Shown: positions 1 through 30,353 of the stretch, piece after piece
Layout of the letters: every line of letters starts with the position of its first letter
How positions within the stretch are numbered: the stretch's first letter is position 1
NCBI GenBank assembly: GCA_016844295.1
Contig: JAENIV010000008.1
Coordinates: 1-30,353 of the forward strand
Length of the DNA: 30,353 bases
Direction of reading: 5' to 3'
Origin: Candidatus Berkelbacteria bacterium
GTDB lineage: Bacteria; Patescibacteriota; UBA1384; UBA12157; JAENIV01
Position numbers and translations under genes: made by a program
The notes under the pieces: generated by a model
Databases searched by the model: none
The model's input: the letters and a program-made list of their open reading frames with translations, nothing else
What the model was told of the DNA's origin: nothing

Positions 1-342
1 AAAATAATAAAAACTGCGAAAAAAAGAAATGCCAAAATTCTAACCGTTGATTTCAATTTAAATCGGGTTGCTAAAATTCAAAAAATTTCGGTTTTAAATG
101 TAAATGAATTAGCCGAAAGTCTCAAGCCGTCTTTAATCCCGGGTGAAGAAATCTATGTTAAGATTATCCAAAAGGGCAAGGAGCCGGGTCAAGGGGTCGG
201 ATATTTACCCGATGGAACAATGATTGTTGTCGAGGGTGGAGAAAAGTTAGTTGGTAAAGAAGTCAGTTGTGAAGTTGTCAGAATCTACCATACAGTTGCT
301 GGAAAAATGATTTTTGTTCAACCACAAAAAAAGAAATTTTAA
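1..342 (+). CDS. PIN/TRAM-domain protein (YacL-like), 3' part only; 5' end is outside the window
   Basis: Manual frame-1 translation: KIIKTAKKRNAKILTVDFNLNRVAKIQKISVLNVNELAESLKP...GKEPGQGVGYLPDGTMIVVEGG...GKMIFVQPQKKKF*. The T-D-F-NL-VA and GKE-GQGVGYL-DGTM-VVE motifs are typical of this family. Confidence 0.9.
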   Translation, partial: KIIKTAKKRNAKILTVDFNLNRVAKIQKISVLNVNELAESLKPSLIPGEEIYVKIIQKGKEPGQGVGYLPDGTMIVVEGGEKLVGKEVSCEVVRIYHTVAGKMIFVQPQKKKF

Positions 343-375
343 ATTTCTAAAATATTAGATCGGTAAATTAAATTT

Positions 376-2928
376 CTATGGAACCAAGGCGGCCGATGTA
401 GGTGTTGTCGTCGGGGTTGTTTTGGCTTGGACGTTAATGACAACCGAATCCGAGCTCGAAAGACCAGAAGAATCCGTAACAATTGCTGATACGCGATGTT
501 TTCCCAGGGATAAACTCGTAGCGTTATATGAAAACGAATACGGTTTTTTCAGGACTATCACATTACTTTTATCGTCGATTAAAAATTCAACTTGTTTTAC
601 ACCGATCGTGGAGTCAATAGCAACTAAAATTATAAAGTTGCCCGTAATAATACTTTCATTCGTGGGGGTTTTAATTTTTGCACTTGTGTTATTTGTAAGC
701 CCCGCACAAGTTTTTTCTCCAGAAGGTGGCGTTCCGGACATTAGTCCCATAGATTCAGCGAAGGCTCTAACGGGTCGCTCCCAACTAGGACTGTCTGGTT
801 GTTCAGAATGTACATCCATGAAGGTTTTTTCTTCGACAAATTGAGCAGGACAATCATCAGTAGCCTCTTTGCCAGTATATTTATCTATCCGAATTGTTCC
901 AACCCCACGAGCACGACTGGTCGGTATTTGCCAAGATGCAAAAATATCGCTGATTGTCTCTCCGCCGGCAGGGAGGCTATTTGTATATTTATCAACCGTT
1001 ACGGTTTGAATTCCATTAGGCTTTTCAAAATTTTCAGCCGCCGAGCTGCTTAAAGCCTTTGCCATGTAATCATGCCAAATTGGCGCCGCAGCCATCGCGC
1101 CAGCCGCACCAGCGGCCATGGGCGAATTATCATTATTTCCCACCCAAACACCCGTAACTAAAGAGGGCGTATAGCCCATAGTCCAAGCATCGCGGTATTC
1201 GGAAGTCGTACCGGTTTTAGCAGCAACTTGGCGATCACTAAAAGCTAACGCTGAGTTAGACCCGAATACATATGAACGAGCGCCATTATCAGACAAAATA
1301 GATGATATTTCATAAGCAATCTGTGGATCTAAAACATCTTTTTTATTTTCTTTATATTCTTCAAGGGTCTTACCCTTGCCGTCAACAACTTTCAGAATTG
1401 GGGTCGTTGTTGCTAAGGTTCCATTATTTGCGAAAACTCCGTAGGCTGTTGCTAAATAAATAAGTTTAATCTCGCCCCCACCTAAAACAAGAGATAAACC
1501 ATAGCGGTCGCGATCATTTAAGGTAGTAATACCCATAGAGTGGGCTTGATCCAATACATTATCCATCCCGGCTAAATATAACATTTTTACAGCTGGAATA
1601 TTGAGCGATCCGGCTAAGGCTTTTCTGGCACTTACTGGGCCTCGAGTTTGGCCATCATAGTTTTTCGGCGTGTAATTTCCAAAGTCTGTCGTGACATCCC
1701 ATAAAGTAAACGCGGGATTATATTGTTTTTTAAACGCAGTAGCATATACTACCGGCTTAAAGGCCGAGCCTGGTTGGCGTTCGGCTATCGCAACATTTAC
1801 TTGACCGTCAATATTATTATCAAAATAGTCCCGTGAGCCTACCATGGCCAGAATTTGGCCTGTTTTCGGATCGATAGACACTAGGGCAGCATTTGAAGCA
1901 TTGATATTGTCAAAACGTCTTTCAGCGGCCGATTTAATTGCATCAACGGCTATTTGTTGTTTGTCAAAATCAAGAGTTGTCGTTACCTGTAAGCCACCTT
2001 CTTCCACAACTTGCTCGCCATATTTATCTACCAATAGTTCTTTGACATACATTACAAAATGCGGTGCAGCAATATCGTCTTTTCTCTCTTGAAACTTCAG
2101 ATCTTTGGCATCTTTTTTTGCCTGATCAGCCTGTTCCTGGGTAATATATTTTTGAGTTATCATATTATCTAAAATCCAATCTATGCGCGCTAAACGTTTA
2201 TCAGGATGGATACCATAAGGTGAATAATATGTCGGTCTTTGGGGTAAAGCCGCCAAGGTTGCCGACTCGGCCAAAGATAAATCAGCGGCATTTTTGCCAA
2301 AATACGTTTCTGAGGCGGCCTCGATGCCATAATTATTTGAACCATATGGAATTTCATTGAGATACATAGTTAAAATATCTTCTTTGGAGTACATAATTTC
2401 AATTTCAATGGTTAAAATTAGCTCTTTGATTTTGCGAGTTATGGTTTTTTTGGGATTCAAAAGAGCATTTTTAACATATTGTTGGGTAATAGTTGATCCA
2501 CCTTGAGGGTTACTCCGGTGGAATATATTATAATAGATTGCTCGGGCTATCCCTCTCAGGTCAACCCCATGATGTTTATAAAAATTTCTATCCTCAGCGG
2601 TAATCGTGGCATTTTTAATGTTATTAGGAATTGCCGAGCCATCCACCACAATTCTTTTAATGTCTCCGTGGACAGCGTAAAGCTCTTTACCGTTACGATC
2701 ATATATTTGGGTTGCTGCGGCCGTTTGAAGACGCTTAATTTTACCTGGGGTCGGCAAATCTTTGGCGTACCACGCAAAAAGTAGAAGAATAAACAAAATA
2801 AGGCCTAAGAATATTCTTACTGTCCATAGCCTGATTTTTCGCCAGTTCCACTGCTTAGGATGGCCGATCCTTCTAATACGAGATATATTTAAGGGATTAT
2901 GAAACGGTATGAATCGTTTGAAATTCAT
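376..2928 (-). CDS. Class A penicillin-binding protein (PBP1A family: transglycosylase + transpeptidase) with C-terminal Ig-like domain and Thr/Pro tail
   Basis: N-terminal TM helix. Transglycosylase motifs EDRNFYKHHGVD and GGSTITQQYVKN. Transpeptidase motifs SAFK (SxxK), SLN (SxN) and KTG. Confidence 0.96.
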   Translation of the reverse strand: MNFKRFIPFHNPLNISRIRRIGHPKQWNWRKIRLWTVRIFLGLILFILLLFAWYAKDLPTPGKIKRLQTAAATQIYDRNGKELYAVHGDIKRIVVDGSAIPNNIKNATITAEDRNFYKHHGVDLRGIARAIYYNIFHRSNPQGGSTITQQYVKNALLNPKKTITRKIKELILTIEIEIMYSKEDILTMYLNEIPYGSNNYGIEAASETYFGKNAADLSLAESATLAALPQRPTYYSPYGIHPDKRLARIDWILDNMITQKYITQEQADQAKKDAKDLKFQERKDDIAAPHFVMYVKELLVDKYGEQVVEEGGLQVTTTLDFDKQQIAVDAIKSAAERRFDNINASNAALVSIDPKTGQILAMVGSRDYFDNNIDGQVNVAIAERQPGSAFKPVVYATAFKKQYNPAFTLWDVTTDFGNYTPKNYDGQTRGPVSARKALAGSLNIPAVKMLYLAGMDNVLDQAHSMGITTLNDRDRYGLSLVLGGGEIKLIYLATAYGVFANNGTLATTTPILKVVDGKGKTLEEYKENKKDVLDPQIAYEISSILSDNGARSYVFGSNSALAFSDRQVAAKTGTTSEYRDAWTMGYTPSLVTGVWVGNNDNSPMAAGAAGAMAAAPIWHDYMAKALSSSAAENFEKPNGIQTVTVDKYTNSLPAGGETISDIFASWQIPTSRARGVGTIRIDKYTGKEATDDCPAQFVEEKTFMDVHSEQPDSPSWERPVRAFAESMGLMSGTPPSGEKTCAGLTNNTSAKIKTPTNESIITGNFIILVAIDSTIGVKQVEFLIDDKSNVIVLKKPYSFSYNATSLSLGKHRVSAIVTDSSGLSSSDSVVINVQAKTTPTTTPTSAALVP

Positions 2929-3027
2929 AAATTTACCTCTCCAAATTTATCCTCCTTCACATTTTAGCATGCCCAAAAATAAAATTCCACTTACCCTTTA
3001 CTTTTTAGCATTATACACGGTAAAATC

Positions 3028-3127
3028 ACTATCCACGGGATAAATCCCATGATATGATATAAAAAGAGAAGTTTTCTTCGCTTCATCCATAGTCAAGAGG
3101 CTATGGCATTTCGCTTGAAAATAAATT
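3028..3127 (+). repeat. Dispersed ~100-nt intergenic element, copy A
   Basis: Shares ACTATCCACGGG...GATATG, AAGTTTTCT and ATGGCATT(T/G)CGCTTGAAAATAAA blocks with copy B, 116 nt downstream. 67/100 ungapped identity (hand count) with copy C at 11656-11755. Confidence 0.8.
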
Positions 3128-3143
3128 ATGTAAAGGAATAATT

Positions 3144-3267
3144 ACTATCCACGGGCTTAAGCCCGTGATATGCCTAAGGTAAAGTTTTCTACGCAACACC
3201 TGCGGCTTGACTAGCCTCGCTGATGCGAGTCAAGGTGGGAGGACATGGCATTGCGCTTGAAAATAAA
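3144..3267 (+). repeat. Dispersed intergenic element, copy B, carrying an extra palindromic insert at about 3205-3235
   Basis: Hairpin CACGGGC-TTAA-GCCCGTG. Insert CTTGACT-AGC-CTCGC-TGAT-GCGAG-TCAAG. Ends just before the AAAGGA RBS of tyrS. Confidence 0.8.
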
Positions 3268-3284
3268 GTCCTGAAAGGACAAAA

Positions 3285-4469
3285 ATGGCTGTTGACATTA
3301 AAAGTCTGTTAGAACGTGGGGTGGGGGAGATAATTGTTAAAGAATCTCTTGAAAAGAAACTAGCATCTGGTAAAAATTTAAGAGTCAAGTATGGAATTGA
3401 CCCGAATAAGGGCGATATTCATCTTGGACACGCTGTCCCGATTAGAAAACTTAAAACATTCCAAGACTTAGGTCATACAGCGGTATTTATTATAGGGGAT
3501 TATACCGCGCGTATTGGTGACCCGTCCGCAAAAGACAAAACACGTGAAATGGTTTCAGAGGAAGTAATTAAAAAAAATTCTGACGCATTTTTTACCCAGT
3601 CTTTCCGAATATTGGATAAAGAAAAAACCGAAATACACCTTCAAAGTGAATGGTTTAAAAGTTTTAATTTAGCAAAAGTGTTAGAAATTGCCTCGAAAGT
3701 TTCGGTGGCACAAATTATGGAACACGAAACTTTTAAAAAGCGTATCGAAAAGAATCAACCCTTTGGGGTCCACGAAGAGATTTATCCGATACTCCAGGGT
3801 TACGATTCAGTGATGGTTAAGGCCGATATTGAACTTGGCGGGACCGATCAGAAATTTAATTTACTCATGGGTAGGCAACTTCAAAAGGCATATGGGCAAC
3901 CGGAACAAGATATAGTTATGATGAATTATTTAATTGGTTTAGACGGAAAAGAAAAAATGTCTAAATCGCTTGGAAATTATATTGCTATTAATGATAGTCC
4001 AAGGGATATGTATGGGAAAGTAATGTCGATACCGGATAATTTAATTGTTCAATACTATGAATTATGCACGGATATTACTACTGGCGGATTAGATATCATC
4101 AGAAAAGAATTAGACGAAGGTAAAAATGCTCGCGATATTAAAGCGGAGCTGGCAAAATTAATCGTTGAAATATATTATTCTGCCAGCGATGCTGAAGATG
4201 TTGAGATAGAATTTGATAAAGTTTTTAGAAAGGGTGGAAAACCGTCAGATATGCCAATCGTGAAAATGGAAATGCGAGATATAAGGATAGATGATTTATT
4301 GATGGATTGTAAATTAACCTCATCCCGATCGGCTTCCAGACGTCTTATCGAACAGGGCGCCGTTGAAGTTTCTGGTAAAAAAATTACCGATCCTTTTAAA
4401 ACAATCCAAATTCAAGACGATATGATTGTCCAAGTCGGTAAAAGAAATTTTGTCAAGATAAAGATATAA
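3285..4469 (+). CDS. tyrS: Tyrosyl-tRNA synthetase
   Basis: HLGH (HIGH) and KMSKS motifs, YPILQGYD, GGTDQKFN, C-terminal S4-like domain ending VGKRNF. Confidence 0.97.
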   Translation: MAVDIKSLLERGVGEIIVKESLEKKLASGKNLRVKYGIDPNKGDIHLGHAVPIRKLKTFQDLGHTAVFIIGDYTARIGDPSAKDKTREMVSEEVIKKNSDAFFTQSFRILDKEKTEIHLQSEWFKSFNLAKVLEIASKVSVAQIMEHETFKKRIEKNQPFGVHEEIYPILQGYDSVMVKADIELGGTDQKFNLLMGRQLQKAYGQPEQDIVMMNYLIGLDGKEKMSKSLGNYIAINDSPRDMYGKVMSIPDNLIVQYYELCTDITTGGLDIIRKELDEGKNARDIKAELAKLIVEIYYSASDAEDVEIEFDKVFRKGGKPSDMPIVKMEMRDIRIDDLLMDCKLTSSRSASRRLIEQGAVEVSGKKITDPFKTIQIQDDMIVQVGKRNFVKIKI

Positions 4470-4477
4470 GAATATCA

Positions 4478-6058
4478 ATGATTAAATATAAAATTAAAAA
4501 GTTAGTTCAAAAATCAATAGTATCAGTTTACTCAAAGGCAGGGGATATTACGTTTTCTGTTGAACCGGCCGATAAGAAATTTGGCGATTATTCATCGAAT
4601 GTTGCCATGGTTTTGGCAAAGCAGGTGGGCGAGAAGCCGGAAAATGTTGCTGGTAAATTTGTCAAAGAATTATCAAAAGACGAAATGTTTGAGAGGGTCG
4701 AAGTCGCAAAACCGGGATTTATAAATTTTAAAATCGCACTCCCCTATCTTCAAAACGAAATTTTAGAAATTAATCAAGCCGGTGAAGCCTATGGCAATAG
4801 TGATTTAGGCAAAGACCTAAAAATCAACGTCGAATTTATCTCCGCCAACCCGACTGGTCCATTAACTTTGGGCAATGGCCGCGGGGGGTATGCGGGTGAT
4901 TGTTTGGCTAACGTTTTAGAATCTTTCGGAGCCCAAGTAGAGCGCGAGTACTATATTAATGATCGCGGCGCACAAGTTATTGCTTTGGGTCATTCAGTTT
5001 TAAAAGACTCCGAAAAAGTTTACAAAGGTATTCATATCGATCAAATAGCATCTAAAATAACTTCCAAAAAACCCGAAGAAGCAGGTAGCCAAGCCGTTGC
5101 GATATTGATGGAGGAATCAATTAAGAAAACAATTGCACAAATGGGGATCAAATTTGATAGATGGTTTCGGGAAACAGATCTACATAAAGGGCCAGTTGAA
5201 GAAATCTTGGGTAAGTTAAAGTCGGATAAATTGACATATAAAAGCGACGGGGCTCTTTGGCTTAAAACAACTGATTTCGGCGATGACAAAGATAGAGTAT
5301 TGATAACCAAAGAAGGGGAATATACATATTTTGCTTCGGACATTGCTTATCACTGGGATAAAATCCGTCGGGGTTATAACATCCTGATTGATTTTTGGGG
5401 GGCAGATCACCATGGTTATATTGGCCGTATGCTTTCAGCCGTACAAATTCTTCAAAAAGAAGAAAATTGGTCAGGTGAATTAAAAATAATAATCGCTCAA
5501 CTCGTACGCTTAATCAGTAAGGGCCAAGAAGTCAAAATGTCAAAGCGTGAGGGAAATTTTGTAACCCTCGATGAACTCATAAGCGAAGTTGGTAATGATG
5601 TTACGAGGTTTTTCTTTATCGAGCGAGCAATGAATACGCATATGGATTTTGATTTGGATCTCGCCAAAGAGCATTCGGAAAAAAACCCTGTTTATTATGT
5701 GCAATATGCATACGCTCGGATACATAGTATCCTCGCGAAATCCACAACTAATCACTCAATCACAACTAATCACTCAATCGCTGCTCTTATCAAAGAACCG
5801 GCAGAACTCTCGCTTATCAAAGAACTAATAAAACTACCAGATATAATTATCGAAGCTGCCGAGGACTACCAGGTCCAAAGGTTGCCTTTTTATGCTATCG
5901 AACTAGCCAATAAATTCCATAATTTCTATGAAAATTGCCAGGTAATATCGGAAGATAGAAATCTAACTTTGGCCCGAATCGATCTTATTAAAGCAACTCA
6001 AATAGTACTCAAAAAAACTTTTGATTTAATGGGAATCTCCGCCCCGGAAAAAATGTAA
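4478..6058 (+). CDS. argS: Arginyl-tRNA synthetase
   Basis: VEFISANPTGPLTLGNGRG, YFASDIAYH, WGADHHGY, KMSKREG, NPVYYVQYAYARIHSI, C-terminal GISAPEKM. Confidence 0.97.
   Translation: MIKYKIKKLVQKSIVSVYSKAGDITFSVEPADKKFGDYSSNVAMVLAKQVGEKPENVAGKFVKELSKDEMFERVEVAKPGFINFKIALPYLQNEILEINQAGEAYGNSDLGKDLKINVEFISANPTGPLTLGNGRGGYAGDCLANVLESFGAQVEREYYINDRGAQVIALGHSVLKDSEKVYKGIHIDQIASKITSKKPEEAGSQAVAILMEESIKKTIAQMGIKFDRWFRETDLHKGPVEEILGKLKSDKLTYKSDGALWLKTTDFGDDKDRVLITKEGEYTYFASDIAYHWDKIRRGYNILIDFWGADHHGYIGRMLSAVQILQKEENWSGELKIIIAQLVRLISKGQEVKMSKREGNFVTLDELISEVGNDVTRFFFIERAMNTHMDFDLDLAKEHSEKNPVYYVQYAYARIHSILAKSTTNHSITTNHSIAALIKEPAELSLIKELIKLPDIIIEAAEDYQVQRLPFYAIELANKFHNFYENCQVISEDRNLTLARIDLIKATQIVLKKTFDLMGISAPEKM
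5743..5778 (+). repeat. Perfect in-frame 18-bp tandem duplication (CACAACTAATCACTCAAT x2) inside argS
   Basis: Read directly; encodes TTNHSI-TTNHSI. Confidence 0.9.
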
Positions 6059-6117
6059 ATAACCTATAAGGTGGGGCGTTTATATTGATGAGAACTTTAG
6101 CATTGGCTGGGTTGTAT

Positions 6118-6684
6118 TTAGATCCCAAGACTCGCTGGTATTTCGTATTTTGTACCAGTCCAGTGGATAAAGGCTAGATCTCCGGACTGTTCGGTGAAGA
6201 CTAACATCCAGGACAAATAACTTTCAGAACTATCAAATGTTTGAGTAACAATTCGAACAGGTTTTTTTGTCATTTCTTTATTATCAAATAAATTTTCCCC
6301 GGTTGGAGTTAAAATATACGCGTGGTATTTGCCGTTAGTCATCTTGGTTATAACTAAAGTTTCTTCTTTGCCGTCACCATTAGTGTCGGCCGTTGAAGCC
6401 GCAACAAATGTTTCACCCTCGGGAACTTTATAGTTTTGTGTTCCTGTCGGTGTCGGCAACGCTGTAATAGAGGGTGATGTCGATATATTAGAGGACCCAG
6501 ACGCACTCGGGCTATTAATAATTTTAGAAGGTGTCGGACTTGCTTGGGCGCCAGTTAGGTCATCGCTTGTAGGCCTTATTAAAATGTACAATACATAACC
6601 GATAACCGCGACAATTATTATTACTAATAAGATTATCAACGCCTTATTCGCGCCAGGATTTCTTTTTGGTAGATCATCCCACAT
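6118..6684 (-). CDS. Hypothetical single-pass membrane protein with Ser/Thr/Pro linker and a DxDxDG-like motif
   Basis: N-terminal TM helix, low-complexity SPTPS/SPSASG linker, DTNGDGKEE motif. Confidence 0.75.
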   Translation of the reverse strand: MWDDLPKRNPGANKALIILLVIIIVAVIGYVLYILIRPTSDDLTGAQASPTPSKIINSPSASGSSNISTSPSITALPTPTGTQNYKVPEGETFVAASTADTNGDGKEETLVITKMTNGKYHAYILTPTGENLFDNKEMTKKPVRIVTQTFDSSESYLSWMLVFTEQSGDLAFIHWTGTKYEIPASLGI

Positions 6685-6705
6685 TCATCCTCCTTAGAGT
6701 TAAAA

Positions 6706-7842
6706 TTAGTTAGACTCATTTGATACGAGTCCCACTTTCATTTTAATAGAATTCCTTTGTAAACTCAAGAATGACCAAAATCCAACTGGGATTGGTATCC
6801 AAAATGAAATAAGTCTAAAAATTAACACCGCGGCTAAGGCAGTTGAGGCGGGAATCCCGAAACTTATGAAAATTAGGGACAAGGATGCTTCGGCAACCCC
6901 GAGTCCGCCAGGAATAAATGAGATTGTCGTCAGAATTCTTGTAATACAGTATGCAAAAATGACAATTGCCAAATTGGCATGAAAGCCAAAACCCAAAAAA
7001 GCAAAATACAAACAAAAAATATCTCCAAACCAAAAACATAAGGCTCCGATGATGGAATAAACTTGAAGTCTTGGGTTTTGGCTCAAAATATACGTTGCCT
7101 GATATACTTTATCAACGATCCCGGGAATGCCTGATTCTGGAAATCGTTTCAATTTTAAAAGATTGGTTATCTTATTTGCTAAAGAAATTAATTTCTTGGC
7201 CTTTGCCAGCAGCCGGTTTCTGTTGGTATAAAGAAAAATTAAATAAAAAAGCAAAGCAAAGCCGGCAAAATAAATCAGCCAAATTATTAATATTTTTGTC
7301 GGGCTGATCCCGGAGTTAGATGGTGAAAAAGCCGCCCCAATAAGATAAATTACTGCAAAAACAATCCATATTACCATAGTTCTGGCAATAAACATTAAAA
7401 TAATGTGAGATGTTCTAATGTTTTTAGCTTTATAAAAGTAATAATCAACTGCCGCTTCCCCAAAACTTGCCAATGGTAGAAATTGTACTGAAAAAGAATC
7501 CATGATTGAAATTTTTAAAACATCATAAAAACTTAATTTATCATTTGTCATTCTCAGAACCGTCCGCGTAAGAATAGTCGAACCAATATAAAAAAATGAT
7601 TCGGCCGCGACGGCTAAAATAAAAGCCCAATATTTTATTCTTTCCAGAAGTATAAGAGTTTCCTTAAGCCCGATAATATTTGGAATTAGAATCCATATCC
7701 CAATACCAATCAATAGAATAATAATGACTCTTTTAGCCGAAAAAAAATTGTTTTCAAGTTTAAGGCCCGGGTTTTTAGAGCCCGCGTTATATTTAGAAAT
7801 ATTTTCTACTTGACTATTAGTCTGTGGATCGTGATTTTGCAT
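6706..7842 (-). CDS. Flippase-like / lysylphosphatidylglycerol synthase TM-domain protein (UPF0104-like)
   Basis: Multiple TM helices; signature FIPGGLGVAEASL...ALAAVLIFRLISFWIP. Confidence 0.85.
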   Translation of the reverse strand: MQNHDPQTNSQVENISKYNAGSKNPGLKLENNFFSAKRVIIILLIGIGIWILIPNIIGLKETLILLERIKYWAFILAVAAESFFYIGSTILTRTVLRMTNDKLSFYDVLKISIMDSFSVQFLPLASFGEAAVDYYFYKAKNIRTSHIILMFIARTMVIWIVFAVIYLIGAAFSPSNSGISPTKILIIWLIYFAGFALLFYLIFLYTNRNRLLAKAKKLISLANKITNLLKLKRFPESGIPGIVDKVYQATYILSQNPRLQVYSIIGALCFWFGDIFCLYFAFLGFGFHANLAIVIFAYCITRILTTISFIPGGLGVAEASLSLIFISFGIPASTALAAVLIFRLISFWIPIPVGFWSFLSLQRNSIKMKVGLVSNESN

Positions 7843-7848
7843 AAAGGT

Positions 7849-10071
7849 TTAAATAGATAATTCATAAATACTTTTATCATTTAGAACCCAGATTTTTCGT
7901 GCTTTTTGAGAAACGACAAAATCGGTAATTTTATTAAATTCATCTGGTAAAGCATATTGATGAATAAATTGACCTTCTTTGTCGAATTCTAAGATGCGTT
8001 TTTGATCTCCATCAAGTACATATATTGAAGGCGTGTCCGAGTCAGTAAATATTTTAATTGGTTTTGCTATTGTACTATATGGACTAGGAATATTTTTTAA
8101 ACTAAAATCCTGTTTCTTGCTTTTTTGTATTTTAATTATTTGACCATCATTTTTTAATACATAAATATTCCCATCAACAGCTAGAGAATTCGATTGTCTT
8201 AAATTTACGTTCACGGTCGAAATATATTCTTCCCCTTTTTGAAATTCAGTATTATTAGAAGAATGTTTATATATTTGACCAACAATTCCATCAAGAAGAT
8301 ATAAACTCCCGACATAACCGGCAATAGCGTTGGAGGTTTCCCATCTACCATCTGAAGAAATTTTTGTCTGTTCGATTTTTTTAGTACTAACATCGAGGGT
8401 AAATACATTTTGATTATTAGTATATAAGTATATAGAGATGTCCGAGCGTGTCCCGGTAATAAAATTGCCTTTATTTTTAGGGATAGAAGCAATTTTTGAA
8501 GGAGTACCACTAACAATATTACCTTCATAAATGTCAGAGTCAGAAATAATATATGCTTGCCCGGAAACAACATACAAACCTTTACCTGTATCAGGAATTG
8601 TAATACTTGGTTTCAAATCGATATATCTTGTAGTCGCGGTTAATTTATCTAATTCTGACTGGGAATTTTTAATGGTATTTTTAGCATCGTTGGCAACAAA
8701 TGAGTTATCAACAATCGTTCGGGCTTTATCTATCGAAAAAGCAAACTTTTCTTTAGCTTGCTCTTGGTTTCCTGTTGAAAGTAGATTTTTACCGTCATTG
8801 CCCGCGGCAATGGCCTCATTAAGAATTTTTTGGGCTTGGAAATTACCAACATTATTGCCACGATTTTTGATTACCACCGTAACAATAATAATTAAAATAA
8901 GAAGAATCGCACCGAGAATATAAAGATATTTACGTCTTTTGCGATCTCTCGCAGAATCGACAATCCAACTTATTAAATTCAGAATTTTTATCCAGATCCA
9001 ATTTAGTATTTTTAAAATTATTGTCCAAGTATTTCTTCTGGTAATTTTCTTTTCTTTTTCTTGATTATAGTAATGGACGTATTCAGGAGAATATTTGACT
9101 TCCTCATCTTTTAGAAGACTATCATCTCGTTCCCCAGATAAAAATTCTTTATGAAAATTATCACCCCCTTCTTTAGCTGCAAAAGGTTGCGCATTAATAG
9201 GTATAGAAGGTTGACTCTTTTTTCGTTTAGATATTCTTTCTTTTATCTTTAGATATGAATTATTAAAAAATTTGCCCAAACTTTGGTTAACCGGTATAAG
9301 GATTTTCCCAATTTGCCCAAAAACTTTCCACGCTGATTCAGATGATTTATCAAGATAAAAAACATTCCCTAAATTTTCTGTAATTGGTTTACTAGATACA
9401 TCTTCTTTAAGGCCTAGACGGATAATAATTAAATTTACGTTTTTAACTTTATCTTTACGTAATAATTTAATAATCTGCATGGCTGCTAAGGACGGTGGGT
9501 TCATGCTAATAATTTGACGTAGTGCCTCTAAAGATAAGTGTTCGAATAACTCTTTGTTTGAAAGCAATATACTATCTTGTTCTTTAAGTTCACCAGAAAT
9601 TATATTAGTAAAAGTTTTTAAAGGATGTGGTTCAACGGGCCCTGTCATTCCTTCTGTCAAGTGATTAATTTTACCATCTCTGAAAATAAATACCTCAGAT
9701 TGTCCGCTTGTGGATAAGTGAAGACTATTACCGACAATAACAGAGGTTACCCCGTTTAGATTGCCGATCCAATCAGTTTCCCCATTTTGAGTAATTTGGG
9801 CTAAATCCTCATTGACTTTTTTTAACGATTCTTCAAAATTTACAAGATCTGAAGTGCTTCCGCCTCGATAATAGTACTTAACAAAATTGTTTATTACCAT
9901 TTGGCCAACTTGCGCGGTCGGAAACCACGGAGAAAGCATTTCAATACAAGTAAAAATCTCGCCCATACCTTTTTGGGTAAGATTATCGCTTGTGTGGTGC
10001 TGACAGGTGAGGAATCTATCAGGAAGTTTTCCAGAATTAGTTATTCTCGCAAATTGGATTTCGTATGCCAT
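7849..10071 (-). CDS. Large membrane-anchored protein: degenerate PP2C-like N-terminal domain, TM helix, C-terminal beta-propeller-like region
   Basis: N-terminal GELKEQDSILLSNKELF resembles the PP2C/SpoIIE fold. TM segment YLYILGAILLILIIIVTVVI. C-terminal repeats such as LAVDGNIYVL, IYVLDGDQKRILEFDKEGQF resemble NHL-type blades. Confidence 0.65.
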   Translation of the reverse strand: MAYEIQFARITNSGKLPDRFLTCQHHTSDNLTQKGMGEIFTCIEMLSPWFPTAQVGQMVINNFVKYYYRGGSTSDLVNFEESLKKVNEDLAQITQNGETDWIGNLNGVTSVIVGNSLHLSTSGQSEVFIFRDGKINHLTEGMTGPVEPHPLKTFTNIISGELKEQDSILLSNKELFEHLSLEALRQIISMNPPSLAAMQIIKLLRKDKVKNVNLIIIRLGLKEDVSSKPITENLGNVFYLDKSSESAWKVFGQIGKILIPVNQSLGKFFNNSYLKIKERISKRKKSQPSIPINAQPFAAKEGGDNFHKEFLSGERDDSLLKDEEVKYSPEYVHYYNQEKEKKITRRNTWTIILKILNWIWIKILNLISWIVDSARDRKRRKYLYILGAILLILIIIVTVVIKNRGNNVGNFQAQKILNEAIAAGNDGKNLLSTGNQEQAKEKFAFSIDKARTIVDNSFVANDAKNTIKNSQSELDKLTATTRYIDLKPSITIPDTGKGLYVVSGQAYIISDSDIYEGNIVSGTPSKIASIPKNKGNFITGTRSDISIYLYTNNQNVFTLDVSTKKIEQTKISSDGRWETSNAIAGYVGSLYLLDGIVGQIYKHSSNNTEFQKGEEYISTVNVNLRQSNSLAVDGNIYVLKNDGQIIKIQKSKKQDFSLKNIPSPYSTIAKPIKIFTDSDTPSIYVLDGDQKRILEFDKEGQFIHQYALPDEFNKITDFVVSQKARKIWVLNDKSIYELSI

Positions 10072-10170
10072 AGTTTAGATTCTGATAAATCTTTTCAATT
10101 AACTCCAAAAAAAATCAATGTAGGTAAGTACCTAATGTATTTATTATACATTATCTTGGTCTAAAGCAAA

Positions 10171-10323
10171 TCGGGATGGCGAGACTCGAACTCGCGACCT
10201 TCCGCCCAAATTCGGGGCGACTGGATTCGAACCAGCGGTCTCCAGACCCCCAGCCTGGCGCTTTACCAACTAAGCTACGCCCCGAATTTTTGGCGGACAC
10301 ACTACCAACTGTGCTACATCCCG
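10171..10323 (-). ncRNA. Outer tRNA-Pro-like shell whose anticodon loop is replaced by a complete tRNA-Pro(GGG). 5' half 10323-10293, 3' half 10205-10171
   Basis: Acceptor CGGGATG/CATCCCG + A73; D-arm GCAC-AGTTGGTA-GTGT; anticodon stem TCCGC/GCGGA; variable loop AGGTC; T-arm GCGAG-TTCGAGT-CTCGC. Confidence 0.85.
10212..10284 (-). tRNA. tRNA-Pro(GGG), nested; CCA not encoded
   Basis: 73-nt cloverleaf: CGGGGCG/CGCCCCG, GCTT-AGTTGGTA-AAGC, CCAGG-CTGGGGG-TCTGG, GCTGG-TTCGAAT-CCAGT, A73. Confidence 0.95.
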
Positions 10324-10329
10324 TAAATA

Positions 10330-10962
10330 TTAAAGATTTAATAGGGCAGAAAGCATATCGGGCCTTGCTGTGATAAAAATAAAAAAATTAAAAATAACCT
10401 TGGTTTCGATTAAAGAAATTAGGCCGGTAAAAAATATCACGAAGACCAAGATAAACATGCCAAATTGCTGCAAAAACAAATATATTTGCTCTGGTAAGAA
10501 AAGACTTAAAATTTTAGAACCATCCAGCGGAGGTATGGGCAGAAAGTTAAATACCATTAATAAAAGGTTAAAAAATACTAAAGCACTGATAAATAAACTG
10601 ACTATCTCAGGCATCGGTACAAGGCGAAGGATAAGTCCGAATACAACAGCCAAGATTAAATTGCTCATCGGTCCAGCCAAAGATACTGTCAGATTATCTA
10701 ATTTTGGATTGGCAAAATTATTCGGATTGACAATTACTGGTTTACCCCAACCAAAACCCACGAGTAATAAAAATATTGACCCATAAATGTCTAGGTGCGC
10801 AAGGGGGTTCAGCGACATTCTCCCCATTAATTTAGATGTTGAATCACCGAAACTATTGGCAGCCCAAGAATGGGCAAATTCGTGAAAAGTAATGGCGACT
10901 AATAGCGACAAAATGATGGCGGTAAAGTGTAGCGGTGATGAAAATAGTAATAATATAATCAT
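10330..10962 (-). CDS. Site-2 protease family (peptidase M50); start reassigned to ATG at 10962
   Basis: HEFAH (HExxH), NPLAHLD, GFGWGKPV, AGPMSN, FNFLPIPPLDG. The longer ORF-track start (11145) overlaps rpmB on the opposite strand. Confidence 0.9.
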   Translation of the reverse strand: MIILLLFSSPLHFTAIILSLLVAITFHEFAHSWAANSFGDSTSKLMGRMSLNPLAHLDIYGSIFLLLVGFGWGKPVIVNPNNFANPKLDNLTVSLAGPMSNLILAVVFGLILRLVPMPEIVSLFISALVFFNLLLMVFNFLPIPPLDGSKILSLFLPEQIYLFLQQFGMFILVFVIFFTGLISLIETKVIFNFFIFITARPDMLSALLNL

Positions 10963-10974
10963 GGTATATGTTAA

Positions 10975-11003
10975 TTGACGTATCTGCTTTTGTATGATAC
11001 CAT
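10975..11003 (+). promoter_or_regulatory. Putative sigma70 promoter for rpmB
   Basis: TTGACG (10975-10980), 17-nt spacer, TACCAT (10998-11003) preceded by TGn. Confidence 0.55.
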
Positions 11004-11037
11004 ATAAAAGTATCAAGATAAAACTAAAGAGGTTAAT

Positions 11038-11205
11038 ATGACTACTTGCCAAGTTTGCGGTCGCAGTCCAAGAGTAGGTTATAATCGGCCAAACTCTCAA
11101 CATCGTACAAAGAGAAAAATTTATCCAAACATCCAAAAAAATCATGGCAAAAATATTTGCATGGGTTGTTTAAGATCTGCGAATCGCAATACTTCTAAAA
11201 ACTAA
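11038..11205 (+). CDS. rpmB: 50S ribosomal protein bL28, zinc-binding (C+) form; 55 aa, absent from the ORF track
   Basis: Manual translation MTTCQVCGRSPRVGYNRPNSQHRTKRKIYPNIQKNHGKNICMGCLRSANRNTSKN*. CxxC...CxxC plus the TKR..PN motif; AAGAGG RBS upstream. Confidence 0.92.
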   Translation: MTTCQVCGRSPRVGYNRPNSQHRTKRKIYPNIQKNHGKNICMGCLRSANRNTSKN

Positions 11206-11210
11206 AAATA

Positions 11211-11546
11211 TTACTTAGCAGGTTCTTCGGGAGTAGTTTCTTCTTGGGGTTTAATTTGTTCAGGGCTCTTGTCCGTTTGGCGGGCTTTTGTAAAACAATC
11301 CGCACAAAGAACATCATCAGGATTCCTTGGTTGAAACGGGACTTCGCCTTCTTTGCCGCAAGTTTTGCAAATTATATTGTGCATTTGCCGATCAGTAGTT
11401 TTTTCTTTGCGATTTTTACGACAATCCGGGCATCTTCCTGGAGAATTCTGAAGGCCTTTATCAGCATAAAATTGCTGTTCTCCTGCTGACCAAATAAATT
11501 CCTTGGAACACTCTTTACAAGCTAATTTTTTGTCTTCAAACACCAT
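11211..11546 (-). CDS. Zinc-ribbon domain protein (two CxxC-x17-CxxC-type modules)
   Basis: MVFEDKKLACKECSKEFIWSAGEQQFYADKGLQNSPGRCPDCR...CKTCG...VPFQP...VLCADCF. Confidence 0.85.
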   Translation of the reverse strand: MVFEDKKLACKECSKEFIWSAGEQQFYADKGLQNSPGRCPDCRKNRKEKTTDRQMHNIICKTCGKEGEVPFQPRNPDDVLCADCFTKARQTDKSPEQIKPQEETTPEEPAK

Positions 11547-11655
11547 AAATTTCCATAAGTGATTATTTTAGGGTCGACCGAAAGAATATAAATTCTTTTC
11601 CTCTATTTTATTTTAAAAGAATTTTAAACTTTTGTAAATCTTTGATAATTTAACA

Positions 11656-11755
11656 ACTGTTCACAGAACAAAAACCGTGGTATGATTCAAGCGGAAAAGT
11701 TATCTTCGATTCATCCACGGCCCGAAGGTCTTGATATTGCGTTTGAAAATGAAAG
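11656..11755 (+). repeat. Dispersed intergenic element, copy C, directly upstream of holB
   Basis: Aligns to copy A without gaps over 100 nt (67 identities by hand). Confidence 0.72.
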
Positions 11756-11764
11756 AATAAATCT

Positions 11765-12418
11765 ATGAATTTATTAAGGACAATCAATATTCAAATAAAA
11801 AATTCCCGCATAGGTCATGCCTATCTTGTAATCGGCGATTTTGATGTAGAAGAAATTAGACACGTTCTAAAAATTCAAAAACCAGATTTTTGGCAATTGA
11901 GAGAGAATCCAATTAAAATTGTTTTTATTAGAGAATTAATCCATTGGATTTCTTTAAAGCCCCATAGTTCTCCATTTAAATTAGCCGTTATTTGGAATTT
12001 AGAAAATATTACTCTTGAGGCCGCGAATGCATTACTTAAGGTGCTCGAAGAACCACCCAAAAATACAATTTTTATTTTAAATTCTCAAAAAACAGAGAAA
12101 ATATTACCGACGATCATATCTCGCTGCCAAATAATTAGGTTTAAAAAAAATATTCAAAAGGAAACGTCTGAGGAATTTATGTCCCTTGAGGTTCTAAAGA
12201 AAAAGTCTATCAAGGAGCGTTTTGATTTTGCGTCGAAAATAGCGGAATCAAATAATTTAAGTGATATTTTAAATTCGTGGGAGAATAATCTGCGTAATGA
12301 TCTTTTATGTGGTACTGATGTCCGACATATTTTGAAGGAGATCTCTTCTACGAGGAGTTTACTTTCGACGAATACTTCTGTAAAATTACTCTTAGAAAAC
12401 CTTTTTCTTAATATATGA
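11765..12418 (+). CDS. holB: DNA polymerase III delta-prime subunit-like protein (short form)
   Basis: HAYL, AANALLKVLEEPP, ILPTIISRC motifs. Confidence 0.88.
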   Translation: MNLLRTINIQIKNSRIGHAYLVIGDFDVEEIRHVLKIQKPDFWQLRENPIKIVFIRELIHWISLKPHSSPFKLAVIWNLENITLEAANALLKVLEEPPKNTIFILNSQKTEKILPTIISRCQIIRFKKNIQKETSEEFMSLEVLKKKSIKERFDFASKIAESNNLSDILNSWENNLRNDLLCGTDVRHILKEISSTRSLLSTNTSVKLLLENLFLNI

Positions 12419-12454
12419 TACGAAAAAGATTGATATAAACTGTTAAAATAAAAT

Positions 12455-13162
12455 ATGGAAGAATTGTTTGTTAAATTAGCGACAACTGGAAAAATATTTG
12501 CATATAAAACAGATTTAAAGTTAAATTTTGGTGATTTGGTATTGATCGAAATTGAACAAATTATCGAAGAAGGAACGATAGTTAAAAAAGGTGAAGGTCT
12601 AACAAATATTGAAGAAGGCCAAGGAACAATTTTAAGAATATTTTCTACTGAAGACCGGGCCAAGCGAACGCAACTTAAAAAAACGGCTAGATCATTAATA
12701 GAAGAAACACAAAGAAAGGTAAATCGTCACAGTTTAAGCATGAAAATTTTAGACGCCGATATCAGCTTTGACGAAAAGAAATTAACATTTTATTTTTCTG
12801 CCGACGGCCGAGTTGACTTCAGAAGTCTAGTTTCTGATTTAGTCAAAAGTTATAATAAATTGATTCGTCTTCAGCAAGTCGGTTCACGCGACGAAGCCAA
12901 ATATTTTGGGGGAATAGGCAAATGCGGTCGGGAACTTTGTTGCACGAAGTTTTTAACTAATCTCGAGAGTTGTTGCGGGAAACTTATGTGTTGTCTGGCT
13001 TATGAGGCTGATACATATAATGATTTGAAGAAAAAAATGCCTAAGATTGGAAGTCAATTCAATTCTTCATCTGGTGCGGGCGTGGTTGTTGGACATAATA
13101 TTTTAGAAAGTAAAGTCCTGTTAGAAACAAAAGATGGGAAAAAAATTGAGGTTTTAATATGA
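12455..13162 (+). CDS. PSP1-domain protein (YaaT/RicT-like)
   Basis: FYFSADGRVDFRSLV, IRLQQVGSRDEAK, GGIGKCGRELCC, CGKLMCCLAYE. Sits downstream of holB as in the known holB-yaaT synteny. Confidence 0.9.
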   Translation: MEELFVKLATTGKIFAYKTDLKLNFGDLVLIEIEQIIEEGTIVKKGEGLTNIEEGQGTILRIFSTEDRAKRTQLKKTARSLIEETQRKVNRHSLSMKILDADISFDEKKLTFYFSADGRVDFRSLVSDLVKSYNKLIRLQQVGSRDEAKYFGGIGKCGRELCCTKFLTNLESCCGKLMCCLAYEADTYNDLKKKMPKIGSQFNSSSGAGVVVGHNILESKVLLETKDGKKIEVLI

Positions 13163-13656
13163 TCGCCAATATTAGTATAATCGCCGCTGTTGTAATTATC
13201 TTGGTTATTTTAGGGCGAAGATTGCCCGATGCGCGAAAAAAATTTCAAGAAACTCGCCAAGTTTCGAGTGAAGAAATCACTTTATATGGGCTGATCGCTC
13301 AAGCTGACGAGGCTTTTGACAAAAATAATTTTGAAGAAGCTGAAAATTTATATGTTAAGGTTGCGACTCAAGATCCGGATAACCCCAAAATTTATTCAAG
13401 GTTAGGGGCAATTTATCTCGAACAAAAAAATTACTATGACGCAAAAGACGCTTTTGCTCAAGCGGTTAAATTAGAACCCGATCTGGCATCAAGGCATATA
13501 AATTTAGGGTTATCATATATGGGTCTAAAAGATTATTATAAAGCCAGTGAGTCTTTCCGAAACGCTTTGAAACTTGATCCTAAAAACAATAAATATGAAA
13601 GACTTCTAGACAAAACGCTTAAACTTCAAGACAAAGAGAAAAGAAAAAATAAGTGA
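13159..13656 (+). CDS. Membrane-anchored TPR-repeat protein
   Basis: N-terminal TM helix followed by TPR-like repeats (YSRLGAIYLEQKNYYDAKDAFAQAVKLEP; HINLGLSYMGLKDYYKASESFRNALKLDP). Confidence 0.85.
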   Translation: MIANISIIAAVVIILVILGRRLPDARKKFQETRQVSSEEITLYGLIAQADEAFDKNNFEEAENLYVKVATQDPDNPKIYSRLGAIYLEQKNYYDAKDAFAQAVKLEPDLASRHINLGLSYMGLKDYYKASESFRNALKLDPKNNKYERLLDKTLKLQDKEKRKNK

Positions 13657-13746
13657 CTACTGCAGGCCAAAGACCATGGTATATGCAGGGTAAATCTTTC
13701 TTCGCTTAATCCCTATCCACTGCCGAAGGTAAGGCACGCTGATTGA
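13656..13746 (+). repeat. Diverged copy D of the dispersed intergenic element
   Basis: Shares CCATGGTAT, GGTAAA-x-xTTTCTTCGCTT-x-ATCC and ATCCAC...CCGAAGGT with copies A-C. The 3' block is degenerate. Confidence 0.55.
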
Positions 13747-13762
13747 GCTCCATTTTTTAATC

Positions 13763-13791
13763 TTGAGAAAAATAGATAAAAATGTTAAAAT
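13763..13791 (+). promoter_or_regulatory. Putative sigma70 promoter for the Tyr-shell/tRNA-Thr/rpmG transcript
   Basis: TTGAGA (13763-13768), 17-nt spacer, TAAAAT (13786-13791) with TGn extension. Confidence 0.7.
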
Positions 13792-13799
13792 AAATTCAT

Positions 13800-13999
13800 G
13801 CCGGGTTAGCCCCGGTTTGATAATCAAACTAGGTAAACTCCGCAGTCTGCCGAGATAGCGAAGTGGCCAAACGCATCTGACTGTAAATCAGACGCCCTTG
13901 TGGCTTCGGGGGTTCGAATCCCTCTCTCGGCACCAATCCTGGCGGAGTTCATCCCGGAACTAAGTTGAGGGAGGAGTGCAAATCTCTCGCTCGGCACCA
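13800..13999 (+). ncRNA. Outer tRNA-Tyr-like shell enclosing tRNA-Tyr(GTA)
   Basis: Acceptor GCCGGGT/GCTCGGC + A + CCA. Clamp helix AACTCCGC (13836-13843)/GCGGAGTT (13942-13949). Variable-arm hairpin GTTC-ATCCCG-GAAC. Bulged T-arm GAGGAG-TGCAAAT-CTCTC. D region replaced by palindrome GGTTTGAT-A-ATCAAACT. Confidence 0.7.
13849..13935 (+). tRNA. tRNA-Tyr(GTA), nested; CCA encoded
   Basis: GCCGAGA/TCTCGGC, TCTGA-CTGTAAA-TCAGA, long variable arm, GGGGG-TTCGAAT-CCCTC, A-CCA. Confidence 0.96.
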
Positions 14000-14006
14000 C
14001 CAGAGT

Positions 14007-14081
14007 GCCCAGGTAGCTCAGTGGTAGAGCAATTCCATGGTAAGGAATAGGCCAGGGGTTCAAATCCCCTCCTGGGCTCCA
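14007..14081 (+). tRNA. tRNA-Thr(GGT); ordinary, no shell
   Basis: GCCCAGG/CCTGGGC, GCTC-AGTGGTA-GAGC, ATTCC-ATGGTAA-GGAAT, AGGGG-TTCAAAT-CCCCT, T-CCA. Confidence 0.96.
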
Positions 14082-14103
14082 TATTATTAAAAAGAAAGGT
14101 AAA

Positions 14104-14286
14104 ATGGCAAAAGCAAAGGCAGTGTTAATACATCTAGAGTGTACTGAATGTAAAAGTAAAAACTATACTACGGCTAAAAACCCCACAGAAAACAAAGAAA
14201 AACTTAGATTAAATAAGTTTTGTAAAAAATGCCGCAAACATACTCCTCACAAAGAGGTAAAAATTTCTAAAGCCAAGAAGAAATAA
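14104..14286 (+). CDS. rpmG: 50S ribosomal protein bL33, zinc-binding (C+) form
   Basis: LECTECKSKNYTTAKN...KLRLNKFCKKCRKHTPHKE. Confidence 0.96.
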   Translation: MAKAKAVLIHLECTECKSKNYTTAKNPTENKEKLRLNKFCKKCRKHTPHKEVKISKAKKK

Positions 14287-14299
14287 CCAAACAAATTAT

Positions 14300-14328
14300 T
14301 ATACACGCATCGAATGGGCAGATATAAT
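14300..14328 (+). promoter_or_regulatory. Putative sigma70 promoter for the Trp shell/tRNA-Trp
   Basis: TATACA (14300-14305), 17-nt spacer, TATAAT (14323-14328). Confidence 0.5.
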
Positions 14329-14352
14329 CATGAATGCTGATAATATTTTCTA

Positions 14353-14569
14353 GGGGGTGTGCGAATGCTGGCAACCTTCAATGGGTGCTGGCAAAGCCAG
14401 TACAACGGTCTGGATGCCGGTCTTAACTCATCCTGCTGGGAGCTTAGTTAAGTGGTATAACGGAGGTCTCCAAAACCTCGGTCGGGGGTTCGATTCCCTC
14501 AGCTCCTGCCAAAATGAGTTAAGACGCGCAAAACCGTAGACCGGGGTTCGATTCCCTGCACCCCTGCCA
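14353..14569 (+). ncRNA. Outer tRNA-Trp-like shell enclosing tRNA-Trp(CCA)
   Basis: Acceptor GGGGGTG/CACCCCT + G + CCA. Anticodon stem ACGGT (14405-14409)/ACCGT (14533-14537). T-arm CGGGG-TTCGATT-CCCTG. D-like hairpin GTGCTGGC-AAA-GCCAGTAC. Perfect 12-bp inverted repeat 14420-14431/14514-14525 around the inner tRNA. Confidence 0.8.
14438..14511 (+). tRNA. tRNA-Trp(CCA), nested; CCA end encoded
   Basis: GGGAGCT/AGCTCCT, GTTA-AGTGGTA-TAAC, GAGGT-CTCCAAA-ACCTC, GGGGG-TTCGATT-CCCTC, G-CCA. Confidence 0.96.
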
Positions 14570-14582
14570 GTTTTCGTGGATA

Positions 14583-14611
14583 TTGACGCTCAAAAATTTT
14601 ACGGTTATACT
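14583..14611 (+). promoter_or_regulatory. Putative sigma70 promoter of the pilus operon
   Basis: TTGACG (14583-14588), 17-nt spacer, TATACT (14606-14611); AAGGAGG RBS before the TTG start at 14647. Confidence 0.75.
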
Positions 14612-14646
14612 TAAATTAAGATAATTACTCCTAATAAGGAGGGAGT

Positions 14647-16923
14647 TTGTTTTTGAATATTAATACAGATAAAAGCCAAAAACGCCTATTCGATGTTCTT
14701 CTTGAAAATGGAAAAATAAATCCGCAAAACTCTCAATCTTTAAGACTGTTGTCAAACCAAGAATTAGACAACAGGCTTAGATCTCAAAATATAGTTTCTG
14801 ATGAAGATATTAATAAGGGATACTCGAGTATTTTAAATATTCCATACGTTGATCTCAAAGACAAAACAATCCTCAGGGAAATTTTAAATATTATTCCTGA
14901 AAATTTAGCCCAGGAATATAAAATAATTGCTTATGATCAAAAAGAAAATATCTTGAAAGTGGCGATTGCTAACCCAGGTAAACTCACAAGCAATCTTGAA
15001 AGAACTCTTAATGATATTAAGGCAAAAAAGAATATCAATATTGAAATTGCCATAACATCAATGGGGAATCTCAACAGCGCTTTAAGTCAATATCGAAATA
15101 TTAAGGAAGAAAAAACCATTCCGGAAATTAATGTTGAAATTCAATCTCCACAGCCTGCTATGGCTATGTCAACAAATACATTAAAAACAGTCGATTTGGA
15201 AAAAATACAAATACCCTTTGATGTTATTTCTAAATTCCCGGAAGATATTGCTCGCAAATATCAAATGGTCGTTTTCGAGGCGCCCCATTCGTCTTTTATT
15301 AAAGTTGCTGTCGCCGATCCTGATGATAAAAAAGTTAAAGAAATTTTAGAATTTGTCCGTGAAAAAAATGATATCGGGATTGAAGAGTATAAATCTACTC
15401 CCGGTCAAATCCATCTGGCCATGCAATACTATCAACCTCCGAAACCTGCAGTTTCAGCGTCTGTAGCAGTGCCAGCCACGTCTGTTCCCATTCAACAAGA
15501 AGTTGAAGAAAAGCCCAGGCAATTTGTTCCCAAGCCTCAAGCCCCGCTACCTCAGACAATACCGCTGAAACAAGAAGAAATGCCTATTAAAAAAACAGAT
15601 GACGAAACTCCTGAAATTAAACGAGAGGAAAAAGTTCCTGAGGTACAAAGTAAAATTGCGGTTACGCAACCAATTTTAAATCCCGAAGAAGGTGATTTAG
15701 ATAAATATCTAGGAATGGAAATCAAAGAAATAGGGGATTTATTGGCAATTGCTGAAGATAGTAACATCCCAAAAACTTTAGCTGCCGCGATTGCCTTAGC
15801 TGTTCGACGTAAGGCTTCAGACATCCACGTAGAACCAGCCGAAAAGAATATGCGAATCCGTTTCAGAGTTGATGGGATTTTGCGCGATATTATTAAACTG
15901 CCTTTGGAGGAACAACCGGCAATTATTTCTAGAATCAAAATTTTAGCCAAATTAAAAATCGATGAATCGCGCATTCCTCAAGATGGCCGTTTCGATTGTT
16001 CGACAGCCGGTCATCAAATAGATTTAAGAATCTCAACTTTGCCAACTGTTCATGGTGAAAAGGCTGCCATGAGAATCTTAGATAAATCCTTGAAAATGTA
16101 TACCATGGAAGAATTGGGGATAACAGGAAGGGGTTTAAAAATTCTCACGGAAAACATTGATAAACCTTACGGAGTGGTACTCTCTACCGGACCTACTGGA
16201 TCGGGTAAATCAACAACTTTGTATGCTATATTAAATCGAATTTCCACCGCCTCGGTAAATATTGTTACCCTGGAGGATCCCGTTGAATATGAGGTTCCGG
16301 GGATTAATCAATGTCAGATAAAGCCAAAAATCGGTTTTACATTCGCCAATGGTCTAAGAAGCGTTCTCCGCCAGGATCCGAATATTATTATGGTTGGGGA
16401 AATCAGAGACTCGGAAACGGCTTCTTTGGCAACCCATGCTGCTTTGACCGGTCACTTAGTATTATCCACTTTACACACGAATGACGCCACCGGGGCTCTT
16501 CCTAGACTTATCAACATGGGGGTTGAACCGTTTTTAATTACTTCATCAATAAATTGTGTTATTGGCCAAAGATTGGTGAGACGGCTCTGTCAAAAATGTA
16601 AAAAACCCGCACATATTCCTGACCCTGTTTTTAATGAAATTGAAGAACAATTGGCCAGATTTAATTTGCCAAAGCCTTATCAATTTTTTGAAGGACGCGG
16701 ATGTCCGGAATGTGATCAAGGGTATAAAGGAAGAGTCGGCATTTATGAAGTATTTGCTATGAGCGATAAAATTGAATCGCTAGCAATTGACCGTCGGCCT
16801 GCTTCAGAGATCCGAGAAGCAGCAATTAAGGAAGGCATGGTAACCATGAAACATGACGGACTTTTCAAAGCCCTTAAGGGCATCACAAGCGTTAACGAAG
16901 TCTTAAGAGTTGTAACAATATAA
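14647..16923 (+). CDS. pilB: Type IV pilus assembly ATPase (PilB/GspE family) with duplicated N-terminal domain
   Basis: ASDIHVEP, Walker A GPTGSGKST, TLEDPVEY, LRQDPNIIMVGEIRD, TGHLVLSTLHTN, tetracysteine CQKC...CPEC. Confidence 0.95.
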   Translation: MFLNINTDKSQKRLFDVLLENGKINPQNSQSLRLLSNQELDNRLRSQNIVSDEDINKGYSSILNIPYVDLKDKTILREILNIIPENLAQEYKIIAYDQKENILKVAIANPGKLTSNLERTLNDIKAKKNINIEIAITSMGNLNSALSQYRNIKEEKTIPEINVEIQSPQPAMAMSTNTLKTVDLEKIQIPFDVISKFPEDIARKYQMVVFEAPHSSFIKVAVADPDDKKVKEILEFVREKNDIGIEEYKSTPGQIHLAMQYYQPPKPAVSASVAVPATSVPIQQEVEEKPRQFVPKPQAPLPQTIPLKQEEMPIKKTDDETPEIKREEKVPEVQSKIAVTQPILNPEEGDLDKYLGMEIKEIGDLLAIAEDSNIPKTLAAAIALAVRRKASDIHVEPAEKNMRIRFRVDGILRDIIKLPLEEQPAIISRIKILAKLKIDESRIPQDGRFDCSTAGHQIDLRISTLPTVHGEKAAMRILDKSLKMYTMEELGITGRGLKILTENIDKPYGVVLSTGPTGSGKSTTLYAILNRISTASVNIVTLEDPVEYEVPGINQCQIKPKIGFTFANGLRSVLRQDPNIIMVGEIRDSETASLATHAALTGHLVLSTLHTNDATGALPRLINMGVEPFLITSSINCVIGQRLVRRLCQKCKKPAHIPDPVFNEIEEQLARFNLPKPYQFFEGRGCPECDQGYKGRVGIYEVFAMSDKIESLAIDRRPASEIREAAIKEGMVTMKHDGLFKALKGITSVNEVLRVVTI

Positions 16924-16927
16924 ATAA

Positions 16928-17033
16928 AAATTCGAAGCACGAAATCCGAAGCACGAAACAAATTCAAAATTATAAATTCAAATATTCAAACATTAAGTAT
17001 TATTTCGAATTTCGATATTCGATATTCGAATTT
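16928..17033. repeat. Imperfect inverted array of 7-nt repeats between pilB and pilT
   Basis: Left arm AAATTCG-AAGCACG-AAATCCG-AAGCACG-AAA. Reverse complement of right arm AAATTCG-AATATCG-AATATCG-AAATTCG-AAA. Confidence 0.8.
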
Positions 17034-17050
17034 ACGACAAAGGAGTTTAT

Positions 17051-18118
17051 ATGCAAATTACCCTAGACCCTTTAATGAAAAAACTAATCGACCTAGCCAT
17101 TGAGCGCAAAGCTTCAGATATTCACTTAACCGTAGGCGTGGCGCCCCTGATTAGAATTGACGGAAAACTGGCGACTGTGCCAGATGAGGCCGCTTTGACA
17201 ACCGAAAGTGTCACAAAATTAATTCAATCTTTTATGACTCAGGAACAATTAGAGCGCTTAAAAGTCCGAAAAGAAGTTGATTTTTCTTTTGGCTATCAAA
17301 ATACACGCTTTCGCACAAATACATATTTTCAAAAGGGTAATTTAGCCGCCTCCTTGCGTTTGATTCCTAAACTTATCAAAAATCTTCAAGAATTGGGGTT
17401 GCCGCCAATTTTGGAAAAGTTCACCTCTCCATCCCAGGGATTTTGTATTATTACCGGCCCAACCGGACATGGCAAATCAACGACTTTGGCAGCCATGATA
17501 AATCATATTAATCACTATCGCGCAGAGCACATTGTCACAATTGAGGACCCGATCGAATACGTTTTTGAACACGATAAATCAATTATTTCTCAAAGAGAAG
17601 TTGGGACTGATACGAATTCCTTCGCCCGGGCATTAAGGTCGTCATTACGAGAAGACCCAAACGTTGTTTTAGTCGGAGAAATGCGTGATTTAGAAACTAT
17701 CGATGCCGCCTTGACCTTGGCAGAAACTGGCCATTTGGTTTTTACAACTTTACACACCAACTCAGCCGCTCAAACAGCAGATCGTATTGTTGATGTTTTC
17801 CCGCCCCATCAGCAGCAACAGGTCAGAATGCAGTTGGCAAATGTCTTGTTGGGTGTTGTTTCGCAAAGATTAATCCCGCGCACATCCGGTGGAAGGATCG
17901 TTGCCTGTGAAATTATGGTCGCCAATTCGGCAGTTAGAGCCACTATTCGTGAAGGCAAAACCCATCAATTACCTAACATCATCCAAACATCAGCCTCCGA
18001 AGGCATGATTACTTTAGACAAAGTTTTAGCTGAAATGGTTTCCAAAGGAGAAATAACGATTGATAATGCCTTGACTTGGTCGCTTGATCCCAAAGCTTTT
18101 AAGATGATGGTGTATTGA
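17051..18118 (+). CDS. pilT: Type IV pilus retraction ATPase
   Basis: ASDIHL, GPTGHGKSTTLA, HIVTIEDPIEY, LREDPNVVLVGEMRD, ETGHLVFTTLHTN, AVRATIRE (AIRNLIRE-like motif). Confidence 0.96.
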   Translation: MQITLDPLMKKLIDLAIERKASDIHLTVGVAPLIRIDGKLATVPDEAALTTESVTKLIQSFMTQEQLERLKVRKEVDFSFGYQNTRFRTNTYFQKGNLAASLRLIPKLIKNLQELGLPPILEKFTSPSQGFCIITGPTGHGKSTTLAAMINHINHYRAEHIVTIEDPIEYVFEHDKSIISQREVGTDTNSFARALRSSLREDPNVVLVGEMRDLETIDAALTLAETGHLVFTTLHTNSAAQTADRIVDVFPPHQQQQVRMQLANVLLGVVSQRLIPRTSGGRIVACEIMVANSAVRATIREGKTHQLPNIIQTSASEGMITLDKVLAEMVSKGEITIDNALTWSLDPKAFKMMVY

Positions 18119-18194
18119 GCAAAGCTCAATAAATTATTCTAATTAACTTAATTATTCTAATTTCTAATCAAACCCTAATGATAATGAAGAGTAA

Positions 18195-18635
18195 TGTCAT
18201 TCTGAGGCGTAGCCGAAGAATCTCCCATGAATATGGGTTGGTATGAGTAAAAAATATTACGTTTATATCGCTACGAATAAATCCAACACTCTTTATACTG
18301 GTGTAACTAACGATATACAAAGAAGAATGTATGAACATAAATTTAAGTTTATCAAGGGATTTACAGAAAAATATAACATTAATAAATTAGTATATTTTCA
18401 GGAATTTAATAATCCGAATGAAGCAATTACAGTTGAAAAGAAGATAAAAGGTTGGACAAGAGCAAAAAAGATAAACTTAATAAAAAGTTTGAATCCCACC
18501 TTTAAGGACTTACTTGAGTCATGTTGAACAATCGTGTAATTCTGGAGCATTGTCATGTTGAGCGAAGCGAAACATCTCTGGCGAATGCCAGTTCTCAAAC
18601 AAGTTGAGAGATCCTTCGTTTCACTCAGGATGACA
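18195..18635 (+). mobile_element. GIY-YIG nuclease cassette bounded by REP-like repeats (three copies)
   Basis: TGTCATTCTGAGGCGTAGCCGAAGAATCTC (18195-18224) and TGTCATGTTGAGCGAAGCGAAACATCTC (18551-18578) in forward orientation; inverted copy GAGATCCTTCGTTTCACTCAGGATGACA (18608-18635). Confidence 0.7.
18243..18527 (+). CDS. Small GIY-YIG nuclease family protein
   Basis: YYVYI...LYTGVTNDIQRRMYEHK...FTEKYNINKLVYFQEF...AITVEKKIKGWTRAKKINLI. Confidence 0.92.
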   Translation: MSKKYYVYIATNKSNTLYTGVTNDIQRRMYEHKFKFIKGFTEKYNINKLVYFQEFNNPNEAITVEKKIKGWTRAKKINLIKSLNPTFKDLLESC

Positions 18636-18721
18636 TGTACCAATTTAACATTTTTGATTTGAAATTTGAATTTACAAGTAATATGATATAGTAGTTATGT
18701 GGATAAAAAGTGAGGGGTTTA

Positions 18722-19783
18722 ATGAAAGATATTGTTATTTTTTCTCGTGTTACCAACAAAGAAAAGGTCTTTTTTGCCAGACAATTAGCAGTCATGATCT
18801 CTTCGGGGGTGGCTCTCGATAATGCTATCAATCTCGTGCGCTTACAAACCAGAAATTCGGCCTTCCAAAAAGTCTTGACGCAAATTTATCAAGATATTCA
18901 AGCCGGAGAAAAACTTTCCGTATCTTTAGGTAAGCATCCTAAAGTGTTTGATGAAGTTTTTATTGCCGTTGTTTCCTCTGGAGAAGCCACGGGAAAGTTA
19001 GATAAGGTTTTAACTCACTTGGCAGACCGTATGGAGGCGATGCAGGTATTCAAAAGCAAAATTAAAGCCGCCTTGGCATATCCAATATTTGTTGTTGTTA
19101 TGATGGTTGCCGTAGTAGTGTTGATGATGATTAAAGTAATTCCCATTTTAAAAAATGTTTTTGAAGAATCCGGGGTCAAACTACCCTGGTCAACACAACT
19201 CATAGTTGCAACATCGGATTTTCTTGTAAAATGGTGGTGGCTAGTGTTGGCTATGCTTGCTTTAGTCATCTTAATCTTATGGTTAATTTTTACAAAAACT
19301 AAAAAGGGCCGGTTTGCTTGGGACACAATTAAACTCAAGGCCCCACTTGTAAAATATGTATCATACGATTTATATATGTCGCGTTTTGCCAGAACTACCG
19401 CAATGCTTATTTCTTCAGGAATTCCAATTATCGAAACAATCAAAATTACTGCCCGAGCAATAAATAACAGAGTATATATTCGGATTATGAAAAAAGTTAT
19501 TGCCCAGGTCGAAAGAGGAATTCCTATGTCTGTGCCGCTTTCTAAAGAAAAAGATGTTCCAATTCTTGTTTCCCAAATGATTATGGTAGGTGAACAAACT
19601 GGAAGGCTTGAAACATTAATGGACAAATTGGCCGATTACTATGAAAATGAAGTCGATACAAAGATTAAAACCATTTCCAATCTTGTCGAACCTGTAACGA
19701 TTGTAATTGTCGGTTTTGGCGTAGGATTTTTAATTTATTCAATCCTTTACCCAATATACGGTTTAGTAAATGTCATAAAGTAA
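18722..19783 (+). CDS. pilC: Type IV pilus platform protein (PilC/GspF family); start taken at ATG 18722 behind a GAGG RBS
   Basis: FARQLAVMISSG, GEATGKLDKVL, ALAYP, VGEQTGRLE, LVEP motifs; three TM helices. Confidence 0.93.
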   Translation: MKDIVIFSRVTNKEKVFFARQLAVMISSGVALDNAINLVRLQTRNSAFQKVLTQIYQDIQAGEKLSVSLGKHPKVFDEVFIAVVSSGEATGKLDKVLTHLADRMEAMQVFKSKIKAALAYPIFVVVMMVAVVVLMMIKVIPILKNVFEESGVKLPWSTQLIVATSDFLVKWWWLVLAMLALVILILWLIFTKTKKGRFAWDTIKLKAPLVKYVSYDLYMSRFARTTAMLISSGIPIIETIKITARAINNRVYIRIMKKVIAQVERGIPMSVPLSKEKDVPILVSQMIMVGEQTGRLETLMDKLADYYENEVDTKIKTISNLVEPVTIVIVGFGVGFLIYSILYPIYGLVNVIK

Positions 19784-19860
19784 CAAATAAGGTTTGTTAG
19801 GTCGATCAGCCTTTAGAAATAATAATGCAAAAAAAATTTAAAACTTAAAAGGAAATTTAC

Positions 19861-20301
19861 ATGAAACGAAAAGGATTCACTTTAATCGAGTTGTTGGTTG
19901 TCATTGCCATCATCGGTATTTTGGCTGCTATGGTTTTGGTCGCCTTAAACGCTGCCAGGCAACGTGCAAGAGATACCCGTGTTCGTGGAGATTTATCACA
20001 GATAAGATCAGTTGCTGAAACAGTTATGAGTGGCACAGGAAACTATGATGGTGTAGCCGCAGATGCAAATTACATACAATACAGGGATGACGTGAACACG
20101 CAAAATGGGGCATCTGGAGGCACTCCAACTATTACTCTAAACCCTGCAACAACAAGTACCGCTTATTGTGTTGTAGCAAGTTTAGCCACTGCGTCGCAAT
20201 CGGTTTGTGTTGATTCGCTTGGCGTAACGCAAGGAAACAACGGGGCCACACAGCCTTCTTGTTCAGCGGCCGCTGCCTGTACCGGTGGAATACAACTATA
20301 A
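19861..20301 (+). CDS. pilA: Type IV pilin, probable major pilin
   Basis: G|[18 protein letters not shown]; C-terminal cysteines. First pilin after pilC and followed by a long hairpin. Major status is inferred from position. Confidence 0.85.
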
Positions 20302-20370
20302 TCAAGAAGATCACCTCTAGTGTTTGTGGTTTTTTGGCGTACGCCCCACAAAGCCGAGGTGATCCCTTGA
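20302..20370 (+). other. Long stem-loop between pilA and pilD
   Basis: TCAAG/CTTGA, GATCACCTC/GAGGTGATC and TTTGTGG/CCACAAA inverted pairs; no U-tract follows on the + strand. Confidence 0.65.
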
Positions 20371-20394
20371 ATTCCCAATTAATTGGGGATAAAT

Positions 20395-21150
20395 ATGGTA
20401 GTTATCTTCGGATTAGCCGTTGGAAGTTTTTTAAATGTTATTATTTTGCGTTTTGACGAATTAAAAACTATTTGGAAGGTTAGATCGCATTGTTTAAAAT
20501 GCAAAAAAGAAATTCGCTGGTACGACCTAATCCCATTTTTATCTTATTTCGTCTTAGGCGCCAAGTGCCGATATTGTAAAAAACCAATTTCCTACCAGTA
20601 TCCGATAGTAGAAGGATTGACGGCCTTATTATTTGCCTGTATTTATTATCATTACGGGTTAACTTGGCAAGCATTACTTTTAGCAATTATTGCTTCAATT
20701 TTAGTCGTTATTTCAATTTACGACATGCTACATTACGAAGTTCCGGACATTCTATCTTATTTAGGAATTCTTTTCGCCCTAGGATTTGTATTCGTGAAAT
20801 TATATTCTGCTAGTAGCCTAAATTGGGAAAGTATAATTCCCTATGGTTACGCTATCTTAGCCGCCGGTGGATTTTTGGGCTTTTTAGTCATTATTTCCAA
20901 AGAAAAATGGATGGGAGCAGGGGATATACTCCTGGGGATTTTAATGGGAATATTACTTGGCATGCCCAACGTTTTAACGGCCTTATTTGTGGCTTTTATC
21001 TCAGGGTCTTTAATCGGATTAATTTTAATAGCGGGCCGCAAAAAAACCATCAAAGATGCCGTGCCGTTTGGGCCATTTTTAGTTCTGGGTACATTAGTCG
21101 CCTTATTTTGGGGTGAGAAATTAATTAATTATTATTTCGGGATATTTTAA
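20395..21150 (+). CDS. pilD: Prepilin peptidase / N-methyltransferase
   Basis: GSFLNV, RSHCLKC...WYDLIP...AKCRYC, YP-VE, ISIYD, MGAGD, PFGPFL. Confidence 0.95.
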   Translation: MVVIFGLAVGSFLNVIILRFDELKTIWKVRSHCLKCKKEIRWYDLIPFLSYFVLGAKCRYCKKPISYQYPIVEGLTALLFACIYYHYGLTWQALLLAIIASILVVISIYDMLHYEVPDILSYLGILFALGFVFVKLYSASSLNWESIIPYGYAILAAGGFLGFLVIISKEKWMGAGDILLGILMGILLGMPNVLTALFVAFISGSLIGLILIAGRKKTIKDAVPFGPFLVLGTLVALFWGEKLINYYFGIF

Positions 21151-21160
21151 AGGAGGATGA

Positions 21161-21539
21161 ATGAAAAAAGGATTCACCTTAATTGAATTATTAGTTGTTA
21201 TCACCATTATCGGCATTCTCGCTGCGATGGTTTTAATGGCTCTAAATGTTGCTAGACAAAGAGCAAGAGAAAGTAGAATTAGGGGTGATATGTCTCAATT
21301 AAGACAGACAGCGGAAAGTTTTAATTTAACCGTAAATTCATATAACGGTGTTTGCGTAAATTTAGCTGCAAGCCAGTACTATACAGATGTCGCGAAATGG
21401 TTTTTCGTTGTCAGTCAGTTTAATTTCTGCCGGGACAATTTGCATAAGTTCAGCCGGGACAACTACCTCTGGGGTATCGGTGGCAGGAGCAGTTGGGCCG
21501 CCCGTGGTTTTGCCTTCATGTAATGGACCAGCAATATAA
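21161..21539 (+). pseudogene. PilA-paralog pilin disrupted by a frameshift with apparent internal deletion near 21391-21399
   Basis: Frame 0 is PilA-like up to YYTDVAK. The +1 frame continues [26 protein letters not shown]...LPSCNGPAI* (stop 21537-21539) and aligns with the PilA C-terminus. Confidence 0.75.
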
Positions 21540-21566
21540 ATTTTATAATAATAACAAGGAGCCATT

Positions 21567-22112
21567 ATGGTTAAAAAAGGATTCACCTTAATTGAATTAT
21601 TAGTTGTTATGGGAATAATTGGACTTATGTCAGCAATTATTATCGTTGCTGTTTCTGCTGCTCGAAGAACAGCCCGGGATGGTCGAAGACTTGCGGATGT
21701 TAAGACCTTGAAAAATGCCATAGACCAGACTTATCTAAAAAGCGGGAAATATCCGATTGTTGGTTCTGAGGCGGTAACTACAGACTGTAATGCCTCAAAG
21801 ACTATGGCCCTTTTAAAAACAGCCATTGATGCAATAATACCCGGTGTTTATCCCACAAACGTTATTCACGACCCGACAGTTGCTACTGACTATACATATA
21901 TTTGGGGCGGAACAGTTGTAGGGACGACTTGTCCGGCCGATGCAAGTTATGGATTGTTAGTGAAGTTTGAAAATCCTCGAACAATCGGAACAACCTACTA
22001 TGATAGCACCTCAAGAAGATATTTTTGTAAAACTGGCACAAATTTGCATGCAGGTTGGTGGGACAATGCAGCCACGCCCGCTGTCAACGAAGCCCCAAAT
22101 TGCGATTTTTAA
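21567..22112 (+). CDS. Prepilin-type N-terminal cleavage/methylation protein (GspG-like)
   Basis: G|[20 protein letters not shown]-terminal APNCDF. Confidence 0.9.
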   Translation: MVKKGFTLIELLVVMGIIGLMSAIIIVAVSAARRTARDGRRLADVKTLKNAIDQTYLKSGKYPIVGSEAVTTDCNASKTMALLKTAIDAIIPGVYPTNVIHDPTVATDYTYIWGGTVVGTTCPADASYGLLVKFENPRTIGTTYYDSTSRRYFCKTGTNLHAGWWDNAATPAVNEAPNCDF

Positions 22113-22122
22113 AAGGAGTATT

Positions 22123-22575
22123 ATGACAAAAAGTAAATTACATGGCTTTACTTTAATCGAAATGTTAGTTGTTGTGGCAATAATTGCCCTTTTAGCGAGC
22201 ATTGTTATTGTTTCGGTTCAGAAGGCTGCTGCTAATGCAAGAGACGCGCGTAGAAAAGCCGATATCAAAACTCTCAAGAATGCGATTGAGCAATACGCAA
22301 ATAATAATCGAGGTTTGTATCCAACAACTGCGCCTACAGAAGGAAGTGCCCAATTACTAAGCACTTTATTAAGTCCATATCTTAATCCAATTCCTAACGA
22401 CCCAGCACCCCAAAGTACAAGTTATACAAACTATTGGTATTACAGCCCAACGACCAATAGTTATGGCTTGAGGGTACAGTTTGAAGAATTAACTTTTGGG
22501 ACGGTGAAATACTGTAAGACCGGAGTTAATATGGTAGCGACATGGTGGTCGAGCGCGCCAACTTGCGATTTATAA
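22123..22575 (+). CDS. Prepilin-type protein; start reassigned to ATG 22123
   Basis: AAGGAG RBS, MTKSKLHG|FTLIEML, ARDARRKADI, C-terminal APTCDL. Confidence 0.9.
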   Translation: MTKSKLHGFTLIEMLVVVAIIALLASIVIVSVQKAAANARDARRKADIKTLKNAIEQYANNNRGLYPTTAPTEGSAQLLSTLLSPYLNPIPNDPAPQSTSYTNYWYYSPTTNSYGLRVQFEELTFGTVKYCKTGVNMVATWWSSAPTCDL

Positions 22576-22584
22576 ACAAAATAT

Positions 22585-23079
22585 ATGCTTAGAAAGAGTT
22601 TCACCTTAATCGAAATGTTAGTTGTAGTTTCCATAATCGCTATACTGGCAACAATTGTTATAGTTGCCGTGCAGCGTTCTTCATTGAACGCTCGCGACGG
22701 TAGGAGGGAAGCCGATGTAAAAAGTATCCAAACCGCTCTGGAGCAATACGCAAATGCACATTATGGTAATTACCCGCTTGCTCCATGTTTTTATTTTAAT
22801 GGGCGGGCATACGACATCTCCGAAACACATTCAAAGGCTTGCGATTCACAATCACCTCCCGTAGGCGCAGTAAGAGTAGCAGATGCATTAAAACCTTATT
22901 TAGATCCGATCCCTAAAGATCCAATACTTAATCCAAATGAAACATCTGCAAAAGGCAAATATGTCTACGTTTCAACTACGGGCCGGGAATACGGTATTCA
23001 AATATATATTGAAGATACAGATTCTTTTTGTGCGGTAGGTCCTGAAGGAACTGGATGGACCACTCCGTGTGATTTTTAA
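22585..23079 (+). CDS. Prepilin-type protein (Ser at -1)
   Basis: RKS|FTLIEML, ARDGRREADV, YLDPIPKDP, C-terminal TPCDF. Confidence 0.9.
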   Translation: MLRKSFTLIEMLVVVSIIAILATIVIVAVQRSSLNARDGRREADVKSIQTALEQYANAHYGNYPLAPCFYFNGRAYDISETHSKACDSQSPPVGAVRVADALKPYLDPIPKDPILNPNETSAKGKYVYVSTTGREYGIQIYIEDTDSFCAVGPEGTGWTTPCDF

Positions 23080-23089
23080 AGGAGATTAA

Positions 23090-23761
23090 TTGAGAAAAAA
23101 AGGATTTACATTAATTGAATTACTCGTAGTAATCTTGATCATTGCCTTGATAGCCGGAATGATCTTGACAATAACTACTAGAGCGAGATCTGACGCCAGG
23201 GATGGAAAAAGAAGGGCAGATCTAGATACCATTAAAACTGCCGTCGAGATGTATTACGCAAAATATGGTACATATAAAATTTATAAAACGCTGCCGACTA
23301 CCGCTAATCCAAATGGGGAACTGGCTGGAAATACAGCAGATAGTTTTGGCTATGGTTATTTTTCATGGTTTAATTGTAATCGGGGTGTAGATTACGCTTC
23401 GGTCAGTGTCGGTGAAGCATTAAGGCAATGGGGTTATCTAAATCCTGTACCGATTGCTTCTGGTTTTAATATCAGTGATACAAGTGACGGTCCGGAAGAT
23501 GTTTGTAATAACAGTTATGGCGCCGGTGAAGATGATTTTGTTGAATATATCTACTTTACTGATGGAAATCAATATTCAATCTATACGAAACTTGAGAATC
23601 CTAATTACAATCCGTCAAAAGATCAGGCTTGCGATTACGTAGGCGATACAACTTGTGTATGTCATTGGGACGAAAAAAGCTCAAGCGGAATGTGTCCCCA
23701 CGATGCGATAGGAAGTTATATTGCAAGATGGTCAAATTACCGAGTTGGAAACGGCCAATAA
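23090..23761 (+). CDS. Prepilin-type protein (TTG start)
   Basis: AAGGAG RBS, KKG|FTLIELL, ARDGKRRADL, C-terminal NYRVGNGQ. Confidence 0.9.
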   Translation: MRKKGFTLIELLVVILIIALIAGMILTITTRARSDARDGKRRADLDTIKTAVEMYYAKYGTYKIYKTLPTTANPNGELAGNTADSFGYGYFSWFNCNRGVDYASVSVGEALRQWGYLNPVPIASGFNISDTSDGPEDVCNNSYGAGEDDFVEYIYFTDGNQYSIYTKLENPNYNPSKDQACDYVGDTTCVCHWDEKSSSGMCPHDAIGSYIARWSNYRVGNGQ

Positions 23762-23800
23762 TTAGATTTTTTGAAAATATTAAATTAACAAGGAGATTAA

Positions 23801-24370
23801 ATGAATAAAAGTAGAGGTTTCACCTTAATCGAAATGCTTGTAGTCGTATTTATAATAAGTTTATTGGCAAGTATTGTTATTGTTACGGTAAACCGTAGCC
23901 GTGTTGAAGCCAAAGATGCGAAACGTAAAACGGACTTAGCCACAATTAAAACTGCTGTCGAATTGTATCGTGATCGTTTTGGCACATATGATATTACTTT
24001 TAATACTGGTACACCGCCTTATCCATCATCGGGTTATAATTCGCCGTCAAGAGGCTGGTTTAATTACGAATGCGGCGCAGGTTGTGCTAATTACAAGTAT
24101 TCAATCGCTCATGGTCTTGAGAGTTGGGGATTTTTAAATCCGGCCCCGGTTGATCCTGTCCATAATGGTCCGCCCAGCTGGGCCGCGGGAGATTATGAAT
24201 ATATGCTTTATACAGATGGAAATAAATATTCTATTTATACACGGTTAGAGAATCCAAATTGCACCCCTGTTGGGGATTGTTGGGATAATTCTAGTTCATC
24301 TGGGACATACGCAAGTGTTGGCCCGACATCAGCGTACGAGATGAATTACCGAGTTGGTAATGGATATTGA
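23801..24370 (+). CDS. Prepilin-type protein
   Basis: SRG|FTLIEML, AKDAKRKTDL, C-terminal NYRVGNGY. Confidence 0.9.
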   Translation: MNKSRGFTLIEMLVVVFIISLLASIVIVTVNRSRVEAKDAKRKTDLATIKTAVELYRDRFGTYDITFNTGTPPYPSSGYNSPSRGWFNYECGAGCANYKYSIAHGLESWGFLNPAPVDPVHNGPPSWAAGDYEYMLYTDGNKYSIYTRLENPNCTPVGDCWDNSSSSGTYASVGPTSAYEMNYRVGNGY

Positions 24371-24386
24371 ATCTAAAGGAGGGGTT

Positions 24387-24986
24387 TTGAGCGCAACAAA
24401 AAAGGGCTTCACTTTAATCGAAATAATGGTAGTCGTGTTTATCATTGCTTTAATGACAACTATAATTATTGTCGCTTTTTCTTATCCAAGACAAAATGCG
24501 CGTGATTTACGCAGAATCTCAGATTTAAACGAAGTCGCAGCAGCAATAAATAGATATTATTTGGACAACGGTCATTTTCCTGGAGAAAATTATGACGGGA
24601 CTTGTGGAGAGAATTGTTGGTATCCTCTTTCAAAAATCAGATATTACGATATGGTAAATTTTACTTTGGACACAGAAACTCAATTATCAACATCATATTT
24701 AGATCGAGTTCCACAGGATCCATTATTTCAAACTTCGCAACACGATGGTTCTTTATCTTGGGAAGATGTAACTAATTCTGTCTGGGGATACCGTTTTACG
24801 TGTTGGGGCGGAGGCGTTTCAGAATGCCGATGGTTTTCGTTAGGTACTGTTGTTGAATTAGAAAAAAATGCCACTGTTCTAACAGGCACACCTACGGGTC
24901 AGAAAGAATTTAGACTTTTTAATGGGAAAACATGCTATAACATGAATGAATGTTCGCCACCGAGCGCCCCGGGAACTGGGCAGTAG
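24387..24986 (+). CDS. Prepilin-type protein; start reassigned to TTG 24387
   Basis: AAGGAGG RBS, KKG|FTLIEIM, ARDLRRISDL, YLDRVPQDP. Confidence 0.88.
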   Translation: MSATKKGFTLIEIMVVVFIIALMTTIIIVAFSYPRQNARDLRRISDLNEVAAAINRYYLDNGHFPGENYDGTCGENCWYPLSKIRYYDMVNFTLDTETQLSTSYLDRVPQDPLFQTSQHDGSLSWEDVTNSVWGYRFTCWGGGVSECRWFSLGTVVELEKNATVLTGTPTGQKEFRLFNGKTCYNMNECSPPSAPGTGQ

Positions 24987-25007
24987 AGAATTATTTAAGG
25001 AGGGTCG

Positions 25008-26480
25008 TTGATTCATAAATCATTCACTTTAATCGAAATCCTGGTTGTTGTTTTTATAATTGCCCTAATTACAAGTATTATAATTTTATCTTTTGGTTAT
25101 CCCAGACAAACGTCGCGGGATTCTGAGCGTAATTCTGACTTAAATAAAGTAGCTGCGGCCCTCGGTAACTATTATCTTGATAATAGTAAATACCCCTTGC
25201 CGAACTCCGGGGCTCTGTTAAATCCCGGAGAAAATGAATCAAACATTGCTACTTCGAAATCTGATTATATTTATTTACTTGGCGTATTAACAGGAACTCC
25301 CAAATATTTAGATAAGTGTGTGAGAGATCCAAATGATCAAGTCGCTATCTCCGATTGTACTTCGCTCCAAAATCCCACAAATCCAAATTTCGGTTATCGG
25401 TATGTTTGCTGGAAAAATAGTCCGACTGGGGCAGATTGCCAAAGTTATTTACTTGTTGGCGCCACAGAGTTGGAGAAAGGGGCTAATATTTTATCCGGAG
25501 GTCTTTCGACAGAAAAGGAGTTTGCTATTTGTAACGGGAAAACCACCGGTCAAACTCAATGCGGAGTCCAACTTGTCGGAGGGACGACACCAACACCGAC
25601 GATTACAGTTACAAATAACCCGGGTCCCGCGATTGCCTATTTATTTTGGAAAGACGATGCTGAAAATTATCAAAATTTAGGACGGTTTTTACACACAACC
25701 ATAGACCAATGGGCTGCGGGGACAACGCGCGGAATCATGTGGGACACTGATAGTCGAAACTCACGCTACGATACAAGTTTTTCATGTTTAAAATACTGTG
25801 CAACGCCGAAGACAGGCACAGGGGAATTATGCGGATGCGGAGAAAATAATCCGGAGCAATTTTACGCCGACGTTTTAAGAAATCGTGCTGAAATTCGAGT
25901 TTGTACTGACCAAAGTTGTAGCGGTTCAAGTTACATCGGAACAGTCCACCTTTTCCAAAACGGGGTTGACAAAGGTAAATTCGCCACATCTTCAATTGAT
26001 GCAACTTCTATGTGGGTAGTAGTCCCTGACCCGATGGGAGGACCGCCTTATCAGTCATGTGATTTTCAAACTAAATCTTATTATATCGTCTCTACAAATT
26101 ACTACGTTCACGAGACTATAAGTTTACCAAATACATCAGATCACGCCCAGGATGATTTAATTGCCAAGTTTAATTCAGATATTTTAGCCCTTAAAGTTGT
26201 TGATAACGCTGGGGGCGATAAAGGTGAATTAAAAATATTTCAAAAAAGTGGCACAACTTACAACGATTTGGGTAAGTATAGAGAAACTTCTGGGGGTGCC
26301 CAAGGCAGATGTAAATCTGCTTTAACGACAAATTGGAATCAGGTCAATGTCAGATGGGCAACCGATACAAACCGCGGAGGGTCAAATGACAGTCCTTTTG
26401 ATGAAACTTGTCTTGATTTAACGTGTGAAATTAACCGATGGCTAACTAATACAGGAATATATGTTGGGCTTTCGTTATAA
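25008..26480 (+). CDS. Large (490 aa) prepilin-type protein with extra Cys/Trp-rich C-terminal domain
   Basis: HKS|FTLIEIL, pilin domain, TTPTPT linker, ~280-aa extension. Confidence 0.88.
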   Translation: MIHKSFTLIEILVVVFIIALITSIIILSFGYPRQTSRDSERNSDLNKVAAALGNYYLDNSKYPLPNSGALLNPGENESNIATSKSDYIYLLGVLTGTPKYLDKCVRDPNDQVAISDCTSLQNPTNPNFGYRYVCWKNSPTGADCQSYLLVGATELEKGANILSGGLSTEKEFAICNGKTTGQTQCGVQLVGGTTPTPTITVTNNPGPAIAYLFWKDDAENYQNLGRFLHTTIDQWAAGTTRGIMWDTDSRNSRYDTSFSCLKYCATPKTGTGELCGCGENNPEQFYADVLRNRAEIRVCTDQSCSGSSYIGTVHLFQNGVDKGKFATSSIDATSMWVVVPDPMGGPPYQSCDFQTKSYYIVSTNYYVHETISLPNTSDHAQDDLIAKFNSDILALKVVDNAGGDKGELKIFQKSGTTYNDLGKYRETSGGAQGRCKSALTTNWNQVNVRWATDTNRGGSNDSPFDETCLDLTCEINRWLTNTGIYVGLSL

Positions 26481-26484
26481 CAAT

Positions 26485-27108
26485 ATGAAAAAACACAAAT
26501 CATTCACTTTAATCGAAATGCTGGTAACCATTATGATTGTGGTTTTAATTACCTCAGTTTCGGTTTTAAGTTTAGGTTCGGCAAAAAGTGCGGAAACTGT
26601 TTCAACTCAAGGTGACGAATTAAAGGGCTTAATTGATGAATTAAAAAGTTACGCTGCCGGTAACGACAGAGATCGGGCTGGTAATTATGTATTAATAATT
26701 CAAACAAGCGGGGCTACAGGCACAGATTATTGTAATCAACCTGCAGCGGCCAATAGAAACAGTCTAATAAAGAATGAATATATGATTTGCGAAACGCAAG
26801 ATAAAGATATTTCAAGTTATACTTTGCCGGGCTCTTTGGATAATAGCAATTTGAATAGGGTTCGAGCCGGGAGTTTAAATTCAGATTTGACGATTGCTTC
26901 TGCCGGTTTTGATCCGGCCAATCCGACTAGTTCAGTTAATCCGATAGTTATCAATATCAGGGCATATGATGGTCAAGTGGGTTACGGTTTAAAATACTGT
27001 GATTCATCGTCAACATATTGCGGTCCAACCTTTCCTACAATAACACTTACAAAATCTGATCAAACCCAAACATTAACTTTAAATTCAATTTTAGGGACAT
27101 TTCGATGA
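26485..27108 (+). CDS. Minor pilin (FimT/GspH-like position); start reassigned to ATG 26485
   Basis: MKKHKS|FTLIEML; C-terminal TITLTK...TLTLNSILG resembles GspH/FimT-like ends. Confidence 0.8.
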   Translation: MKKHKSFTLIEMLVTIMIVVLITSVSVLSLGSAKSAETVSTQGDELKGLIDELKSYAAGNDRDRAGNYVLIIQTSGATGTDYCNQPAAANRNSLIKNEYMICETQDKDISSYTLPGSLDNSNLNRVRAGSLNSDLTIASAGFDPANPTSSVNPIVINIRAYDGQVGYGLKYCDSSSTYCGPTFPTITLTKSDQTQTLTLNSILGTFR

Positions 27109-27563
27109 AAAAAAATCCACCAATCTTTTTATCACGAATAATCGCGAATAAGAGGGAAAGGAATGCCTTCAGTTTAATCGAGGTGGTTTTCGCCTGTGCA
27201 GTCTTAATTATTTTTATGCTCGCAGGTGTGATTTTATATGGTACCAGCATGCGTAATGCCGTTATCTCTAAACATCGCTTAACTGCCAATTATTTAGCAA
27301 ATAAATATCTTGAAGAGTTTAACGTTTGTCGTGATGCTTATTATATGAACAGCCCGGCTGCTTCTCCAAACTGGGTTACGATTCTGAGTAGTTGCGCCCC
27401 AGTGCCCGCAAGCGCATCTTATGATGGAATTAGTTATAGTTACGCTCGAGCGAATCTAGCAATTTTTGGCGGGCAAAGAGTAACAATTACTGTTTCGTGG
27501 ACGGACTTTAGCGCAAATTATAATGTTACACTTTACAGGTATTTAACAGATTGGCAAAAATAA
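27105..27563 (+). CDS. Minor pilin, PilV/GspI-like
   Basis: RNA|FSLIEVVFA, A..LA...LE, RVTITVSW. Confidence 0.8.
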   Translation: MKKNPPIFLSRIIANKRERNAFSLIEVVFACAVLIIFMLAGVILYGTSMRNAVISKHRLTANYLANKYLEEFNVCRDAYYMNSPAASPNWVTILSSCAPVPASASYDGISYSYARANLAIFGGQRVTITVSWTDFSANYNVTLYRYLTDWQK

Positions 27564-28225
27564 TGAAAAGAAATTTTGCTAAAACAAAATCTTTCACTTT
27601 AATAGAATTACTTGTTTCGGTGACAATTTTCGTTGTTGTTACTGTTGTTGTTATTTCGATTCTTTCAATTACCGTCAGTTCCAAATCTAAAATTAAAGCC
27701 ATAAATCAACTGCGGACCGAGGGCAGTATGGTTATGGCCGAAGCCCAAGATATGGTTGAAAAAGGAAATTATTTTTCCGGTGGCAATGCGGGGGTAGTAA
27801 TAAAACCGGATAATGTTTACATGGCTGCGAATGCCTGCGTACCTCTTACCGAGACCACACCGCTTATTAATGATATGCTCGGCTCATTTTATATGGATCC
27901 CAAGGGAGCGTTGGTTGGCAGAGATCTATCAGTAAATTCCAGCCGTATTCAACTGTTAAAAACAATTACTCCGCCAGGCAGCCCAATAAATTCGCAAACT
28001 GGTTATTTAACTTCGGAAGGAGTGCAAGTAACAAAATTTTATGTTTATGGTTTATATCGAAATCCAAATATTATTGTTTGTGGCCAGCCAACAAAAGTTG
28101 TTATTGATCTTGGCCTTAAGGTCATTGCCAGCGGTTCTTCCGGCCAGGACTCAACCTTAAATATAATATCAACATTTACCCCAAAATATCCCGGCCCGGA
28201 TTTAGCCGGAGATTCAGTGCAATAA
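27563..28225 (+). CDS. Minor pilin, PilW/GspJ-like; start taken at ATG 27563 (TAATG coupling)
   Basis: TKS|[13 protein letters not shown]. Confidence 0.8.
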   Translation: MKRNFAKTKSFTLIELLVSVTIFVVVTVVVISILSITVSSKSKIKAINQLRTEGSMVMAEAQDMVEKGNYFSGGNAGVVIKPDNVYMAANACVPLTETTPLINDMLGSFYMDPKGALVGRDLSVNSSRIQLLKTITPPGSPINSQTGYLTSEGVQVTKFYVYGLYRNPNIIVCGQPTKVVIDLGLKVIASGSSGQDSTLNIISTFTPKYPGPDLAGDSVQ

Positions 28226-28234
28226 GGGAAAATT

Positions 28235-29500
28235 ATGAAAATTAAAATTTATAACAAAGGAAAAAGCGCAGCCTTGATCATTGCCTTAATTATCGTCACG
28301 GTATCTTCAATTATGCTTCTTGGTCTTGGGAGGACAACAATTAGTTCAACTTTTGTGTCAAATCGCTTTGGCGATTCAGTCATCGCAAATAATTTAGCCT
28401 GGAGCGGTATTGAAGATGCTTTAGTTAGGCTTAGAGGAAACGTTCTTTCATTATATTGGCCTGATTGGGGAGTTATTAATGATGGCACTTCTTTCGGTTA
28501 TCCGTTCATAATAAGAAGAAATGCAACAAAGCATGGAACCGGACCTGTGGGGAAGACTAACCAAATAGCAGGATATCAAACGGCTGGTCCGCCTCCGGTC
28601 GTTCCCGGTATTAATAATATTGTATCTGTCCTGAATTCTTGTGTATCTGGGGTAGATAATCTGTGTGATAGTAGTTGGGTTCAATCTGATCAGTATTATG
28701 ATGTTCGAGCCTCTGGAAGCGATGATACCGCAGGGCCTCAAGTTGGGAGTCAACCTGTAAGATTGGTTAATTTACAATATAGTGGTGGAGCATATAGCCC
28801 TGTAAGGAAAAATGGATTTTATAAAATTAGTAATACCGAGGGAACATCAGTTGATAGGTTTTTTGACTTATCACAATACAGAGGTAATACTGGGGCTCTT
28901 GACTCAGATCAACGTATTGGACTTGTTTTTGAAATGTCTGGCGCTACAATTCCAGCAGGCGGTAATATTGATATTAACTTTTTTATTAAGTATAAAAATC
29001 TAGATACTAATTTAGATTTAAAAAATGATCATTTGTCGTGTAAAAGTTTTATTGTAGGTCCCCCGGCTCAGAATAAGCTCGGTTACCAAGAGAGTTTCTG
29101 GGTAACTGATCAACCAGCCTATCCAACCGTACCGGTTGGAGTACAAACATTAGCATTCTACACACCTTTCTCGTGTGTGGCCGGAGTTGGTATAAATGCG
29201 GCGGTAGACTACGCGGGCGTTAGGGTAAATTATAATGGTGGCGCGACGGGAAATATTTATTTTGGATTACGAACTTCAACGTCTTTACCGCAGAATGGAG
29301 ATTCATTCTTAGGAACAGGCGTTACCAAATTAATTTCCACTGGCATCGCTGGCAACGCTCGTAAAACAATCGAGGTTTGGGCGTATAAAAATTTAAAACT
29401 TGATTTAAATTCGCCAATTCCTCTCTGTAAGGGCGTGAACGATGGAATTAGTAATTTGAGTTTATGCCAAATAAAAATTGATAAAGACATAAAATATTAA
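28235..29500 (+). CDS. PilX/GspK-like minor pilin (no Glu5)
   Basis: GKS|AALIIALII, A..LA.SGIEDAL, late LISTGIAGNARKTIEV motif. Confidence 0.78.
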   Translation: MKIKIYNKGKSAALIIALIIVTVSSIMLLGLGRTTISSTFVSNRFGDSVIANNLAWSGIEDALVRLRGNVLSLYWPDWGVINDGTSFGYPFIIRRNATKHGTGPVGKTNQIAGYQTAGPPPVVPGINNIVSVLNSCVSGVDNLCDSSWVQSDQYYDVRASGSDDTAGPQVGSQPVRLVNLQYSGGAYSPVRKNGFYKISNTEGTSVDRFFDLSQYRGNTGALDSDQRIGLVFEMSGATIPAGGNIDINFFIKYKNLDTNLDLKNDHLSCKSFIVGPPAQNKLGYQESFWVTDQPAYPTVPVGVQTLAFYTPFSCVAGVGINAAVDYAGVRVNYNGGATGNIYFGLRTSTSLPQNGDSFLGTGVTKLISTGIAGNARKTIEVWAYKNLKLDLNSPIPLCKGVNDGISNLSLCQIKIDKDIKY

Positions 29501-29508
29501 AGGACAAT

Positions 29509-30353
29509 ATGCTTAGAAAAAAATCTTTCACCTTAATTGAACTTGTTGTGGTTATTTTTATTATTATTTTATTGGTTTCTATTTCTATTATTATTTTCAA
29601 TCAGGACGATTATAAAATGAGGCAAAATGACGGCAAGCGCTTAAAAGAAATTAATGAAATGTCTATTGCAATTGAGGCCTTCAAAGCCGACAAAGGCCAT
29701 TATCCTTTAATTAATTGGGGGCTAGGTATACAAGCCTATGAGGCAATTAATTCAGTTAGTCCTGGGACATACCCTGCGGAATGTGCTAATCCTTTTGGGG
29801 CAAATTATTCCGCTTATAATGATTATTGGAATGGTCAAGATCCGGATGGGGCTGGACCATTGCCAGTACAGCGATTTGACCCTGGGACGGAGTTAAAATT
29901 CCGCACAAGCGATAATGCTGGATGCGATGATTTGTCTTTACAATTACTTGGGAGGGCATATTTACCCAAAATGCCCAATGATAATCCTTTAACTTCTGCG
30001 TATGACCCGACGAATGAACCAGCGGGCGTTGGATTATGGGTTTTAGCAGGCCAAAAATCTTATCTTGATGAAATTCCTAAGGACCCCTTGAATATTAGCG
30101 TTGTTTGTAAAACTTGCGCCAATCCAACTGCTGATTACGACAAAGTCACTGGTCAACCAAATTGGTTATTTAGATATCTATATAATTCATATTATGCCTG
30201 TGAGCCAGAAGCAATTTTTGTTGGTGATAAATATTGGTTAAACTCAATTACTCAATTAATGCAAAATGGTGAGCCGGATACAACCACCGGACTGTATTTA
30301 TATGAGATCGGAACAGCCAATTGGTTTCGTCACCCGAGAAGTGTGTGTCAATA
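29509..30353 (+). CDS. Large prepilin-type protein, truncated by the window edge
   Basis: Manual translation MLRKKS|FTLIELVVV...NDGKRLKEINEMSIAIEAFKADKGHYP...; open to the end of the window; AAGGA RBS. Confidence 0.88.
   Translation, partial: MLRKKSFTLIELVVVIFIIILLVSISIIIFNQDDYKMRQNDGKRLKEINEMSIAIEAFKADKGHYPLINWGLGIQAYEAINSVSPGTYPAECANPFGANYSAYNDYWNGQDPDGAGPLPVQRFDPGTELKFRTSDNAGCDDLSLQLLGRAYLPKMPNDNPLTSAYDPTNEPAGVGLWVLAGQKSYLDEIPKDPLNISVVCKTCANPTADYDKVTGQPNWLFRYLYNSYYACEPEAIFVGDKYWLNSITQLMQNGEPDTTTGLYLYEIGTANWFRHPRSVCQ

Follow-up and report, generated by a model that had tools for sequence, protein, structure and literature searches.

The closest described counterparts of the nested genes reported here are the free-standing GIY-YIG homing endonucleases of tRNA gene clusters, such as SegB of phage T4 (PMC2330249), and the intronless homing of T4 mobE (PMC2790892). 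As in those cases, a small GIY-YIG gene lies amid tRNA genes or abuts them, break repair would pass on the nuclease gene along with adjoining DNA, and the flanks would be co-converted with variable tract ends. Unlike SegB and mobE, the host is a cellular CPR genome, the putative nucleases of ~90 aa consist of the catalytic domain only, with no recognisable DNA-binding domain, many copies have lost the nuclease, and what is carried is an entire gene that replaces the target and comes to lie within it, the two halves of the target remaining as a shell. In archaea, a recombinase element has left a 5' tRNA fragment behind (PMC3293823). Integrative elements that target tRNA genes (with tyrosine-integrase att sites and a replacement 3' part) likewise restore the function that they disrupt and leave tRNA fragments as scars; however, an integrase duplicates only one side and leaves a large element behind, whereas here both halves flank an insert of ~100 nt, no integrase is found near the nests, and insertion is into the D, anticodon and T loops.

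Group I introns occur in the anticodon loops of bacterial tRNA genes. Archaea have bulge-helix-bulge introns, with transposition between tRNAs, and split and tri-split tRNAs (PMC10714607, PMC4033280). The present nests share with these the interruption of tRNA genes at loops, inserts that appear to act as mobile DNA, and leader-trailer pairing that unites the halves, but the nest regions have no Rfam match to a group I core, no bulge-helix-bulge motif is visible by eye at the junctions, an archaeal-type splicing endonuclease (EndA) and RtcB were not found in a genome search, the insert is a complete tRNA, and the outer gene is probably not restored. CPR bacteria also carry homing-endonuclease-bearing insertions in their rRNA genes (PMC11270868), which are comparable as small selfish nuclease-encoding inserts in essential structural RNA genes of the same lineage; those are mostly self-splicing introns and the host RNA is restored, whereas here the host gene is abandoned and replaced from within. 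No description of such tRNA-in-tRNA nesting was found in the literature.

Nested tRNA genes of the window and the genome

The window is a stretch of 30,353 nucleotides from a CPR-type genome (G000; 876 kb in 91 contigs, 44 tRNA genes), in which tRNA genes were called with ARAGORN and Rfam (Rfam scores in bits) and compared with relatives (G002, G003, G006 and others), metagenome contigs (L224, L225 and L237) and sequencing runs (X3 and X4). An earlier note had described three tRNA genes of one cluster, Pro, Tyr and Trp, as lying between halves of a second tRNA of the same isotype, and each shell indeed matches intact tRNAs of relatives; the nesting is therefore upheld, and it extends well beyond three loci, the pattern being genome-wide. 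Full nesting affects at least nine of the 44 tRNA genes, and about five others have one-sided fragments or a flanking helix. A scan for shells returned nine long ones, compared with none in a reversed control and 1, 0 and 0 in three Markov controls. The amino acid is always common to inner tRNA and shell, and the shells are, judged by their resemblance to intact same-isotype tRNAs of relatives, former working tRNA genes. The features of the window are as follows:

10171-10195, minus strand: Pro shell outer 3' part (T arm, acceptor 3' strand, A73, no CCA)
10196-10298, minus strand: Pro cassette (arm TCCGCC, linker, inner tRNA-Pro(GGG) at 10212-10284, linker, arm GGCGGA, AGGTC)
10299-10323, minus strand: Pro shell outer 5' part (acceptor 5' strand CGGGATG and D arm)
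13763-13791, plus strand: promoter-like site (TTGAGA-17-TAAAAT with TG) just upstream of the Tyr shell, by consensus match only
13800-13848, plus strand: Tyr shell 5' part, homologous to the start of G008 tRNA-Tyr and to the Tyr nest in G003
13849-13935, plus strand: inner working tRNA-Tyr(GTA), by ARAGORN and Rfam (63.5 bits)
13936-13999, plus strand: Tyr shell 3' part, homologous to intact G008 tRNA-Tyr
14007-14081, plus strand: tRNA-Thr(GGT), by ARAGORN and Rfam, not nested in G000
14300-14328, plus strand: promoter-like site upstream of the Trp shell, by consensus match only
14353-14404, plus strand: Trp shell outer 5' part (acceptor strand 14353-14359 and a disordered D region)
14405-14537, plus strand: Trp cassette-like block, supported by clamp against shuffles, run X3 and ARAGORN on joined flanks
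14538-14569, plus strand: Trp shell outer 3' part (T arm 14542-14558, acceptor 14559-14565, G73, CCA)
18243-18527, plus strand: small GIY-YIG ORF (Pfam PF01541, E = 1.8e-15) with no adjoining tRNA

The inner Pro gene (called at 10211-10285, minus strand; ARAGORN and Rfam, 67.3 bits) is the sole Pro(GGG) gene of the genome. When this inner tRNA is deleted in silico, the joined flanks are called a tRNA by ARAGORN in 30 trim combinations, and the acceptor, D and T arms of the shell match the intact tRNA-Pro(GGG) of G006 (3' part, 30/30). The Trp block consists of a stem ACGGT, CT, a linker, a clamp arm (14420-14431), the inner tRNA-Trp(CCA) (14438-14511, called by ARAGORN and Rfam), a second clamp arm (14514-14525), CAAA and the stem ACCGT. 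Its shell has an acceptor that pairs 7/7 (14353-14359 with 14559-14565) and shares the GGGGGTG type with the intact tRNA-Trp genes of G059, G027 and G021, and the stretch 14526-14569, which includes the outer 3' part, is identical to the G059 gene at 38 of 42 positions. The 5' part of this shell measures 85 nt, ~50 nt of them extra, with an internal hairpin and a repeat in the D region, and the joined flanks are called a tRNA only when the trims, within a narrow range, stay close to the removal of 14412-14527. An additional helix had been said to clamp each inner tRNA: the perfect 12-bp Trp clamp was matched in none of 200 shuffles and the 8-bp Tyr clamp was equalled or exceeded in two of 200, but the Pro arms TCCGCC/GGCGGA alone do not beat chance (p = 0.16).

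In the Tyr nest, where the inner gene is the only Tyr gene of G000, the 5' part of the shell comprises an acceptor strand (13800-13806), a palindromic plug (~13810-13834) where the D arm would be, and a clamp arm AACTCCGC (13836-13843); the linker GGTAAACTCCG is common to the Tyr nests of G000 and G003. The 3' part comprises a clamp arm GCGGAGTT (13942-13949), a decayed anticodon and variable region, a T arm (13972-13988, loop TGCAAAT), and an acceptor strand (13989-13995) followed by A73 and CCA. The D and anticodon arms are lost, and the joined flanks are not called a tRNA by ARAGORN. Globally aligned to the intact G008 tRNA-Tyr, the 3' part is identical at 41 of 61 positions, with two differences in the final 27 bases (T arm, acceptor strand and ACCA); the Tyr shell is considered real because its acceptor and unusual T loop are those of this functional gene. 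In G003, the 3' half of the Tyr shell has three mismatches to the working tRNA-Tyr of G008, a member of another genus, from the anticodon to position 73, whereas the inner Tyr genes of G000 and G003 are 13% different. This contrast counts against the replacement reading given below; it could reflect a separate, recent invasion or a constraint acting on the shell.

The inner tRNAs had all been placed in the anticodon loop of their shells. For Pro and Trp this siting needs modification: the supposed shell anticodon stem moves with the insert and belongs to it, so that the shell anticodon loop is absent. For Tyr it fails, since in a comparison with the homologous G003 nest the inner gene falls between positions ~11 and 26 of the shell. 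Of the three, the Pro and Trp nests are proposed to be young versions without a nuclease, and the Tyr nest an older, eroded version. In run X4 the Tyr shell/inner junction is present with six differences over a 112-nt stretch, and a contig of run X3 joins position 13932 to the Thr gene (14006) by three other bases, indicating that the X3 genome is without the Tyr 3' shell.

Proposed cassette transfer and small GIY-YIG genes

The nests are probably the footprint of DNA-level replacement of tRNA genes by a compact cassette linked to GIY-YIG nucleases. This develops one option of the earlier note, a mobility scar, which gains support from the contrast in identity between cassette and shell, from presence/absence polymorphism, from layered fragments and from the link to GIY-YIG ORFs. 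The 103-nt Pro cassette (arms, linkers and inner tRNA) is identical at 102 positions between G000 and the syntenic contig L224, whereas the outer shell is identical at 19/25 (5' part) and 18/25 (3' part) positions, 72-76%, which is close to the genome background (coding flanks 66-74%, other tRNAs 76-91%). Similarly, the stretch 14404-14539 at the Trp nest is conserved in run X3 with three differences and its flanks are not alignable at 85%. The presence of nests differs between close relatives: Pro(GGG) is nested in G000, G002 and L224 and plain in G003, G006, G007, G014, G019 and G058. In L224, Tyr and Trp are plain and Thr is nested instead, flanked by a 5' fragment of 17 nt and by a decayed 3' part, so Thr, previously taken as a shell-free control, serves as such in G000 and not in this relative. 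The L224 Pro nest has an additional outer, hairpin-plugged layer on each side and a truncated GIY-YIG ORF ~75 nt upstream.

G000 holds 14 small GIY-YIG nuclease ORFs of 83-109 aa (one annotated start gives 42), nine of which have a tRNA within 130 nt (random mean 0.42, maximum 4 in 5000 trials), and in two nests the ORF follows the shell 5' part and precedes the inner tRNA. All five such ORFs of the complete genome G003 are at most 213 nt from a tRNA, as are 20 of the 30 top GIY-YIG hits in 30 genomes of the class at a distance of at most 151 nt. Six of these 20 loci have a fragment of the neighbouring tRNA that scores above every shuffle control, and two more are borderline. The order of 5' tRNA fragment, nuclease ORF and intact tRNA recurs at several loci and is confirmed by coordinates in L237. 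The three nests of the window have no nuclease gene inside or beside them; hence their connection to GIY-YIG genes is by analogy and via relatives.

The cassette would be a complete working tRNA gene between short inverted arms, with larger versions carrying a ~90-aa GIY-YIG ORF fused to the 5' end of the tRNA, and would land where a resident tRNA gene for the same amino acid encodes a loop (anticodon, D or T), splitting that gene into halves that stay behind as the shell. First, the nuclease may cut cassette-free tRNA genes. The break would then be repaired from a cassette-bearing copy, conserved tRNA segments providing homology, so that the anticodon arm and insert are copied in and the outer arms of the recipient stay, as the identity pattern suggests. 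Next, one transcript from the resident promoter would span the inner tRNA and the shell halves on either side; the inner tRNA would be freed by RNase P and 3' trimming, and the arms may keep its folding separate from that of the look-alike shell. Finally, shells decay and gain GC-rich hairpin plugs in their loops, and further rounds add layers, as observed. Because the tRNA brought by the cassette is the essential, single-copy one that is disrupted, the cell would survive invasion, and the isotype match would be explained. Standard homing is not known to create duplications or inverted arms and so does not account for the clamps and hairpin plugs, which counts against this reading, as does the lack of a recognisable DNA-binding domain by which the ~90-aa proteins might find tRNA genes.

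Alternative readings: shell RNA, hairpin elements or local rearrangement

Another explanation, which we consider unlikely, is that the shell is a working RNA device whose halves persist as a two-piece tRNA-like RNA, with cloverleaf and clamp under selection; it could help processing as a scaffold, divert toxins that cut tRNA (the decoy option of the earlier note), or be charged as an adaptor that has no anticodon. The minimum free energy fold of the Pro nest contains both cloverleaves and, formed by clamp and inner acceptor, an uninterrupted helix of 12 bp that stacks on the shell anticodon stem, and perfect clamps of 8-12 bp are confined to nests. Promoter-like sites occur just upstream of shell 5' ends and none precedes the inner tRNAs, which makes it probable that one transcript includes the shell halves as leader and trailer. 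To this extent the earlier proposal of a processed precursor is plausible, but its RtcB-type religation is unsupported, because RtcB and the splicing endonuclease were not found, which also weighs against a shell device, and because the joined halves lack a normal anticodon loop. Both Ala shells retain G3.U70, and many plugs have four-base loops, several like stable RNA tetraloops; these could hint at a role at the RNA level. All stem differences among the Pro shells of G000, G002 and L224 are compensated, as are those between the Met shells of G000 and G003. Cassette transfer into already diverged residents (72-76% versus 99%) explains this compensation: shells would have been independent working genes before invasion, so compensated pairs that predate it are no evidence of shell function or maintenance, and the earlier suggestion that decay without compensation would identify inert scars must be applied with care. 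Nests are also gained and lost among close relatives, the older Tyr shell lacks D and anticodon arms, four of the six differences in the X4 stretch fall in its 5' half, CCA is retained haphazardly, and the anticodon loop is absent from most shells.

It is also doubtful, to much the same degree, that the mobile agents are the GC-rich palindromic elements themselves, inserting into the parts of tRNA genes that encode loops, with a tRNA or nuclease gene as occasional cargo, the GIY-YIG ORFs being passengers or independent parasites of the same sites and not the driver. The arms CCTGCCCGC...GGCAGGCGGG occur in the D loop of two shells, around tRNA-Arg in one and around 21 nt in the other; D-loop plugs of the form CTAT-stem-loop-stem-ATCAG share one position in Met, Phe and Ala shells, with covarying stems; all three loops of the L224 outer layer are plugged; motifs including CTTGCCCCG and CCCCGTTAAATAA recur at different tRNA loci; and the nests of the window have arms and no nuclease. 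However, no transposase-like gene is associated with the elements (a single tyrosine recombinase is on another contig), arm sequences vary by locus, no target-site duplications are evident, and the plug motif is not dispersed in the genome beyond tRNA shells.

Replacement by cassette also accounts for the GIY-YIG association, which is left without explanation if the nests arose locally, by slippage, template switching or successive partial tandem duplications with no lateral movement. Such an origin would suit the invariable match of amino acid, the 29-nt direct repeat that flanks the Ala(TGC) insert on both sides, and perfect clamps made by quasi-palindrome correction, but it is very improbable, as inner tRNA and shell are not each other's closest relatives and come from different allele lineages, each the sole working gene in other genomes, and as the cassette is 99% identical between genomes that are ~70% identical overall. 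Assembly error is unlikely, and chimerism of strain variants in this metagenome-assembled genome, for which its 91 contigs and the repeat-like nature of tRNA genes might speak, is scarcely credible, given that an independent 2121-nt Logan contig from a different study spans 10000-10814 across the Pro nest with 0 differences, that the Tyr shell/inner junction and the Trp clamp-inner-clamp block are found in other runs, and that homologous nests are present in G002, G003, L224 and L225.

Nested tRNA genes of the window and their shells

The genome to which the window belongs as contig C23 is of the CPR type (876 kb, 40% GC, 91 contigs). Four tRNA genes of the window are called by both ARAGORN and Rfam:

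tRNA genes of the window (ARAGORN and Rfam)
10211-10285, minus strand, tRNA-Pro(GGG)
13849-13935, tRNA-Tyr
14007-14081, tRNA-Thr(GGT)
14438-14511, tRNA-Trp

The Pro, Tyr and Trp genes, which are single-copy in this genome, each lie between the 5' and 3' halves of a second tRNA gene (the shell) for the same amino acid, forming a nest; the inner tRNA with its linkers and short inverted arms (the clamp) is termed the cassette. This nesting of three tRNA genes in isotype-matched shells, claimed in the earlier note, is borne out, in that the Pro and Trp flanks rescan as tRNA and all three shells match intact tRNAs of relatives. When each tRNA was removed in silico, additional trims being varied over a grid, and the joined flanks were rescanned with ARAGORN, a tRNA was called in 30 trim combinations for Pro and in 22 for Trp, including a set equal to removal of 14412-14527; the Tyr flanks gave no tRNA call at any trim, and the Thr flanks gave only artefacts from the adjoining Tyr gene. 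Exact-fit trims at Pro produced non-Pro or irregular anticodons, trimming 9 nt off the 5' flank produced a Pro(TGG) reading in a shortened tRNA of 69 nt, and the anticodon of the rejoined Trp shell is GCA, not CCA. None of the Pro, Trp and Tyr shells regains, on removal of the insert, the full cloverleaf and 7-nt anticodon loop of a working tRNA. ARAGORN in intron mode reported no shell, a search of the whole genome with RF00005 returned three partial matches only, and Rfam scans at loose E-values are unable to reveal shells because they mask overlapping tRNA matches of lower score.

Nests exist at loop positions, but the placement in the anticodon loop that had been proposed for all three inner genes does not extend to Tyr. 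In the homologous Tyr nest of G003 (a complete genome from the same family), the anticodon-stem strand of the shell is located 3' of the inner gene, and thus the inner tRNA replaces the D-arm region (positions ~11 to 26) of the shell.

Neither chance nor assembly accounts readily for these structures. A scan for long shells, defined as a T arm and 3' acceptor strand preceded at a distance of 96-450 nt by a 5' acceptor strand that matches and the start of a D arm, found nine in the genome versus none in a reversed control and one, none and none in three Markov-shuffled controls. Perfect leader/trailer helices of 8-12 bp occur at nests only: the 12-bp helix of Trp was reached by 0 of 200 shuffles and the 8-bp helix of Tyr by 2 of 200, whereas the 6-bp helix of Pro is not significant alone. 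The nested junctions, for which the earlier note had sought confirmation in reads, are supported by public data: the region is present in two runs from different studies, with one contig of 2121 nt spanning 10000-10814 with 0 differences, and the shell/inner junction of Tyr and the clamp-inner-clamp block of Trp are present in further runs. A search for RNA runs that cover the locus found none.

The shells are former working genes, each matching an intact tRNA of its own isotype in a relative. The Pro shell shares its acceptor, D and T arms with the plain tRNA-Pro(GGG) of G006 (30/30 for the 3' part); the Tyr shell has the acceptor and unusual T loop (TGCAAAT) of the sole tRNA-Tyr of G008; and the Trp shell agrees in its 3' part with the tRNA-Trp of G059 at 38/42 positions, its GGGGGTG type of acceptor being found also in G021, G024 and G027. 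The 3' half of the Tyr shell of G003 is almost identical to the working gene of another genus. The inner genes match plain tRNAs of further, different relatives, and therefore the isotype match is real and due to descent.

Six additional nested tRNAs were found in the genome: Met, Arg(GCG), Pro(CGG), Phe, Ala(CGC) and Ala(TGC). Both halves of the shell are present at every nest; at Asp, Val(GAC), Val(TAC), Ser(TGA) and probably Arg(TCG) there is a fragment on one side only or a helix that flanks the gene. The insert of the Arg(GCG) nest (contig C21) is in the D loop of a shell that retains its GCG anticodon arm. In G003, Met, Ile(TAT) and Tyr are nested, and related arrangements are found in four other relatives (G050, G011, G007 and G009). 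BLAST of the Trp nest against 60 relatives found no second Trp nest, matching only the inner tRNA and intact tRNA-Trp genes that resemble the shell, and the Trp-junction pattern had zero matches in metagenome contigs; a search of genome contigs with a degenerate Pro-junction pattern was discarded as unspecific, having matched more than 120 unrelated genomes. The anticodon TAT (Ile), unusual for bacteria, is carried by a tRNA at 2780-2853 of contig C74 and by one at 489026-489099 of G003, where it is nested in a 247-nt shell. The tRNA-Thr(GGT) of G011 (contig L050, 2020-2270, minus strand) has an insert of ~196 nt directly 3' of the anticodon, and neither an inner tRNA nor an intact second copy is visible within the 3-kb locus; Rfam matches the insert to neither a group I intron nor any other family, and the locus is a dead gene or else contains an unrecognised intron.

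Separate histories of cassettes and shells

A metagenome contig (L224) that is syntenic with the window permits the histories of insert and shell to be compared. Coding DNA is 66-74% identical between the two, and the tRNA genes are 91% (Thr), 83% (Tyr) and 76% (Trp) identical, but the Pro cassette (10196-10298 in the window, which starts one base before TCCGCC, takes in the inner tRNA and its linkers, and ends with GGCGGA-AGGTC) is identical at 102 of 103 positions. The outer parts of the Pro shell are only 19/25 and 18/25 identical, with differences at six base pairs, all compensated; thus, insert and shell have different histories. On this evidence, the Pro cassette was recently transferred between lineages and entered resident tRNA-Pro genes that had still been functional as they diverged. 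The Trp block (14404-14539) follows the same pattern in public run X3. On L224, Tyr and Trp are plain and Thr is nested, and six other relatives have a plain Pro(GGG). Cassettes move laterally: filled and empty alleles coexist among relatives, and a cassette identical at 102 of 103 positions between flanks of ~70% identity has the non-vertical inheritance of a homing element.

The insertions also accumulate in layers. The Pro nest of L224 is itself enclosed by an older copy of tRNA-Pro, the 5' two-thirds of which lie upstream of a truncated GIY-YIG ORF and the T arm and acceptor strand downstream of the nest, with a GC-rich hairpin inserted in each of its D, anticodon and T loops. A related hairpin with covarying stems occupies the identical D-loop position in the Met, Phe and Ala(CGC) shells of the genome under study. 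Set against the shared terminal inverted repeats and target-site duplications of miniature inverted-repeat transposable elements, the inverted arms of nests measure 6-12 bp and differ in sequence at most loci; one pair, CCTGCCCGC...GGCAGGCGGG, is shared by the D loops of two shells, around tRNA-Arg(GCG) in one and around 21 nt only in the other, and no target-site duplication was seen at nests.

Several short sequences recur near these tRNA genes. The 12-mer CTGGCGGAGTTC lies 3' of tRNA-Tyr in the window (13939-13950) and 3' of tRNA-Trp on L224 (about 7660-7672), and 9-mers related to it are only mildly enriched genome-wide (9-11 observed versus 2-3 expected). The 13-nt leader CCCCGTTAAATAA, 4-6 nt upstream of the inner Val(TAC) and Ala(CGC) genes (contig C18, 25540-25640; contig C91, 2420-2445), could mark a cassette end common to both or serve as a -10-like element. 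GGCGGAGTT and CTGGCGGAG were rejected as a repeat family, being only mildly enriched in the genome.

GIY-YIG nuclease genes beside tRNA genes

The genome encodes 14 small GIY-YIG ORFs that consist of the catalytic domain only, and these cluster at tRNA genes: nine are within 130 nt of one, as compared with a mean of 0.42 and a maximum of 4 in 5000 trials of random placement. All five GIY-YIG ORFs of G003 are within 213 nt of a tRNA, as are 20 of 30 within 151 nt among the best matches from 30 different genomes of the class. At six of those 20 tRNA-adjacent loci, a fragment of the same tRNA outscores all shuffle controls; a further two loci are borderline. The order of 5' fragment, ORF and intact tRNA is found at locus L237 (coordinates checked) and likewise at Ala(TGC) and Asp in the genome under study. 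A GIY-YIG ORF is absent at the three nests of the window, present inside two other nests of the genome, and represented by a truncated copy beside the homologous Pro nest of L224. The five copies not linked to tRNA include a solo ORF of 94 aa in the window (18243-18527), within a type IV pilus gene cluster far from tRNAs. Several GIY-YIG ORFs run into the tRNA, with a TAG or TAA stop within its first 25 bases:

GIY-YIG ORFs that run into a downstream tRNA
Contig C85, 3338-3629
Contig C77, 4790-5114
Contig C58, 17361-17703
Contig C33, 694-1021

RNase P cleavage of such a transcript would take the stop codon away, and so nuclease expression could be coupled to pre-tRNA processing.

A candidate mobile element and its alternatives

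The preferred reading, held with moderate confidence, is a DNA-level process that replaces tRNA genes. The GIY-YIG nuclease would break tRNA genes that are free of the cassette, and repair from a cassette-bearing donor would bring in the anticodon arm together with the cargo; because each of these tRNAs is single-copy, survival would enforce the isotype match. A nested precursor would be transcribed from the resident promoter (promoter-like sites are found at 13763-13791 and 14300-14328, and none before the inner genes), the inner tRNA would be freed by RNase P and 3' trimming, and the arms would help it to fold apart from its look-alike shell. A bolder version, of low probability, is a new class of minimal selfish element of CPR bacteria, comprising a GIY-YIG nuclease of ~90 aa that would recognize the cruciform of a tRNA gene rather than its sequence, palindromic arms, and a replacement tRNA. 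It would home into loop-coding sites of any cognate tRNA gene and keep tRNA alleles throughout the radiation in constant lateral turnover, and the co-transcribed shell and arms may have been co-opted as a scaffold for folding or processing of the inner tRNA.

A shell with a function of its own is unlikely. Compensated changes between the shells of this genome and of a relative (G002) had been taken as selection on the shell, an argument now withdrawn since L224 shows separate histories of cassette and shell. Unlikely, too, is a palindromic element on which the nuclease is only a passenger. RtcB-type religation of the shell halves, an option raised in the earlier note, is unlikely as well: neither RtcB (PF01139) nor EndA (PF01974) was found in the genome, which is 92% complete, and rejoining would give abnormal loops; the junction helices, judged by eye, are continuous or have asymmetric internal loops, not the bulge-helix-bulge of archaeal-type splicing. 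A model of RNA ligation plus retrocopy was dropped, as RtcB and EndA were not found and all three reverse-transcriptase loci of the 876-kb genome (contig C50, 6127-6741; contig C18, 1851-2544; contig C41, 19827-20488; two of them in two pieces) are away from nests. Group I introns are disfavored by the inserts, which at 100-116 nt amount to a tRNA plus arms, and by Rfam scans of both regions at E <= 10, which found no group I core but only tRNAs and weak below-threshold matches to unrelated families; integrase attachment sites, at which only the 3' part of the tRNA is directly repeated, are disfavored by the presence of both a 5' and a 3' half at each nest and by the lack of a nearby tyrosine recombinase, the single PF00589 match being on contig C36.

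The closest known systems to the proposed element are the free-standing GIY-YIG homing endonucleases of phage tRNA clusters (SegB, PMC2330249), integrase elements that restore the targeted tRNA, the mobile tRNA introns and split tRNAs of archaea (PMC3293823, PMC10714607), and nuclease-bearing inserts in CPR rRNA genes (PMC11270868), but in none of these does the target come to enclose a whole replacement tRNA gene, and a full-text literature search found no description of tRNA-in-tRNA nests. If the proposal is correct, single-copy essential tRNA genes of the smallest bacterial genomes are unstable battlegrounds, with alleles repeatedly overwritten from outside, and every overwriting leaves a datable shell; together, such shells would be a natural fossil record of tRNA genes exchanged laterally. 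The proposal would also account for the fragments of tRNA and the GC hairpins that crowd the tRNA clusters of CPR bacteria and mislead annotation, add to the repertoire of homing elements a design in which the invader bears a spare copy of the gene that it destroys, and put forward for biochemical work a nuclease of very small size and unusual target. Pre-tRNAs would come from transcripts containing a second, look-alike tRNA body, which raises questions about the selectivity of RNase P. The sole RNase P RNA signal in the genome is a weak partial match (contig C82, 7464-7686; 21.8 bits versus a gathering score of 100), indicating an RNA that is either absent from the assembly or highly reduced or divergent.

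Follow-up and report, generated by a model that had tools for sequence, protein, structure and literature searches.

Archaeal tRNA introns and split tRNAs interrupt tRNA genes in the D arm or at positions 34/35, 35/36 and 37/38; a helix joins the halves, and the introns move between tRNA genes. The introns are cut at a bulge-helix-bulge by EndA and joined by RtcB. An insert of this kind can hold a second functional RNA, as does the intron of archaeal pre-tRNA-Trp, which contains a C/D box RNA. Integrative elements that target tRNA genes bring a copy of the part which they displace; they are kilobases long, carry integrases and direct repeats, and usually duplicate the 3' part of the gene. Group I introns in bacterial tRNA genes place a ribozyme core of ~200 nt or more in the anticodon loop. 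T4 SegB is a free-standing GIY-YIG homing endonuclease encoded in a tRNA gene cluster, whose site includes the conserved T-stem-loop and which spreads with neighbouring tRNA genes into genomes without them (PMC2330249). The Ssn family comprises single-domain GIY-YIG nucleases of ~90 aa, the genes of which are flanked by hairpin repeats of 20-50 nt (SRM/NTS) that are also dispersed over the genome; cutting is reported to persist when the hairpin loop is exchanged or lengthened (Chenal et al. 2025, PMC11893778).

The locus compared here with these systems belongs to a metagenome assembly of a Candidatus Berkelbacteria bacterium (GCA_016844295.1, below G000), which consists of 91 contigs and is 92% complete. 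The window, i.e. the whole stretch of DNA that was analysed, comprises the 30,353 nt of contig JAENIV010000008.1. On its minus strand, a complete tRNA-Pro(GGG) gene stands where the anticodon arm of a second, tRNA-Pro-like body (the shell) would be expected; this arrangement is called a nest in the following. The insert measures 85 nt and is enclosed by the inverted repeat TCCGCC/GGCGGA, which is termed the clamp. In contrast to a group I intron, 73 of the 85 nt are tRNA, and an Rfam scan of the window found four tRNAs and nothing else. The likeness to integrative elements is that a tRNA gene would be targeted and its function restored by the element, including a partial duplicate at two other loci of the genome (C77 and C86); here, however, a whole 73-nt tRNA with 12 nt of linkers lies inside an inverted repeat. 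G000 resembles the SegB system in that a GIY-YIG nuclease gene is lodged among tRNA genes, but SegB sits between tRNA genes and is not known to form a tRNA-in-tRNA nest (PMC2330249), and the G000 proteins are putative nucleases, single-domain and 85-118 aa long. A SegB-like nuclease ORF is absent at the focal locus and present at other loci of G000. The extendable hairpin loop of the Ssn system would fit a clamp with a tRNA as its loop, although tRNA genes and these bacteria go unmentioned in that paper (PMC11893778). No description of the nest design was found in the literature on tRNA-in-tRNA arrangements, on introns in the tRNAs of these bacteria or on GIY-YIG genes near tRNA genes.

Table 1. 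Features of the window (positions of the window) and nests at other loci of G000 (C numbers).
Feature	Position or locus	Strand	Remarks
Whole focal nest, shell tRNA-Pro-like body around tRNA-Pro(GGG)	10171..10323	-	153 nt; from sequence and nested fold
Shell 5' half	10292..10323	-	acceptor strand CGGGATG, D arm GCAC/GTGT, G26, clamp strand TCCGCC
Shell 5' half, parts	acceptor 10323-10317; D arm 10314-10299; G26 10298; TCCGCC 10297-10292	-	
5' linker AAAAATT	10285..10291	-	AAATT pairs with AATTT (10212-10208)
Inner tRNA-Pro(GGG), 73 nt	10212..10284	-	anticodon 10251-10249; C1-G72, A73, G37; no encoded CCA
3' linker ATTTG	10207..10211	-	from sequence
Shell 3' half	10171..10206	-	clamp GGCGGA, variable loop AGGTC, T arm GCGAG-TTCGAGT-CTCGC, acceptor CATCCCG, A73, no CCA
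M50 (site-2 protease) family gene, upstream neighbour	10330..11145	-	Pfam PF02163, E 3.5e-15; stop codon ends 6 nt before shell
740-aa ORF, downstream neighbour	7849..10071	-	no Pfam match; used as synteny marker
tRNA-Tyr(GTA) nest, second in window	13800..13999; tRNA 13849-13935	+	decayed Tyr-like shell, clamp AACTCCGC/GCGGAGTT
tRNA-Trp(CCA) nest, third in window	14353..14569; tRNA 14438-14511	+	12-bp clamp; 31.5 bits with full R1 model
Small GIY-YIG nuclease ORF (domain match)	18252..18476	+	PF01541, 57.1 bits; hairpin repeats flank; not beside tRNA
Met nest	C17		
Arg-GCG nest	C21		insert in D arm; shell retains own GCG arm
Phe nest	C78		
Pro-CGG nest	C84		shell decayed
Ala-CGC nest	C91		
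Val-UAC nest	C18		
Ala-UGC nest	C85		GIY-YIG ORF between shell piece and intact tRNA
tRNA-Asp nest	C77		GIY-YIG ORF between shell piece and intact tRNA

The inner gene was called by ARAGORN at 10211-10285 and matched by the Rfam tRNA model at 10212-10284 with 67.3 bits, and at the focal nest both programs detected this gene alone and not the shell. An explicit cloverleaf-in-cloverleaf structure of the nest contains 43 pairs, none of which is non-standard. The free fold reached -73.9 kcal/mol (z = -5.5), a stability found in 0 of 200 shuffled sequences, and folding without constraints recovered the outer acceptor, the stem, the acceptor of the inner tRNA and the two T arms of the explicit structure. 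The statement of the earlier note that a complete tRNA-Pro(GGG) replaces the anticodon loop of a second tRNA body is borne out by both gene calls and the pairing, and its coordinates were essentially right. At the junctions, the stem of 6 bp is followed by a 2x1 internal loop and then by an A-T helix of 5 bp; the helix AAATT/AATTT, which had also been described, exists, but its last pair uses the discriminator base of the inner tRNA (A10212).

Bacterial ProRS recognizes the identity set C1-G72, A73, G35, G36 and G37. The inner gene has this complete set, a full cloverleaf and the conserved tertiary letters, and it is the sole GGG isoacceptor in the tRNA list of the assembly. The shell has no anticodon arm and, with that, neither U33 nor an anticodon. 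Simple excision of the insert gives no canonical tRNA, as had been noted before from the sequence, for no junction yields a 7-nt loop with U33. A shell in this state had been thought to require repair or editing if the genome had no other tRNA-Pro(UGG); G000 has separate genes for tRNA-Pro(UGG) (C84:373-448) and tRNA-Pro(CGG) (C84:17472-17545), therefore repair of the shell is not needed. With Pro(UGG), Pro(CGG) and the inner Pro(GGG) all present, the shell is redundant, and it cannot decode. Most likely, the inner tRNA-Pro(GGG) is a complete, working gene and the shell is a dead one.

The gene order M50 gene, tRNA-Pro(GGG), long ORF is conserved across the class, mostly with one plain tRNA. 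A scan of positions 10000-10500 for consensus promoters and terminators gave none on the minus strand. There is no ORF inside the focal insert, no nuclease gene in or beside the nest, and no target-site duplication that would mark an insertion there. Concerning tRNA maturation, the genome encodes the protein subunit of RNase P and an RNase Z-like protein; a CCA-adding enzyme is represented by a fragment, and so is the RNase P RNA, the latter at a contig end. Since CCA is not encoded in the inner gene, RNase P and a 3' endonuclease should release the tRNA, which should then receive its CCA tail. The sole sequencing run labelled RNA had a DNA-like appearance.

The structure could be an artefact, i.e. 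two separate tRNA-Pro genes, or the versions of two strains, could have been mis-joined. The assembly is a fragmented metagenome assembly of many contigs, words of the tRNA sequences are common to other organisms, and the Logan contigs of an independent freshwater study (X2) break within the inner tRNA. However, exact contigs of the same study, covering 9922-10230 and 10213-10370, cross the 3' and the 5' junction, respectively, and clamp and linkers match neither of the two parent types. Furthermore, a contig of run X1, which is possibly the source sample, spans the entire stretch, and the same architecture recurs in three genomes that were assembled separately (G002, G111 and, with a decayed shell, G056). 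The chance of a mis-join, the outcome by which the earlier reading could have been overturned, is accordingly negligible, and the focal nest is confirmed as genuine.

The origin of the two parts was traced at the syntenic site behind the M50 gene, which is nested in G000 and G002 and occupied by a plain gene in G003, G006, G007, a relative in run X8 and many other members of the class. In G006, which belongs to a sister genus, the M50 protein is 79% identical and is followed by a plain tRNA-Pro(GGG). The shell body without the anticodon arm (acceptor, D, variable and T arms) agrees with this gene at 54 of 56 positions; the 5' half without the clamp matches at 24 of 26 positions, and the last 30 nt of the 3' half are identical. 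The inner tRNA resembles plain genes of G007, G003 and others. In the relative from run X8, a tRNA identical to the inner one at 73 of 73 positions is a plain gene in the syntenic position and has no shell; the place of the 3' shell half is taken by 27 different letters. In G002, which belongs to another genus of the same family, the same nest, 77% identical, lies between the M50 gene and a homologue of the 740-aa ORF, but the linkers are not conserved, being CACCAAT on the 5' and ACTTAT on the 3' side. A descent of the shell from tRNA-Pro(UGG), which had been deduced from the letters TTTGG of the 3' linker, is not supported: the body is close to a plain tRNA-Pro(GGG), and since the linkers of G002 are wholly different, the likeness to a UGG loop is a coincidence.

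The clamp stem is common to G000 and G002, and G056 has TCCACC/GGTGGA in its place. Among the relatives, no proline tRNA has an anticodon stem like it, and it resembles CCCGCC/GGCGGG clamps; it is therefore read as part of the insert and not of the shell. Thus, the stem TCCGCC/GGCGGA, taken previously for the anticodon stem of the shell, is present, but looks like a GC clamp that belongs to the insert.

Local duplication of the resident gene, by hairpin-driven template switching or by unequal recombination of tandem copies, with the outer anticodon arm being lost afterwards, would produce a nest without any mobile cassette. Such an origin would account for shell and inner gene both being of the tRNA-Pro(GGG) type and for the pairing of the same amino acid in all nests, and it agrees with a focal locus without a nuclease gene. 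However, the two differ at many paired positions, including the acceptor, D and T stems, and each resembles the genes of a different relative; therefore, they are not recent copies of each other. In addition, the insert is bounded by the clamp TCCGCC/GGCGGA or TCCACC/GGTGGA in different families, clamp motifs recur across the genome and the phylum, and full-length nests carry GIY-YIG genes. Local duplication is hence regarded as improbable.

For the search in further genomes, a covariance model of the nest (R1) was built from the explicit cloverleaf-in-cloverleaf structure, because MAFFT/RNAalifold misaligned the D arm and the anticodon stem of the shell when applied to two nests. R1 scored 199 bits for the focal nest and 134 bits for G002, and among 151 sampled genomes of the class it also detected nests at 109 bits in G111 (on two contigs), at 89 bits in G056 and at 84 bits in G122. 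Between these nests, the roles of shell and inner tRNA are swapped: the shell of G002 is 91% identical to the inner tRNA of G056, the shell of G111 matches the inner tRNA of G122, and the 3' shell half of G122 matches the inner tRNA of G111. To judge from these identities, the swapped roles fit cassettes that move the tRNA of one lineage into the gene of another. The shells are preserved to different degrees; that of G056 has lost its T loop, and that of G122 has acceptor mismatches and a 5' half which is not tRNA-like.

Across five nests from three families, 93-96% of the shell helix positions are paired, and both partners have changed in 15 of 22 shell pairs, figures which rest on an alignment fitted to the model and which the diversity of the resident genes themselves could explain as well. 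The paired helices could reflect selection on the shell or, equally, recently killed copies of the working gene of each lineage; the decayed shells of G056 and G122 favour recently killed genes.

Selection on the shell would imply that it is a working part of the precursor: RNase P, RNase Z and CCA addition might be attracted by its tRNA-like ends (acceptor and T arm) and by the long clamp helix, which might also shield the transcript or keep the inner tRNA in place while it folds. Compensatory changes keep the helices paired across G000, G002, G111 and G056, the tertiary letters of T loop and D loop are retained in G000, G002 and G111, and acceptor, T arm and clamp helix persist longest while D arms decay first, all of which would agree with such a role. 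Yet a plain tRNA-Pro(GGG) suffices at the same site in most relatives, shells have decayed in G056 and G122 as well as in the Tyr and Pro(CGG) nests of G000, and the near-identity to the working gene of G006 is more simply explained by recency. Moreover, no need for a scaffold is known, and the inner tRNA has its own determinants for RNase P and RNase Z. A working shell thus appears unlikely.

Further nests in G000 were searched by cutting out each predicted tRNA and running ARAGORN again on the joined flanks, complemented by two further scans. About ten nests were found in the genome (Table 1), each of which pairs tRNAs of one amino acid. The label Ala(UGC) given by ARAGORN to the shell of the C84 nest was rejected; this shell is Pro-like because of C1-G72 and A73. 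The intron option of ARAGORN gave nonsense calls and lost true tRNAs.

For the survey of other genomes, two T loops 28-58 nt apart served as a crude nest signature, which catches about half of the known nests. It occurred in 62 of 162 genomes of the class, compared to 15 matches in 14 genomes for a reversed-pattern control, and in 83 of 401 genomes sampled from the phylum, some of the matches not being nests. A BLAST search with the Trp nest in 60 relatives gave matches to the inner tRNA alone, and the cut-out scan on the Trp loci of relatives returned artefacts from neighbouring tRNAs and nothing else. The pattern CCCCGA N4-8 GGCGGA N0-2 AGGTCGC had at least 120 matches in metagenome contigs; the 120 listed were chance matches in high-GC DNA, without a nest. 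For the pattern GTCCGCC N5-9 CGGGGCGTAGC, searched in genome contigs, the titles among the matches listed were mostly of high-GC taxa.

Twenty loci were fetched. In these, the break in the outer tRNA gene lies in the D arm or at 34/35, 35/36 or 37/38, and the inserts follow a general design, in which a conserved GC clamp surrounds a complete tRNA of matching amino acid. The clamps are of the type CCTGCCCGCC...GGCAGGCGGG, of a swapped form CCCGCCTGCC...GGCGGGCAGG or, in Gly nests, TCCATCCTCCG...CGGAGGACGGG, and their ends were found in both orientations. Some of the fetched loci are three-layered and some clamps are empty. GC palindromes with CCTGCCCGCC...GGCAGGCGGG ends also occur by themselves, at sites other than tRNA genes and at the ends of contigs.

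A comparison between families was made for the Gly nests of other families. Their outer gene corresponds to Gly(CCC), which is a plain gene in G000; the inner tRNAs are of other types and, together with nearly identical linkers, common to distant families. The outer halves retain the anticodon letters and are conserved between families at 0.81, compared to 0.79 for the inner tRNAs. When the insert is removed on paper from the better-preserved Cys, Thr, Ala and Gly nests of relatives, canonical 7-nt anticodon loops are restored (CTG|CAAA, TTTG|TAA, TTCGCA|T and TTCC|CAA, respectively), and the clamp helix has U.G and C-A at the same positions in both clamp variants.

Restored canonical loops, constant positions in the clamp helix and outer Gly halves conserved like the inner ones are also what would be seen if the insert were a true RNA intron of a new bacterial kind, which is excised so that the shell halves are joined or form a two-piece tRNA and one gene gives two RNAs. 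For the focal locus, this is very unlikely. Its shell has no anticodon arm, so that splicing gives no decoding tRNA. Neither the splicing endonuclease (PF01974) nor RtcB (PF01139) was found in G000, and of 162 genomes of the class, 4 have RtcB and none has the splicing endonuclease. Unlike the archaeal introns, the insert has a bacterial host and no bulge-helix-bulge; a check of the registers by hand, which included the better-preserved Thr nest, gave no correct junctions for such a reading of the clamp. The same clamp also occurs on its own, away from tRNA genes and at the ends of contigs, and its ends are found in both orientations. A recent insertion that duplicates no target would leave restorable loops just as well, and strict matching of the amino acid is expected anyway if insertion kills the outer gene. 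A wider version, in which the clamp-bounded inserts across the family represent a new kind of bacterial tRNA intron, often carrying a second tRNA and using a route without EndA and RtcB, and in which the focal Pro shell would be a decayed case, has a slim chance of being correct.

In G000, 14 small, single-domain GIY-YIG ORFs (PF01541) were found. Nine of the 14 lie at most 200 nt from a tRNA gene, compared to a mean of 0.4 and a maximum of 3 for random placement in 2000 trials. At C77, C85, C86, C27, C58, C6, C33, C42 and C8, the ORF is in or beside an inserted segment, and several of the tRNA-adjacent ORFs adjoin short duplicates of a tRNA 5' end. Hairpins flank several of the 14 ORFs, and GC palindromes are scattered over the genome. 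The ORF in the window belongs to this nuclease family, which is linked to tRNA insertions.

Taken with the recurrence of clamps and nests and the shells at all stages of decay, the focal locus is probably what remains, without a nuclease gene, of a small invasive cassette that has tRNA genes as its target and brings a replacement tRNA with it. We infer that the insertion went into the resident gene, that the cassettes move as DNA and that the nuclease takes part in this. The resident tRNA-Pro(GGG) gene of the lineage would have been split and would now form the shell; its anticodon arm would have been replaced by the GC clamp, inside which lie the linkers and a complete tRNA-Pro(GGG) that would have come from a related lineage. 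The nest would be transcribed as a single RNA, from which RNase P, the 3' endonuclease and the CCA-adding enzyme would free the inner tRNA for decoding. The two shell pieces would be by-products without an anticodon and would stay paired via 7 + 6 + 4 bp. The near absence of degradation in the shell, which the earlier note had pointed out, fits a recent origin: the shell would look perfect because the invasion was recent and not because repair is needed. Matching of the amino acid is expected for such a cassette, because insertion kills the outer gene and only cassettes with the same tRNA survive. Against a cassette, the focal nest has neither a nuclease gene nor a target-site duplication, the conservation of the outer Gly halves including their anticodon letters is surprising for dead genes unless the invasions are recent, and paired shell helices would also be expected under selection on a folded shell.

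If the cassette reading is true, tRNA genes of ultra-small bacteria are a habitat for selfish cassettes that replace what they break, the exchange of tRNA genes between lineages is explained, and the large family of tiny GIY-YIG nucleases gains a concrete, testable class of targets. If the inserts were introns of a splicing type instead, a new bacterial pathway of RNA processing would be at hand, which would be far more important than a cassette. The nests are a natural experiment on how much extra RNA a tRNA precursor tolerates. For annotation, standard finders see the inner gene alone, so that about ten shells of G000 are uncalled, and palindromes at tRNA genes break assemblies. A D-loop hairpin is common to three of the shells and occurs nowhere else in the genome.

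In the source genome (G000), both full-length versions follow one order: a shell piece (a part of the outer tRNA gene) or a duplicate of the tRNA 5' part is followed by hairpins, then by a GIY-YIG ORF (a small single-domain nuclease gene, PF01541) of ~90 codons, and finally by the intact tRNA. On contig C85, the insert is bordered by a 29-nt repeat and the anticodon arm of the shell is a hairpin with 7 bp in the stem and 3 nt in the loop. A further GIY-YIG ORF is located in the window; it is bordered by hairpin repeats of the type GTCATTCTGAGG...CCGAAGAATC and no called tRNA adjoins it.

Features in the source genome G000 (contigs C5 to C91 and the window) and nest loci (L) in related genomes (other G numbers)
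Feature	Location	Strand	Remark
Full-length version, Ala-UGC	G000:C85:3200-3660	-	in rRNA spacer
Full-length version, Asp	G000:C77:4716-5114	-	
Small GIY-YIG ORF	window 18252-18476	+	hairpin repeats in flanks 18190-18250, 18560-18620
Nest, inner tRNA-Arg(GCG) in outer tRNA-Arg	G000:C21:5566-5747	+	
tRNA-Arg(UCG)	G000:C84:591-719	+	between arms of 11-12 bp inverted repeat (CCCGTAAAATTT / AAATTTACGGG)
Stand-alone 45-nt GC palindrome	G000:C5 ~16620-16664		outside tRNA genes
Stand-alone GC palindrome copy	G000:C31 ~1-27		outside tRNA genes
Stand-alone GC palindrome copy	G000:C26 ~1650-1697		outside tRNA genes
Gly nest	L344-L352		nine genomes, families f17, f26, f29, f33, f38
Three-layer nests (tRNA in tRNA in tRNA)	L353 (G087:C13), L356 (G076:C25), L351 (G160:C54)		
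Met nest	G000:C17 7895-8100	-	shell with D-loop hairpin
Phe nest	G000:C78 17965-18158	-	shell with D-loop hairpin
Ala-CGC nest	G000:C91 2376-2583	+	shell with D-loop hairpin
Nest, tRNA-Tyr(GTA)	window 13800-13999	+	decayed Tyr-like shell with own CCA end
Nest, tRNA-Trp(CCA)	window 14353-14569	+	shell with 12-bp clamp
740-aa ORF	window 7849-10071	-	without Pfam match

The insertion point of the Arg nest on C21 is the D arm of the outer tRNA-Arg (GA|..|GC). The outer gene still has a GCG anticodon arm of its own, as well as its T arm and CCA, and would be complete were the insert taken out on paper. The clamp, i.e., the GC-rich inverted-repeat stem bounding the insert, is CCTGCCCGCC...GGCAGGCGGG. 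The 45-nt palindrome is composed of CCTGCCCGCC, an AATCGCC...GGCGTCT core and GGCAGGCGGG. Two of the three stand-alone palindromes are situated exactly at contig ends; therefore, this repeat probably breaks the assembly. No recognisable shell was found around the tRNA-Arg(UCG) of C84; its inverted repeat may represent a clamp that lacks a host gene.

Among the relatives, the Gly nest has an identical insertion point (TTCC|CAA), an identical clamp and partly identical linkers across the five families. A nested tRNA-Thr(CGT) comes after it in G085; G000 carries the Gly-Thr pair in plain form (C77:5705-5853). The three-layer nests are those of Ala, Val and Gly tRNAs, and their outermost layer looks the most decayed.

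One D-loop hairpin with constant flanks (CTAT...ATCAG) and a stable tetraloop is common to the Met, Phe and Ala-CGC shells, and no copy was found elsewhere in G000. The tRNA set of this genome includes Ile(UAU) and, in addition to the Met shell, only two plain CAU genes; Asn(GUU) and Thr(UGU) genes were not found in the assembly (92% complete). CCA is encoded in 31 of the 44 tRNA genes.

Besides the focal Pro nest, the window contains two nests (Tyr and Trp). The 740-aa ORF is conserved beside tRNA-Pro(GGG) across the class.

Follow-up and report, generated by a model that had tools for sequence, protein, structure and literature searches.

The tRNA-Tyr gene in the middle of this DNA is nested between the two halves of an older tRNA-Tyr gene. 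The best explanation, with a probability of about 0.72, is that the old gene is dead and was split by a cassette associated with homing nucleases, one that breaks a tRNA gene and brings a spare with it, and that the nuclease gene is absent here. The outer halves, hereafter the shell, are homologous to intact tRNA-Tyr genes of related genera, and nests of this kind are associated with nuclease open reading frames (ORFs) both genome-wide and class-wide. They seem to be scars left at the tRNA genes of this lineage by nuclease-linked selfish DNA. The window, i.e., the whole stretch of 30,353 nucleotides that was analysed, is contig C23 of genome G000, an 876-kb assembly of 39.7% G+C that is 92% complete and has 44 tRNAs called by ARAGORN. 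The names that homologous proteins carry point to Patescibacteria/CPR. Coordinates of the features discussed here are collected in Table 1.

Table 1. Features of the nested tRNA-Tyr locus, in positions of the window
Feature	Position	Strand	Basis and remarks
Ancestral promoter: TTGAGA (13763-13768), 17-nt spacer, TAAAAT (13786-13791) preceded by TG	13763-13791	+	Putative, from the sequence
Old tRNA-Tyr, 5' remnant covering positions 1-12 (acceptor 5' strand, U8 and the beginning of the D-stem)	13800-13811	+	11/12 to G008/G006
Palindromic hairpin in place of the D-arm, core GGTTTGA-TAA-TCAAACT at 13814-13830	13812-13833	+	Sequence reading
Spacer that came with the insert	13834-13848	+	GGTAAACTCCG conserved before the inner tRNA of G003
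Inner tRNA-Tyr(GUA) with encoded CCA; working gene, inserted replacement copy	13849-13935	+	ARAGORN and Rfam
Rearranged middle of the old gene; anticodon and variable arms lost	13936-13972	+	Alignment to the intact G008 gene
3' remnant: T-arm with TGCAAAT loop, acceptor 3' strand GCTCGGC, A73, CCA	13973-13999	+	25/27 to G008
tRNA-Thr(GGU), next gene of the conserved Tyr-Thr-rpmG-Trp cluster	14007-14081	+	ARAGORN and Rfam

The inner gene is the working tRNA. ARAGORN and Rfam (63.5 bits) both call it as tRNA-Tyr(GTA), it is the sole tRNA-Tyr in the assembly, and it has the canonical T-loop TTCGAAT, with about 82% identity to the old TGCAAAT-type gene. Two paired substitutions distinguish its variable arm in contigs of relatives (13895 C>G with 13903 G>C, and 13897 C>T with 13900 G>A), a sign of selection on the fold of this tRNA. 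Unitigs of two independent metagenome runs are identical to the window over the junction between the inner gene and the 3' shell (X1, 13850-14079; X2, 13924-14349), and a related strain's contig (run X4, 13772-13883) spans the 5' shell into the inner tRNA. This makes an artefact of assembly unlikely, and the arrangement is real DNA.

A sequence-only reading of this locus had described a real tRNA-Tyr between matching halves, an acceptor that pairs and ends in its own CCA, a clamp, a variant T-loop and a palindrome in place of the D-arm. Each of these can be read in the sequence. The shell acceptor GCCGGGT (13800-13806) pairs 7/7 with GCTCGGC (13989-13995), two G.U pairs included, and is followed by A-CCA at 13996-13999; a T-arm-like GGAG-TGCAAAT-CTCT lies at 13973-13987. 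The clamp is formed by AACTCCGC (13836-13843), the exact complement of GCGGAGTT (13942-13949), and by our estimate about 0.03 matches of these 8 bp would be expected by chance. It joins inserted DNA to old D-arm sequence, and the best explanation offers no account of it. Strain X4 has the ancestral G at 13808 and reads GG at 13830-13831, which gives a longer palindrome, CCCCGGTTTGAT-G-ATCAAACGGGG; the stretch 13936-13972 is not covered in this strain at 90% likeness. A GC-rich palindrome, CCTCGCC-AA-GGCGGGG, occupies the same place in G003, and similar palindromes are present in other tRNA remnants.

The hairpin GTTC-ATCCCG-GAAC, which had been read as a Tyr-like long variable arm, does exist, yet the ancestral variable arm CGCCTTTATGGCTTCG is not its counterpart in the alignment. 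Its match is the ancestral D-arm, where TGGCGGAGT (13940-13948) agrees with positions 8-16 of the intact G008 gene at 9/9 bases, or alternatively a second decayed copy of the 3' end. Promoter-like sequences stand before both genes. The TAAAAT of the ancestral promoter ends 8 nt upstream of the first base of the shell, and TTGAGA-17-TAAAAT is common to G000 and G003, where it precedes the 5' shell, and to G006, where it precedes an intact tRNA-Tyr. Within the insert, GGTAAACT (13832-13839) is similar to the tRNA -10 boxes of G000, where many tRNAs have a GGTAAAAT-type box 8-15 nt upstream, and it may be the -10-like promoter box of the insert.

Comparison of the syntenic Tyr-Thr-rpmG-Trp cluster across 40 relatives reveals where the shell came from. 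The same-family genera G006 and G008 have an intact, un-nested tRNA-Tyr at the syntenic site, with acceptor GCCGGGT/ACCCGGC, T-arm GGGAG-TGCAAAT-CTCTC and CCA. In a genome-wide search the 3' remnant matches the live G008 gene at 25/27 bases (E 2e-4), and the first 12 shell bases match the intact G008 and G006 genes at 11/12, so the resemblance of the shell to a tRNA is not due to chance. The flanks are both halves of a second tRNA-Tyr and amount to more than a duplicated 3' end; the alternative of an ordinary att scar, which the sequence-only reading had kept in reserve, is also not quite right with the 5' half present. These alignments identify the shell as the tRNA-Tyr gene that the family had originally, now split by an insert bearing a tRNA-Tyr of another type. 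Homology to the intact G006 and G008 gene also means that the shell owes its CCA, its variant T-loop and its acceptor pairing to inheritance and that these are not special features.

The closest relative, judged by a 740-aa protein with 62% identity, is the complete one-contig genome G003, and its Tyr locus is nested alike: GCCGGGTTGGCC, the GC-rich palindrome, GGTAAACTCCG and an orthologous inner tRNA-Tyr are followed by the old gene. That remnant runs from the anticodon stem to ACCCGGC-A and is 48/49 identical to the live gene of G008, with a 37-nt hairpin in the anticodon loop and the CCA lost. Between G000 and G003 the inner tRNAs have diverged by about 15%. A 48/49 remnant beside an inner divergence of this size fits either a separate or recent invasion or some constraint.

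The sequence-only reading had gone further and proposed a maintained, class-II-like shell that might be aminoacylated; this part of it is unsupported. In such a reading the shell would be kept as a useful RNA, either as a scaffold that guides or protects processing of the inner pre-tRNA or as a second tRNA-like RNA. Several observations are in keeping with this: the old promoter is conserved before the shell, so that the shell is probably transcribed; the T-arm, acceptor 3' strand and CCA are conserved here (25/27), with 48/49 in G003; clamps around inner tRNAs recur; and a thermodynamic model predicts the clamp at a pairing probability of 0.97-0.999. The same model gives only about 0.13 for the shell acceptor helix, and the fold put forward in the sequence-only reading lies 13.4 kcal/mol above the minimum free energy structure. 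The clamp itself has no 3' partner in the homologous nested locus of G003. Its upstream strand is conserved there, for which the overlap with the -10-like GGTAAACT could be the reason.

Covariation in relatives, which had been named as a check, gave no compensatory change in the shell, compared with two in the inner tRNA. Across G000, G003, G006, G008 and X4, five sequences only and hence a comparison of low power, the shell acceptor has just two changes, both single transitions to G.U. Under neutrality with transition bias we estimate that two such transitions would be expected about one time in four. The lack of 5'/3' covariation turns the sequence-only reading's own proposed refutation against a functional shell. 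Alignment to the intact G008 gene further reveals that the D-arm, the GUA anticodon arm and the long variable arm are replaced or deleted in the shell. ARAGORN found no tRNA in any of about 1100 trimmed joinings of the Tyr flanks, whereas seven other shells did score as tRNAs, and it reported no shells with introns allowed. Sister genera live without a shell, and one related contig joins Tyr to Thr by 3 bases. A useful shell is thus unlikely; the shell is a fossil of the replaced gene and not a second tRNA.

Much the same evidence bears on the idea that the insert is an intron, archaeal-type or other, from which the shell is spliced into a working second tRNA-Tyr. True introns are possible in this genome, where a tRNA-Asn is split by about 550 nt that contain a weak group I match and an HNH-like ORF, and the complementary sequences at the joint of the Tyr shell recall split-tRNA leaders. 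A search of the 92%-complete G000 for the splicing endonuclease EndA (PF01974) and the ligase RtcB (PF01139) found neither, while positive controls gave matches. Rfam over the window returned the inner tRNA and not the shell, with no intron match at the Tyr locus. A shell that has no anticodon arm, and that gives ARAGORN no tRNA after any trimming, could hardly be spliced into a tRNA, and the complete G003 genome has its full set of 46 intact tRNAs without any shell being counted. An intron is therefore very improbable.

The preferred reading, a dead gene split by a cassette that carried its substitute, extends to a next round of replacement at the same locus in G005. There, 39/40 bases of the window's inner Tyr type survive as a 5' remnant that is cut right after the anticodon loop, followed by an ORF of 219 aa and an intact tRNA-Tyr of a third type. 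The locus is thus a nest in G000 and G003, an intact gene in G006 and G008 and the site of a further replacement in G005, and three tRNA-Tyr types occur within one genus. Read across these genomes, a three-step series of Tyr replacement is visible. Homologues of the G005 ORF directly follow tRNA-Tyr in G006 and G001 and belong to a family of 552 or more CPR proteins that has no Pfam entry and consists of an N-terminal HTH and a LAGLIDADG-fold domain. ORFs of 196-219 aa from this family were not named by Pfam, NCBIfam or PDB sequence searches or by Foldseek against the PDB. An AlphaFold model of the domain (pLDDT 89.6) gave, in an exhaustive structural search, Z scores of 10.6 to an intein homing endonuclease, 7.5 to I-DmoI and 6.8 for the next of the further matches, so that the predicted fold matches that of LAGLIDADG homing endonucleases.

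The Tyr locus is one of many in which a tRNA gene lies amid the debris of another. A flank screen of all 44 tRNAs found strong complementarity between upstream and downstream flanks, together with tRNA-like halves, for Trp, Arg(gcg), Pro(cgg), Ala(cgc), Pro(ggg), Met, Phe and others. An automated census, in which tRNA queries were run against the tRNA-masked genomes, returned 17 clusters of remnants in each of G000 and G003. Nearly every cluster has, 1-320 nt away and on its own strand, an intact tRNA for the same amino acid, with 5' parts upstream and 3' parts downstream of it. At least 11 of the 44 G000 tRNA genes have same-amino-acid remnants by the census, and about 17 by eye. At relatives' loci the remnant and the nearest tRNA agree in amino acid in 16 cases and differ in 7, most of the latter being nearest-gene artefacts. 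At the Tyr locus the genome-wide remnant search picked up the 3' fragment only, as had been foreseen for automated tools.

Preservation varies widely among these nests. The Arg(gcg) shell is near-perfect, with its own GCG anticodon arm intact and the insert in its D-stem, and the Pro(ggg) nest has only about 11 extra bases around the inner gene. A three-layer nest occurs at C21 Arg, and a two-gene nest in G003 consists of an Arg 5' remnant, Arg and Lys genes and a Lys 3' remnant. One-sided remnants are common (His, Val gac, Leu caa and Asp in G000; Ile and Ser in G003). Shells that range from near-perfect to one-sided stumps are the spread predicted by decay after insertion, and they speak against a shell kept as a useful RNA.

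The one-sided remnants could also be taken to mean that the copies of the 5' end and of the 3' end at the Tyr locus arose separately, as two unrelated local duplications or integrase scars produced by replication slippage or site-specific integration without any nuclease cassette. The motif T(A/G)GC at both junctions (13807-13810 and 13940-13943) resembles a short target duplication and would suit this account, as would the presence of one tyrosine integrase gene in G000. Yet the remnants are of the old TGCAAAT type, about 18% away from the intact gene and hence no fresh copies of it, and the well-preserved Pro, Arg gcg and Trp nests are clean insertions at a single point. Integrase scars leave a 3' part only, and the sole integrase gene sits on another contig (C36). 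On balance, separate duplications or scars are quite improbable.

Simpler sources of the repeats were considered and rejected. Tandem self-duplication does not account for the Tyr locus, where the remnant and the inner copy are of different types. Nor does it account for the young-looking Glu nest of G003, in which the tRNA parts are identical and the spacer bears only a loose resemblance to the upstream flank. One repeat family of the MITE kind was also discarded as a source, with clamp and palindrome motifs of low copy number and palindromes that do not form one enriched family. Near tRNAs, GC-rich hairpins show only a mild enrichment (6 vs 1.9 and 4 vs 2.4), and inverted repeats led by CCCCG show none. 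Inverted repeats that hug the inner tRNA recur at other loci. Rfam searches of the window, of G003 and of ten nested loci, at gathering and E-value thresholds, returned only tRNAs and the weak group I match in tRNA-Asn. A scan of genome contigs for GGTAAACTCCG, a gap and GCCGAG gave chance matches only, in unrelated phyla, and a search among RNA runs returned none that contains the locus. G000 also has reverse transcriptase at three loci and four Y1-transposase-like genes, for which no tie to the nests was found.

ORFs of two homing-endonuclease folds are tightly associated with tRNA nests. Beside the LAGLIDADG-fold family, G000 has 14 small single-domain GIY-YIG ORFs of 85-118 aa, about 10 of which have a tRNA no more than 150 nt away (vs about 0.3 expected), and G003 has five, four beside tRNAs. 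Such ORFs occur in 38/41 genomes of the class; among 30 sampled GIY-YIG loci of relatives, 18 have a tRNA within 300 nt, where about 5% would be expected. At three G000 loci (C85 Ala, C77 Asp and C42 Val) the GIY-YIG ORF lies between a remnant and the intact tRNA. The ORF at C85 (89 aa, Pfam E 6e-17) stands between an Ala 5' remnant and an intact Ala(tgc), in an insert with a 29-nt direct repeat at its two ends; this repeat consists of old tRNA sequence and has a palindrome in the position of the anticodon arm. Full nests are also found in relatives, such as Asp remnant-Asp-GIY-Asp remnant in G030 and Trp remnant-GIY-Trp in G027. The Tyr nest has no nuclease ORF within 13800-13999 or adjoining the insert, and the nearest GIY-YIG ORF lies at 18252-18476.

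In the preferred reading a short insert entered the D-arm region of the old tRNA-Tyr. It was made up of the palindromic hairpin, some 15 bases that include a -10-like box, and a whole tRNA-Tyr gene of another type. The inserted gene then took over decoding, and the split old gene became a 49-nt leader and a 64-nt trailer, probably transcribed from the old promoter and trimmed by normal tRNA processing. Nests recur at many tRNA genes and in many genomes of these ultra-small CPR-type bacteria, where selfish cassettes may disrupt a tRNA gene while providing a substitute with its amino-acid identity, so that in this proposal the break costs nothing. The nuclease would cut an intact target tRNA gene and repair would install the cassette. 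Insertion would destroy the target site and so protect it, as in intron and intein homing, with a replacement gene instead of splicing. The nuclease gene may later be lost, leaving bare nests such as the Tyr locus, or the nuclease may act from elsewhere. We infer the cutting, the homing and the order of loss from the arrangement of remnants and nuclease ORFs. Classical homing gives replacement and not nesting, and it does not explain a complete tRNA cleanly inside its homologue.

By analogy with the Ssn nucleases, whose hairpins tolerate cargo in the loop, the inverted repeats that hug inner tRNAs may be recognition hairpins of the nucleases. A more speculative extension, which we regard as doubtful, is that tRNA units framed by inverted repeats, the Tyr unit among them, are non-autonomous members of a class of selfish elements of ultra-small bacteria. 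A resident tRNA gene would be cut by paralogous single-domain (Ssn-like) GIY-YIG or LAGLIDADG nucleases and the break healed with a cassette bearing a nuclease-resistant spare, with the shell halves as homology arms for the following invasion, and tRNAs would be replaced repeatedly in this way. The order of replacement at the Tyr locus would then be the TGCAAAT type, the GCCGAG type and finally the third type.

Several known systems share parts of this arrangement. Like att scars, the nests involve a targeted tRNA gene, a partial tRNA copy downstream and preserved function; att scars, however, have no 5' half, their element supplies a 3' end and not a whole gene, and no integrase lies near the Tyr locus. 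Archaeal split and intron-containing tRNAs (bulge-helix-bulge) likewise have halves parted by foreign sequence and complementary stretches at the joint, but the present case is a bacterial genome without EndA or RtcB and a shell in which no anticodon arm is left for restoration. In fungal mitochondria, mobile endonuclease ORFs (e.g., in Allomyces atp6) arrive with a substitute for one end of a gene and displace the end already there. They resemble the nests in that the element carries a substitute for the part it disrupts and the old part is left as a pseudogene fragment, although they concern protein genes and the 3' end only, whereas here a whole tRNA is supplied and both old halves remain.

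Free-standing homing endonucleases with “intronless homing” are known from T4-like phages and include SegB (GIY-YIG), which is encoded in a tRNA cluster (PMC2988022; PMC13096335). SegB is comparable as a nuclease gene among tRNA genes, with spread inferred to occur by cutting of the nuclease-free allele and copying of the nuclease together with neighbouring tRNA DNA. The Seg proteins carry DNA-binding domains and are not known to leave a nested dead tRNA. The nucleases described here are single-domain (85-118 aa) or have the LAGLIDADG fold, the target is split with a full spare inside, and the Tyr locus has no nuclease gene. The Ssn family consists of single-domain GIY-YIG nucleases that cut ssDNA at hairpin repeats flanking their own genes (Chenal et al. 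2025, PMC11893778). Its authors remark that the repeat-gene-repeat layout resembles a mobile element and that the hairpin loop tolerates inserted sequence. Both cases have a minimal GIY-YIG protein of about 90-100 aa associated with short palindromes. Ssn repeats, by contrast, form one high-copy family per genome, whereas the palindromes here differ from locus to locus, and tRNA is not mentioned in the Ssn paper (PMC11893778). A search of the literature on nested or interrupted tRNA genes in CPR bacteria, and on GIY-YIG proteins with tRNA, found no description of such nests. None of the systems compared has a whole spare tRNA nested in its dead homologue, and the finding is best placed with homing-type selfish DNA.

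Within this pattern the Tyr locus is a nuclease-less, partly decayed nest, and its particular value is the three-step replacement series. If the explanation is true, the tRNA genes of minimal genomes would be contested sites that are repeatedly broken and refilled by selfish nuclease cassettes. This would explain the large differences in tRNA sequence between close genera and the fragment-littered tRNA annotation, and would suggest a role for the tiny GIY-YIG family and for more than 550 unannotated LAGLIDADG-fold proteins. Replacement of the broken gene would be a third harmless route for a homing element, beside RNA splicing in introns and protein splicing in inteins.

The cleanest of the nests in the window surrounds tRNA-Pro(GGG). 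A second, nearly perfect tRNA-Pro body holds the intact gene within its own anticodon loop; the acceptor of this outer body is CGGGATG/CATCCCG, its D- and T-arms are intact, and only about 11 extra bases surround the inner tRNA. A nuclease ORF is absent from this nest, which is probably the youngest of those in the window. Within a Trp-like shell, the tRNA-Trp gene lies between the arms of a 12-bp inverted repeat without mismatches (GTCTTAACTCAT/ATGAGTTAAGAC); the 3′ part of this shell matches the tRNA-Trp of relatives (E 1e-5). The tRNA-Trp of the related genome G003 has no shell, and in another relative, G027, a Trp 5′ remnant is followed by a GIY-YIG ORF and then by Trp. The decayed tRNA-Thr(UGU) remnant in the window ends in AAGGCA..GAGCTCCATTT, which can be aligned to the 3′ end of the Thr(tgt) shell in G003. 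No tRNA-Thr(UGU) was found in the whole assembly of G000, the genome that holds the window; the gene is present at the matching site in the relatives G003 and G006.

Features of the window and of other loci in the same genome (G000) and its relatives
Feature	Location	Strand	Remarks
tRNA-Pro(GGG) nest	window 10171-10323	-	intact tRNA-Pro(GGG) at 10211-10285
tRNA-Thr(UGU) remnant	window 13657-13765		decayed
tRNA-Trp nest	window 14353-14569		intact tRNA-Trp at 14438-14511
small GIY-YIG ORF	window 18252-18476	+	one of 14 in G000; Pfam E 8.6e-16
three-layer Arg nest	G000:C21 5463-5757 (L104)		
split tRNA-Asn	G000:C75 749-1343 (L102)		sole tRNA-Asn of G000
two-gene nest	G003:C1 370509-370941		
LAGLIDADG-fold family ORF	L046:421-1011	-	
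LAGLIDADG-fold family ORF	L008:900-1559	-	
LAGLIDADG-fold family ORF	L005:1724-2380	-	

Nests can have several layers or hold two genes. The Arg nest of G000 begins with a 19-nt Arg 5′ remnant, followed by a CCCCGT...ACGGGG hairpin and a second Arg shell; the hairpin CCTGCCCGCC...GGCAGGCGGG interrupts the D-stem of this shell and carries an intact tRNA-Arg(GCG) within the loop. A Val shell (G000 C18 25566-25611) has the same hairpin, with no cargo, in its D-loop. In G003, the intact genes Arg(tct) and Lys(ctt) lie side by side, with a 5′ remnant of Arg at one end of the pair and a 3′ remnant of Lys at the other, which looks as if the stretch from mid-Arg to mid-Lys had been replaced by a two-gene piece.

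The tRNA-Asn of G000 is interrupted in its anticodon loop by ~550 nt. This insert carries an ORF with a putative HNH-like motif recognized by eye (CANCHREIH) and weakly matches the group I intron family RF00028, at 26.6 bits, which falls short of the gathering score. The tRNA-Asn of the relative G005 has a ~255-nt split, followed by a GIY-YIG ORF and another 3′ remnant (L130).

G000 also contains dispersed repeats unrelated to tRNAs: a GGTATTACGCTTGAAAATAA-type repeat with at least 10 copies genome-wide and AAGGTAAGGCACGC with six copies, one of them in the window at ~13722-13735. Three reverse transcriptase loci (contigs C50, C18 and C41) occur in this 876-kb genome, one intact (360 aa) and two split, along with four Y1-transposase-like ORFs of 226-255 aa (contigs C20, C78, C66 and C42).

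Neither a tRNA nor a detected remnant adjoins the GIY-YIG ORF of the window. Proteins of the LAGLIDADG-fold family (196-219 aa; motif GLGLGxxWGEG) are predicted from a structural model (m34080199f049) to combine an N-terminal HTH with a LAGLIDADG-fold domain. The family is unannotated and has at least 552 members in CPR, and its ORFs adjoin tRNA-Tyr in three genera.

Follow-up and report, generated by a model that had tools for sequence, protein, structure and literature searches.

Two tRNA genes, one for Pro and one for Tyr, lie on opposite strands of a 30,353-nucleotide contig of a Candidatus Berkelbacteria genome (JAENIV010000008.1, assembly GCA_016844295.1), and each encloses a second, complete tRNA. 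An earlier note had read one and the same anticodon stem, TCCGC(C)...(G)GCGGA, around both enclosed tRNAs, which raises the question of whether this helix is a common recognition site for an enzyme that builds or processes such nests. The contig, called the window here, is contig C23 of genome G000 (876 kb, 40% GC, 91 contigs, 92% complete, 44 tRNAs by ARAGORN). The lineage is named Minisyncoccota in the protein Atlas, i.e., CPR/Patescibacteria, and the order tRNA-Tyr, tRNA-Thr, rpmG, and tRNA-Trp in the window is a bacterial gene order. Hereafter, the disrupted resident tRNA is referred to as the shell, the complete tRNA inside it as the inner tRNA, and the helix around the inner tRNA as the clamp. 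Class-level counts were made on 162 genomes, and the phylum-level pattern search covered 401 genomes.

The Pro nest is composed of the following parts:

10323-10171, minus strand: Pro shell overall, a perfect cloverleaf whose anticodon loop is replaced by linkers plus a complete tRNA
10286..10323, minus strand: 5' half of the Pro shell, with acceptor CGGGATG, D-arm, clamp arm, and linker
10297-10293, minus strand: 5' arm of the Pro clamp, TCCGC, at shell positions 27-31 (TCCGCC when extended to 10292)
10284-10212, minus strand: inner tRNA-Pro(GGG), called by ARAGORN, with an Rfam score of 67.3 bits
10205-10201, minus strand: 3' arm of the Pro clamp, GCGGA, at shell positions 39-43 (GGCGGA from 10206)
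10171..10211, minus strand: 3' half of the Pro shell, with a linker containing a TTTGGG remnant, clamp arm, variable loop, T arm, acceptor CATCCCG, and A73

The nest folds with a z score of -5.5, and the corresponding stem of the inner tRNA is CCAGG/TCTGG, not TCCGC/GCGGA. At positions 27-31/39-43 the clamp does occupy the place of an anticodon stem. It is not the ancestral stem of this shell, an origin that we rejected after comparison with the relative G006, in which an uninterrupted tRNA-Pro(GGG) with nearly identical acceptor, D, and T arms carries CCGGG/TCCGG instead. The clamp may in part resemble the CCGCT/AGCGG anticodon stem that tRNA-Pro(TGG) of G010 carries. The orthologous Pro nest of G002 (77% identity, with compensated changes in the shell stems) has the TCCGCC...GGCGGA clamp placed two base pairs further from the D-arm than in G000, and the clamp has been kept there despite divergence of the remaining shell to 73-74% identity.

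Since the metagenome bin consists of 91 contigs and conserved tRNA genes can be misjoined, one might suspect that the assembly had fused tRNA reads into chimeras. However, two independent public runs on other samples from other studies, X2 and X4, yielded contigs (2121 and 151 nt, respectively) that span the Pro nest with zero differences, which excludes an assembly error. Orthologous nests also occur in G002, G003, and G005, and similar ones were found in dozens of genomes, some of them closed. We therefore regard an artifact as a negligible explanation.

The Tyr nest, on the plus strand, is arranged as follows:

13800-13999, plus strand: Tyr shell overall, more degenerate than the Pro shell
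13800..13848, plus strand: 5' part of the Tyr shell, with acceptor GCCGGGT, a degenerate D region, and a hairpin at 13815-13829
13837-13843, plus strand: 5' arm of the Tyr helix, ACTCCGC, in which TCCGC is 13839-13843
13849-13935, plus strand: inner tRNA-Tyr(GTA), with CCA encoded
13940-13948, plus strand: 3' arm of the Tyr helix, TGGCGGAGT, identical to D-arm positions 8-16 of the G008 tRNA-Tyr
13942-13948, plus strand: GCGGAGT within the 3' arm, in which GCGGA is 13942-13946
13949..13999, plus strand: remaining 3' part of the Tyr shell, with no anticodon arm, a UGCAAAU T-loop, acceptor GCTCGGC, and ACCA

The inner tRNA-Tyr has TCTGA/TCAGA as its stem. TCCGC/GCGGA was thus confirmed to bracket both inner tRNAs and to be absent from both of them, and the optional C...G pair proved to be confined to Pro, the Tyr nest reading TCCGCA...GGCGGA. 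In the relative G008 we found an uninterrupted shell-type tRNA-Tyr with the same odd UGCAAAU T-loop, a gene that is nested in G000 and G003; judged by these comparisons, the Tyr shell is an unusual tRNA-Tyr that belongs to the family itself. The same shell in G003, also a relative, retains a real anticodon arm elsewhere, and the partner of GCGGAGT is absent there. Taken with the identity to the G008 D-arm, this indicates that the 3' arm of the Tyr helix is native D-arm sequence and that the helix is not the anticodon stem of the shell. Hence, the anticodon-stem label was right for Pro and wrong for Tyr, and the anticodon itself is gone from both shells. No ORF was found within either nest.

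The Tyr shell hairpin GTTTGA-TAA-TCAAAC (13815-13829) sits at a fixed D-loop site at which other shells of G000 carry extra hairpins. Shells on C17, C78, and C91 bear a small additional hairpin at one D-loop site 3' of GGTAGA, as in cta-TTCC-tgcg-GGAA-tca and cta-TCCGC-cgaa-GCGGA-tca, and the C21 Arg nest has its tRNA-bearing insert at this same site.

A further tRNA-Tyr locus was found in G005 (L047, G005:C3 781-1541, minus strand). Here an ORF-bearing insert has cut a tRNA-Tyr at 37/38, and the 5' half, which stops at position 38, shows 98% identity to the inner tRNA-Tyr of G000. Next come a 219-amino-acid ORF with an HTH domain and then a different, complete tRNA-Tyr of a third type. From its arrangement, this locus looks like serial replacement carried to a third step. 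The ORF gave no sequence match in Pfam or PDB and showed a weak structural likeness (TM 0.55) to proteins bearing LAGLIDADG_3.

How widely is such a clamp shared? We located pairs of T-loops separated by 25-55 nt in the 162 class genomes and passed them through a shell detector, which after curation left 36 nests in about 28 genomes. G000 has at least 11 nests or nest remnants, including Pro(ggg), Tyr, Trp, Arg(gcg), Met, Phe, Pro(cgg), Ala(cgc), Ala(tgc), and Val(tac), and two further Arg genes are probably nested as well. Shell and inner tRNA had the same isotype or anticodon in every curated nest. The inserts, 85-125 nt and mostly inner tRNA, enter the D-loop or positions 26/27, 31/32, 33/34, 35/36, 37/38, and 38/39, and a clamp helix 8-14 bp in length was seen in all nests. 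Inner tRNAs diverge more slowly than shell halves, as seen in three orthologous pairs, and roughly one shell in two shows visible decay or contains several inserts. The acceptor and T stems of shells are nevertheless still paired, with compensatory or wobble changes, and from this pairing the shells could retain a function at the RNA level.

The clamp sequences are mostly unrelated to each other, and another nest of the window already illustrates this, its clamp being unrelated to TCCGC/GCGGA:

14353..14569, plus strand: Trp nest, with inner tRNA-Trp at 14438-14511 and a 12-bp clamp, GTCTTAACTCAT / ATGAGTTAAGAC

Among 37 nests, TCCGC/GCGGA was the clamp in four: the Pro nests of G000 and G002, which count as one case, and two further independent cases, G002 Thr(tgt) and G000 Tyr. 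CCCGC/GCGGG was likewise seen in four, and the commonest core was CCGCC/GGCGG, present in 7 of the 37. We then compared 632 pairs of nests with different isoacceptors: some complementary 5-mer was common to 52 pairs, and a GC-rich one to 29. At the latter rate, one match among the roughly 11 nests of G000 is unremarkable on its own, and the identity of the Pro and Tyr clamps, taken alone, could easily be a coincidence of sequence.

Pure coincidence would mean that the two blocks are unrelated native tRNA pieces, a remnant of the anticodon stem in Pro and the D-arm in Tyr, each with a local inverted copy. The identity of the Tyr 3' arm to a native D-arm agrees with this, as do the TTTGGG anticodon-loop remnant on the 3' side of the Pro clamp, the CCGC/GCGG core that resembles the G010 tRNA-Pro(TGG) stem, and a different 5-mer, AACTC/GAGTT, that the Tyr clamp has in common with the Trp clamp. 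The sharing of GC-rich 5-mers is not evenly spread, however: 24 of the 29 cases came from the CCGCC/GGCGG family and only 5 of the 632 comparisons from outside it. Besides the conservation of the Pro clamp in G002, a third nest, G002 Thr(tgt), has ATCCGCC/GGCGGAT, and the same hairpin occurs empty in shell loops of four other genomes. We consider coincidence throughout unlikely, although it deserves some weight. By these comparisons the Pro clamp is a member of a real cluster, the CCGCC/GGCGG family. For Tyr, the 3' arm is the shell's own D-arm and the 5' arm appears to be an inverted copy of it, and the 5-bp identity with Pro is therefore partly a coincidence arising from a shared GC-rich vocabulary.

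Many clamps resemble inverted copies of their target sequence more than termini brought by an element, among them those of Pro in G097 and G044, Gly in G011, and Trp in G000. That clamps are always inverted target copies was rejected, since this fits Pro, Gly, Trp, and Tyr but fails for a family with conserved termini described below. Looking for target-site duplications, we saw loop-like direct repeats in some nests (Gly in G011 and Trp in G000), with none evident at the conserved-terminus nests.

The earlier note had also named TCCGCC-N-GGCGGA as a frequent short palindrome in CPR genomes, and this was borne out. TCCGC-N3-8-GCGGA occurs 29 times in G000 against 2.6 expected (about 11-fold), the third highest enrichment among all 5-bp stems of this genome (next to CCCGC, 33 versus 2.3), and the hairpin of opposite polarity was found only 8 times. 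Over the 162 class genomes, TCCGCC-N3-8-GGCGGA gave about 1113 sites versus about 73 for the reversed-polarity control, i.e., about 15-fold, and was present in 149 of them. YCCGC hairpins in G000 are intergenic in 37 of 62 cases (60%), versus about 19% noncoding DNA. Short TCCGC hairpins are for the most part found away from tRNAs, often directly 5' of ribosome-binding sites, and many YCCGC hairpins stand in tandem directly before AAAGGAG and a start codon. Hairpins ending with GCGGA before start codons are a recurrent 5'-leader architecture. Tandem GC-rich hairpins of this kind, followed by AAAGGAG and the start, are found in G000 at C28:9811, C47:15069, C87:1883, and C41:4982-5010.

As an observation apart, the exact 16-mer TCCGCCAGCTGGCGGA is found many times per genome in several genera (family f26 and others), and single genomes, e.g., G055 and G036, reach 30-58 TCCGCC hairpins. 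These repeats suggest recent bursts.

When the spacer was set to tRNA length, the picture changed: TCCGCC-N75-105-GGCGGA was only about 1.5-fold over the control in the class, and none of 30 sampled long-gap sites in other genomes enclosed a tRNA, a result that also agrees with coincidence in the window. TCCGCC...GGCGGA as a general bracket of tRNAs was therefore rejected. Within shells, by contrast, TCCGC(C) hairpins are about 9-fold denser than in neighboring DNA (6 in 8.0 kb versus 4 in 48 kb), being found in the D-loop of G000 Phe, the anticodon loops of G386 and G513 Thr, and the D- and T-loops of G481 Ala. TCCGCC is thus a real, enriched, and shell-linked palindrome, but it is not the common bracket of the nests. 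Of the two findings that together would have spoken against the note, unrelated stems in other shells did turn up, whereas a lack of enrichment did not. The original observation was confirmed in part and its interpretation supported in part. As a site common to all nests, the helix failed (4 of 37 clamps); what stood was that the CCGCC core is the commonest and that its hairpins accumulate in shells. If a recognition site is shared, the family built on the CCGCC/GGCGG core, conserved as CCTGCCCGCC/GGCAGGCGGG, makes the better candidate.

This longer relative had emerged from nests that were found blind to any motif, Arg in G000, Ala in G044, Thr in G103, and Cys in G084, all of which have CCTGCCCGCC on the left and GGCAGGCGGG on the right. 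A search for CCTGCCCGCC...GGCAGGCGGG in the 401 genomes of the phylum yielded 24 sites versus 2 in the control, and about 20 of the 24 enclose a tRNA (Thr, Val, Lys, Arg, Ala, Cys, or Leu). Each insert either follows ...GGCAGA in the D-loop of a same-anticodon shell or splits such a shell precisely at 37/38. Their termini are near-invariant over many families and isotypes, including one constant C-A and U-G position, although the invariance of the 10-mers is partly imposed by a search pattern that fixed the clamp bases. Empty copies, CTGCCCGC...GCAGGCGGG, numbered about 161 versus 2 in the control and were present in 51 of the 401 genomes; they are mostly intergenic, often on the tip of a longer hairpin, and identical 35-mers recur in different families. 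In G000 itself, empty copies lie on C5 and C6 and also on C18, where the Val(tac) shell has one in its D-loop. The terminal inverted repeats are conserved between about 20 tRNA-bearing and about 161 empty copies, a trait of MITE-like non-autonomous transposons. At two loci, L161 (G224:C26) and L154 (G243:C61), empty and tRNA-bearing copies stand in tandem in one shell loop.

The constancy of these termini, with their C-A and U-G position, is also what one would expect if the helix were a processing or splicing signal in RNA, the insert being cut out and the shell rejoined into a second functional tRNA with the same anticodon. The canonical 37/38 site is among the insertion points, pairing is kept in shell stems, and the same type of hairpin stands directly upstream of many start codons, as processing or stabilizing structures would. 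Moreover, removal of the CCTGCCCGCC element at its ends restored a canonical tRNA with the same anticodon in 9 of 19 shells. The remaining shells of the 19 are decayed or contain further inserts, however, and the loss of the anticodon from the Pro and Tyr shells of G000, the largely intergenic location of empty copies, which resembles that of dispersed repeats, and the part of the 10-mer invariance that the search imposed all speak against splicing.

The machinery for archaeal-type splicing was likewise missing from the 92% complete G000 genome: neither EndA (PF01974), for which controls matched in four archaea, nor RtcB (PF01139) nor an Rnl2-type RNA ligase (PF09414) gave a match, and this form of splicing was rejected. 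Inspection of folds and alignment by eye revealed no 3-4-3 bulge-helix-bulge motif; the clamp helices appeared continuous or with one C-A mismatch. A group I or II self-splicing intron was rejected too, as no covariance model matched and the inserts are 85-125 nt versus >200 nt expected; cmscan of the nests against Rfam ribozymes and introns, with E values up to 1-5, returned tRNAs only. Splicing followed by rejoining is, in our judgment, improbable. Of the general processing enzymes, an RNase III gene is present in G000, and RNase P RNA gave a weak hit.

Two other kinds of enzymes are candidates for acting at the DNA level. The first is represented in the window by a single gene:

18252..18476, plus strand: small GIY-YIG nuclease gene, 1 of 14 in G000

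These 14 genes encode 83-109 amino acids, and 10 of them directly adjoin tRNA genes; those outside the window are on C6, C8, C27, C33, C42, C58, C77, C85, and C86. The one on C85 (PF01541, E = 6e-17) lies between the 5' part of a shell and the inner tRNA-Ala, flanked by a 29-nt shell repeat around tRNA-Ala(tgc). Partial duplications of the adjacent tRNA are frequent at these genes and also include an 18-nt 5' fragment of tRNA-Asp and the 3' part of a tRNA-Val(GAC). A nuclease gene in or next to the target, as in a homing-endonuclease cassette, was present for some nests only. The second kind consists of RAYT-like transposases:

C20:13299-13976, C78:8695-9444, C66, and C42:1335-2039 of G000: four RAYT-like Y1_Tnp (PF01797) genes of 225-249 amino acids with the HUH motif THFHL

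Every RAYT-like gene has a hairpin repeat of its own on either side, CCCCAC/GTGGGG (another enriched stem in G000), CCCCGCTCC/GGAGCGGGG, or others. TCCGCC hairpins flanked none of the four genes, and CCTGCCCGCC-type palindromes were likewise absent from their flanks.

Taking these data together, we propose that the clamps are REP-like or GC-cluster-like mobile palindromes that have colonized tRNA loops, with replacement tRNAs as their cargo, a proposal whose chances we hold to be evenly balanced. The palindrome family YCCGCC-loop-GGCGGR, together with the longer CCTGCCCGCC...GGCAGGCGGG, would constitute small GC-rich insertion elements that favor single-stranded hairpin tips, especially the D-, anticodon-, and T-loops of tRNA genes. 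Insertion would disable the resident tRNA and turn it into a shell. Where the tRNA gene is single copy, the insertions that persist would be those whose palindrome bears at its apex a full tRNA with the anticodon of the resident gene. For Pro, a TCCGCC...GGCGGA palindrome with the inner tRNA inside it would have taken over the place of the shell's anticodon arm, and in the Tyr nest the shell's own D-arm would have supplied the 3' arm and an inverted copy the 5' arm. Mobility at the DNA level may be provided by RAYT-like Y1 transposases and/or the tRNA-associated GIY-YIG nucleases. In RNA, the clamp may form a double-stranded stalk on which the inner pre-tRNA is set apart, accessible to RNase III, RNase P, and 3' processing, and the shell halves may be left as non-decoding remnants. 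We infer these movements, enzymes, and processing steps from sequence. Neither a filled-versus-empty pair for a TCCGCC element nor a mobility event was observed in this study.

We further suggest, with a confidence slightly short of even, that CCTGCCCGCC...GGCAGGCGGG and TCCGCC...GGCGGA represent an undescribed class of palindromic elements bearing a tRNA of the same anticodon, which generates heritable nests and serial replacement of tRNA genes and whose arms are the recognition site of an enzyme. A dedicated enzyme for such a class would be either a DNA transposase or nuclease or a system for RNA excision and ligation, i.e., a new bacterial tRNA intron. Nearly all tRNA-bearing elements were found in cognate shells, not at neutral intergenic sites, and random insertion followed by selection does not easily explain this confinement, which hints at a homology-directed or local mechanism. 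Along with the clamps that look like inverted copies, the paired shell stems, and the inferential nature of mobility, this confinement keeps an intron-like alternative alive.

Known systems share some of these features. REP/REPIN sequences and their RAYTs have in common with our elements the short, dispersed, GC-rich, and mostly intergenic palindromes and the Y1_Tnp genes flanked by hairpins, and many dispersed short imperfect palindromes, the hallmark of REPs, are what the counts revealed (29 versus 2.6, about 1113 versus 73, and about 161 empty copies). They differ in that no RAYT gene here is flanked by TCCGCC or CCTGCCCGCC palindromes, and we know of no REP inside a tRNA loop or carrying a tRNA. 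Yeast mitochondrial GC clusters and Rickettsia palindromic elements are GC-rich mobile palindromes of AT-rich genomes that carry no cargo and enter genes, including those of structured RNAs, where an extra hairpin can protrude. The nests depart from them in having a same-anticodon tRNA at the apex and an apparently disabled host tRNA gene. Archaeal tRNA introns have bulge-helix-bulge motifs, a canonical site at 37/38, and non-canonical sites in the D-loop, and the tRNA-Trp intron encodes a C/D box RNA. The nests resemble them in that the D-loop and 37/38 serve as insertion sites and the inserted DNA contains a functional small RNA, but they occur in a bacterium in which EndA and RtcB were not found, their cargo is a whole tRNA, and many shells are without an anticodon. 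Integrative elements that target tRNA genes restore the displaced part, and phage T4 SegB is a free-standing homing endonuclease in a tRNA cluster. Common to them and the nests are a selfish insert in an essential, conserved tRNA gene that compensates for the damage and GIY-YIG genes by or in tRNA genes with partial duplications; in contrast, the nests contain a complete second tRNA rather than a duplicated 3' segment, and most have no protein gene.

Nests are also akin to the inserts in CPR rRNA genes and to the rRNA intervening sequences excised by RNase III, all being short, ORF-less inserts in stem-loops of structured RNA. The CPR rRNA-gene insertions, from the same lineage as the nests, include short inserts that have no ORF and are located at stem-loop tips or bases, and GIY-YIG genes occur in non-intron inserts (PMC11270868). 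That paper does not mention tRNA, and neither nests nor conserved palindrome termini are described in it. Neither tRNA-in-tRNA nests nor these termini turned up in the accessible literature on CPR/Patescibacteria tRNA introns, disrupted tRNAs, and GIY-YIG with tRNA.

If the palindromes are mobile and bring replacement tRNAs, selfish elements would have here a new way of residing within an essential gene that exists in one copy. Because nearly half of the tRNA loci in G000 bear scars, mobile palindromes would also be a major and so far unannotated force on the tRNA gene sets of ultrasmall bacteria. If the helix instead directs RNA excision and rejoining, it would define the first protein-dependent tRNA splicing system in bacteria. 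In practical terms, nests give rise to 'undetermined' or pseudo-tRNA calls, their shells being hidden from standard tRNA finders, and the conserved 10-mer termini offer a simple handle for such loci in any metagenome.

In addition to nests, G000 contains a free-standing minihelix at C36:730-791 that corresponds to the top half of a tRNA, without a D or anticodon arm; it consists of GCCCGGG, ACA, a T arm (CGAGG-TTCAAAC-CCTCG), and CCCGGGC.

Follow-up and report, generated by a model that had tools for sequence, protein, structure and literature searches.

Why does one complete tRNA gene lie inside the anticodon loop of another, and what is the outer sequence? The question is raised by positions 14353-14569 of the window, here meaning the whole 30,353-nt stretch of DNA analyzed, which constitutes contig C23 of an 876-kb, 91-contig, 92%-complete metagenome bin. 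Its relatives have genomes of 0.5-1.5 Mb, and its size is typical of the Patescibacteria (CPR). The nested tRNA-Trp feature is preceded by tRNA-Tyr, tRNA-Thr(GGT) and rpmG (encoding L33; 14104-14286) and followed by pilB-, pilT- and pilC-like genes, and no integrase gene is present among its rpmG and pil-like neighbors. An initial annotation had proposed that the feature was either an intron-like tRNA, excision of which would leave a tRNA-Cys(GCA), or a mini-element with terminal inverted repeats.

Results

Anatomy of the nested tRNA-Trp locus

The feature consists of a tRNA-shaped shell (14353-14569) enclosing a 117-nt insert, in which a perfect 12-bp inverted repeat surrounds a tRNA-Trp(CCA). 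The 5' half of the shell was delimited at 14353-14411 of the forward strand by alignment to the intact tRNA-Trp genes of two relatives, L058 and L030. It begins with the acceptor strand GGGGGTG (14353-14359), which pairs over 7 bp, including G1.U72, with CACCCCT (14559-14565); it also retains U8/G9 and A26, and it ends with ACGGT of the 5-bp anticodon stem (14405-14409) and C32 U33 (14410-14411). The 3' half (14529-14569, forward strand), delimited by comparison with the intact L058 gene, resumes at C35 A36 A37 A38 (14529-14532) and continues through the opposing anticodon-stem strand ACCGT (14533-14537), the variable loop AGAC, the T arm CGGGG-TTCGATT-CCCTG (14542-14558), the discriminator G73 (14566) and a CCA end (14567-14569). 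All stems of the shell still pair except the D stem; alignment to the L058 and L030 genes revealed that the D region is swollen by approximately 30 extra bases, and this region holds a 9-nt direct repeat, TGCTGGCAA (14366-14374 and 14386-14394), as well as a hairpin, CTGGC-AAA-GCCAG (14388-14400).

Comparison with the intact loop CTCCAAA placed the boundaries of the inserted cassette at 14412 and 14528 (forward strand), such that 117 nt replace C34; the left flank reads ACGGTCT and the right flank CAAAACCGT, with one base replaced, nothing duplicated and no target-site duplication at the junctions. Within the cassette, a leader (14412-14437) and a trailer (14512-14528) flank an intact tRNA-Trp(CCA) with an encoded CCA end (14438-14511, forward strand; predicted by ARAGORN, Rfam score 64.3 bits), which was the only tRNA-Trp found in the genome and is presumably the functional copy. 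The two arms of the 12-bp repeat, GTCTTAACTCAT in the leader (14420-14431, forward strand) and ATGAGTTAAGAC in the trailer (14514-14525, forward strand), are extended by TGC (14415-14417) and GCA (14528-14530), and the repeat is single-copy in the genome. The shell, its stems, the repeat and the TGC/GCA extension were all present as initially annotated, and a tRNA-Trp cassette closed by a terminal inverted repeat does interrupt a Trp-type body after U33. The TCCTGC repeat that had also been pointed out (14431-14436 and 14504-14509) exists, but as a 6-mer it was not found to be significant and is too short to carry weight. The cassette contains no ORF and no nuclease gene; the nearest GIY-YIG gene lies at 18243-18527.

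The minimum-free-energy fold of 14353-14569 is exactly this nested structure (-93.5 kcal/mol, z = -4.15), and none of 200 shuffled sequences was as stable. At the predicted junction, a 5x2 internal loop is followed by 3 bp, a 2x2 loop and the 12-bp helix; no other of the 43 testable tRNA genes in the genome has so long a leader/trailer helix, and none of 200 shuffles attained this length.

A promoter-like site, TATACA-17-TATAAT, recognized by its match to the consensus only, lies 25 nt ahead of the shell (14300-14328, forward strand), and no such site was found between the 5' half of the shell and the inner tRNA-Trp. The site is presumably the old tRNA-Trp promoter, from which a single transcript would presumably span the first shell half, the inner tRNA and the second shell half. 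Because the promoter-like site stands ahead of the shell and none stands ahead of the inner gene, the inner tRNA is probably transcribed through the 5' half of the shell.

Identity of the shell

By sequence comparison, the shell is a disrupted resident tRNA-Trp(CCA) gene, whose loop, CT before the insert and CAAA after it, is a broken CTCCAAA; the G that precedes CAAA occupies the place of C34. The sequence ACGGTCTCCAAAACCGT, which forms the intact arm ACGGT-CTCCAAA-ACCGT, was present in 35 of 401 sampled genomes of the phylum, and three of these 35 (L030, L038 and L042) possess an intact tRNA-Trp with the acceptor of the shell (GGGGGTG/CACCCCT), its U8-G9, A-ACGGT-CT, T loop and G73-CCA. Closer relatives were retrieved from metagenomes using rpmG as a handle. 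One of these, L058, has the gene order rpmG, tRNA-Trp, pilB-like gene, and its tRNA-Trp is uninterrupted and of the shell type. L058 is only a moderately close relative (83% and 38% amino acid identity to the source genome for rpmG and the pilB-like gene, respectively), and its designation as an empty site rests on synteny, not on strain-level polymorphism. The anticodon arm and T arm are identical in the L058 tRNA-Trp and the shell, and the 3' half of the shell matches the L058 gene at 38 of 41 positions, compared to 31 of 41 for the inner gene; of the three mismatches with L058, one is in the variable loop and two are in the acceptor, where the 5' strand carries compensating changes. An uninterrupted allele, which the annotation had advised looking for in relatives, is present at the syntenic position.

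The inner and outer Trp genes differ in their acceptor, anticodon and D stems, and the closest intact relatives of the inner gene occur in another family of the class (96% identity, in G088), whereas the best match in its own family reached 92%. An arrangement in which the inner gene is native and the shell foreign had been considered, based on the resemblance of the inner gene to those of family relatives, but was dropped: the family itself contains widely differing Trp types, the nearest matches to the inner gene lie outside it, in another family, and the syntenic L058 locus carries the shell type. Lacking an anticodon loop, and with a D arm that has since gained extra insertions, the shell gene is probably dead.

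Removal of 14412-14527 does produce, on paper, the loop CT-GCA-AA, as initially annotated. The proposed tRNA-Cys(GCA) product nevertheless finds no support, since intact shell-type genes read CCA and the shell bears G73, whereas a separate, normal tRNA-Cys(GCA) in this genome (C18:21653-21727), which the annotation had advised looking for, bears U73. The intron-like option was similarly unsupported, and the mini-element option from the same proposal is the better one. At the gathering threshold, the window matched no Rfam ribozyme or intron family, and a permissive search of 14290-14640, with E values of up to 10, returned only the inner tRNA plus noise; the group I intron model RF00028 was unmatched, and 74 of the 117 inserted nucleotides are tRNA. 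Group I introns contain a conserved catalytic core (P3-P9) and usually measure at least 200 nt. In the predicted fold, a bulge-helix-bulge (3-nt bulge, 4-bp helix, 3-nt bulge) is absent from the junction, and the tRNA-splicing endonuclease EndA (PF01974) was not found in the 92%-complete genome, by a search that was positive in 4 of 4 archaeal control genomes. Religation of the shell would in any case yield an abnormal tRNA, with approximately 30 extra bases in its D arm.

Elsewhere in the genome, a tRNA-Asn-like gene on C75 contains what may be a genuine group I intron, with an HNH ORF, and this makes the contrast with the Trp insert sharper.

Distribution of the Trp cassette

In most family relatives, tRNA-Trp directly follows rpmG and has no shell (for example G008, G001 and L059). 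Marks of apparently the same process are nevertheless frequent. Additional tRNA-Trp sequences were found in L003, in which the 3' end of a family-type tRNA-Trp sits behind a different tRNA-Trp; in L015, in which the gene is preceded by a 5' half that has a D-loop hairpin; and in L008, which has a full-length copy with hairpins in the anticodon and T loops, its anticodon loop being broken after U33, as here. In L057, a tRNA-Thr(TGT) is nested in a Thr shell, and the same nested architecture occurs in single-contig genomes such as G009. When 14396-14545 was compared by BLAST with 162 genomes of the class, only the tRNA part matched, never the leader or trailer, and the inverted-repeat pair separated by a gap of 75-100 nt had no exact match in the assembled genomes or metagenome contigs scanned. 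Conservation of the inverted repeat, by which the initial annotation would have judged its proposal, was not seen in the GTDB relatives searched.

Sampled 31-mers of 14100-14700 were present in two public sequencing runs, at 86% in X1 (2021) and 54% in X2 (2018); coverage was about 5x, contigs break at tRNA-like repeats, and among the matches listed there was neither a spanning Logan contig for X1 or X2 nor a filled/empty strain polymorphism. Run X4 yielded a 771-nt contig of a diverged organism that carries 14404-14539 with only 3 differences, a match that covers both junctions, the inverted repeat, the inner tRNA and the anticodon stem. The tRNA-Thr on this contig has 1 difference, and most of its rpmG falls below 85% identity. 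There, rpmG and the anticodon stem lie 80 nt closer together than in the source genome which, as judged from the coordinates, fits a shell with a D arm of normal length. In a contig from X3, the sequence passes from the end of rpmG through unknown letters to the stretch starting at 14529, as would fit a second uninterrupted (empty) allele.

Nested shells at other tRNA genes

The 44 tRNA genes of the genome were compared by BLAST against the genome itself, and half-gene fragments were found beside many of them. A strict scan, which required a downstream T arm followed by 7 bases pairing perfectly with an upstream 7-mer, recovered at least seven complete shells (7/7 acceptor pairing plus T arm): Met, Arg(GCG), Pro(GGG), Trp, Phe, Ala(TGC) and Ala(CGC). 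The Pro(GGG) shell, which also lies in the window, is a perfect cloverleaf minus its loop; degenerate shells surround Pro(CGG) and Tyr. The plan is constant: an intact tRNA stands between a leader and a trailer of complementary sequence, and these in turn are enclosed by the 5' and 3' halves of a tRNA of the same isotype. Leader and trailer pair over 12 bp at Trp, 11 at Ala, 9 at Arg-TCG and 8 at Tyr and Phe, and the sequence of the repeat differs between cassettes.

The break points map to the anticodon loop (Trp, Pro, Ala, Met and Ser), the D loop (Asp and Ser) or the position-26 junction (Arg, Gln and Val), and bare hairpins are inserted in the D and T loops of shells; every placeable insertion falls in a single-stranded part of the cloverleaf. 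If the shells are simply dead, we see no explanation for this restriction to loops except the mechanism of insertion. A D-loop hairpin motif shared by the Phe, Met and Ala shells, GGTNN-ACTAT..ATCAG-AGC, was considered as a widespread RNA element and rejected as such; it is lineage-local, occurring three times in this genome and in 1 of 161 other genomes of the class, and it is absent from the Trp shell.

Association of small GIY-YIG genes with tRNA genes

The genome contains 14 small GIY-YIG ORFs, 9 of which lie within 250 nt of a tRNA gene, although only 2.9% of the genome falls within that distance (binomial P about 2e-11). Small GIY-YIG ORFs also adjoin tRNA genes in two single-contig relatives (5 of 5 in G003 and 2 of 4 in G009; 7 of 9 together). 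Sister cassettes with a GIY-YIG ORF include those at Asp (C77; ORF at 4835-5047), Ala(TGC) (C85; ORF at 3370-3573), Ser(GGA) (C58) and Gln (C86), among others; at these four loci the ORF is situated between the old 5' fragment and the intact tRNA, and it ends in the first bases of the tRNA. The encoded proteins are about 85 aa in length and comprise the catalytic domain only, with no recognizable DNA-binding domain, and in NCBIfam and PHROG searches they matched intron and phage homing endonucleases only below threshold. GIY-YIG genes themselves have inverted repeats on either side in L058 and, in the window, at 18154-18671. Hairpins, tRNA cassettes and nuclease cassettes may be one family whose members differ in cargo.

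Discussion

We consider it likely that the resident tRNA-Trp gene was split by a cassette that brought along a replacement gene and belongs to a GIY-YIG-linked, tRNA-invading family of the Patescibacteria. The resident tRNA-Trp(CCA) would have been cut in its anticodon loop, between U33 and C35, and the 117-nt cassette, with its 12-bp inverted repeat and complete tRNA-Trp(CCA), copied into the gap; the old gene would then have become leader and trailer and begun to decay, while the incoming tRNA-Trp took over its function. A cassette placed inside a tRNA gene that is already transcribed probably needs no promoter of its own. In the transcript, the shell halves and inverted repeat would fold into a long stalk, and the inner tRNA would be freed from it by RNase P and 3' processing. 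Like a homing endonuclease, the GIY-YIG nuclease of fuller cassettes may cut uninterrupted tRNA genes, with repair then copying the cassette into them; on this view the Trp copy would be a derivative that lacks the nuclease and is either mobilized in trans or immobile. Homing-type copying after a double-strand break is favored over transposition by the lack of a target-site duplication, the existence of filled and intact alleles in relatives, and the nuclease linkage. That all stems of the shell other than the D stem still pair suggests either that the event was recent or that the shell is under some constraint.

Several observations weigh against this explanation. The Trp cassette carries no nuclease gene of its own, and cleavage by the sister proteins, which consist of the catalytic domain and resemble homing endonucleases only below threshold, is putative only. 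The inverted repeat, different in sequence from one cassette to another, has no role in classical homing, which accounts neither for such repeats nor for insertion sites confined to loops. In addition, exact-pattern scans and class-wide BLAST found the Trp cassette in no other assembled genome.

Constraint on the shell is central to a different reading in which the shell, whatever its origin, is kept by selection as an RNA scaffold with a paired stalk and tRNA-like ends; it might aid transcription, folding or RNase P/RNase III/CCA processing, or become a two-piece, anticodon-less RNA with a role of its own. Pairing of the acceptor, anticodon and T stems, a fold far better than that of shuffles, a promoter-like site ahead of the shell and not of the inner tRNA, a Pro(GGG) shell that is perfect but for its loop, and the CCA end retained by the Trp shell all speak for such a precursor, but we regard it as unlikely. 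A shell is dispensable, since G008, G001 and L059 have a shell-less tRNA-Trp after rpmG; moreover, the break position varies by locus, some shells are riddled with hairpins, the D arm of the Trp shell is wrecked, and this shell was not found conserved elsewhere among 162 genomes of the class. A specific form of the idea, very unlikely in our estimation, is that the paired halves left after release of the inner tRNA (acceptor, anticodon stem, T arm and CCA) persist as a stable two-piece, anticodon-less tRNA-like RNA that is used by the cell or the element. Such an RNA may act as a decoy or in immunity against tRNA-directed nucleases, titrate TrpRS or the CCA-adding enzyme as a mimic, or serve as a structural tag for recognition by the GIY-YIG nuclease; if so, "dead" shells would represent a new class of tRNA-derived functional RNA.

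A local rearrangement without a mobile element is another alternative: tandemly duplicated or paralogous tRNA-Trp genes could have recombined or been mis-repaired, placing one copy inside the other and leaving the inverted repeat as a fold-back by-product. Fold-back repair is known to give rise to palindromic insertions, the genome has no second copy of the repeat, and tandem or partial tRNA-Trp copies adjoin the intact gene in L008, L015 and L003. We nevertheless find this quite unlikely, given that inner and outer genes agree at only 31 of 41 positions of the 3' half and are therefore not recent duplicates, that at least seven loci, serving different amino acids, share the nested plan, which is linked to GIY-YIG genes, and that the cassette with its junctions is also found in the diverged X4 organism. 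A chimeric join of tRNA-Trp reads from two organisms is conceivable for a 91-contig metagenome bin, particularly as assemblers break at tRNA repeats and the X1 and X2 Logan contigs break near them, but the locus is almost certainly not an artefact of this kind: its 31-mers recur in two separate public runs, the independent X4 contig crosses both junctions with 3 differences, the architecture is also present in single-contig genomes such as G009, and a chimera would not generate a perfect 12-bp inverted repeat positioned precisely within an anticodon loop. Nor can the locus plausibly encode two tRNAs by excision of a 116-nt insert from RNA and religation of the shell as a tRNA reading GCA (or CCA). 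On paper, deleting 14412-14527 leaves a 7-nt loop on a 5-pair stem, and the insert is closed by a helix, as are many introns; against this highly improbable scheme stand the absence of a match to group I or other ribozymes, with too little of the insert left beside the tRNA for a catalytic core, a junction (5x2 loop, 3 bp, 2x2 loop, 12 bp) that is not the 3-4-3 bulge-helix-bulge, a genome in which no EndA-type endonuclease was found, the disrupted D arm, a G73 that is Trp-type and not Cys-type alongside a normal tRNA-Cys with U73, and the CCA anticodon of the intact version in relatives.

If a cassette did split and replace the resident tRNA-Trp gene, it would exemplify a third way for selfish DNA to invade an essential gene harmlessly, namely by carrying a full spare copy; introns and inteins, in contrast, splice out, and integrative islands restore the end of the gene. 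The tRNA genes of these ultra-small bacteria would be repeatedly overwritten and horizontally exchanged, which would bear on Patescibacteria genome dynamics and on tRNA phylogeny and annotation, as shells and fragments confuse tRNA finders. It would likewise bear on the role of stand-alone GIY-YIG proteins, which are very common and about 85-100 aa long, and nested tRNA loci offer a substrate for asking whether GIY-YIG nucleases recognize the sequence or the shape of tRNA-gene DNA.

Features of the cassette are shared with several known kinds of element. Miniature inverted-repeat elements (MITEs) and the Rickettsia palindromic elements are small and non-autonomous, end in inverted repeats and can reside within genes; the Trp cassette is similarly short and bounded by a 12-bp perfect terminal inverted repeat but, unlike a MITE, it has no target-site duplication and no multi-copy family sharing its repeat, and its cargo is a tRNA gene matched to the gene invaded. 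Integrative elements and islands, as reportedly described by Williams in Nucleic Acids Res in 2002, target tRNA genes and carry a copy of the segment they displace. Kilobases in length and dependent on tyrosine or serine integrases, they restore just the 3' part of the gene and leave a single fragment. Insertion within a tRNA gene (often in the anticodon or T loop), restoration of a working gene and a dead fragment at the far end are common to both; here, however, an integrase is lacking, the insert measures 117 nt, and the two old halves are retained around a complete new tRNA.

Interrupted tRNA loops are also familiar from introns. Mobile group I introns reside in bacterial tRNA anticodon loops, often with a homing endonuclease ORF, and spare the host by self-splicing (PMC3984707); the Trp cassette resembles them as an anticodon-loop insertion rendered harmless to the host, but it has no ribozyme and brings a spare gene instead. 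Archaeal and eukaryal bulge-helix-bulge introns, together with split and permuted tRNA genes, interrupt various loops, including the D loop and T loop (PMC4090602, PMC3978253), whereas here neither the motif nor the endonuclease was found and a functional, uninterrupted copy invariably lies within or next to the broken one. In the literature on Patescibacteria, we found neither tRNA-in-tRNA nesting nor GIY-YIG/tRNA cassettes described; besides the work on SegB (PMC2330249), the nearest paper concerns insertions in the rRNA genes of CPR bacteria and makes no mention of tRNA (PMC11270868).

The closest parallel is SegB of phage T4, a free-standing GIY-YIG homing endonuclease in a tRNA cluster, which cuts the tRNA region of genomes that lack it, such that repair copies the nuclease gene and flanking tRNA DNA, resulting in preferential inheritance with no intron involved (PMC2330249, PMC13096335). 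In both systems, small GIY-YIG genes are found among or beside tRNA genes. As for the hallmarks of a homing element, the Trp cassette lacks a GIY-YIG gene and has no target-site duplication, and its site is uninterrupted in the syntenic relative L058 and perhaps in the X3 contig. The putative nucleases described here consist of a catalytic domain only (about 85 aa), belong to cellular Patescibacteria and not to a phage, and are missing from the Trp cassette itself; and whereas SegB lies between intact tRNA genes, with no gene split, here the target is broken and a replacement of the same isotype is delivered inside it.

Nested tRNA genes in the window and across the source genome

A tRNA-Pro(GGG) gene (10211-10285) lies on the minus strand of the window, nested in the body of a second tRNA-Pro (10171-10323), the two halves of which form a shell around it. 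This outer body is near-perfect; the acceptor (CGGGATG/CATCCCG) and anticodon (TCCGC/GCGGA) stems are paired, the D arm is intact and carries no D-loop insert, the T arm is present, and the anticodon loop is the sole part that has been replaced, by the inner tRNA-Pro(GGG). Of the shells in the window, this one appears to be the most recent. Between 13800 and 13999, a tRNA-Tyr gene (13849-13935) is enclosed in a Tyr-type shell, and its leader and trailer pair as a clamp of 8 bp (AACTCCGC/GCGGAGTT). The T arm of this shell is unusual (..GGAGTGCAAATCTCTC..), and, together with the acceptor GCCGGGT, it matches an intact tRNA-Tyr (1315-1401) of the metagenomic relative L059. The Tyr shell, too, descends from a genuine type of tRNA gene.

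Nested or fragmented tRNA genes were found genome-wide in the source bin, on contigs C17, C21, C78, C84, C85, C91, C77, C58, C86, C42, C33 and C6. On C85, a GIY-YIG ORF and a tRNA-Ala(TGC) gene lie between two pieces that match positions 1-27 and 41-72 of the tRNA-Ala(GGC) gene on C27 with 100% identity; the flanking fragments have a central stretch of approximately 30 nt in common, with a CTTG tetraloop in place of the anticodon loop. A D-loop hairpin of the form ACTAT-stem-loop-stem-ATCAG, in which the stem changes are compensatory, is common to the shells around Phe, Met and Ala(CGC).

ARAGORN found no tRNA-Thr(TGT) in the whole 92%-complete assembly. In relatives this gene is present within a Tyr/Thr/rpmG/Trp cluster; it may have been lost, or may lie outside the assembly.

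An interrupted tRNA-Asn-like gene

On contig C75, a tRNA-Asn(GUU)-like gene (747-1343) is interrupted by approximately 550 nt; its 5' part extends to CTGT at ~782, and its 3' acceptor, CCGGGGA-G-CCA, occupies 1333-1343. The insert contains an HNH endonuclease ORF (822-1145) and, at 1203-1290, a group I intron core that scores below threshold against RF00028 (26.6 bits). Because a search for a second tRNA-Asn in this genome found none, the insert is possibly a genuine self-splicing intron of a tRNA gene, a candidate for which an attempt to reconstruct a clean 3' exon was unsuccessful.

Cassettes outside tRNA genes and sequences common to different hosts

A 94-aa GIY-YIG ORF (18243-18527) lies in the window between pilT- and pilC-like genes, flanked by two pairs of inverted repeats, both imperfect (18154-18172/18653-18671 and 18194-18206/18624-18636); the stretch 18154-18671 is therefore a nuclease cassette whose site is not a tRNA gene. 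In the metagenomic relative L058, a GIY-YIG ORF enclosed by inverted repeats of ~30 nt (1175-1500) is found between tRNA-Thr and rpmG. In the region 1771-1850 the same contig carries a hairpin cassette of ~60 nt directly 3' of its intact shell-type tRNA-Trp, after which the tRNA-Trp 3' end is repeated as a second copy (..TGGTCTGCCA).

Comparison of a stretch of the single-contig relative G009 (L008, 1579-1790, oriented) with the metagenomic contig L057 (252-520) revealed a 24-mer, TTCGCCTTTAGGCATGCTTCCTGC, spanning the T loop with its insert, in both the tRNA-Trp pseudo-copy of the former and the tRNA-Thr shell of the latter. GC-rich ends (GCCTGCCCGCC/GGCAGGCGGG) are common to the Thr cassette of L057 and the Arg cassette of the source genome. 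The recurrence of the 24-mer and of these ends across Trp, Thr and Arg contexts and across hosts means that some cassette or insert sequences move between isotypes and between hosts.
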